Virus record (IMG/VR): IMGVR_UViG_3300032294_001028 | Span: 1-38,591 of that record | DNA length: 38,591 nt | Reading direction: 5' to 3' (one strand) | Origin: a virus | Lineage: Duplodnaviria > Caudoviricetes | Shown: in pieces, positions 1 to 38,591 of the stretch | How positions within the stretch are numbered: position 1 is the first letter of the stretch | Layout: every line of letters begins with the position of its first letter | Notes under the pieces: model-generated | Told to the model about the DNA's origin: nothing | Seen by the model: the letters and a program-made list of their open reading frames with translations, nothing else | The model's database searches: none | Position numbers and translations under genes: made by a program

Positions 1-60
1 AAACCGAGAAGCCTGATGCGGTTAAATGAGGGCAAACAAAACCAATTAAATTTTAGAGAA

Positions 61-234
61 ATGAAAAACAACTTATTTGTAATCCTATTGACAGCATTGT
101 TTGTCACGCTCAAACTGACCTCCGTTATTGATTGGTCTTGGCTTTGGGTACTCTCTCCTGCGCCAATTAGTTTTGGTATTGGATTCGTTCGTGGATTTGT
201 AAAGGCTATAGTAAATCGCACCAACGAGAAATGA
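61..234 (+). CDS. Small phage membrane protein (2 TM)
   Basis: Hydrophobic ORF with LKLTSVIDWSWLWVLSP, a motif seen in small phage membrane proteins. ATG61 after an A-rich leader is preferred over ATG16. Confidence 0.75.
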   Translation: MKNNLFVILLTALFVTLKLTSVIDWSWLWVLSPAPISFGIGFVRGFVKAIVNRTNEK

Positions 235-443
235 AAATAACTAACGAAATAAAAAACGAAACATTGGTATGGGTTCTTGCATCAATATCTGATGTAGAAT
301 TGCAATCACAATGCGATATAGATGAAATTGTAGTAGAACCTCACGGTAGAAAATCAATGCCGTTTTACGCAAGTAAGGATTGGGTAAAGCCCCTAACTAA
401 AAATGAGGTTAGAGAATACTACAAGGAAATTGAAAACCTTTAA
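231..443 (+). CDS. Hypothetical protein
   Basis: 70-aa ORF with ATGA overlap on the upstream stop. Confidence 0.6.
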   Translation: MKITNEIKNETLVWVLASISDVELQSQCDIDEIVVEPHGRKSMPFYASKDWVKPLTKNEVREYYKEIENL

Positions 444-455
444 CACCAACGAGAA

Positions 456-827
456 ATGAAATATAAAAAGAAACCAGTAGTGATTGATGCCGTTCAATGG
501 ACGGGTGAGAATCACAGAGAAATATTTGACTTCCTTACAGAGAATGCTTTTGATGCAGAAGCAATGAAAGTAAGTGGAGAGCACTTTTACATTGACCACA
601 ATAAGGTTGATGGTGGATTGGTCATCAAGACCTTAGAAGGCGAACACCTTGCTTCTATCGGAGACTTTATCATCCGTGGAGTCAAAGGTGAATACTACCC
701 TTGCAAGCCAGATATCTTTGAGCAGACCTATGAGAAAGTAGAATACACTCATATCTGGACTGGTAATGAATGGTGGAAAGGCAACGGAACTATTACTGTT
801 CCTAACGGCACTGGAATAATGGAATAG
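456..827 (+). CDS. Conserved phage protein (KYxKKPVVIxAVQW ... GEYYPCKPDIFEQTYE family)
   Basis: N- and C-terminal motifs of a widespread phage family of unknown function. Confidence 0.85.
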   Translation: MKYKKKPVVIDAVQWTGENHREIFDFLTENAFDAEAMKVSGEHFYIDHNKVDGGLVIKTLEGEHLASIGDFIIRGVKGEYYPCKPDIFEQTYEKVEYTHIWTGNEWWKGNGTITVPNGTGIME

Positions 828-830
828 ATT

Positions 831-869
831 TTTTGCGGAAAGTACCGAATTATGGTACCTTTCGCAAAA
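831..869. repeat. Imperfect inverted repeat (16-bp arms, 7-nt loop)
   Basis: ttttgcggaaagtacc-gaattat-ggtacctttcgcaaaa; two differences between arms, one of them G-U compatible. Confidence 0.85.
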
Positions 870-923
870 TTTCACCCTTACAATGGCAGAGCAACTAGAA
901 CTAATCGAGCAATCACTATAGTT

Positions 924-1358
924 ATGAAGATTAAGACAGGTAAATACTACTCACAATGGGGTTTTGGTGTGTCATTCATTAAATACACCAAAGGTATGTG
1001 GTCAATCGTAGTCGACCTTGGTCCGTACTACATTGACTTCTACAATATGAACGGCAACAAAGGCGACAACCTCAAGGCGTTCAACGAATTCTACAAGAAC
1101 ATCGAAGACGACTTCGGTCCGGCTCCAGTATGCGATAAGTGCGGTAAGGAAAGCGAGTCGTGGGATGATCTTGTGCATAACATAGATTCCGCAACACAGT
1201 GGGAATTGTGGTGCTACGAGTGTGTTGATATGAAAAACAAAATCAATAATGAGCAAGATTCTATGAAAATCAAAACCAAAACGTCAAGTCGAGTTAACAA
1301 AAACAAAGGCAAAACGTCAAGTCGAGTTAACAAAAACAAAACCAATGAAAAATCCTAG
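924..1358 (+). CDS. Hypothetical protein with CxxC...CxxC putative Zn finger
   Basis: CDKC and CYEC pairs. ATG924 chosen because ATG852 lies within the hairpin. Confidence 0.55.
   Translation: MKIKTGKYYSQWGFGVSFIKYTKGMWSIVVDLGPYYIDFYNMNGNKGDNLKAFNEFYKNIEDDFGPAPVCDKCGKESESWDDLVHNIDSATQWELWCYECVDMKNKINNEQDSMKIKTKTSSRVNKNKGKTSSRVNKNKTNEKS
1277..1340 (+). repeat. Tandem duplication, two 31-bp copies, period 33
   Basis: caaaacgtcaagtcgagttaacaaaaacaaa at 1277-1307 and 1310-1340, encoding KTSSRVNKNK twice. Confidence 0.95.
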
Positions 1359-1491
1359 ACTGATTGCTGAACAATACAAAAAAGCGCAGTACTTTCGCAA
1401 TGTCTGTAAGTACAACCGGAAAGAAGCTGAGGCTAAGTACTGGTCTGGATACATAGACGCATTGAGTTTAATTCTAGAAACAGAGAAATGA
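1345..1491 (+). CDS. Small hypothetical protein, 48 aa (not in ORF track)
   Basis: MKNPRLIAEQYKKAQYFRNVCKYNRKEAEAKYWSGYIDALSLILETEK fills the gap and has an ATGA overlap with mazG. Confidence 0.7.
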   Translation: MKNPRLIAEQYKKAQYFRNVCKYNRKEAEAKYWSGYIDALSLILETEK

Positions 1492-1787
1492 CAACGGGAG
1501 AACTGTTCCTCGCAGTAGAGGACTGGGCACGCGAGCGAAACCTGCTCGAGCCAGAGTACAAAAGCCGTCAGGCACTTAAGGTTATGGAGGAAGTAGGTGA
1601 GACGATGGCCGCACTTGCTCGCGGAGACAAGCAAAAGCTTGCTGATGGCATCGGTGACTCTATCGTTACGCTCATCATCCTGGCTTCACAAGCTGGACTA
1701 AGCGCCCACGATTGTTTGCAGTTGGCGTACAACGAGATCAAGGATCGTAAGGGTCGTATGGTTGACGGAGTATTTATTAAGGAATAA
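1488..1787 (+). CDS. mazG: MazG-like nucleotide pyrophosphohydrolase
   Basis: KVMEEVGE...DGIGD acidic motif and C-terminal AYNEIKDRKG..VDGVFIKE, typical of phage MazG-like proteins. Confidence 0.88.
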   Translation: MTTGELFLAVEDWARERNLLEPEYKSRQALKVMEEVGETMAALARGDKQKLADGIGDSIVTLIILASQAGLSAHDCLQLAYNEIKDRKGRMVDGVFIKE

Positions 1788-1793
1788 AATTAT

Positions 1794-2204
1794 ATGAGCA
1801 GGACACCCAACTACTACGTAGGTAGAACACACGGTATCGAAGCTAGGAAGGTAGTAGAAGACTTTCAGTCTGACAACTACAACTTAGGCACAGCCTTGAC
1901 GTACATTATGCGGGCAGGAAAGAAGCCCGACAATCCAATCACTCAGGACATACGCAAAGCAATTGCACACCTTGAGTTTGAGCTAGAAAGACAACATTCA
2001 ATTCAACAGCAAAATGAGCGTACTCAACCAACCAGTAACGATCTTCCCGAGCGTAACACAGACCGACAACCCGTCCTACATAACCGTAGGTTCAGCGCTA
2101 AACCGAATCTTGACTGGTGGGAAACATCTTCCGCTGGTGCAGCAGGTGCGGAGTGGTCAGAAGGAGGCAAAGAAAAAGCTTCCGGTGATCCTATGGGCGG
2201 GTAA
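1794..2204 (+). CDS. DUF3310-like protein
   Basis: PNYY...YNLGTALTYIMRAGKK...QDIRKAIAHLE. The C-terminal ~64 codons overlap the primase gene. Confidence 0.75.
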   Translation: MSRTPNYYVGRTHGIEARKVVEDFQSDNYNLGTALTYIMRAGKKPDNPITQDIRKAIAHLEFELERQHSIQQQNERTQPTSNDLPERNTDRQPVLHNRRFSAKPNLDWWETSSAGAAGAEWSEGGKEKASGDPMGG

Positions 2205-3837
2205 GTTTGAGAGCCGCAAGGACGACTCACTACAGCAACACTCTGGACTAATCGTTCTTGACTTCGACCACATCGACGTCGAGGGTAGCAAGAACGTACT
2301 CTCCACCGACCCGTACGTATTCGCTTGCTGGATATCTCCATCGGGCGAAGGACTCAAGGCGTTGGTACGAGTATCTAATCCTAGCCTCCATAGAGACCAT
2401 TTCCGGGCACTTCAGTCGTACTTTGATACAGAGTATGGTCTTGAGGTAGATCCTTCAGGAATCAACGAATCCAGGGCCTGCTTTGACAGCTACGACTCAC
2501 AGATTGTAGTCAACGAAGACTCCAACATCTTTGGCCAAATGCTGTCCGAGAAAGCCATCTCGCAAAAGGCCGAACAAAAGGACCACTACACTGACTACAA
2601 CAAGTTAGCTGTTGTCTCATCTATGATTCGTCGTGCAGACGATGGAGAGAAGCACGCCACACTACTGAAAGCGGCTATACTTTGTGGTGGCTACATTGCA
2701 GTTGGGCGTATGGAAGAGGACGAGGCAATCCACGTACTGGAGCGAGAGATCCTCAAGCGTGACGTTGACTCCATTGAGACAGCACGCAATACTATCCGAG
2801 ACGGAATTGAGAAGGGCAAGACGATGCCTATCCGTGAAGTACTTGAGAACGAGAACTCCGTCAAGCTGGAGATGATGATCAACGACGGTGATATGTCGTT
2901 CATCTCTTCGGATGATGAAGACTACCGTTGGATTCAGGACTTCATTGACGGAAAGCTAATACTAGGACTATCAACTGGTTGCGAGAGTCTAGACAAACAC
3001 TTCTTGTTCAAGCGTGACTTCACCATCATCAACGGTATCTCAAACATCGGTAAGTCTACGTTCGCGATGTATATGATTGTATCATCAGCTGTCCTTCACG
3101 ATTGGCGTTGGGTAATCTACTCTGCCGAGAACAGAACAGCCGCGGTGAAGATGAAGCTCATCCAGTTTGCAACTAACGTACCAGTGAAAGACCTGCGCCC
3201 AAGTGAACTCAAGCAGGCATACCAGTGGGTGAACGATCACTTCACCATCATCAGCAACAAGAACTTATACTCGTACACAGACCTGATGATCTTCGCAGAA
3301 AAGCTTGTTCGTCAAGGTAACTACGATGGGTACTTCATTGACCCATACAATAGCCTGAAGATTCAGATGTCTCACGGAACAGCTCTGTCCACACACGACT
3401 ACCACTACGAGGCAGCGTCAGAGTTCTTGAGCTTCACGCAGTCGCACAATATGGCTCTGTGGCTTTCTACCCACGCGGTAACGGAAGCACAGCGTAGGAA
3501 GGGAGACGATGGTTTGCCTCAGGCTCCGTACGCAGAAGACACTGAAGGTGGCGGTAAGTTCGTCAATAAGTCAGACAATTTCTTGACCTTTCACCGTAAG
3601 ATTCAGCACGCTCAGTACGATATGCGGCGCACCGTAGAGCTGCACGTTCGTAAGATCCGCGAGGTAGAATCTGGTGGAGAACCGACTAGCCTTGACTACC
3701 CAGTGTTGTTTGAGATGAACAAATTCAATACTGGATTCGTAAACAAACTCAGCAGTAAACCCCTGTTTCCTTCAATACTGAAACCAATTGTTGAAAAGTT
3801 AGACTTTGAAGTTGGCTCAATTCATACAGCTTTCTAG
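2014..3837 (+). CDS. Primase-helicase: BT4734/VirE-N-like primase domain fused to a DnaB-like SF4 helicase
   Basis: IVLDFDHI and SPSGEGLK in the N-terminus; Walker A GISNIGKS, Walker B FIDPYN, and H4-like GGGKFVNKSD. Confidence 0.85.
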   Translation: MSVLNQPVTIFPSVTQTDNPSYITVGSALNRILTGGKHLPLVQQVRSGQKEAKKKLPVILWAGKFESRKDDSLQQHSGLIVLDFDHIDVEGSKNVLSTDPYVFACWISPSGEGLKALVRVSNPSLHRDHFRALQSYFDTEYGLEVDPSGINESRACFDSYDSQIVVNEDSNIFGQMLSEKAISQKAEQKDHYTDYNKLAVVSSMIRRADDGEKHATLLKAAILCGGYIAVGRMEEDEAIHVLEREILKRDVDSIETARNTIRDGIEKGKTMPIREVLENENSVKLEMMINDGDMSFISSDDEDYRWIQDFIDGKLILGLSTGCESLDKHFLFKRDFTIINGISNIGKSTFAMYMIVSSAVLHDWRWVIYSAENRTAAVKMKLIQFATNVPVKDLRPSELKQAYQWVNDHFTIISNKNLYSYTDLMIFAEKLVRQGNYDGYFIDPYNSLKIQMSHGTALSTHDYHYEAASEFLSFTQSHNMALWLSTHAVTEAQRRKGDDGLPQAPYAEDTEGGGKFVNKSDNFLTFHRKIQHAQYDMRRTVELHVRKIREVESGGEPTSLDYPVLFEMNKFNTGFVNKLSSKPLFPSILKPIVEKLDFEVGSIHTAF

Positions 3838-3845
3838 TATCTTTG
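3838..3845 (+). promoter_or_regulatory. Bacteroidota-type -7 promoter box TATCTTTG
   Basis: Matches TAnnTTTG, 4 nt before ATG3850. Confidence 0.6.
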
Positions 3846-3849
3846 GGTA

Positions 3850-4227
3850 ATGACAATTGATTACAATGAAATTGAAATTAAACTTCCACCGCCTCCATCG
3901 CTTAACAAGCTTTATGCTGGAAGGCATTGGTCATATAGGGTCAAAGAGAAAGAGTCTTATTATAGACACATTGAGTCTTCACTTTCAAAATATGATAAGT
4001 GGTCTACTGAGCGCTTTGCTATCTATCTGTCTAGGAATCATCGCAGTGATTTGGATAATAGTATCGTTGCTGTTAAGTTCCTTGCCGATTATCTTCGCTA
4101 TAATGGATATGTTGTTGATGATACTCCTAGATATTTCACAGAACTTAGAATCGTTGACGAAAAATCTATCGAGAAAAATACATTTGTTGCAAAAATAATT
4201 TGCTATGGATTCAAGTACGCTGACTAA
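3850..4227 (+). CDS. rusA: RusA-like Holliday junction resolvase
   Basis: PPSLN N-terminus, DLDN..VKFLADYL and DD motifs. Confidence 0.8.
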   Translation: MTIDYNEIEIKLPPPPSLNKLYAGRHWSYRVKEKESYYRHIESSLSKYDKWSTERFAIYLSRNHRSDLDNSIVAVKFLADYLRYNGYVVDDTPRYFTELRIVDEKSIEKNTFVAKIICYGFKYAD

Positions 4228-4759
4228 AGTTTGTACATCTTGTCTTGTTGAGAAAGAATTAAATGACTTCCATAAAGACAAAAGTGGTAGGTATGGACGC
4301 AGATCAAAATGTATAGTTTGTAAAAAAGAATATCACGATAACTACAACAAGAAGTGGTATCAAGAAAACAAACACATTCGATCTAATCAAATAAAAGAAT
4401 ACGCAAAAAACAATAGAGACAAAGACAGGGACAGATATAGAAAAAGAATGGGTTCAGATCCTTTATTTAGATTAGCTAGGTCTATGAGAGCGAGAATATA
4501 CAATGCCCTAGTTGGTAAAAACAAAAAGCCATCATTTTCTTTTGTTGGGTGCAGCGTATTAGAACTTAAAGAACATCTAGAAAAACAATTTAAAGATGGT
4601 ATGGATTGGAACAACTATGGTGCGTGGCACGTTGATCACATAAAGCCATTGTCTTCAGCAAGAGATTCAGAAGAGATTGTAACTCTATGTCACTATACCA
4701 ACCTTCAACCTCTTTGGGCTACTGAAAACATAATTAAATCAAACAAATATGACTCTTGA
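4205..4759 (+). CDS. Free-standing HNH (homing) endonuclease with N-terminal Zn finger
   Basis: CTSC/CIVC and WHVDHIKPLS...HYTNLQPLWATENIIKSN; AT-rich. Confidence 0.85.
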   Translation: MDSSTLTKVCTSCLVEKELNDFHKDKSGRYGRRSKCIVCKKEYHDNYNKKWYQENKHIRSNQIKEYAKNNRDKDRDRYRKRMGSDPLFRLARSMRARIYNALVGKNKKPSFSFVGCSVLELKEHLEKQFKDGMDWNNYGAWHVDHIKPLSSARDSEEIVTLCHYTNLQPLWATENIIKSNKYDS

Positions 4760-4967
4760 ACAACTCAGCCGGATTTACTTCTTAGCGACGGCACGGATCT
4801 CGGAAGGAAGCGCAGAACTGTACGAAGCAGTACACGATGAAAAGGGCAGCCCAATCCTGGACGAAAAGCAACTAAGCGAAATAACAAATAAGTACTCACG
4901 TTCATTCCGCATTGAGCTTGACCTGATGCGTGCCGCATTGAGCGAGTACAAAGAGCAACACGGATGA
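4749..4967 (+). CDS. Hypothetical protein
   Basis: 72 aa, overlapping both neighbours, phage-like codon usage. Confidence 0.7.
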   Translation: MTLEQLSRIYFLATARISEGSAELYEAVHDEKGSPILDEKQLSEITNKYSRSFRIELDLMRAALSEYKEQHG

Positions 4968-5926
4968 TTAACGTTGTACATATTGATGGGCTAAATGGTG
5001 TAAACTACCATAGGCTCATTGCTCCGTTGACTAAACTACAGGAGCTTGGACTGGACTTTCACTGGATCCAGTCGCTAGAGGAGTTAAAGAACTTAAATCT
5101 AGACAAGGTAGACAACCTAATAGTTTCCAGAAAAGTTTCTGTAAATAACCACAAGGAGTTTAGCAGAATGCTAAAGAGTCACGGGGTTAGGCTCATACTT
5201 GACAATGACGACTATTGGACACTCAACCCTGAGAATCCAGCAAAGGCGCTATATGAAACGTACTACAGCCCAGACATCAAGAAGACCATCAAGATTGCTG
5301 ACGTAATTTGGACTCCATCTAAGTATCTGGCTAAGCAGATGGCTAAAGAGAATCCTAAGGCCATCATTGAATTCGTAAACAATGCAATCAATGGAACAGA
5401 AAAACAATGGGCAGATCAGCGAAAGACTCGCTCTTCTGTTGTCCGCTTTGGCTATATGGGGGCTATTGGCCATAACAATGATGTGAGAGAGATTGGATAT
5501 GACTTCTCCAAGATCTATACGTTTGGCGTAAAAGATATGGGCTATGAAGACATATTTCACTTCAACAAAACTTCTGAGCCAAAGACCTCTTTTGACTACG
5601 CATCGCTATACAAGCAGGTAGACGTTAGTCTTGTTCCTCTGGCAGCAAACAGATTTAATTGGTGTAAGAGTGACCTTAAGATTACTGAGGCAGCCTGGAC
5701 AAACACAGCTGTCATAGCATCCAACACTCGCCCATACAATCAGATTGTGCGCCACGGTGAGACTGGACTCCTATGTTCAACTAGAGAAGAGTGGGCTGAG
5801 GCTATTGATATGATGGACAAGAAGCTGGCAAAGAAGCTTGCAAACAACCTATGGGAAGATCTCAGGTTTCACGAAGACTATAATCTTGACAAGGTAAACG
5901 GCAAGCGTCTAAAGTATATCGGATGA
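4964..5926 (+). CDS. Glycosyltransferase, GT-B fold (GT4-like)
   Basis: YHRL..P, DNDDYW, DVSLVPL...FNWCKSDLKITEA, VIAS...PY, GETGLL. Confidence 0.85.
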   Translation: MINVVHIDGLNGVNYHRLIAPLTKLQELGLDFHWIQSLEELKNLNLDKVDNLIVSRKVSVNNHKEFSRMLKSHGVRLILDNDDYWTLNPENPAKALYETYYSPDIKKTIKIADVIWTPSKYLAKQMAKENPKAIIEFVNNAINGTEKQWADQRKTRSSVVRFGYMGAIGHNNDVREIGYDFSKIYTFGVKDMGYEDIFHFNKTSEPKTSFDYASLYKQVDVSLVPLAANRFNWCKSDLKITEAAWTNTAVIASNTRPYNQIVRHGETGLLCSTREEWAEAIDMMDKKLAKKLANNLWEDLRFHEDYNLDKVNGKRLKYIG

Positions 5927-6462
5927 TACATATACTGACTCCCTGTCATCGTCCTGAAAATCTAGATAAGATAAGCAAGACGATACCGAAAGAATGCAAT
6001 TGGATAATAGTATTTGATTCAATGGTAGATAACCCTCCTGTTATTGATGGTGCTGTATGTATGAATTCAAATATGACTGGAGGCTTTGGATCGCATAACA
6101 GAAACTATGCGTTTGACAATTTCCCATTTGAAGACAACGACTGGATTTTTTGGCTGGACAGCGACAACATTGTACACCCAAGCTGGTACGATCGAGTTAA
6201 GGAGTTTGTAGATTCAGATGATGATGTTTGTATGGTAACTTGGAATCAAGTAAACAGAAATCTAGACATCAGACTTTCTGCTACTACTGAGCCTATGGTT
6301 GGCGGCATTGATTCCGCATCTTTTATGTGCAAGTGGAAGTATGTTAAAGACATCAGGTGCACTGACAGTTATTTCCACGACGGCGAATATGCGGTTGCCT
6401 GCGCAGAACGAGGTAAGGTTATTGCTATACAAGAGAACTTGAGCTATTACAACTATTTATGA
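5923..6462 (+). CDS. Glycosyltransferase, GT-A fold (GT2-like)
   Basis: HILTPCHRP start, RNYA, WLDSDN (DxD), IDSASF. Confidence 0.8.
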   Translation: MIHILTPCHRPENLDKISKTIPKECNWIIVFDSMVDNPPVIDGAVCMNSNMTGGFGSHNRNYAFDNFPFEDNDWIFWLDSDNIVHPSWYDRVKEFVDSDDDVCMVTWNQVNRNLDIRLSATTEPMVGGIDSASFMCKWKYVKDIRCTDSYFHDGEYAVACAERGKVIAIQENLSYYNYL

Positions 6463-6866
6463 TCAAGTACGAGAGGGAGCTGTTCAAGCTCATTAAACAG
6501 CACCTTGCTCACGACCTTGAGGAGAGCGAGCACAAGATGTCCAAGTACGATTGCTACTCTTTGTCGTATAACGCAGACATCGAGCTCAAGTGCAGGAACG
6601 TCCACTACGACGATCTTGTTATAGAGAAGATCAAGTACGATGCCCTAATTGGTAGAGCTGCTATGTTTGGGACTCGTCCCATTTACATCAACTCAACGCC
6701 TCTTGGGGTCTGGTCTTTCCGTTTGGACGAGCTTGAAGAGCCAGCGTGGGAGGATCGCCGGATGCCAAAGACAACCTACTTTTCCAACAACAATATGATT
6801 GTCAAGGTGGTAGGGTACTACAATATTTCGCTAGGAAAAAACATCACAGACTTGCTAGGTTTGTAG
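6459..6866 (+). CDS. PD-(D/E)xK-like nuclease-fold phage protein
   Basis: YDC......IELKCR motif, followed by IEKIKYD and YIN. Confidence 0.65.
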   Translation: MIKYERELFKLIKQHLAHDLEESEHKMSKYDCYSLSYNADIELKCRNVHYDDLVIEKIKYDALIGRAAMFGTRPIYINSTPLGVWSFRLDELEEPAWEDRRMPKTTYFSNNNMIVKVVGYYNISLGKNITDLLGL

Positions 6867-6892
6867 ACTGTTCATATCTTCGCGTTCCGTTT

Positions 6893-6916
6893 GGGTCACA
6901 TCTGTGGCCCTTTTTT
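6893..6916 (+). terminator. Intrinsic terminator-like hairpin before nrdB
   Basis: gggtcac-atct-gtggccc followed by tttttt. Confidence 0.7.
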
Positions 6917-6938
6917 GTCTAATCTAAAATCAACCAAT

Positions 6939-7934
6939 ATGGGACTATTTGACGAGCGAATTGCTTTCAAACCCTTTGAGCATCCTCAATACTTTACCGA
7001 AGGATGGCTGCCTCAAGCTCAGGCCTTCTGGCTGTATACTGAAATCTCAATGCAGGGAGACGTTAAGGACTTTAAGGAGAACCTCACTCCTGCTGAACGG
7101 CATTTAGTTGGCAACATCCTGCTCGGCTTTGCACAGACCGAGACAGCTGTTGGAGACTACTGGACCGGTATGGTAACAAAGTGGTTCCCTAAGCACGAGA
7201 TTAAGCAGATGGCTATTATGTTTGGATCACAGGAGACCATTCACGCCGCTGCCTACAGCTACCTCAACGAGACGCTTGGACTTGAAGACTTTGAGGCGTT
7301 CCTTCACGAGCCTGCTACAGCTGCTCGTTTTGAAAACCTCGTCAATACGAAGGCTGGATACGACCATAATATCTTGAAGATCAGCCCGGTAGCTAGAAAG
7401 GATATTGCTCGCTCCATTGCGGTGTTCTCTGCGTTTGCAGAAGGCGTAGCATTGTATTCTTCTTTTGCTGTTCTCTACTCATTTCAAATGCGCAACCTTC
7501 TAAAGGGAATTGGACAGCAGATGAAGTGGAGTGTGCGAGACGAGAGCCTCCACAGTAAGATGGGTTGCGTTCTGTTCAACCACTTGTGTAGTGAATACTC
7601 TGAGATTCGAAACTCCGTACGTTCAGAAGTAGAGGAGGCCGCACGTGTTGCTGTTGAGATGGAGATGAACTTCATCGACAAGATGTTTGAGATGGGTGAC
7701 CTCGAGAACCTTAAGTCGGAGGACTTGAAAGAGTTTATCAAAAAAAGAGCTAACGAAAAGTTGCAGGAGTTGGGATATGAAAGTATCTTTGACTACGACA
7801 AGGATAAAGCAGCTGAGCTTGACTGGTTTAATCACTTAGCCGGAGGAGTAACGCATACTGACTTCTTTGCCATAAGACCAACAGATTATAGTAAAGCTAA
7901 CGAAGGAGAAGACTTTGAAGCAATCTGGGACTAA
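6939..7934 (+). CDS. nrdB: Class I ribonucleotide reductase beta subunit
   Basis: Ferritin-like ligands TE, ETIH...Y (radical Tyr), AEG..LYSSF and RDESLH. ATG6939 preferred over TTG6891. Confidence 0.95.
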   Translation: MGLFDERIAFKPFEHPQYFTEGWLPQAQAFWLYTEISMQGDVKDFKENLTPAERHLVGNILLGFAQTETAVGDYWTGMVTKWFPKHEIKQMAIMFGSQETIHAAAYSYLNETLGLEDFEAFLHEPATAARFENLVNTKAGYDHNILKISPVARKDIARSIAVFSAFAEGVALYSSFAVLYSFQMRNLLKGIGQQMKWSVRDESLHSKMGCVLFNHLCSEYSEIRNSVRSEVEEAARVAVEMEMNFIDKMFEMGDLENLKSEDLKEFIKKRANEKLQELGYESIFDYDKDKAAELDWFNHLAGGVTHTDFFAIRPTDYSKANEGEDFEAIWD

Positions 7935-8233
7935 TGAACACAGTAATAGCCGTAGTAACTACAATCAGGGACGAGTATGGTGTTCCTGTCTGGGCAATGA
8001 GGAGTAGCAGTCGTGTAGCTAAAGTTCGTGAAGCAAGACAACTTGCTCTTCACTTTATACACAGGCACGCAAAGTTTACGTTGGCCAAGTCAGGCCAAAG
8101 GCTAAACAGAGACCACTCCACCGTAGTGCACAGCAATAAAGTTGTAGCCAACGAGATTGCCATAAGCAAAAAATACCGAGAAAAATACGAGTTCATCAAT
8201 GGAATAATCTTAAACAAAATAAATAATGGCTAA
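7934..8233 (+). CDS. Stand-alone DnaA domain IV-like helix-turn-helix protein
   Basis: SSR...VREARQLA...TLAKSG..LNRDHSTVVHS resembles the DnaA C-terminal signature RDHTTV. Confidence 0.8.
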   Translation: MNTVIAVVTTIRDEYGVPVWAMRSSSRVAKVREARQLALHFIHRHAKFTLAKSGQRLNRDHSTVVHSNKVVANEIAISKKYREKYEFINGIILNKINNG

Positions 8234-10004
8234 GAATGTAGCTGAGTCACTAGGCTGGGAGCTTGGTGTCGACTTCCCCGAATGGGGCAACACAGATGAA
8301 TATGTAAAGACAATCTCAAAAGGATACCTTATGCCAGGAGAGAAACCTGTTGATGCATACTGGCGCGTGGCTAATGCTGCTGCTCGTCGTCTATACAAGC
8401 CTGAACTTGCACCTAAGTTCTTTGAGTACATCTGGAATAACTGGCTTGGACTCGCTACGCCTGTGCTCGCCAATATGGGTACAGACCGTGGCCTTCCAAT
8501 TAGCTGTTACGGCATTGACGTGGCTGATAGCGTGCACGACATCGGCTCAAAGAACCTCGAGCTTATGATGCTGGCAAAGCACGGAGGTGGCGTAGGTATC
8601 GGAATCAATATGCTTCGCCCTGCTGGTTCGCCAATCTCCAACAGCAATGGAACAACCGATGGCGTGGTTCCGTTCTGTAAGATCTACGACTCAACCATCC
8701 TCGCTACATCTCAGGGTAACGTACGCCGCGGTGCTGCATCAGTGAACCTGAACATCGAACACGATGACTTCTGGGAGTGGATCGAGATCCGTGAACCTAA
8801 GGGAGACGTGAATCGCCAGAGCCTTAACCTGCATCAGTGTGTTGTCATCTCAGACAAGTTTATGCGTCGCCTAGAAGAAGGAGACGAGGATGCACGTCGT
8901 CGTTGGTCTAAGGTGCTGCAAAAGCGTAAGGCTACCGGAGAGCCGTACATTATGTACCGCGGCAACGTGAACAAGCAGAACCCTGAGGCTTACAAGCACA
9001 ACGGACTGAAGGTCTTTATGACCAACATCTGTTCAGAGATTACTCTTCATACTGACGAGTCACACAGCTTCATCTGCTGTTTGTCCTCGCTCAACCTAGC
9101 AAAGTATGACGAGTGGAAAGATACCGATGTAGTGTACTACTCTACGTGGTTCTTAGATGGTGTGCTAGAAGAGTTCATCCAGAAAGCCAAGAATATGAAG
9201 GGCTTCGAAAATTCGGTTCGCTCCGCTGAAAAGGGACGGGCACTTGGCCTGGGCGTACTTGGATGGCACACCTATCTACAGCAACGCGGGATTCCGTTTG
9301 AAGGGCTGCAGTCGCAGCTGGAGACCCGACGCATCTTCTCTCACATCAAGATGGAAAGCGATCGTGCTAGCCGTGATATGGCTCGCGTGTATGGCGAACC
9401 GCTTTGGTGCCGTGGGTTCGGTGTTCGCAACACCCACACCCGTGCTATTGCCCCTACGGTATCGAACAGCAAGCTTAGCGGAAACGTTAGCGCTGGAATC
9501 GAGCCGTGGGCAGCTAACGTCTTCACCGAGCAGTCAGCAAAAGGAACCTTCATCCGTAAGAACCCTACGCTTGAGAAGCTGTTGAAGAAAATAGGGATCA
9601 ACACCAAGGAGGTTTGGGATCAAATCTTGGCTGATGGTGGCTCTATCCAGAACATAGATGAGCTGAATGGATGGGTACTTCAGAACGGAAAGGTTATGAA
9701 ACAGGAGGACGCTGACGAAATGGTAGGATACTACACCGTCAAGGAAGTGTACAAGACCTTCAAGGAGATCAACCAGCTTGACCTTGTCATTCAAGCAGGA
9801 CTACGTCAGCAGTACATTGACCAAGCGGTCAGTCTTAACCTCGCGTTCCCATCGGAGGCTTCTCCGAAGTGGATCAACCAAGTCCATATGGAAGCTTGGA
9901 AGCGTGGAGTGAAGACGCTGTACTATATGCGAACAGAGTCGGTACTGCGAGGAGACATCGCTACTAAAGCGATGGATCCGACCTGCGTGAGCTGCGACGG
10001 TTAG
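8226..10004 (+). CDS. nrdA: Class I ribonucleotide reductase alpha subunit (no ATP cone)
   Basis: PISC, GGGVG, RRGA, TNICSEI (catalytic NxCxE), APT, KTLYY and C-terminal CVSC. Confidence 0.96.
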   Translation: MAKNVAESLGWELGVDFPEWGNTDEYVKTISKGYLMPGEKPVDAYWRVANAAARRLYKPELAPKFFEYIWNNWLGLATPVLANMGTDRGLPISCYGIDVADSVHDIGSKNLELMMLAKHGGGVGIGINMLRPAGSPISNSNGTTDGVVPFCKIYDSTILATSQGNVRRGAASVNLNIEHDDFWEWIEIREPKGDVNRQSLNLHQCVVISDKFMRRLEEGDEDARRRWSKVLQKRKATGEPYIMYRGNVNKQNPEAYKHNGLKVFMTNICSEITLHTDESHSFICCLSSLNLAKYDEWKDTDVVYYSTWFLDGVLEEFIQKAKNMKGFENSVRSAEKGRALGLGVLGWHTYLQQRGIPFEGLQSQLETRRIFSHIKMESDRASRDMARVYGEPLWCRGFGVRNTHTRAIAPTVSNSKLSGNVSAGIEPWAANVFTEQSAKGTFIRKNPTLEKLLKKIGINTKEVWDQILADGGSIQNIDELNGWVLQNGKVMKQEDADEMVGYYTVKEVYKTFKEINQLDLVIQAGLRQQYIDQAVSLNLAFPSEASPKWINQVHMEAWKRGVKTLYYMRTESVLRGDIATKAMDPTCVSCDG

Positions 10005-10077
10005 TACACTTAGCATACTCACAGTTGCCATCACAAGCTGTTGGTCTGGTCTCGCACCATCCCACCACAGCTGGATC

Positions 10078-10111
10078 AAGGGGCTCGTCGTAAGACGGGC
10101 CTTTGTTATTT
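10078..10111. terminator. Probable bidirectional terminator between the convergent arms
   Basis: gggctcgtc-gtaa-gacgggcct followed by ttgttattt, at the strand switch. Confidence 0.75.
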
Positions 10112-10249
10112 GCCCTGCCCACGGTAAGACTTTGCGTAGTTTTTTGAGGTCTTCAATTTACTAGTCTTTGTCTTTGCGTGAACGCCGGGGCGGTTAACCT
10201 TACTATTGGGCTTGAACGTGGATGCAGTCTGTGCTTTAATCTTTGCCAT
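10106..10249 (-). CDS. Small basic phage protein, 47 aa, ending YRGQGK (not in ORF track)
   Basis: MAKIKAQTASTFKPNSKVNRPGVHAKTKTSKLKTSKNYAKSYRGQGK; TAATG-coupled to the upstream gene. YRGQG[RK] ends are familiar in small phage proteins. Confidence 0.8.
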   Translation of the reverse strand: MAKIKAQTASTFKPNSKVNRPGVHAKTKTSKLKTSKNYAKSYRGQGK

Positions 10250-10662
10250 TACTTGAAACGATATAGAAACATCATAACGGCTAAACAGGCCGCCAGAAAC
10301 AAAAGTAGGAAATCTTTGATCTTGCTTCCTTTAGTCTCAGGTTGAACAAGTTGCGGTGGACACTCTGCCTGAACAGATACCGGATACGGAACCTCCTTCA
10401 CTTGGGTCTTCACTATCATCTTATCTTGATACTTTGTGATCACAACGCGCACAGTGTCGTTGTCGATGACGGTGGAGTCCCCCGCTTCTGGAACCTCAAC
10501 GGTGTCCGTCAGGTAGATTGGCGGAGTCACAATCGTGTCCCATATCGTAACAACCGTGGGCTTCAAGATAGAAGGGTCCTTCTTGGCTGCTTGTTTCAAG
10601 TGCCACGTTGCGCTGCATCCTGTTAAGAATGCAGTTAGTGATAGGATTAAGATGTACTTCAT
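10249..10662 (-). CDS. Lipoprotein with C-terminal TM helix; unimolecular-spanin-like
   Basis: Lipobox LTGC at residue 16, DT-rich beta region, C-terminal FLLLFLAACLAVMMFL. Confidence 0.6.
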   Translation of the reverse strand: MKYILILSLTAFLTGCSATWHLKQAAKKDPSILKPTVVTIWDTIVTPPIYLTDTVEVPEAGDSTVIDNDTVRVVITKYQDKMIVKTQVKEVPYPVSVQAECPPQLVQPETKGSKIKDFLLLFLAACLAVMMFLYRFK

Positions 10663-13600
10663 TTCGTTTCGGGGATTTCATAACCAGTTAAAATGTAAAC
10701 CTCTTCTGCAGGCTTGAATTGACGCTTGATGTTCTTGTTAGCATCAACAATCATTTTGGTGTTACCCTTTTTAATGCCGATGTTTATGATTGCCTTGTAC
10801 ATCTTGCGAACTTCTTCAAGCTCTGCAAGGCGATTCCTGCGGGCGATACCAGTAAGATCAGTATACTGCTCTTGCTTGGTAGCAAACTGCTGACCAAAGA
10901 AATATAGCTGAGTTCCGGTGTCAAACGTGTAGTCACGGATAAATGCGCGCGATGTAACACGACCAACAGCATCTAGTGGACTGTATCGCTGTGCTTCAAG
11001 CTCGTAACGGCGAAGTTCGTCACGAACAGCAGACGTAGCAAACGGAGGAAGAATAAGAGACTTCAATGTATACCCACCGTATTTGTACGCCTTAGTAAAT
11101 GGGCTATCATAGCTGTTCACAATATCCTTACCGTAGATATCCTTTGAATCATATAGATTAAACAGGAACGTAACGGCCATATTCGGATTAAGCATATCCG
11201 TCATATGTCCAGGGAAGGACAGCGGATCAGTTACTACGTCGAAGATAGTTCCGTATGGATCCTCCATTGAGTAGTCATACGTGGTAGCAATTCCATCCTT
11301 AGTGATGCCAGTAGGAATGATGCTGTGTCCTTCCATCCAGTTAGGACGTAGAGCTTTGATGTCCTCTTCAAGTTCATCATCATCACCAAGCGCCATACCA
11401 GCAAGGATAGCAGGAATGGTTGCACGCATACCAAATACCGCGGCAGTACCCATAAGACGACCAACGCCAGCTTTCATATATTCAGCTTTCTGTTCGGCAG
11501 ACAATGAATTACCATCCTTATCCTTGCCTTTCATTGCTGTTTGGATATCCAAGTATCCATTTGCAAAGTTCGCAGTGAAACTTCTGAATGCCTCAAACTC
11601 AAACGACAAGAAGTCACCAAGTGGTAGCTGCGCAATGCGGTAATAGATTGGCGGAAGCCGAGAGAACGTAGGCGTAGATTGCTTTACTCGTTCAGCAGCT
11701 TCTTCGTGAACAAACTTCTTCTCTCCTTCTGTTAACTGATCGTAAGACTTACCAAACAGCTTGATAGAAAAACTTTTTATCTCCTTACGGAACACAACAA
11801 GTTTAGTGTAATCGTCCACAGAAGAGTACTTGTCTCCAAGCCACTGGTCAAATCCTTTGATGCGCTCACCTAGCTTTTGCATAGAGTTCAGGTAGTCCAT
11901 ATCGCTACCTATAGCGGCACGCTCATACATAGCATTTACGCCACCAATGAGGTTAGCATTCACGCCCTGACCAAGCAATCCAAACTCAGCCATAATATCA
12001 AGAAATGCTTCCGTCTCTGGGTCAGCACGCTTATCACGTAGAAGCTTACCGCGACGATTCAAGTCTTGAATGAACTCTGGATTGATTACGCCATTGGCCA
12101 TCATAGTCCACCATCCACCGGTAAGGTTCTTACGCCAAGTAGGTACGTTGTATATAACCTTCGACTTGCGTCCTAACAGCAAAATATTTAGATAAGTCTG
12201 GAACCAAGCCATTTCTGAATCGTAAAGGCGACGATCAGTGATAGCGTCAAACACATCTTTGTGTACGTACTTACCATTCAATGGAGAGAACTTGTCGTTC
12301 ACCTGACGGTATTCACCAGAAGCAATCTCTGCTTTAGTAGCTTCGGTCTTTACAAACTCAGTACCTTTAAACTGCGTAGCAATCTTAAGGATCATATCGC
12401 CCTTGTACTTAATATTGCTGAGTGACTCAGCTGTATCAAGGAAGCGAACAACAGGATCCTTCTCCTCCCCTAGTAGGTTACGGAACGTCTCTGGAAGATT
12501 TAACTTCTGCTTGAATTGCTTATCTGGCACTTTAATAGATGATGGGCTAACCATCCCAAGACCCTTGTACTTATCGCTTTCTCGAATCTTCTTAGCTTCT
12601 TCTAGATATGCTTTAACGTAGTCTTTAGCTTCAGCCTTTAGTCGCGGAGCTGCTTCTTCGATCTGCTTGTCTATGTAGTCATCCTTCTGTGCCAAGAACA
12701 GCGCTACGTTTTCATCAGTAATCTCAGAAGTGCCAATGAGAATATCCATAAGCTCCTTTTGAAGCTTAAACAACTTGCGCTTCTCATTAAGCTCAGTGCC
12801 GATCAGCTCAAGTTGAGCAATAAGATTCTTGACTTCGGTAGTCTTTTCTCCAGCTGGAAGCTGACGCTCTTCTTCGATAAGTTTTTCCCTAGCTGTTTCG
12901 TATGCCTTTTCAAGATTTGAGATCTCATCTCTTGTCTCTACTACGTCAAACATACTTACTAAGCTGTCAAACTCCTTTGAGTAAAACTCATTATATACTT
13001 CTTCAATGGCTGCTTTAATAGTAGCTTCTCCAGGGAAGAAACGCTTGTCCTTCCAGAATCGGTACGTTCCACGGAGGTATGTTCCGAGGTTTTCAAGTAT
13101 TGTATTCTGAAGATCGCGAGATAGCTTGGTGAATGCTGGGCTGAAGATTATGTCCTCACTGAGTGAGTCAATGTACTCGCGCATAGCATTCGACAAAGAG
13201 AACAGCAACTGTCCGTCTTTCTTATCGCGAAGGGTAGCTAATTCTTCTTCTGAAATAGATCCATCCATTACCTTACCAACAAGATCAGATGTTGCTTTAT
13301 CTGACTTGCGAAGCAGGTCATTCAAAGCGGTAGCGAACTCAGTAAACTTTTTGGCTTCACGGCTAAGCTGCGAGTTCAAGCTTTCCTTGTATGTACGGAT
13401 CTTGCGCTGCTCATCGCTCCACCAGAACGAACGCCAAGACTTTTTAGCTCGGTCTTTCCAGTCCTCCTGCTTGATGTCTAGGTCTTCAGTTTTTTCTGGC
13501 TCAGATATAGATTCACTGATAACACCAGGATTACCGAACTCTTCGTCTCCTGTATTTAAGTCGTCTACTAGCTGTTGGTTTATTGAAGCGTCTTGCTTTG

Positions 13601-16600
13601 CATTACCATCGTATTTTGTTACATCAGCAATCTTATCAAAGTAACGAACCAGATCTGGGTTGTATCCTTTCTCCTTGAATAGTTTGATCAGATTATCTAC
13701 AATTGCCTTAAGTGTGTTGTATATATCATTTAATATGCCTTCAGCACCGGCTTGGTTTGTATACCATTGATCAAACTGATTTGCAAAGTATTCTTGATAA
13801 CTATCCTTTGCGTTTACTCCACCAATCATTCCAGCGTTAATTGGAGCTGGAAATACCAAGCCAGTTAATTCTCTGTTCAAGAATTTTTCTGACATATACT
13901 TCATATAGTCAATACGATCCTGTGGACTTAGTAGATTAAAATATCCCCAATGACCTACTTCGTGGATGAACGTACTTCCATTGTTTGCTTTTAGCAAATT
14001 TGTAGCAAACTGATACAGATCTTTTTCACCCCTGAAGTTTATATTGAATAATTTATCGGATTTAATAGTATTGATTACAGACGCAAGAACATCCTTTTGT
14101 TTCTGACTTAATGATTGCTGTCGGTTTATTACAGATATAATTTGAGCCTTAGTCTTGTATATTACATCGTTCTTCTGAGCCTTTTGCATATCCGCAAATA
14201 ACTGCTCAGCTTGAAGATACGCTGGATTAAATCTATCAATATCAGCCTTAGTCCTTGGCGTGTACGAAGACATCATTACCAGTATGTCTTTAGCTGGAAG
14301 TATTCCTATGTTTTGTAAACGTAATATCTGACCAGTAATTTTTTGATTTTCCTTTAGATATTTGTTCCTGCTCTCAGACGCGCCGCGTTCTCTACGATAA
14401 ATCTCTCCAGTATTCAAGAATGAGAACAGCTCTGGATATGAAGTCTTAAAGTTTTGCTGCGAGATGAACGCATCTCCATTGGCATTAGTAGAAACAGCTG
14501 ATGGCGCTTCTTGCGCTGGAGCTTCTACAGGAGCAGCGGCTGGTGCTTTCTTCTCTCTAATCTTATCGAGTCTCTTCTGGGCTTTCTTAATATCAGCCTT
14601 TAATGCATTGATCTCATCCTTATATGTTTCAATGACATTCTCATAAGAATCTTTGGCGTCTTCGATTTGAGCCTTAAGATCGTCAATGAGATCACGCTTC
14701 TCGTCTGATGGGACCTTAGATGCTCGAACCTTGGCGATCTCTTCTTTGATGCGCTTTACTTCTTCATCGTAGTTTGACTTCTCCGTAGGGATTTCAAACT
14801 CTCTAAGATCAACAATCTTACTCTCATTGAGTTCAATTTCAGACAGAAGCTGATTCTCTTCGTCCGACACTTCCTCTGTTGCAACAACTTCTTCCGATGG
14901 AGCTGTTTCTTGAACTGGCTGCTCTACTGGAACTGGAGCTTCTTCAGCAGCTGGAGTTTTTTTAGCTTCAGTTGGTTTTACAATCTTCCCAGTAGATGTT
15001 TCAATAATTTCAATAGACTCTGGATTGAATACTACGAAATTCTTAGCGTCTCCGTAACCACCTTTTGAGTTGTATACAATGCCATCGTATCCAGATCTCT
15101 TTAAGATTTCAGTAGTTCTCTCTTTCCCTAATGCATCCTGAAGATCTAAGATTGCAGCAAAATTTGGAACATTATCCCACTCTATAGAAGCTCCCTGCTC
15201 ATTTCCAGCATATTCTGTTTCAGACAAGAAGTCGTTGAGAATACCAAAATAAGATGAAGGTTGTTTTGTGTCAAAGTCAAACTTATCTAGGTAGTCTTTA
15301 TATTCTTTTAATTCTTGATCAGTTAGTTTTATTTTATTAAGATCTCCATCTAATATTGGATCCCTAAATGGAATCCAATTCTTACCAACTCCATCCTTGA
15401 TCTTGACGGTATAGACTACACCAGTTTTGTCATCGGAAAGCTTTTTTGCATAAGATTTTGCAATGTCTGAGGACTCAGTGAAGTATAAACCATACCCAAA
15501 AGCTTGCTGTCCTTCTCCGGTTCCAATCTTCTCCAATAGGAACTTGTCAAATTCATATGGGCTTCCGTGACGCAGAATTAAATCGCTACCTTCTACTGTT
15601 ATTTCTTGGGGCTTTGTGGCTTCAGGCCTTTCTTCGACAGGTACTTGAAGTACTCCACCTGCTTCAGGCGCTTCTTGGCCTGTTCCTTCGACAGGCTGGG
15701 CTTCGATAGGGGCTTCCCCTTCGACGACAGGACTTGGTACCCCTGCTTCTTCTTGACGATCATATTTATCAGATATTTGTTTGATGTTATCTAGTAATCC
15801 GCGAACTTCAGACTTTAGCTGTTCTGCTGCTTCGTCTGATTTAACTTGTCTTAGCTGCCCTACTTTAGCTTTGAGCTCATCTTGAAAAGACTTTAGCTGC
15901 GTTTGATCTTCAGGAGTCATACGAGCTACTTTCTCATCGTCACGACGCTTCAGCTGTTCAATGCCATCAGTATATTCTTGAGCCCGGCGACCAAGCACTT
16001 CTTTCTCCTGTTCGGTAAGATCTGGATCTTGAGCTGCCTCTTGTGTCTTCTTAAGGCCTGCTCGAAGACCGCGAATCTTAGCCTCGTTATCTGGATCTAC
16101 AATAGCTCCAGCCCCGCGGCTAAGCAAGTACACACCACCGCCAGCTGCACCACCATAGATAGCACTCTCGGCAATCTCAATAGGGTTGAACTCTTCTCCG
16201 GCAATAACTTTAGCAAGGGTCTGTTGTGCTACGCTAGTAAGGACTTCTTCTGTTCCTTCTTCCATTACACTACGCACACCCCTTGGAACTGCACCGAACA
16301 GCATATCGCCAAGCTCTTTCTTGGTCATACCCTCGATAGCCTCTTTGCTGAAAGCCTTACGGAGCATATTGACATCGCCAAGGAACAGCTTCTCAGCCAA
16401 GTATTCTGCAGCACCTACGCCAATACCATACAGCATCTTCTCTCCTTCTGATAGATCAGAACGATTCTGTAGTTCAGCGTATCCAGATCCAGCAGCAGAA
16501 GCACCAAGCAATCCAAGTCCAGCAGCGCCACCAGTAGCGGCTACCGCGGCAAGCTGTGGTACTTGCTGCACAAGTGTGGATCCAAAGATTGCGAGTCCAG

Positions 16601-17363
16601 CGCCTACGTTGCCTTCGCCAATGTTGCCTAGAAAACCTTTTGAAATCTCGTCTTCGGTAAGCCCGTAGTCAATCAAGGCGTCACGGCTACGTTGTGCTGC
16701 GTCATCAAGAAAGAAACTAGCAAGTTCGCTGTCTTGTCCGGTAATCATTTCGTTGAACTTCAAAAGTCCACCAACTATTGACTCAGCACCAGCAGCTACT
16801 TCGCTAAGAACAGGAACAGTAAACTTAGATCCAAGATCAGCCTTGCGCTGTTGTTCTTGCTTAATCAGTTCGTTTACGTAATCAATAGCGCCCTTCTTCA
16901 GTGTGGGCACAACAGCATAGTCAATCTCACCAGTTTGCGTTACTGGATTCTGAGGGAGTACAGCGGCACGAGGGTCGTCAGATAGAGAACGGTAGGTGGT
17001 GTAAGCGTTAGCGAATGCCTGCTTATCTTGGATCTTGTTGAGGTCACCCTTTGCTTTGGCAACAGCAGTGTATACCTGCGCCGCTGCAGCGTCGGCAATA
17101 GCTTTCTTCTGCTGCTTGATGGCAGCCTCATTAAAGCCGAGCTGTACTCGCTCGCTACTTAATGATTCCGATACAGATGGTCGCAGATCCGATTGAGAAG
17201 CGGATTCCTCTAAAGCGCTTGGACTTTTTTTTTTAATGTATGAGTCAACGGACAGAACGCCTGCGTCGTCAAGTCCATTGTCCTTCAATACCGTGAGAAT
17301 CTGCTCTCGACTACGGCCAGCGGCCATAGCGCGTTCCACTAAAGATTGTAGCTCTTCGTTCAT
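10659..17363 (-). CDS. Giant virion cargo/ejection protein (polyvalent: ART-like and HExxH metallopeptidase domains)
   Basis: 2234 aa, last of three cargo genes. HGSP...IGTGEGQQAFGYGLYFTES (ART-PolyVal-like), TFIHEVGH...QEYFANQF, and a Gly/Ala-rich hydrophobic N-terminal region. Confidence 0.8.
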   Translation of the reverse strand: MNEELQSLVERAMAAGRSREQILTVLKDNGLDDAGVLSVDSYIKKKSPSALEESASQSDLRPSVSESLSSERVQLGFNEAAIKQQKKAIADAAAAQVYTAVAKAKGDLNKIQDKQAFANAYTTYRSLSDDPRAAVLPQNPVTQTGEIDYAVVPTLKKGAIDYVNELIKQEQQRKADLGSKFTVPVLSEVAAGAESIVGGLLKFNEMITGQDSELASFFLDDAAQRSRDALIDYGLTEDEISKGFLGNIGEGNVGAGLAIFGSTLVQQVPQLAAVAATGGAAGLGLLGASAAGSGYAELQNRSDLSEGEKMLYGIGVGAAEYLAEKLFLGDVNMLRKAFSKEAIEGMTKKELGDMLFGAVPRGVRSVMEEGTEEVLTSVAQQTLAKVIAGEEFNPIEIAESAIYGGAAGGGVYLLSRGAGAIVDPDNEAKIRGLRAGLKKTQEAAQDPDLTEQEKEVLGRRAQEYTDGIEQLKRRDDEKVARMTPEDQTQLKSFQDELKAKVGQLRQVKSDEAAEQLKSEVRGLLDNIKQISDKYDRQEEAGVPSPVVEGEAPIEAQPVEGTGQEAPEAGGVLQVPVEERPEATKPQEITVEGSDLILRHGSPYEFDKFLLEKIGTGEGQQAFGYGLYFTESSDIAKSYAKKLSDDKTGVVYTVKIKDGVGKNWIPFRDPILDGDLNKIKLTDQELKEYKDYLDKFDFDTKQPSSYFGILNDFLSETEYAGNEQGASIEWDNVPNFAAILDLQDALGKERTTEILKRSGYDGIVYNSKGGYGDAKNFVVFNPESIEIIETSTGKIVKPTEAKKTPAAEEAPVPVEQPVQETAPSEEVVATEEVSDEENQLLSEIELNESKIVDLREFEIPTEKSNYDEEVKRIKEEIAKVRASKVPSDEKRDLIDDLKAQIEDAKDSYENVIETYKDEINALKADIKKAQKRLDKIREKKAPAAAPVEAPAQEAPSAVSTNANGDAFISQQNFKTSYPELFSFLNTGEIYRRERGASESRNKYLKENQKITGQILRLQNIGILPAKDILVMMSSYTPRTKADIDRFNPAYLQAEQLFADMQKAQKNDVIYKTKAQIISVINRQQSLSQKQKDVLASVINTIKSDKLFNINFRGEKDLYQFATNLLKANNGSTFIHEVGHWGYFNLLSPQDRIDYMKYMSEKFLNRELTGLVFPAPINAGMIGGVNAKDSYQEYFANQFDQWYTNQAGAEGILNDIYNTLKAIVDNLIKLFKEKGYNPDLVRYFDKIADVTKYDGNAKQDASINQQLVDDLNTGDEEFGNPGVISESISEPEKTEDLDIKQEDWKDRAKKSWRSFWWSDEQRKIRTYKESLNSQLSREAKKFTEFATALNDLLRKSDKATSDLVGKVMDGSISEEELATLRDKKDGQLLFSLSNAMREYIDSLSEDIIFSPAFTKLSRDLQNTILENLGTYLRGTYRFWKDKRFFPGEATIKAAIEEVYNEFYSKEFDSLVSMFDVVETRDEISNLEKAYETAREKLIEEERQLPAGEKTTEVKNLIAQLELIGTELNEKRKLFKLQKELMDILIGTSEITDENVALFLAQKDDYIDKQIEEAAPRLKAEAKDYVKAYLEEAKKIRESDKYKGLGMVSPSSIKVPDKQFKQKLNLPETFRNLLGEEKDPVVRFLDTAESLSNIKYKGDMILKIATQFKGTEFVKTEATKAEIASGEYRQVNDKFSPLNGKYVHKDVFDAITDRRLYDSEMAWFQTYLNILLLGRKSKVIYNVPTWRKNLTGGWWTMMANGVINPEFIQDLNRRGKLLRDKRADPETEAFLDIMAEFGLLGQGVNANLIGGVNAMYERAAIGSDMDYLNSMQKLGERIKGFDQWLGDKYSSVDDYTKLVVFRKEIKSFSIKLFGKSYDQLTEGEKKFVHEEAAERVKQSTPTFSRLPPIYYRIAQLPLGDFLSFEFEAFRSFTANFANGYLDIQTAMKGKDKDGNSLSAEQKAEYMKAGVGRLMGTAAVFGMRATIPAILAGMALGDDDELEEDIKALRPNWMEGHSIIPTGITKDGIATTYDYSMEDPYGTIFDVVTDPLSFPGHMTDMLNPNMAVTFLFNLYDSKDIYGKDIVNSYDSPFTKAYKYGGYTLKSLILPPFATSAVRDELRRYELEAQRYSPLDAVGRVTSRAFIRDYTFDTGTQLYFFGQQFATKQEQYTDLTGIARRNRLAELEEVRKMYKAIINIGIKKGNTKMIVDANKNIKRQFKPAEEVYILTGYEIPETK
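15599..15763 (-). CDS. Overprinted small basic protein (54 aa) nested in an alternative frame of the giant cargo gene
   Basis: MIVKKKQGYQVLSSKGKPLSKPSLSKEQAKKRLKQVEYFKYLSKKGLKPQSPKK. Resembles a stand-alone small phage protein pattern (MI.K..GY.V.S.KGK.L......A.KRL.QVEYFK) and has an A-rich leader. Confidence 0.7.
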   Translation of the reverse strand: MIVKKKQGYQVLSSKGKPLSKPSLSKEQAKKRLKQVEYFKYLSKKGLKPQSPKK

Positions 17364-17368
17364 TACAA

Positions 17369-17376
17369 CAAAGATA
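17369..17376 (-). promoter_or_regulatory. -7 box TATCTTTG, 5 nt before the giant cargo ATG
   Basis: caaagata on the + strand, intergenic. Confidence 0.65.
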
Positions 17377-17386
17377 CTAATTACTT

Positions 17387-18880
17387 TTAGTCGATAATCG
17401 TGACGCCTAGATTGCTTTTTATTTGATTATCTAAATTCTGCTGGCGTCTTTGACTTTCTTGGTTTATGCTTTGGAAATATTCTTCTACGCTAGGTACGTT
17501 TGCTTGAGGTTGCTCAGCCTTTTTTGTTCCTGCAAACTGAGATTGTGCAAACGTCTCTGAACTCCATACTCCGTCACCAGAAGGCTGGTTTCCACCTCCG
17601 ATAAGAGCTGCTTCAGCACCTTTAATGTCAAGCTGTCCAGACGCTGCTGATTGAGCTTGCGATGTGCGACGAATCTGTGAAGAAGGAAGCCCCTTGAAGT
17701 AAGAGTCAGATATACCATCTGTAACTTGACGAAGCACAGAAAGATCCGCTTGGGTAGCAGGACGAGCTTTTTCTTCCACAGCTGTAAACTCTTGCCCCGA
17801 TGCATCAATGCGCTTAACGCGCTGAGCTTCAATTACATATGGGTTACCATTAAGCTTTCCGAACTTAATAATTTCTCCGCCTTTTGATTTTACAGGAGCA
17901 AAATCAATTGGAATCATATATCCATCAGCAATGTTATTTCCGCCAGACTTCAAGACGTATGGAGCAGGATCGATACCAAAGTATTTGTTCTCTTTCTGCT
18001 TGGCATTAAGCTTTGCGTACTCAAGTGCAAGTTTACGATTAGCCTGCTCTACCTCGAAGCGGTTGATTCCGCGCTCAGGTACCTTAGCCATAAATGCAGC
18101 GATAGCCTTATTATTGTATGAATCAATAAGGTTCTGTTTAATGGGAGCAAAAGCTTCAGTGTCAATAATATCTAGGTCAGCACGGCTAGTTAGTTCTCCG
18201 TTCTTTCCAATCTTTTGTTGAGACACACCCTCAAATACAACAGCATTCTTTAGCTGCGCTGGGTCAATATTACGCGCCTGCAAAAACTCTTGAGCAAACT
18301 TCTCTGCTTTTACTTGGTCGATTGAACCATCAGACTTGATGAAATCATTCTTGTTACGATCAAAAGCAGCAATCATCTCGTCAGCGATTTGATTGGGGCT
18401 TTGCATATCGTATTTATACTTCGGCATCAGCGTAAACGGATTAGATGCCATAGACATAATCTGATTAGCATCACGCTTTGTTGTGCGCTCACGGTTGAAC
18501 ACGTCAACAGCATTTTCTCCACCTAGACTAAACTGGTCTGGATTAGCATTGTAAGCAGACCACTGTTGACGGTAGTTGTCGGCCAAGAATTGTGCTGTTC
18601 CGGCAATTTGGTTGTACTCGGCATTAGCCTCGCGAACCTTACGGCGAAGCTCAACATTGTCCGGGTCAGTAGCCAATTCGCCAAGCGCTTTCTCTACTTG
18701 ATCGTATGATTGTTGAACAGCTTCACGGTCTGCATCAAGATATGTTCCTGCTTTCTTTTGGAACTGCGAAGACCACTCGTCAAACTGTAGCTGCTTCTGG
18801 CGCTCCTGTTCGTTAAGCTTGTACTGAAGTTCTGCGAAATTAGGCAGATTGATTACGCCACTTGGAATTAGTTTTGCCAT
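17387..18880 (-). CDS. Probable virion cargo/internal protein
   Basis: 497 aa, helical and Q/A-rich, lying between the other cargo genes. Confidence 0.65.
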   Translation of the reverse strand: MAKLIPSGVINLPNFAELQYKLNEQERQKQLQFDEWSSQFQKKAGTYLDADREAVQQSYDQVEKALGELATDPDNVELRRKVREANAEYNQIAGTAQFLADNYRQQWSAYNANPDQFSLGGENAVDVFNRERTTKRDANQIMSMASNPFTLMPKYKYDMQSPNQIADEMIAAFDRNKNDFIKSDGSIDQVKAEKFAQEFLQARNIDPAQLKNAVVFEGVSQQKIGKNGELTSRADLDIIDTEAFAPIKQNLIDSYNNKAIAAFMAKVPERGINRFEVEQANRKLALEYAKLNAKQKENKYFGIDPAPYVLKSGGNNIADGYMIPIDFAPVKSKGGEIIKFGKLNGNPYVIEAQRVKRIDASGQEFTAVEEKARPATQADLSVLRQVTDGISDSYFKGLPSSQIRRTSQAQSAASGQLDIKGAEAALIGGGNQPSGDGVWSSETFAQSQFAGTKKAEQPQANVPSVEEYFQSINQESQRRQQNLDNQIKSNLGVTIID

Positions 18881-19854
18881 TACTTCTGCTTATTGAATTT
18901 CTTTAATAGTTGACGGAAGTAAGCACTTTCCTTGCTAAGTTTCTTTTGCTGTTCTGGATTGAGTATTACCTCTCCTCCAGTCATCTCACCAATCTTCTTG
19001 CCTTGGCGTACGATATCGATAGGATTCGTCTTGTGGTCAAACTTACCTTCAGTCATCATACCGCCATCTTTCTTATAGAATGAACGATCTCTTAGGATTT
19101 CTGGGTATTCTGCCAAACCAAAGATCTTTGCGCCGCGGCTTTCATCAGTTTCTGGAATCAATGGAACTTGTTCTTCATCCATACCAGCCTGAATATCCAT
19201 AAGATTCTGATTGATCAAAGCCTGCTCACCACCAGTCTTTCCTAAAGAAGCCAACGTCTCTGTACGCATTTGATCCTCCATAGTTGGAACTGGTTCAGTT
19301 GGCGTAGTCTTCTTCTTTGCACTCATACCACTGTAAATAGCGGCAGAACCAATCTGACCAAGACCACCTGAAATATTCTGTAGGCCACCTTCGATTGCAG
19401 CTTGAGCAGCACCGCGCTCCATCATCTCACGCTGGTACTCACGAGTAAGTTCATTCTCTGCACCTTGTGCGCCAACTTGAAGTGCCTGTAGCGTTTGTGC
19501 TTGACGCTGAGCAAGAATATCTAAAGCTCCAACATCCCCAGCACGAATCATACCTGGAAGAGCTCCAACAAGGGCACGACCACCAGCCTGCTGTGCGGCT
19601 GCGATTCCGGTAGCAATAGAACGATTGAGTTCCTCAAGGCGCTTCTGCTCCAGCTCAGCGTTACGTGCTTGCTTCAGTAGCTCAGCATATTCCGATGGAC
19701 GAGCAGTTGATGCCTCCTTGATTCGGCTTGCAGCTCCTTGTCCGGCAAGCATCTGGCCAGCCCCAAACAGTGACTGTAAGCCACCAAGGGCAGCAGCAGC
19801 TACAAAGCCTCCTCCTGCGTATTTTTTCGTGTCTTTACTCTTCTTTGATCGCAT
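18880..19854 (-). CDS. Probable cargo/pilot (DNA ejection) protein
   Basis: Gly/Ala-rich hydrophobic segments plus coiled coil; C-terminal GG..G.FDH..NP....EMTGGEVI motif recalled from crAss-like cargo proteins. Confidence 0.65.
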   Translation of the reverse strand: MRSKKSKDTKKYAGGGFVAAAALGGLQSLFGAGQMLAGQGAASRIKEASTARPSEYAELLKQARNAELEQKRLEELNRSIATGIAAAQQAGGRALVGALPGMIRAGDVGALDILAQRQAQTLQALQVGAQGAENELTREYQREMMERGAAQAAIEGGLQNISGGLGQIGSAAIYSGMSAKKKTTPTEPVPTMEDQMRTETLASLGKTGGEQALINQNLMDIQAGMDEEQVPLIPETDESRGAKIFGLAEYPEILRDRSFYKKDGGMMTEGKFDHKTNPIDIVRQGKKIGEMTGGEVILNPEQQKKLSKESAYFRQLLKKFNKQK

Positions 19855-19858
19855 AATG

Positions 19859-19866
19859 CAAAAGTA
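19859..19866 (-). promoter_or_regulatory. -7 box TACTTTTG, 4 nt before ATG19854
   Basis: caaaagta on the + strand, in a 16-bp intergenic gap. Confidence 0.65.
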
Positions 19867-19870
19867 CTAA

Positions 19871-22800
19871 TTATTGTCCGAGTTGGTTATGTAAGTTGGA
19901 CTTAGCGTATACTAAGTTAACAGCGTAAAGCTCTACCTCGCTTGTTGAAGTGTTTGACAGTCTAGCTTTCACGTAGTAGTCACGGATGTTGTCTCCTTCA
20001 ATTGCTCCGTTGGCGATTACTACGATTGTATCTCCAGCACTTACACTCACTATGGTTCCACTAGCTGTTATCTGGTTCAGGCCACTAATGGCTGTTACCG
20101 TGAGGTTTAGTGTAACCAGTGTAGCTCCGCTAACCTTGTAGAGTGATCCTCCGATTGGGAACGGAATATCGCCCACTGGAGTGGTAAACGTGAGTGTCGA
20201 ACCGCTTACTCCACCGGTAGCTACTGCACCAAGTGTAAACACTTCCGAAGTTCCAGACAACTTAGTGATTGTAGAAGAACCAGTGTTGACACTGCTGTCG
20301 CGCGGCACGTAGGCGTACCAGTTACGCTCACGCTCACTGAAGTCTCCAGTTAAGATAGTAGCAAGCTGATCAGTGTTCGTGATGGTTGCTGCCCACGCGC
20401 TGTTACCTTCAAGGCTGATGGCCTCGTATGACTTCACCATAGAAGGGTTGGCATTGCTCACCACCTCGACAACAGCAGAACCCTGAACGCCGTAGTAGTT
20501 TGCACGGCTAACAGAGCTGTTGTGTGAGTACATAACTCCGTTCTTAAACGTGTAGAGCTCGTCGTCAACAGCAACAATAGCTTCTGGACGGTACGAGTAC
20601 TTGGTATTCCACACGTTTTCCTCCACGTCGTAAGCTACCGTAAAGTCGTTCACAAGGCTGCTTGGTGAACCTATTGCACCAGAGAAGCTTCCACAGTCGT
20701 TGGTGAAGTAGAACTCACCAGTAGACAGGTCAAATGCAATCGTTACAAAGAAGCTGTACGCCGTTTCGGTGGCTACGCCATATATAATTCCACTTTGACC
20801 GATAAACTCCTCACCAACGTATGCAGGCTGCCCATCAATAAGCTTGTCCAAGAACACGATACAGTTAAGGCTGTCGTCAAACTCATCACACAAATCGTCA
20901 AACTCACGGATCTCGGTAGAGAAGGTGAACAGCTCATCGTCATCAAAGTCAACCTCTGCAATCACTCGGTTTCCTGCTGCATTAGTCTGTACGTTGTACG
21001 TGTTGTACGGCTCACCTCCAGATGAGATTGTAACGGTTGCGTTGTACAGCAGCTCTGTGGAGATAATGTACTCGTCAGCCTCTACGTCAACTCCAGCAAT
21101 GACCTTGTTTGAAGAAGACAGCGTGGTAAGGTAACGGAAGTTCTCCTTAAAGAATGCGTCCATCTTAACCTCGCTGATCAGTGTGATTCCGTCACGAGCT
21201 ATGCGAACAACCTTACCAGAGCGAATGTCAGCAAAGTAAATACGACCACGATCAAATGCTAGAGACTCTGGGTTGTTGTTGATTCCGTAGTCTCCGAGGT
21301 AGTAGTTTGGCGCTCCAACTACGTTGCGAGAAAGCGTCAAGCTTTGAGCTCCGTCGCTAGACTCGATGATGTTACGACCAACAGGTGTCCATCCAGCCTT
21401 ACGTTCTTGGATGATGTACATACGATCATCGTCACCAACAAGCTGCTTTACTGTTCCGTATAGGTACTGGAAGTCGTAGAAGTTTGCCAGCGATGGGTTA
21501 AAGCTTGACAGACCGAGGTATTTGCTGTCCACAATGAATGGATCAGAGTACGTCACAGAAGCCCTGCGGAACACAGTCTGTGCGTCCGGCTGAACAGCGT
21601 GAGGACGACCAGCAGACGTAGACTTGGAAGAGAAGAAGTCGCTTACAGAGTAGTCCTCAATAAATCCAAACTTAAAGTTGTTTGCATAAGCCTTCTCTCC
21701 AACCTTCAAAAGTCTTGGTCGGTAGTATACGTCACCCTGAGACAATTGAACTACGGCATCATTGCTGTTGGTAAGGTTAAGCGTATAAGTAGTTAGAGAG
21801 AATGAACCACTAACAGTAGACGCATAAAATACGTAGTTGTATGGGCTATTTACTTCTGGATATACGTTCTTTACAACAAGCGTATTTCCGGAACCATCCG
21901 TTAGAACATCACCTTTGTACGCAATGATATTTGAATAAAGCTTCAAATTATCTCTAGCATCAACCTGCACACTTACCAAGAATGGGCTAACAGTTGTGCG
22001 CTGGCCGACGTGCACACCGTTTACTACCGGAAAATTCTCTCCAACCTCATAAAAGATTTGCTGTTGAGTGGGTTTGTTCTGGCGGTATATCTCAATTATA
22101 CAATCGTCATTCCAGTTGTCTTCTCCGGTGATTACGCTATAGTTATCCCATCCTTCAACACTAGATGACCGAACAGCAATGAACTTACCGGTTGTATTAA
22201 ACAAAGCCTCATCACTTGTTAAGTCAACGATTGGATTGCTGTCAATATCATCTGTAAACTCAAAATATCCAAGTACCTCAAGGTCTAATGTAGAACGGCT
22301 TACTGATCCGTACTGAACAATCCTTAATCGATCACCATTTTGGTATACATATTCAGTATTAGCTCCGAACCCATCTTTGTATGAATCGCTCTTTCCTTCG
22401 AGTGATCGCATAGATAGGTACGTTACGTCTTCAAATGAAGATATACCTGCAAATGGCTTTGCCTGAAGGTTTGTTGCAGTAAATGCTCTAATGACTGTAT
22501 ACTGGAACTTCTGTGTAATGTTATTTGTCGTAGCGTATACTGGCGCCCATTTTTTAGCCCAAGAAGGTGCGGCGTGTTTTATTCTGAATACCGAATCAAC
22601 TCGTCCATACAAATCATTTTCAACAGCCCTGTTGTCGTACCAATTGACGTACATATCGGGAACAGTTTGCACACCACCATTTCTATTGAACTGATCGTAG
22701 TAAACAATTCCAAATGAATGCGTAGCACCAGCTTTAAATGATTGATTTGAATTTATGTTTCCTCTAGACAAGAATGATCCATCAATGTATTCGGCATCTT

Positions 22801-24733
22801 CTACATCTCCATCAAGAGTCAGATATCTAGAGATTAACTCACCAGTACCTGCTCCAGACGGGACAAGAACTTCGTTTCCTTGCTGAAGCACAATTCCTGT
22901 CCCAGCATAACTATTGAAGGTTTCAAAGTCTCCCTTGTATATGATAGATGGTACGTCTACAAAGTTTATCTTGTTGAACAACTGATTGGTGGCTGGAAAC
23001 GCTTCGTTTAATGATCTTCCACGTGTAAAAAGTGAATTGATCATACTAATTGGAGGAAGTGATCCTAGCGCATTAAGTATATTACCAGTATTAAAATTGT
23101 ATCCAGCTTTAGCAGATAGTGCAGCACTATCCATAGAGATAGAGAATCTAATTGTATTTGAATTCTCACTTTCAACATCTATGTTTATCTGAGCAGCGCC
23201 AGAGAAGAACATAAATTTGTTAGGCTTTGCGGGGCTATTTGCTTGGAGCTCCTTTACCGAAGTTAGTTCTGTAGCATAATCAAACTCCGTGATGTCTGAG
23301 TCTAAAACTACATTGTATATGTCAGATATCGTAGACTTAATAATGTCAACAACTTGACTCTTAGTTTGTCCAGCAGATATGTATACTGTTTTATTTAGAG
23401 ATAATGGGGAAGCCTTAACGTAAACGTAGTCATCTATTACAGCAGCATAATCGTTGTCCTGCTGAGTAACTTTATCTGTCTGAACCCACTGAAGGTAGTA
23501 TCCTATCATTACCAGTTCTATGCGTCCAAAATTCAATCCAATGTTTATGGAAAGAACCGAGTCACTTTCAACAACAGCTGGAAGTGTAGAGATGTCTAAA
23601 TCAAAATGACGACGCTTTAAAAAGTCAGTTTCACCAGTAGCAGATGGATATGTAACGCTTAACTCATACTCTGACGGTGCCGGAAAGTAGTTGGGCAATA
23701 CATCAACGTCGGTGCGGATGTTTGCATATCCTTCGGTATATCCGCCGAGCATAAGGCGGTTACCAGCAATAGTCAAAGCCTCTGCTGTTTGTGGTACGTT
23801 GTCGTACAATTTGTTTACCTCATCCTGAGATACGGCAGAGAATAACTTTGAGTTGTCAAAAGAGATAGACTGAGAAACTACGCTGTTGCTGTTTACTAGA
23901 ACGCCAATCTCATAGAATGCTCTAGCATTTCCATTACGAGCAAGAACGATAATTTCTTTTACGTCAGCAGCAGATGTCGGTACTGAAATCGACAGTGTAT
24001 TATTTGCAAGCTTTTGCTCTTCGTCAATGATTCCGTCAAGAAACTGGTTCTGAGCAACAGCAAGTTCAGAGTATGGGCTAAGTGCAGAGCGCTCGCCATC
24101 TTCGTAAACGTACTGTGCAGCAAACTGAAAGGTTGACTCGTACAGGTCATTCTGCTTAAGCGCAGGGTTGGTAGAGAACGTAAACGTAGGTGGCGTCATT
24201 GGCGGCTGCTTAGCAACAGCAATGCAGGCCAGCTTCTCGGCATCGGTTCCGCTAGTAAACGCCGCTGGATACAGCCCTAGGAGCGCTCGTGTTACGTTAA
24301 TCTTCTTTGGATCGGTGTTGGCATCCGTAAAGTACAAAAGCGTCTCTCCGTCCAAATTCTTTACTACCGAAGCACGGATGTGGTAGAACTTAGAGAATCC
24401 AAGAATCGAGTCGCGGTATACAAGCTTAGCCTCATTTGAAGAGGTAGAGAAGCGGTAGATCGAATGGTTCTCATTGCTGTTCCAAACAAAGAAGAATATC
24501 TCTCCGCTTTGCGGGTTAGAGATGGCTCCGATCACCGTATTGTTTCCAGCTGCTAGTGCGCTGCCAGAAGCAAAAAAGATGGGTGTGTTACCGTAAGCGT
24601 TTTTGATTACACCACCGTCACCGTCTTGTTCTGAGCTGATGCGTACGTTTACGGCATCAGTCATCTCAACGCTTTTAATCAGACGTTCGTCATCATCAAG
24701 GTTTAGGGACCGAGGTATAAGTTTGTCAATCAT
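19871..24733 (-). CDS. Tail nozzle/muzzle (stabilisation) protein, crAss-like
   Basis: 1620 aa, beta-rich. N-terminal LNLDDDERLI...DAVNVRI, LYFTD...PKKIN, GNRLMLGGY.EGY and YGINNNPES; follows the ring genes. Confidence 0.75.
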   Translation of the reverse strand: MIDKLIPRSLNLDDDERLIKSVEMTDAVNVRISSEQDGDGGVIKNAYGNTPIFFASGSALAAGNNTVIGAISNPQSGEIFFFVWNSNENHSIYRFSTSSNEAKLVYRDSILGFSKFYHIRASVVKNLDGETLLYFTDANTDPKKINVTRALLGLYPAAFTSGTDAEKLACIAVAKQPPMTPPTFTFSTNPALKQNDLYESTFQFAAQYVYEDGERSALSPYSELAVAQNQFLDGIIDEEQKLANNTLSISVPTSAADVKEIIVLARNGNARAFYEIGVLVNSNSVVSQSISFDNSKLFSAVSQDEVNKLYDNVPQTAEALTIAGNRLMLGGYTEGYANIRTDVDVLPNYFPAPSEYELSVTYPSATGETDFLKRRHFDLDISTLPAVVESDSVLSINIGLNFGRIELVMIGYYLQWVQTDKVTQQDNDYAAVIDDYVYVKASPLSLNKTVYISAGQTKSQVVDIIKSTISDIYNVVLDSDITEFDYATELTSVKELQANSPAKPNKFMFFSGAAQINIDVESENSNTIRFSISMDSAALSAKAGYNFNTGNILNALGSLPPISMINSLFTRGRSLNEAFPATNQLFNKINFVDVPSIIYKGDFETFNSYAGTGIVLQQGNEVLVPSGAGTGELISRYLTLDGDVEDAEYIDGSFLSRGNINSNQSFKAGATHSFGIVYYDQFNRNGGVQTVPDMYVNWYDNRAVENDLYGRVDSVFRIKHAAPSWAKKWAPVYATTNNITQKFQYTVIRAFTATNLQAKPFAGISSFEDVTYLSMRSLEGKSDSYKDGFGANTEYVYQNGDRLRIVQYGSVSRSTLDLEVLGYFEFTDDIDSNPIVDLTSDEALFNTTGKFIAVRSSSVEGWDNYSVITGEDNWNDDCIIEIYRQNKPTQQQIFYEVGENFPVVNGVHVGQRTTVSPFLVSVQVDARDNLKLYSNIIAYKGDVLTDGSGNTLVVKNVYPEVNSPYNYVFYASTVSGSFSLTTYTLNLTNSNDAVVQLSQGDVYYRPRLLKVGEKAYANNFKFGFIEDYSVSDFFSSKSTSAGRPHAVQPDAQTVFRRASVTYSDPFIVDSKYLGLSSFNPSLANFYDFQYLYGTVKQLVGDDDRMYIIQERKAGWTPVGRNIIESSDGAQSLTLSRNVVGAPNYYLGDYGINNNPESLAFDRGRIYFADIRSGKVVRIARDGITLISEVKMDAFFKENFRYLTTLSSSNKVIAGVDVEADEYIISTELLYNATVTISSGGEPYNTYNVQTNAAGNRVIAEVDFDDDELFTFSTEIREFDDLCDEFDDSLNCIVFLDKLIDGQPAYVGEEFIGQSGIIYGVATETAYSFFVTIAFDLSTGEFYFTNDCGSFSGAIGSPSSLVNDFTVAYDVEENVWNTKYSYRPEAIVAVDDELYTFKNGVMYSHNSSVSRANYYGVQGSAVVEVVSNANPSMVKSYEAISLEGNSAWAATITNTDQLATILTGDFSERERNWYAYVPRDSSVNTGSSTITKLSGTSEVFTLGAVATGGVSGSTLTFTTPVGDIPFPIGGSLYKVSGATLVTLNLTVTAISGLNQITASGTIVSVSAGDTIVVIANGAIEGDNIRDYYVKARLSNTSTSEVELYAVNLVYAKSNLHNQLGQ

Positions 24734-24751
24734 AACTTACTGATAATCAGC

Positions 24752-25495
24752 TTAATATTTTGGAGATTGGCGATAGTTTTTGCGTATCGTCTTCAATGCT
24801 TCGTCCTTATTGAATGACTTCAATCGAGAGTTCGCAAGGCGACGCTCGTTAAAGTACTCTTGACGTGCCCGTGCCTTCTCTCCAAGAGGCACGTTGCTTT
24901 TACGTTCTACGATGTGGTAGTAGATGTACGAGCGGACAGCTTGCTCAGCGTAAACGTGAACAGACGGATTGTCTGACAAAGCTTCGTCTGCAATGTACTC
25001 GAGGTACACCGTGTCAACACTGGTTCCGGTTGTAAGTTCAATGCGTCCTTGCTCTAGGTTTATTCGGTACTCTCCGCTGTAGTGACCTCCTCCGTAGCCA
25101 TACAGACGTCCGTCCGTAGTGGCGTACACATAGTTGCGATAAATAAAATCGTCAAAGCCCAACAGATAATCAGGAACCTGGTAGGGTACTTGGTTTTCGA
25201 GTATGTTTTTGTTCTTATTCTCTCCGAAAATGTATACAAGTCCATCTGATCCAATAATACCAATTTTAACCAAGTCCACGTAATCACAAGGAAGACTTAC
25301 CGTGTTGGTGGACAAATCAATAGCCAGCTCAACAGCCTTGATGCGCTTCATAATATCGAAGCCAAACTCACGAACAGCACGCTTTGCAAGGTTGCGGATC
25401 GTCACATCAGATACTGAGTTAGCATAGTCGTCAAACTCCATCGTAAGAACGAAGTCGTTGACAATCTGATCTACGGTTACATAACTCTGGGCCAT
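24752..25495 (-). CDS. Tail ring / tubular protein
   Basis: LPCDYVDLVKIG and VYLEYIAD motifs; position in the tail block. Confidence 0.65.
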   Translation of the reverse strand: MAQSYVTVDQIVNDFVLTMEFDDYANSVSDVTIRNLAKRAVREFGFDIMKRIKAVELAIDLSTNTVSLPCDYVDLVKIGIIGSDGLVYIFGENKNKNILENQVPYQVPDYLLGFDDFIYRNYVYATTDGRLYGYGGGHYSGEYRINLEQGRIELTTGTSVDTVYLEYIADEALSDNPSVHVYAEQAVRSYIYYHIVERKSNVPLGEKARARQEYFNERRLANSRLKSFNKDEALKTIRKNYRQSPKY

Positions 25496-25498
25496 AGC

Positions 25499-26233
25499 TT
25501 ACTGCTGTTGTTGTTTTTGTTGACTAGCGTAGGCGTACACGTCGTTGTCGCGAAGGTTCACACCGATAAGCTTAGCAATCTCAATTACCAGTTCTGCGAA
25601 GTAGTGTTCGGGCAGTTCGAAGTCAACGCTGTTTGCTGCGCTGTATACGTCCTTACCTGCCACTACTGTGTAGCCAAAGCGCGGCATAGCTGTTGTCTTT
25701 GCTCCGTTTACCGGATTGAGTCCCTGTGGCTGCTTGTAGTACGTCAGGATAATCTTTTTGATTGTGGTTGGGTACACCTCAATGTCGTCTAAGATAGTGG
25801 CGATAGGAGCGTTATCTGTTGGGATAGACAGCTCACTGCGTAGGATGTAGTCAAGCTTGATCGGATCGTACACGAACGGAATGTTAATCTTCGTTGACGT
25901 ATTCAGCAGGATAGAGCCAGAAGATGTAGCTGAGATAATGCGAGCCAGATCCGCTGGTTTGTCAAATACTCCGTTTGCTTGAGAGATGGTTGCACGCTTG
26001 ATAAAGGTAGATAGATCTTCCTCCAAACGCTTGGTGGTAGACTTGTCTGACTTCGGGTCCACGTTGCGCAATCGGGTAAGTTTAGACCTGTCAAAGCCGT
26101 CAAACATATCGTTGAAGATATTCATCTGGGCGACCTGCGCAAAGTTGTTGAAGACAGCAGGCGTAACAAAGCCTCGCTGGTCTTTATTGACCAGATCCTT
26201 TAAGGCTGAATATACTCGGTTTACACTTGCCAT
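25499..26233 (-). CDS. Tail ring / head-tail adaptor protein
   Basis: NKDQRGFVTPAVFNNFAQVAQ, YYKQP and FELPEH motifs; position in the tail block. Confidence 0.65.
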   Translation of the reverse strand: MASVNRVYSALKDLVNKDQRGFVTPAVFNNFAQVAQMNIFNDMFDGFDRSKLTRLRNVDPKSDKSTTKRLEEDLSTFIKRATISQANGVFDKPADLARIISATSSGSILLNTSTKINIPFVYDPIKLDYILRSELSIPTDNAPIATILDDIEVYPTTIKKIILTYYKQPQGLNPVNGAKTTAMPRFGYTVVAGKDVYSAANSVDFELPEHYFAELVIEIAKLIGVNLRDNDVYAYASQQKQQQQ

Positions 26234-26256
26234 TGCTTGTATTCTGTAGTTAAGTA

Positions 26257-26264
26257 CAAAAGTA
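26257..26264 (-). promoter_or_regulatory. -7 box TACTTTTG upstream of the ring genes
   Basis: caaaagta on the + strand, directly after a terminator. Confidence 0.6.
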
Positions 26265-26267
26265 CTT

Positions 26268-26300
26268 AAAAAAGAAAGGGCGCCATTTCTGGAGCCCCTT
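26268..26300 (-). terminator. Intrinsic terminator
   Basis: Minus strand aaggggctcca-gaaa-tggcgcccttt then ctttttt. Confidence 0.75.
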
Positions 26301-26334
26301 CAACCAACCAACCAATTGTCTATGAAACAATCGA
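26268..26334 (-). ncRNA. Candidate ~66-nt small RNA with UUGG repeats
   Basis: TTG-N20-TATATTTG promoter (26369-26339) directly upstream of a terminator, with no credible ORF between. Confidence 0.4.
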
Positions 26335-26348
26335 TGGACAAATATACA

Positions 26349-27116
26349 CTACAATTCTAACTTCTGCAACTCTGCTTTCAAAGTTTCGTACGTCTGTGAG
26401 CCTTTCTCCGTCATACAGAACTGGGTCATAACACTCACGGTATCTTGTCCCACAGGCGTAGCAACAATTAGACGATTGCTGTCAAACCAGAACATACCGT
26501 CCTCGCGGGCCATAAGGATCTGGAAGTCAACAGCCTTCTTAACTATTGCACGCGCTGCAACAGTCGGATTGTCAAACAATTCAATGAACTTCTTCGGATT
26601 AGCCTTAGCCTCAAGCAGCAGCTCACGCTTAATCTCAGCGTTCTTCTGTCCGGTATCTACGCCAAGGTAGATCGCAACAGGCATCAGCTCATCGATAGAC
26701 TTGTTGCGAACCAAGCCAATGGCGTCGTGAAGAAGGAACTCGGTATTGATGTCAACCTCTGCCTTGTATTCGGTGTTAACCTCCTCAAACAGACCGCCTC
26801 CGTTGGCTTTGTTGCCCGGGTGCATCTCAAGGAATCGCATAAGCGTAGGCTCAGTAGGCTGAACCATAAGGATACCGTTCTCAAAAACAACGTGCTTACG
26901 AACAGCAAAACTGCTCTGCTCATCAGAGAAGATAGAAGCCTCGTTGGGGCAGTAGCGGATCTGACGGTTAGTGTTGGTCTCGGGGTCGTAGATAACAGCT
27001 TCAGACTTGATTGTGGCAATGATGCCACCTCCCTTGGGGATGCTGAAGATCTTCATCTTGCGCTCTTGTGCGCCTTCCGCTTTTAGAGCCGCGGTAGCTC
27101 GTGCTGGACGTGCCAT
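26349..27116 (-). CDS. Conserved protein downstream of the major capsid (probable structural/assembly)
   Basis: 255 aa; RQIRYCPNE.SIF.DEQ and F.NGIL.V...L..HP motifs; synteny. Confidence 0.65.
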   Translation of the reverse strand: MARPARATAALKAEGAQERKMKIFSIPKGGGIIATIKSEAVIYDPETNTNRQIRYCPNEASIFSDEQSSFAVRKHVVFENGILMVQPTEPTLMRFLEMHPGNKANGGGLFEEVNTEYKAEVDINTEFLLHDAIGLVRNKSIDELMPVAIYLGVDTGQKNAEIKRELLLEAKANPKKFIELFDNPTVAARAIVKKAVDFQILMAREDGMFWFDSNRLIVATPVGQDTVSVMTQFCMTEKGSQTYETLKAELQKLEL

Positions 27117-27146
27117 AGTTAAATGAAATTAAGTTAATAACTCCTA

Positions 27147-27154
27147 CAAAATTA
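27147..27154 (-). promoter_or_regulatory. -7 box TAATTTTG
   Basis: caaaatta on the + strand, 30 nt upstream of ATG27116. Confidence 0.55.
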
Positions 27155-27159
27155 CGTCT

Positions 27160-27753
27160 CTAAGCAAAGCGAAAATTTGGATACTTATCTGATAAACATC
27201 TGCGCTTTACGTCTGTGGCTGTTATTCCAAACTTCTTTGCAGCTGCGGTTTGCGATTCATATAATTCACCATAACAAATGACAGCAACTTTATCTTTTCT
27301 TGACGCTGACAATTTCTTTCTACGTTCTTCCGTCCAAGGTGCTGACTGTGCGTGAAGCCAAGCTTTTCTCTCCCTGCTCTTTTCACCTATTCTTTGTTTT
27401 CTCTCTTCAGTAAATTTTACGCCAGTAGCTGCCTTACGCATTTTCTCTTTAGTCTCATCAGTGCATTTGTAGCCTGTTCTACCATCGCCGCCATCTGTCA
27501 TATTGCAAAGTGTACCAGTGCCTCGATCAATTCTTCCGAATGCGGATATGTAGTGTATTTCAAGCTGTTTGGCTTCGTCTTGAGTTAATTCTTTATGAGG
27601 GAATTCTATGGTATAACCGTGCTTCTCAGCTATACGCTTCCAGAACTGCGACCTATTTGATTCTCTATACGCTCGCCGACCAATTCCAATTCCAACATAA
27701 AAAACGACTCCATCGTCAGCACGCTTGTGAAAGTATATGTAATGTTTTTTCAT
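27160..27753 (-). CDS. Free-standing GIY-YIG homing endonuclease with NUMOD3-like repeats
   Basis: YIY...FYVG.G..RA, E...I...G, LCNMTDGGDG; repeats ETKEKMR, ERKQRIG and ERRKKLS; AT-rich. Confidence 0.85.
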   Translation of the reverse strand: MKKHYIYFHKRADDGVVFYVGIGIGRRAYRESNRSQFWKRIAEKHGYTIEFPHKELTQDEAKQLEIHYISAFGRIDRGTGTLCNMTDGGDGRTGYKCTDETKEKMRKAATGVKFTEERKQRIGEKSRERKAWLHAQSAPWTEERRKKLSASRKDKVAVICYGELYESQTAAAKKFGITATDVKRRCLSDKYPNFRFA

Positions 27754-27802
27754 ACGTCTAATTTACGAAACATATCAACACATATTTATATCTAGTAACA
27801 TC

Positions 27803-27830
27803 AAATAAAAAGAGGGGCCTAAGCCCCTCT
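27803..27830 (-). terminator. Intrinsic terminator after the major capsid gene
   Basis: agaggggc-ctaa-gcccctct stem with an adjacent A-run (U-tail on the minus strand). Confidence 0.85.
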
Positions 27831-27859
27831 AGTGTCAGCTAACTAGCTGGCAATCAACC

Positions 27860-29299
27860 TTATTTGCTCAAAAGCACGTGTTGGTTGGCTGCGCGAGTTA
27901 CCAGTGCGAACTCCGAGCGGTAGTTGAACTGCAGGGCGTCCGTGTTGGTGTTGGTTACACCCAGGATAGAACCCGTCATCCAGTGCTCCATTTCGCGGCT
28001 GTAGCCGTTGGTAGCCTTGTAGTTGAGCTCCAGAGCAGGAGACTTCTCTCCAGTGCGAGGATCAGCAACCTTGGTCAACGGAATCATAACACCTTGGAAG
28101 TTGCTTCCAGCCAACAACGTAGGATCGTTGAGGAGCTTCCAGCTGTGCTTGTGGAAGGTGTAAGAACCACGCATAAACGAAGAGAAGCCAAGCTTCACCA
28201 TATCAGCAGCGTTAGCGAACTGACCGAATTGCGTAGTAACACCAGCCGTGATGTTAGCAGCCGTAGACGTACCGTTGGCGATCAGATCGTCGATGGCGAG
28301 GTCTTGCAGGCGGTTAACGTACATAGCGTACTCAGGCATAGCACCTTGCTTGTCGAGGGCAGTGATGATAGCATCAAGCTCGTCAAGGCTAGCGATAGCA
28401 GCGGTACCAACAGCACCAGAGTTAACTACGATACCACGGTCTTGGATGGCAGAGAAGTAACCTTCAGAACCAGCGATAGAGCCGAGGCCAGTCAAACCGG
28501 TATTGGTAACCTCTTCGCCCAAGAGCATCATCATCTCACGCTTGTCGAGGAAGCGCTGACGAGTGTCGTTCTCAGACTTGATGAACCAGCGGTAGTCGCC
28601 GTTACCCAAGTTGATCCAGCCGATGTTGGTAGCCTGCGAACCGGTAACCTTGTACACTTCCTTAAGGATTTGGTACGGGTTGGTGCGCTTAACAACGTTT
28701 GATTCAAGGTAGCCAGTGTTCTGGTCGGTACCCTGAGCAAACATATTACCAACGATGGGCAAGCTAGCTTGTACGCCAGGAGAGGCAGCACTAGGAATAG
28801 CGGTGGTAAGACCAGCACCAGACAGAGCAACAGCAGTTGCAGCAGCGGTAGCAGTCTGAGTGAATTCACCAGCAGAAACAGCCGTAACGATGAAGCGGTC
28901 AACACCACCAACAAGGATTACGTCGTTAACGCGCAGGTACTTGGCAGCGGCAGCCTTGGTAGCACCGGTGGCGCTAGTAGCAGCAGAAGCCATAGTAAGC
29001 ACGATAGAGGTAGATCCAGTTGCAACACCAGCAGTCGGGTAGTTTACAACCTGAAGTTGGTGCAGGCGAGTCTCCTCCCAGTACTGAACCTCGTCAGCAA
29101 CACCATTAGACTTCACAGCTCCTACCATCTGGAGGAAGCCAGTGATGCCTTGGTCGCCGTAGGTCTTAACGAGAAGGTCACGGTTATCGGGCTTGTTTAC
29201 TTGGTTGATGAAATCACCAAGAGAAACGTATTTGGTCGGGTCTAACCGACGAAAGCTGTTGGGTGAAAAATCCAACGGCGTAGATGCAGTTGATGCCAT
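27860..29299 (-). CDS. Major capsid protein (HK97 fold, crAss-like)
   Basis: 479 aa after an acidic scaffold, strongly biased codons, a strong terminator, and NPYQILKE.Y.V.GS, GSEG.F.AI.DRG and LGFSSF.RGSY.FHK motifs. Confidence 0.85.
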   Translation of the reverse strand: MASTASTPLDFSPNSFRRLDPTKYVSLGDFINQVNKPDNRDLLVKTYGDQGITGFLQMVGAVKSNGVADEVQYWEETRLHQLQVVNYPTAGVATGSTSIVLTMASAATSATGATKAAAAKYLRVNDVILVGGVDRFIVTAVSAGEFTQTATAAATAVALSGAGLTTAIPSAASPGVQASLPIVGNMFAQGTDQNTGYLESNVVKRTNPYQILKEVYKVTGSQATNIGWINLGNGDYRWFIKSENDTRQRFLDKREMMMLLGEEVTNTGLTGLGSIAGSEGYFSAIQDRGIVVNSGAVGTAAIASLDELDAIITALDKQGAMPEYAMYVNRLQDLAIDDLIANGTSTAANITAGVTTQFGQFANAADMVKLGFSSFMRGSYTFHKHSWKLLNDPTLLAGSNFQGVMIPLTKVADPRTGEKSPALELNYKATNGYSREMEHWMTGSILGVTNTNTDALQFNYRSEFALVTRAANQHVLLSK

Positions 29300-29319
29300 T
29301 TTATTTTATGTTTAGGCGT

Positions 29320-30468
29320 TTAGATTTTGAGACGAAGACCGTCATTGCTGTTCAGATAGTTGAAGATCTGCGCAGCGACGGAATCAGCATTCTTAGTTTC
29401 GGCGACACGAGGAGACGTTACATCTACATTCGCAGCTGTTTCTACGAGCTTGCGCTGTCCGTCACTGAGACCTTGTTTGTAGATAGCACTAGCAATTTCG
29501 TCAATGTTATCCAGAAGGGCTCGGTGAGCATTCAGCGTCTCGAAGTCCCAGCTTCCGCTTTCGTCGACATACTGATCGAAGAACTCATCAAGACGGGCGT
29601 TCTTGTCCTTCAAGTTCGACTTGTACTGGTCGTTGAGTCCGAAGTTGAACTCCTGACCATTAAGGTCAAAAGTCAATGCCTCAAGTGCATCTACTTCTTG
29701 GCTCATCGTGCGAATCCAGCTCTCGTCAATAGGACTTTGAACTTCTGCCTGGGTGGGCTCCTCTCGCTTCACAGGCATACGATAGTTCTCGCGTAACTTA
29801 TCGATGTCCCGTTTAGCTTTATCCGCATCAATCTTCAATTGAATCTTAGCCAATCGAACCTCGTCGTCGCTGTAGATGTCTTCGTCAACTTTGTACTTAG
29901 ACGCAACTAGGAGGTTAATGTCTTCGTTAGAGAGGTTAGGGTAGTCAACCGCAAGCTGCATCTTAACAGCACTCAGGTCGTCCATTTCAGACGGATTGAT
30001 TGATTGGTAGCGAAACCAATCATACGGATCACGTCCCGTTTCCTCAACGAAGTCAGCAATCGCTTTGACTCGCTCGTCGATTGATGGGGTTTGTTGAGCT
30101 TCGAGAAACGCAGCAAGCTGTTCAAGGCTATCTACAGAAACGCCTAGCCTTTCACTGACGTAACTGGCGATTGCCGCCTCAAACTCCTGCTCCGACATCT
30201 CGGGCTCGGGGTTAGTATTTAAAGAACTTTGAGCCACTACAGGCTCAGGTTGTGCTTCGGGCTCTGGTGTTACTGGTGCTTGGATATCAGCAGTCGGTTC
30301 AGGCGTGAGTTCTGTGGTAGGCTCATTAGCGATACCTGAGAAGTCCAGAACTTCTGCACCCTGAGGAGGTTCAAAGCTCGGGGCGTCTAGCGACGTTCCC
30401 TCGGCTACCTCACCGCTGGTGATTTCAAATCCCATTGCTCCAAGAGCGTTTTCAATTTCTGTGCTCAT
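29320..30468 (-). CDS. Capsid scaffolding protein
   Basis: Very acidic with a P/E-rich N-terminus and helical core, directly upstream of the capsid gene. Confidence 0.7.
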   Translation of the reverse strand: MSTEIENALGAMGFEITSGEVAEGTSLDAPSFEPPQGAEVLDFSGIANEPTTELTPEPTADIQAPVTPEPEAQPEPVVAQSSLNTNPEPEMSEQEFEAAIASYVSERLGVSVDSLEQLAAFLEAQQTPSIDERVKAIADFVEETGRDPYDWFRYQSINPSEMDDLSAVKMQLAVDYPNLSNEDINLLVASKYKVDEDIYSDDEVRLAKIQLKIDADKAKRDIDKLRENYRMPVKREEPTQAEVQSPIDESWIRTMSQEVDALEALTFDLNGQEFNFGLNDQYKSNLKDKNARLDEFFDQYVDESGSWDFETLNAHRALLDNIDEIASAIYKQGLSDGQRKLVETAANVDVTSPRVAETKNADSVAAQIFNYLNSNDGLRLKI

Positions 30469-30493
30469 ACGAATTAAATTTTAATTACACAAG

Positions 30494-30501
30494 CAAAATT
30501 A
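30494..30501 (-). promoter_or_regulatory. -7 box TAATTTTG for the scaffold-capsid unit
   Basis: caaaatta on the + strand, in an AT-rich intergenic region. Confidence 0.6.
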
Positions 30502-30544
30502 CTGCAAATTAGTATTGCATATTTTGCAAGTGTTTCGTATGGGA

Positions 30545-30922
30545 CTACTTACGAAACTTAGCTACCTTCTTGGCTATGGATTTGGGCTGTGCTACGAATT
30601 GTTTGCCCTTTGCTGTTCCCTCACGCTTGGCGCGAGTGGTTGCTGCGTATTCAGCTGATGATAGGGACTTTATCGCTTTTTCTGGCAGGTAGCGTTCACC
30701 TGTTTGTCCTGATGGCTTACCACTTTTTGTACGCCAGTTCTGACGGGTCCACTTTGAGAGAGAAGTCGAGCGCTTGGGTCCCTCGTAGGATCCGCCTGCT
30801 TTCTTGTATAACGAAACAGCTAATTGCATCGCCCGAGCAGAATGCTTCCCGCCCATCCGAGCCTTGGCTTGGGCCTTGGCTTTCTCCCATAGAGCTGGAT
30901 TCTTTTTCTTGGCGACTTTCAT
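30545..30922 (-). CDS. Highly basic phage protein (DUF5872-like)
   Basis: SARAMQL....YKKAGGSY, SLSKWT.Q.WRTKSGK and RYLPEKA motifs. Confidence 0.7.
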   Translation of the reverse strand: MKVAKKKNPALWEKAKAQAKARMGGKHSARAMQLAVSLYKKAGGSYEGPKRSTSLSKWTRQNWRTKSGKPSGQTGERYLPEKAIKSLSSAEYAATTRAKREGTAKGKQFVAQPKSIAKKVAKFRK

Positions 30923-30925
30923 TGC

Positions 30926-31210
30926 TTACCACTTTACTTTATCTGCCCAGTATGCAGCGCTCATTTTGCCTTTGGCGATGTTACGGGCGTGGCGAGCTTT
31001 GAAGCTTGCACGCTTTTTAGCGCGTGCTCCAGTGGGATTTTTTTCGGTAACGGTATCAGCTCCCTGCTCACCGAAACGGATAAGACGAACCTTGTCGCCA
31101 ACCTTTGCTAGTACAATATGCGACTTCTTGGGGTGCGAAGGAGTTCCCTTTGGCTTGTTAACGCCAGAGAGACCGTGCTTCTTAAGCATATTTTTTACTC
31201 TATTGTCCAT
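30926..31210 (-). CDS. Highly basic conserved phage protein
   Basis: KPK.TPSHPKKSH.V, IRFG.QG and R.SFKARHA.N...SAAYWADKVKW. Confidence 0.8.
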   Translation of the reverse strand: MDNRVKNMLKKHGLSGVNKPKGTPSHPKKSHIVLAKVGDKVRLIRFGEQGADTVTEKNPTGARAKKRASFKARHARNIAKGKMSAAYWADKVKW

Positions 31211-31373
31211 TCCTCTTTGCCTTTCTGTTGTCGTAGATTTCGTAAATCTTATATCCGGTATAGAAGATTGAAAACAACAGCAGTATAATTTTCAATGTCT
31301 GCTCAATGTTTGAGAATGACAGCAGCATAGTTCCGCCATTGATTGCTGCAAGCTTTACGTCTTCGTGATTCAT
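31200..31373 (-). CDS. Small membrane protein, 57 aa, holin/antiholin candidate (not in ORF track)
   Basis: MNHEDVKLAAINGGTMLLSFSNIEQTLKIILLLFSIFYTGYKIYEIYDNRKAKRNGQ; ATGA-coupled to the upstream gene; basic tail. Confidence 0.7.
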   Translation of the reverse strand: MNHEDVKLAAINGGTMLLSFSNIEQTLKIILLLFSIFYTGYKIYEIYDNRKAKRNGQ

Positions 31374-31588
31374 TTCTTAGCAAATTTTTCTACTGCTGTT
31401 CCGAAGAACATTGCTATTGTTAGGTATTCAACAGCCTCAACGAGTTCTTTGCTGGGAGCTATTTCTTTAGGAGAGAAGCTGTTGGCGATCATCGTTCCAA
31501 AAAGAACTAGGGCGCCAAGGATTCCTATGACTCTTTTAGACGACACCTCATCGCCTACGCCAAGTAATTTAGTCATCCATTGCTTCAT
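31370..31588 (-). CDS. Two-TM membrane protein, holin-like (72 aa)
   Basis: SSKR followed by two hydrophobic helices. ATG31588 avoids the overlap with the upstream gene. Confidence 0.65.
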   Translation of the reverse strand: MKQWMTKLLGVGDEVSSKRVIGILGALVLFGTMIANSFSPKEIAPSKELVEAVEYLTIAMFFGTAVEKFAKK

Positions 31589-31592
31589 ATCG

Positions 31593-32246
31593 TTAAGCAG
31601 TAAAATATGTTCCACTAAGAACGATAGTTCCAGCCGCAACATACGCAGCTTCTGAGCGAGCACCTCCGCCAACCGGAATCTCGACAAGCGCAATCTGTTG
31701 AGTTGCTGGTTGACCCTCCGCGGCAAGAATTGTATCTGCACTAAAGGAGAAGTTAGCGTCAGCAATTGTAAATGCCGGGAACGTGTATGTAGCTGGGTTT
31801 GCAATAGCAAATGGAAGTCCAGCAATTCTTAAATCTCCAGTTCCAGTACCACTAGACCAAGTAATGTAAACCTCAAAGTGCACAGCTCGACCGATCTTAG
31901 TATAGTTACCGTGAGCTACAGCATATGTAGCCGATCCATCTGTAGAGCTTCCAACTACCGATGGTGTAAAACTGTTTTCTTCGTAGTCGTCAAGAGTGTT
32001 GGCGGCAGCAGTGTCTGTTCCAAACAAGATGCCTTGTGATGCCCGTACAGAACCCACAACGTCAAGAGTCTTTGCGGGAGTAGCCGTACCAATGCCAACA
32101 GCTGTGGTTGAGATTGCAAGTGCAGAATCGTTTCCAGACCCGTCGCTAAGGTATTTAGCTGTTGAGTTGATAACGGTCGTGTTAGAGGTCTTAATGATAC
32201 CTTGGTAGGTATCCTTAATTGCGGTGTTGATGAGCGAAGTTCCCAT
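31593..32246 (-). CDS. Short tail-fibre / spike-like virion protein
   Basis: VGIGTATP, GILFGTDTAAANTLDDYEE..FTP, YTKIGR.V and GLPF. Confidence 0.7.
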   Translation of the reverse strand: MGTSLINTAIKDTYQGIIKTSNTTVINSTAKYLSDGSGNDSALAISTTAVGIGTATPAKTLDVVGSVRASQGILFGTDTAAANTLDDYEENSFTPSVVGSSTDGSATYAVAHGNYTKIGRAVHFEVYITWSSGTGTGDLRIAGLPFAIANPATYTFPAFTIADANFSFSADTILAAEGQPATQQIALVEIPVGGGARSEAAYVAAGTIVLSGTYFTA

Positions 32247-32257
32247 TTCTTATTTTT

Positions 32258-32383
32258 TTATACGTTCCAGTCGTCAAATGTCAAGTTCCAGTCAGACGCA
32301 GTAGTGTTCCAGATATTGGAAGGCGTTACTGCGCTCTGGACTTGAGCGTTTGGGTAAATTATTTGAAGCCCTAGACCTAACAT
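32258..32383 (-). CDS. 41-aa protein MLGLGL...WN heptad (not in ORF track)
   Basis: MLGLGLQIIYPNAQVQSAVTPSNIWNTTASDWNLTFDDWNV; TAATG-coupled; fills the gap. Confidence 0.65.
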   Translation of the reverse strand: MLGLGLQIIYPNAQVQSAVTPSNIWNTTASDWNLTFDDWNV

Positions 32384-32649
32384 TATGCAATGTATGCTAG
32401 AACGGTTCCAGATACTACCTCAACAGAGTCAAACAATCCGTAGATTGCTGTTCCTGCTAGGACTGCCTGAGCGCTGAGATCGTCTCCGTTCTCTGCTGTA
32501 ACTGAAATGGTAGAGTTCTCAAGAGCAAAGACCACACGGTACTGCTCTCCAGATTGTCCGGTCTGTCCGGTGGTGATTTTACGAAACCCAAACTGACCGA
32601 ATGCTGCAAGCTGGTAGTTGGCGGGGTTGTTGATGTTGGCGTAACCCAT
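32383..32649 (-). CDS. Small beta-rich probable virion protein
   Basis: 88 aa ending G..IYG.F.S..V.SG.VLAY. Confidence 0.7.
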   Translation of the reverse strand: MGYANINNPANYQLAAFGQFGFRKITTGQTGQSGEQYRVVFALENSTISVTAENGDDLSAQAVLAGTAIYGLFDSVEVVSGTVLAYIA

Positions 32650-32686
32650 AGTGGGGAAGGTTTAAGTGTTAAAGCAAAACGCAGTA

Positions 32687-32694
32687 CAAAGATA
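32687..32694 (-). promoter_or_regulatory. -7 box TATCTTTG
   Basis: caaagata on the + strand, directly after a terminator. Confidence 0.6.
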
Positions 32695-32699
32695 TTAAC

Positions 32700-32724
32700 A
32701 AAAGAAAAGCCCCTTGCGGGGCTT
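32700..32724 (-). terminator. Intrinsic terminator
   Basis: aagcccc-ttgc-ggggctt with an adjacent A-rich run. Confidence 0.85.
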
Positions 32725-32749
32725 GACTTTAGGTAAGGCTCTGCTTTAC

Positions 32750-33007
32750 TTACTCTACAACCTCTGCTTCGGGAGCAGGAGCCGGGGTGAACTCTCCGGT
32801 CTCGAGGTCAACCGACCCGTCACCGTGCTCAGCTTGGATGGCATCAGTAGCCTCCTTGCCTTTTGCCTGCTGCTCTTCGTACGCCTTAAGAAGGGCGTCC
32901 TTGCGCAGCTCAGCAAGAGCGATTGCACCTAGTTCCATTTGGATAGCCTGAAGATTCTTCTGGACTTCCTTTACTGCGTCGAGCAGCTCTTGTTTGACTT
33001 TCGCCAT
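32750..33007 (-). CDS. Coiled-coil protein, possible fibre assembly chaperone
   Basis: Heptad pattern followed by HG..SVDLETGE; lies next to the fibre genes. Confidence 0.6.
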   Translation of the reverse strand: MAKVKQELLDAVKEVQKNLQAIQMELGAIALAELRKDALLKAYEEQQAKGKEATDAIQAEHGDGSVDLETGEFTPAPAPEAEVVE

Positions 33008-33034
33008 TTTAATTGAAGTTTGAGGTTAGTAAAG

Positions 33035-33421
33035 TTATTCAGCTACGGGAGCGGGAGGCACTGGTGCCGGCTCACCGATAACTAAGGTGATGCTGGTCGG
33101 ATTGATTTGTGAAGCAATCTGATTAGCAACAGAGGTTTCGAGGCTAGCAACCTGCTCGGGACCCATTGCTGCGGTGCACCAGCCAGTTGCAATCTCGTTG
33201 GTAAGTTCGTCGAAAGGAATGAAGGTAGCTGGGTCGATGTCGTCAGCTGTTACCATCTGCGTTCCGATAACGGTAGCAGAGTAGGTCTTACCTCCAGACT
33301 CTTCGGTTCCGGTTAAGCGCCAGTGGATGTTGTATACAACGTCATCCAGCTCTACGCCTTGCTCATCTTTGGTCGGGTAGCAGTCAACTGTGCGGCAGTC
33401 CCAAGAATAGATAATGGCCAT
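33035..33421 (-). CDS. Fibre-associated conserved phage protein
   Basis: YSW...VVYNIHWR...FIPFDELT.....W motif, commonly found next to tail fibres. Confidence 0.65.
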   Translation of the reverse strand: MAIIYSWDCRTVDCYPTKDEQGVELDDVVYNIHWRLTGTEESGGKTYSATVIGTQMVTADDIDPATFIPFDELTNEIATGWCTAAMGPEQVASLETSVANQIASQINPTSITLVIGEPAPVPPAPVAE

Positions 33422-33448
33422 TTGTGTTTTGTTTACTAATTAGTTAGA

Positions 33449-33456
33449 CAAATATA
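33449..33456 (-). promoter_or_regulatory. -7 box TATATTTG
   Basis: caaatata on the + strand, intergenic. Confidence 0.6.
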
Positions 33457-33463
33457 CGAAATA

Positions 33464-33898
33464 TCAGCAAGGGTTAATACTCTCGATAAATCCACGGTCT
33501 GGTGAACCTAGGATATAGTATCCAGAGTTACATTGGTTTGAATAATACCATCTGTTAGCTCCATCAAAAGGAGTGCTTAGGCCAGTGTCTGTGTAAAGTG
33601 TAGTGCTAATGTTTGGGCAGGCGGGACTTCCGTCGCCTCCAGCCTCGTAGAAGTAGAGCGTTAGGTTGTCTGAATCAAGGATATTACACACCTCACCAAA
33701 TGTCGTCCCTTGGTCGTAGATAGCAAACGTTCTATAGTTTGGCGTAGGAGGGTATCCATAGAACTCAGATATAGCATCTGGGGTTGAAAACCCAGCAAGG
33801 TTAGACAACGCCCGAAGAGAGCTGTTGGCTTGCGCCTGACCAAGCTCTAATCGGATGTCGTTAATACTTAAAGGACCGCTTGGAGGTAGTGGAGCCAT
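33464..33898 (-). CDS. Putative fibre-tip adhesin
   Basis: N-terminal LP.SGPLS..DI..ELG...SLR.LS...P.AISEFYGY attachment-like module, Cys-containing C-terminal domain, TAATG-coupled to the S74 fibre. Confidence 0.6.
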   Translation of the reverse strand: MAPLPPSGPLSINDIRLELGQAQANSSLRALSNLAGFSTPDAISEFYGYPPTPNYRTFAIYDQGTTFGEVCNILDSDNLTLYFYEAGGDGSPACPNISTTLYTDTGLSTPFDGANRWYYSNQCNSGYYILGSPDRGFIESINPC

Positions 33899-36800
33899 TA
33901 CTTAAGCTTCTTTTCAAGTTCTTCAACACGAGCAGCGAGTTCTTTGTTTGCCTCAATCAAGAGCGCAATCATCTTCTCGTAGCGTACTGATAGGTATCCG
34001 CTGTCGTTGGTGCGGACAGCCTCTGGGAGAACAGCCTGTACATCTTGAGCGATGATACCCACGTCGTGGCCGTGGTAGCCGTGGACGTGAGCCGTCTCTT
34101 CCTTCCAGTCGAACTCTACGCCAGTAAGCGTCTTTACCTTCTCTAGTGCGTTCTCGATTGGCGTTACGTTCTCCTTGAGGCGCTGGTCAGAGGTAGAGTA
34201 GGCTACGATGTCGTTGGATGCGTCAATACGTCCGTCGGTGGCGTTGGGCGCTACGCCAACGCCTAAGGAACCAGAGGTGATTCGAGCATCTCCAGCTACG
34301 TGAAGCAGAGATGAAGGACTCGTCGTCCCAATGCCGACGTTGCCTGTTGATGCTGGAATGTACATCCTTATTGTCTGACTACCCAGCGCATTTTGAGATG
34401 TAGTAAATGCCAACGCTTCATATGAACCCATATGAAGTGTATTACCACTAGAAGATATGTTGTTTAGTGCGCTTCTAAAAATACCATTATCGTAATATCC
34501 TATGCCATTTGCATAGTTTCCAAAAGCAAGAATACCACTATCGTTTACGCCATCGCGAGAAACCCTAACAACTCCTCGAATATCTACTTTTTCTGTAGGA
34601 GCAGTCGTACCAATACCGACGTTGCCAGAACTATCGATTCGCATTCTCTCGGAATTGTTTGTTCCGAAAATCAAGTTAGATGCCTCGTAGTTCCATAGGT
34701 ACATCTGCGAACCGGAGATAGACAGCAATCCACCATCTGAACCAGCGCTTCCGGTTGTATTGTTCTGCATCCGAATCTGAACATCATTTGATGCTCCAGA
34801 GTTGATTACAATACCACGAGCTGAGCTTAATGGGGTGTCTGGTGCCGACGTCCCGATGCCGACGTTTCCAGCACTTGTAACAACCATTTTAGCTATAGGA
34901 GACGACCCGGCATTTGTGCCAAATAGCAGAGGGTGGTTCGTATAAGATGCTATGTAGGTTCCAACAGTTGTTCCGTCAGTGGAAGATATTACAGTTTCTT
35001 GTGCTCTACCTGCGTCATATATATCTATTTGCGGATTTCCAACAGTGGCTGTCCCAGTGACTAATGAAAATCCTAATGCGCCAGATGTAGATACTGTTAA
35101 TTTATAAGTTGGATTCGTCGTCCCAATGCCGACGTTGCCAGCGCTTATATAACTTGTTGTTGGGTTAAATCTTGCAAACGTAGTTCCAGTTGTGGCATAG
35201 TTCCCGTTGTATGTATTACTGTACTTGAATTCGTATGAAGGAGATGCATTTTGATGGCCAAAAGCAAAAGTATCTCCAGCTATTGCAATTGCTGCTGTTA
35301 CTACATAGTCCTCAAATGATATTTGAGAAACAGTTGAGCTAGCAATATGGAGTGTTGATGGAGTTACGTAAAATCCACTTGCTTGATTACCAAGATTTGT
35401 CTTCCCAACTACGCTAAGAGCAGATACTGGAGCCGTCGTACCAATGCCGACGTTGCCGGCGCTAGTGATTCTAGCACGCTCACCGTAAGCAGAGCCATTG
35501 TAGGTTTGGAAAACAATTTCTGCCCATTCGTTTGCATTTTGAACTGAACCAATAAATGCCTCAGTCGAGCCCCCACCGCCAAACGCAATACCGGTGTATC
35601 GACTAACGCCAGCACTTCCGTTTGTAAGTCGAATGTTTGCATAGGTTCCGTTATATGCATTTGGGTTATATGAAACAGATGTAGCGGTATTGATGCCAAG
35701 CTTTCCATCCATTGAGGTCGAGTTAATAAGAACTTGACCACTGGATGTGATTCGCATACGCTCAGCCCCACTTGATGTTGTTCCTCCAGTGCTAACTGCT
35801 AATGCAAGATAAGGGTCATCATTTCCGATAGGGGTGAATATCGATGCCTTTCGATATGTTGCCCCACCCATATTTATAATCGATACTGTATCAGAGGAAA
35901 GGCCTCTTATGTTTAGACTCCCTACTAAATCTAAAATCGGTGAAGCGAATGTAGTACCACTAAAACTTCCCGGACTAGTCGTCCCAATACCGACGTTGCC
36001 TGAACCATCAATCAAAAGGCGATACGATTCATCGGTTCTATTATATACAAACCATTGGTTTGAAGTGCTTGCTTGAACCTCCCAGCTGTCGCCACTCGCT
36101 GGAACGAATTTGATACCAGCGGAATCTTGCGTTCCGTTTATTTGAACTTGAGTACCAGCAGTTCCGTTGCTTGAAACGTTTAGCGTTCTTGCTGGCGCCG
36201 TCGTACCGATACCGACGTTGCCTGCTGCATAAATATCGTTACCCGATGAAATGCTAATACCCTCAGATGCGCTTATGTAAAGACCCTGACGAGTAGTGTG
36301 AACCAAGGTTGTCCCTGGCGTTACAGGACTTCCTCCAAATGTTACTGATTCACTGTTTAGCGGGAAGACCTCAATGTTTAGGTCCGTTGTTTGACCTTGC
36401 GCCGAAACAACTTGCGCCTCTACAGAATACGTTTCGTTGTTATTGCTAATCACTCGGATGTTCAGCTGGCTATAGAATCCAGATGTCGTCGTGATTGTAA
36501 TGTCTTGGAAGTGGTTAACAAGAATCTGTGCAGTTACGTTTACTACAACGTTGCCAGACGTGCCCTGAAACGACATATTCACAGCAGACGCAAGGCTACC
36601 ACCAACAATAGTACAGATTTGTGTGTATGCGGTCTGACTTACGTTAACTGTGGCCACATAACGAGGCGCTACATTACTTGTGGTAGACGTACTACCGTCC
36701 GCCATAAGATACTGGGAAGCAGTGCCGCCGCTCTTGATGAGCGACGATGCGGTTACGCTGCTTGAGAAGGTGGCTGCTCCTGTTGAGGCTATGGTGAGTC

Positions 36801-37971
36801 TTGCTGCAGGAGTTCCTCCTGATGTGGTCCAAAATACTAATTCAGTAGGGTTATTTGATGATGCAGTATTATTAGCATATATACCGGCGCCGCCAGTAAA
36901 TACTACTGTACCTCCGTTGTTTGAAACCGATAAGGAAGTTGAAGTTGCACCAAATGAAATACCAGATGCTTTAGGATAAGTTCCACCAGTTCCGTGTGTT
37001 GCGGCTATTGTACTACCACCTTGTGTCGTGAAGGCATCTAATTGTGCGTTAGGACTCGTAGTGCCAATGCCGACGTTGCCTGCGCCGGTGATGCGCATTT
37101 TCTCGGTATCAGATGTCCAAAACTGAAGTGTTGTACCAAAGTAATAATCGCTTGATGTGATTAGCTTATGGAATGTATTTGCGCCATCTTCGGATATGCC
37201 TAATTCAAAAGCATTATCTTGAGCCCAATTGCTCCTTAAATAACTATAATAACCATCTACTCCAGCTGGCTTTGTAGCTAAAGTTCCTTCTACTATTAGC
37301 TTTTGTTTTGGTGATGTAGTACCAATGCCTACGTTGCCACCAGACAAAATAGTCATAGCGGTTGTACTATTGTTTACAACAAAATGTAAAGGGTCTGCAG
37401 TTACTTGTCTAATATAAGCTCCAACTCCTGATAGGGCGGCAGCACTTTCATTATATCCTACTATTAAACCATATCCTCCATTTTTATTAATACCAATATA
37501 CCTTTCAGTAACGCCACCTGCTGTACTTATTTGAATTGGTAAATTACCGTCAGCTAAAGACCCACTACCGACAGATAGTATAGCTAATGGTGCAGTAGTG
37601 CCAATTCCGACGTTGCCAGCGGCCACAATACGCATCCGCTCTGCATCCTGCGTAACAAATATCACTGGGTAGGCTCCGTCGGAATATATGTATCGACCAT
37701 AAGCTGAGCCAAATCCAGTGCCGGCTGCGTTGTCTATTGAGAAATAGAAGTTACCAGAGCTGTTGTTTGCCTGAATGTAAGGGTATCCTGTGCTTGAATC
37801 CTGTAGAAGTATTCTTGGATTTCCTGCTTGTATATGAAGCTTGGCAACCGGACTTGTAGTCCCAACCCCGATATTACCCACAACAACAACATTGTTTGTA
37901 TCAACAGTTGTTCCGCTAGATGTACCAACGTATAGCGAACGGATTTGTGAAAAGTCTAAACGTGATGCCAT
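33898..37971 (-). CDS. Long modular tail fibre with C-terminal peptidase S74 intramolecular chaperone
   Basis: Ten GNVGIGT repeats; SDQRLKENV..IENALEKV...G.IAQDV..VLPEAV; terminal coiled coil. Confidence 0.9.
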   Translation of the reverse strand: MASRLDFSQIRSLYVGTSSGTTVDTNNVVVVGNIGVGTTSPVAKLHIQAGNPRILLQDSSTGYPYIQANNSSGNFYFSIDNAAGTGFGSAYGRYIYSDGAYPVIFVTQDAERMRIVAAGNVGIGTTAPLAILSVGSGSLADGNLPIQISTAGGVTERYIGINKNGGYGLIVGYNESAAALSGVGAYIRQVTADPLHFVVNNSTTAMTILSGGNVGIGTTSPKQKLIVEGTLATKPAGVDGYYSYLRSNWAQDNAFELGISEDGANTFHKLITSSDYYFGTTLQFWTSDTEKMRITGAGNVGIGTTSPNAQLDAFTTQGGSTIAATHGTGGTYPKASGISFGATSTSLSVSNNGGTVVFTGGAGIYANNTASSNNPTELVFWTTSGGTPAARLTIASTGAATFSSSVTASSLIKSGGTASQYLMADGSTSTTSNVAPRYVATVNVSQTAYTQICTIVGGSLASAVNMSFQGTSGNVVVNVTAQILVNHFQDITITTTSGFYSQLNIRVISNNNETYSVEAQVVSAQGQTTDLNIEVFPLNSESVTFGGSPVTPGTTLVHTTRQGLYISASEGISISSGNDIYAAGNVGIGTTAPARTLNVSSNGTAGTQVQINGTQDSAGIKFVPASGDSWEVQASTSNQWFVYNRTDESYRLLIDGSGNVGIGTTSPGSFSGTTFASPILDLVGSLNIRGLSSDTVSIINMGGATYRKASIFTPIGNDDPYLALAVSTGGTTSSGAERMRITSSGQVLINSTSMDGKLGINTATSVSYNPNAYNGTYANIRLTNGSAGVSRYTGIAFGGGGSTEAFIGSVQNANEWAEIVFQTYNGSAYGERARITSAGNVGIGTTAPVSALSVVGKTNLGNQASGFYVTPSTLHIASSTVSQISFEDYVVTAAIAIAGDTFAFGHQNASPSYEFKYSNTYNGNYATTGTTFARFNPTTSYISAGNVGIGTTNPTYKLTVSTSGALGFSLVTGTATVGNPQIDIYDAGRAQETVISSTDGTTVGTYIASYTNHPLLFGTNAGSSPIAKMVVTSAGNVGIGTSAPDTPLSSARGIVINSGASNDVQIRMQNNTTGSAGSDGGLLSISGSQMYLWNYEASNLIFGTNNSERMRIDSSGNVGIGTTAPTEKVDIRGVVRVSRDGVNDSGILAFGNYANGIGYYDNGIFRSALNNISSSGNTLHMGSYEALAFTTSQNALGSQTIRMYIPASTGNVGIGTTSPSSLLHVAGDARITSGSLGVGVAPNATDGRIDASNDIVAYSTSDQRLKENVTPIENALEKVKTLTGVEFDWKEETAHVHGYHGHDVGIIAQDVQAVLPEAVRTNDSGYLSVRYEKMIALLIEANKELAARVEELEKKLK
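34328..37617 (-). repeat. Ten dispersed 17-bp repeats GGCAACGTCGGNATYGG
   Basis: Copies start (+ coordinates) at 34328, 34610, 34853, 35123, 35441, 35984, 36206, 37064, 37322 and 37601. Confidence 0.9.
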
Positions 37972-37972
37972 A

Positions 37973-38591
37973 TTAGAAAATCTTTACGAACTTGAAGTTA
38001 ATGGTTGTGTTGCTTGTGTTGGAGTAATTTGCCTTAACCTGTAGCTTTCCGATACCTCCACTCACTGCTGTCATTTCTGTGGTGCGAAGATACAAGACGC
38101 TTGCGTTGGCGGCGTGTCCCATCCGGTGTAGGTATATCTCAGCCGCTGCCGACTCACCACCCTGGTTTACAGTTTCTTGATACCACTGCATAGTTCCAGT
38201 GTATGTGTATGTGTAGTGTTGCCCTCCCTGAGCCCAGTCGCTGATGTACATCTGCACCATCCACGTTCCTGTGGTGAGCACGTTGTTTGCAGCACTGAAT
38301 ATGTCTACCCAGGTGTCGTTCACTACCTGTCCAGTCCAGTTGTACGCTACACGAGCAGCGGGAAGCAAGTCGTAGAGCGATGTGGCTACCGAGGTGTATG
38401 GCGTCACCCAGTCCGTTCCAGAAGCGGTTGATGTCAGCACTTGACCTCCTGTACCAGCCTCGTTGTTAGAGTCGTAGTAGGCTCCGGTTACTCGGAGGTT
38501 TCCAGCAACGTGGAGGCGTTGACTTGGAGTGATTGTTCCAACACCTAGGTTTGTACTGCCCACCGGAAGTATAGATAGGTTCTTCCATTGG
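37973..38591 (-). CDS. Tail fibre protein, C-terminal part (5' end outside the window)
   Basis: Frame is open to the window edge; LGVGT.TP...LHV.G and DS....GT.GQVL.ST..G..W motifs. Confidence 0.8.
   Translation of the reverse strand, partial: QWKNLSILPVGSTNLGVGTITPSQRLHVAGNLRVTGAYYDSNNEAGTGGQVLTSTASGTDWVTPYTSVATSLYDLLPAARVAYNWTGQVVNDTWVDIFSAANNVLTTGTWMVQMYISDWAQGGQHYTYTYTGTMQWYQETVNQGGESAAAEIYLHRMGHAANASVLYLRTTEMTAVSGGIGKLQVKANYSNTSNTTINFKFVKIF

Follow-up and report, generated by a model that had tools for sequence, protein, structure and literature searches.

The 38,591-nt stretch of viral DNA analyzed here (the window) contains a 54-codon gene nested within a 2234-aa open reading frame (10659..17363, minus strand), and strong comparative evidence from sequence suggests that this small gene is likely real and separately translated. 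It extends from ATG to TAA (15599..15763, minus strand) in the +1 frame relative to its host, begins 1600 nt into it at codon 534, and lies wholly inside it on the same strand with its own start and stop codon. The translation agrees with the peptide quoted in the initial annotation of the window. Lys and Arg make up one-third of the product, its net charge is +15, and residues 1-43 represent its conserved core. In the giant frame, the same DNA is read as residues 534-588 (15600..15764, minus strand), an acidic spacer with a net charge of -10 that corresponds to the acidic linker described earlier. The start codon is preceded by an A-rich, unstructured initiation region (15764..15783, minus strand; within giant codons ~527-533), and both the A-rich leader and the A at position -3 had been recognized correctly. 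By length alone the frame is within chance expectation, with three +1 ATG open reading frames of at least 54 codons present in the giant. It is the combination of homology, conserved nested position, and frame-specific selection that places it above chance. Nested copies of this kind are missed by gene callers by construction, as had been anticipated.

The window derives from a podophage. A gene encoding a 1620-aa tail muzzle (nozzle) protein (19871..24733, minus strand; PF25729, phrog_14478), which marks a podophage tail operon, is followed by genes for proteins of 324, 497, and 2234 aa. The core or ejection proteins of podophages are likewise encoded by three genes of rising size behind the tail nozzle gene (PMC11784390, PMC11440229). 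Judged by this gene order, the giant, which is the last and largest of the three, is likely the third ejection (core) protein. The 324-aa protein (18880..19854, minus strand; no convincing family match) and the 497-aa protein (17387..18880, minus strand; no family match) are likely the first and the second. At other nested loci, the giant is also preceded by mid-size genes. A comparison with the solved podophage ejection proteins in the PDB gave no sequence match for the giant, and the predicted model of its N-terminal region is of low confidence (pLDDT 55.7).

Residues 204-533 of the giant (15765..16754, minus strand) form a conserved, helical N-terminal region whose end coincides exactly with the start of the nested gene. 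Three codons behind the nested stop codon, an ART-PolyVal domain begins (PF18760; residues 591-792; 14988..15593, minus strand), which scores 37.3 bits against a cut-off of 31.2 and confirms the earlier placement of the small gene right before an ART-like domain. This domain is an exchangeable cassette: a 94% identical relative (L007) carries a different cassette at the same position, and the region 3′ of the nested gene is hypervariable, differing even between very close relatives. Other hosts of the nested gene contain InPase, kinase, LPD38, or GGDEF domains, and PLxRFG is also found among them. With such typical domains that vary between relatives, the giant is a polyvalent protein. Like the present host, polyvalent proteins are giant, multi-domain, and thought to be packaged and injected, and the ART-PolyVal, InPase, kinase, LPD38, and PLxRFG domains of the present hosts are all known from them (PMC5512222).

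The initial annotation likened the peptide to a stand-alone small phage protein, and a homology search bears this out for both viral and cellular loci. Among 82 candidate small proteins of 29-95 aa, 78 match at E≤0.001, and a profile built from 56 members retrieved at least 2606 clusters at 50% identity. Longer proteins also contain the domain: among 7995 proteins scored, 1474 of at least 96 aa match the profile, though many of the shorter ones among them resemble over-long start calls. Sequence searches of Pfam, PHROG, NCBIfam, and the PDB yielded no family name, none of the 56 family members has a Pfam match, and Atlas clusters of the family are labeled “hypothetical protein”. The analysis thereby puts forward a family of at least 2606 clusters without a name for direct functional testing.

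The AlphaFold model of the nested protein predicts a three-stranded sheet plus one helix (pLDDT 90.9). In the PDB, the model finds weak structural matches (best Z 4.3; Foldseek E>1); viral structures likewise give weak look-alikes, located within a prohead protease and within an XkdF protein (E 0.4-1.0). The sheet-plus-helix topology is common to YegP/DUF1508 proteins (3bid, 6q2z, 2k7i), YaiA (2kvt), the λ integrase arm domain (1z1b), and the AP2/GCC box domain (2gcc), the latter two of which bind DNA. With Z scores of 3.1-4.2 and an rmsd of 2.6-5.3 Å over 47-50 residues, these comparisons stay within the range of a common fold arrangement and therefore indicate only weak likeness; sequence identity is 11-17% and there is no profile match.

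The family occurs in three genomic states: nested, stand-alone, and fused in frame. When viral loci were collected with the peptide, 25 of 28 were nested in the +1 frame of host open reading frames of 1700-3100 aa, one of them as a decayed copy (L028). With the wider profile, 55 of 77 de-duplicated loci (window included) are nested, all of them in one frame relation to the host and at host codons 289-1588; the loci were drawn from the best 80 of 453 viral ones, and the nested share is biased by the query. Among 80 of 167 loci from cellular genomes, 77 are non-nested. Nested copies were found in a Prolixibacteraceae genome (L120) and on a contig binned as Pelotomaculum (L136), where a tail protein gene followed by genes for 202, 486, and 1411 aa repeats the layout of the window. 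L116 is a second copy of the L120 region in which the host frame ends 28 codons later.

Stand-alone genes make up 18 of the viral loci, and in six of the ten with scanned neighbors the solo gene adjoins a terminase or portal gene. Most non-nested cellular copies are genes for 43-50 aa preceded by Shine-Dalgarno motifs, and stand-alone chromosomal copies are found in Acidobacteriota, Patescibacteria, Micrarchaeota, and Alphaproteobacteria. The chromosomal neighbors that were sampled are unrelated housekeeping genes that give no functional clue. In-frame fusions join the domain to a portal (P0203), to a head maturation protease (P0239), or to 2H/Acb1-like, InPase, cytidyltransferase, ligase, and nucleotidyltransferase domains, and a named or head-protein partner is absent from the majority of the 41 longer fusions scanned. 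Among 50,697 records of cultured phages, a single weak match was obtained, a stand-alone and unannotated gene of Aeromonas phage 1233 (E 0.1), and the N-terminal region of the giant has no match in these records; hence, they provide no cultured example of the nested arrangement.

An unbiased measure of conservation is provided by a search with residues 200-530 of the giant only, which returned 75 full-length giants of 28-100% identity, including that of the window. In 74 of them, a trace of the shifted frame follows directly after the N-terminal region. In each of these 74, the giant has two adjacent residues there whose codons would permit an ATG in the +1 frame. P0154, at 28% identity the giant farthest from that of the window, lacks the trace. 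Because of this protein and the decayed copy L028, the nested gene is not universal.

The analysis of selection covered 52 different nested copies that had been collected by means of the small protein, excluding L028 and L085. Their 41-codon core is free of insertions and deletions in all 52, and differences at positions 1, 2, and 3 of the small frame amount to 0.28, 0.20, and 0.45, respectively. At the amino acid level, the copies are 72% identical when read in the small frame and 42% identical when read in the giant frame. The frame check on aligned homologs that had been proposed gave a pN/pS of 0.19 for the small frame versus 1.97 for the giant frame (pairs of less than 20% divergence), so it is the small frame that is constrained. 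In the five closest relatives, which are contigs also returned by the search with the giant N-terminus, the difference at third positions of the giant is 0.036 in the overlap but 0.14-0.60 in eleven upstream windows. A scan of the giant in 40-codon windows places the gene-wide minimum of synonymous difference at identical residues at codons 541-580 (0.07; 0.17-0.67 elsewhere). The most conserved part of a fast-evolving giant virion gene is thus a separate, unannotated gene.

The giant frame is under selection as well, as indicated by stop-risk sites and basic residues. At four-fold degenerate sites where a T would risk a stop codon (before AA, AG, or GA), T is found in none of 394 cases in nested copies, compared with 18% and 11% in solo copies. 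Lys and Arg account for 5% of the shifted frame in nested copies versus 17-21% in solo copies. Stop codons are absent from the shifted frame of all 50 nested copies but interrupt it in 15 of the 16 solo copies from viruses and in 57 of the 76 from cellular genomes, and the comparison of nested with viral solo copies led us to reject the idea that the giant consists of separate genes flanking the small one. Both frames are therefore under selection. Together, the substitution and wobble data of the two frames indicate that the small gene sets the sequence of the spacer, whose openness and non-basic character are maintained through the wobble positions. The earlier view of the linker as a by-product holds insofar as the small gene dictates its sequence, but falls short in that the giant frame is kept open and non-basic.

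The nested start codon also carries initiation signals. The 27 gene starts of the window are A-rich and devoid of Shine-Dalgarno motifs, and on a start matrix trained on them the nested ATG outscores 98% of the 63 remaining +1 ATGs within the giant. A set of 48 distinct nested leaders reaches a median percentile of 0.95, with 30 of them above 0.9, and nested leaders fold more weakly than those of other +1 ATGs (-1.2 versus -5.1 kcal/mol). An A at position -3 is present in 55% of the nested leaders and hence not a strict feature. In L136, L081, and L085, the leader instead contains a Shine-Dalgarno motif, spelled by Glu codons of the giant; L067 and L081 show low scores on the A-rich matrix, as expected. 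The type of start signal thus tracks the phage group, A-rich here and Shine-Dalgarno elsewhere. A promoter scan inside the giant gene detected two σ70-like sites versus 1.9 expected by chance, the scan being restricted to promoter types other than those of Bacteroidota. Four RNA runs consisted of low-depth contigs from relatives, which indicate neither the strand nor the level of transcription. We consider it very probable that ribosomes would start internally at the nested ATG on the late structural mRNA.

Regarding the origin of this arrangement, the initial annotation proposed a real gene that was “engulfed or overprinted”. Of these alternatives, engulfment is retained, since the small frame is the old and widespread one. 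De novo overprinting of the small frame was rejected in view of the 2606 clusters and the stand-alone genes in bacteria and archaea. An old mobile gene probably came to lie between the N-terminus of an ejection protein and its effector cassettes, either by read-through fusion or by cassette recombination. Its shifted frame, by the same account, would have been retained as an acidic, flexible spacer from which stop codons and basic residues were purged at the wobble positions of the small gene. In the giant, the acidic spacer exists only over the small gene. Cassette recombination has been proposed for polyvalent proteins (PMC5512222), and read-through of stop codons has been discussed as a route to embedding in spanin genes (PMC6139136). 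Movement of the nested gene is suggested by hosts that carry it although their upstream region is unlike the profile of the window. In a tree of 75 proteins, poorly resolved over most of its extent, nested copies cluster but six changes of state are needed (bootstrap 6-8), and the chromosomal copies form a separate, well-supported sub-branch. This tree drew on 14 of the 80 genome loci and left out L024, L026, L027, L028, L085, and duplicates; a single origin of nesting would be compatible with it. The family offers a clean natural case of the origin of a gene overlap, with one family found stand-alone, fused in frame, and fully nested, in which the older frame can be identified and the spacer of the new frame was shaped through wobble positions.

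As an overall explanation, we propose a nested, conserved, selected, and internally initiated basic protein that would bind the DNA of the phage, either as it is packaged or within the head, a proposal that we regard as evenly poised between right and wrong. Its functional part, the assignment of the small sheet-plus-helix product as a head- or packaging-associated DNA binder, is tentative and falls slightly below that level. It is suggested by the charge, the type of fold, the terminase and portal neighbors, and the fusions to head proteins. A DNA-binding core protein, one of the roles considered in the initial annotation, is still plausible. A purely virion-associated role would leave the cellular copies unexplained, since 77 of 80 cellular loci are non-nested and the neighbors sampled are unrelated housekeeping genes.

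For this reason, the main rival is a separately translated protein that acts in the cytoplasm on a host target such as the nucleoid, RNA polymerase, the ribosome, or a defense protein, with nesting serving only to link the gene to late, high-level expression. The solo chromosomal copies with their Shine-Dalgarno motifs amid varied housekeeping genes agree with such a role, as do the fusions to enzyme-like domains (2H/Acb1-like, InPase, cytidyltransferase, ligase, nucleotidyltransferase) and the weak fold matches to YegP/DUF1508-type proteins. However, terminase and portal genes are recurrent neighbors of the solo copies in phages, the chromosomal copies occupy their own sub-branch, and InPase and 2H fusions have been placed in virion-packaged proteins too (PMC5512222). 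On balance, we consider a cytoplasmic role rather unlikely.

In 74 of the 75 close giants, the small gene comes immediately after the conserved N-terminal part, which raises the question of a dedicated partnership, in which the small protein would serve this part as chaperone, counter-charge, or loading factor, as Rz1 does for Rz. The opposite charges (+15 versus -70) fit this idea, and a small core protein of T7 helps to assemble core and channel (PMC11784390). Yet the small protein is also nested, at codons 289 to 1646, in hosts whose upstream region misses the profile, and it occurs at phage and chromosomal loci with no ejection gene nearby. Such a partnership is thus decidedly less probable than a cytoplasmic role.

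Very improbable, in our view, is a +1 shift of ribosomes translating the giant, by which the N-terminal region would be fused to the basic domain and no free small protein be made. Exactly this fusion exists in frame on one contig (P0227), and the basic domain is often used in fusions; the P0227 case, however, may as easily be a one-base indel. Against a shift stand the ATG-compatible signature, complete among the trace-bearing giants, the initiation-like leaders that switch with the phage group, and four loci (L091, L060, L068, L070) in which an in-frame stop codon lies 0-1 codons before the nested ATG and leaves a shift site no room.

The initial annotation considered an ART partner. Such a role, be it as partner or as inhibitor of the neighboring ADP-ribosyltransferase domain, is favored by the three-codon distance in the window but can hardly be upheld: ART-PolyVal is recorded in nine of 75 giants compared with 74 for the nested gene, PF18760 was detected in one of 24 further hosts and far from the nested gene, the L007 relative carries a different cassette, and the region that follows is hypervariable. 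Equally implausible is a conserved RNA or DNA signal, or selection on the giant's linker itself, with no small protein at all, for although the length of the frame is within chance, variation falls on the wobble position of the small frame, the core is indel-free, and stand-alone genes code for this protein in spite of stops in their shifted frame.

The small core proteins of T7 come from separate genes. Small accessory core proteins, such as T7 gp6.7, exist in podophages (PMC11784390, PMC11440229), and nested +1 phage genes are already known from Rz/Rz1 of λ, in which, as here, a small gene lies wholly inside a larger phage gene (PMC6139136). The spanin partner gene is also found in overlapped and separated layouts (PMC6139136). 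In contrast to the available description of spanins, in which no family mixes embedded with other layouts (PMC6139136), the present family combines nested and stand-alone copies. The present case further differs from Rz1 in its 2234-aa host and in its product, a soluble basic domain; the 54-aa sequence contains neither Cys nor a hydrophobic signal, which sets it apart from an outer-membrane lipoprotein. In its available text, the account of polyvalent proteins treats their genes as single-frame, with no mention of “overlap” or “small gene” and with “nested” referring to a hairpin only (PMC5512222). Searches of a mostly open-access literature turned up neither an account of this family nor a report of small genes embedded in ejection or polyvalent genes; the supplement of PMC5512222 may list the domain. 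While nested +1 phage genes are known as such, this suggests that the present family and its nesting in an ejection/polyvalent gene are undescribed. It follows from the present case that low-complexity acidic linkers of phage polyvalent proteins can conceal genes.

Further candidates for dual coding were found in the giants. The window giant contains a run of ten A residues at codons 44-47 (17225..17234, minus strand), a candidate slippage or frameshift site. Behind it lies a 25-codon -1 frame (17155..17232, minus strand) that is preceded by a stop, lacks a start, and would give a product of ~69 aa. Runs of at least nine A occur within the first 80 codons in 42 of 55 hosts and nowhere in the other 357 kb, and the frames behind them are in -1, basic, aromatic, and 21-58 codons long. 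The A10 run is a candidate for a second dual-coding element of the giant gene.

Clustering of +1 ATG open reading frames of at least 28 codons across the 55 hosts revealed recurring frames, of which we termed four families B to E. Synonymous difference is lower inside these frames than in their flanks (B, 0.16 versus 0.36; C, 0.08 versus 0.26; D, 0.014 versus 0.195; E, 0.07 versus 0.41), and families D and E vary mostly at the wobble position of the +1 frame, which is not clearly the case for B and C. None of the four was seen in the giant of the window. Since each comprises three to nine related loci chosen for recurrence, and narrow exact-word searches found no stand-alone copies, they are considered candidates only. 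Families C, D, and E each follow a similar unnamed domain. We presumed a resemblance of this domain to a SAM-lyase-type fold, an identity that was dropped because a sequence search gave no support.

These candidates lead us to a broader idea, in which the giant ejection genes of these podophages would be Russian-doll genes and their acidic spacers the shifted-frame shadows of cassette-borne small genes; we rate it as possible, with a probability just short of even. If true, one open reading frame would yield the giant, a short form made by slippage, a conserved basic head protein, and cassette-specific small proteins, the last of which would be candidate regulators or immunity partners of the neighboring domain. 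A whole layer of small phage proteins would then be invisible to annotation. The basic domain, which recurs in phages, bacteria, and archaea as a solo, fused, or nested copy, may be a portable tag for DNA binding or head loading.

A-rich gene starts without Shine-Dalgarno motifs, like those of the window, have been described for Bacteroidetes (PMC6847099), and by analogy we infer a Bacteroidota host for this phage. With its possible source set apart, 10 of 13 DNA runs containing the stretch are labeled freshwater or aquatic.

Recurring +1 reading frames other than the 54-codon nested gene were found within the giant genes of relatives. Family D (L001:6694-6834, L002:6712-6852 and L213-L218) and family E (L019:8566-8721 and L199-L201) both consist of +1 ATG ORFs nested in the giant gene, with a length of 47-53 aa. 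For these two families, synonymous change in the host frame has collapsed and the variation falls on the wobble position of the +1 frame. Host synonymous change is also lowered over the recurring nested +1 ORFs of family B (L014:6331-6459 and L202-L212) and family C (L017:9139-9297 and L055:7695-7844), but without a clear frame signature. Families C, D and E are each directly preceded by a common unnamed domain with 16-28% identity (L195:3520-3999, L213:2490-2999, L199:2370-2999 and L055:7124-7693). This domain may resemble SAM-lyase-type folds; a sequence search did not support such a likeness.

Homologues of the nested gene also occur as stand-alone genes. Within the cellular-genome loci L115-L194, strongly conserved chromosomal homologues of 43-50 aa are present in Acidobacteriota, Patescibacteria, Micrarchaeota and Rhodospirillaceae, and no neighbouring gene is constant among them. 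These chromosomal genes make up an unnamed cellular small-protein family. A cultured phage, Aeromonas phage 1233 (OR359403.1), likewise carries an unannotated stand-alone homologue (L114:4001-4132), which follows an 812-aa gene by ∼400 bases at the end of a block of genes on one strand.

The nested copy at L028:3294-3392 is decayed: the first ∼16 residues are retained, the rest has diverged, and the host frame is still open. A single Prolixibacteraceae genome carries the giant gene, together with its nested gene, in two nearly identical prophage copies (L116 and L120), and in L116 the giant frame stops 28 codons past the nested gene. The only one of the 75 giants compared that is without a trace of the nested gene in the shifted frame is P0154 (1838 aa), which contains a different low-complexity linker there, after residue ∼703.

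Close to its start, the giant gene of the window contains an A10 run (17225-17234, minus strand; codons 44-47). Behind it lies a conserved –1 frame of 25 codons that lacks its own start (17155-17232, minus strand). Runs of at least nine A residues are confined to the first 80 codons, where 42 of the 55 hosts have them; the other 357 kb contain none. Synonymous change dips at giant codons 31-100. Slippage or frameshifting at this site is likely and would give a predicted protein of ∼69 aa.

Elsewhere in the window, a 217-aa and a 151-aa ORF in different frames overlap by ∼230 bases (31370-32246, minus strand), possibly reflecting a frameshift or a split gene. The structural operon contains a homing-endonuclease-like gene (phrog_314; 27160-27753, minus strand), a short distance downstream of the gene for a 479-aa virion protein.
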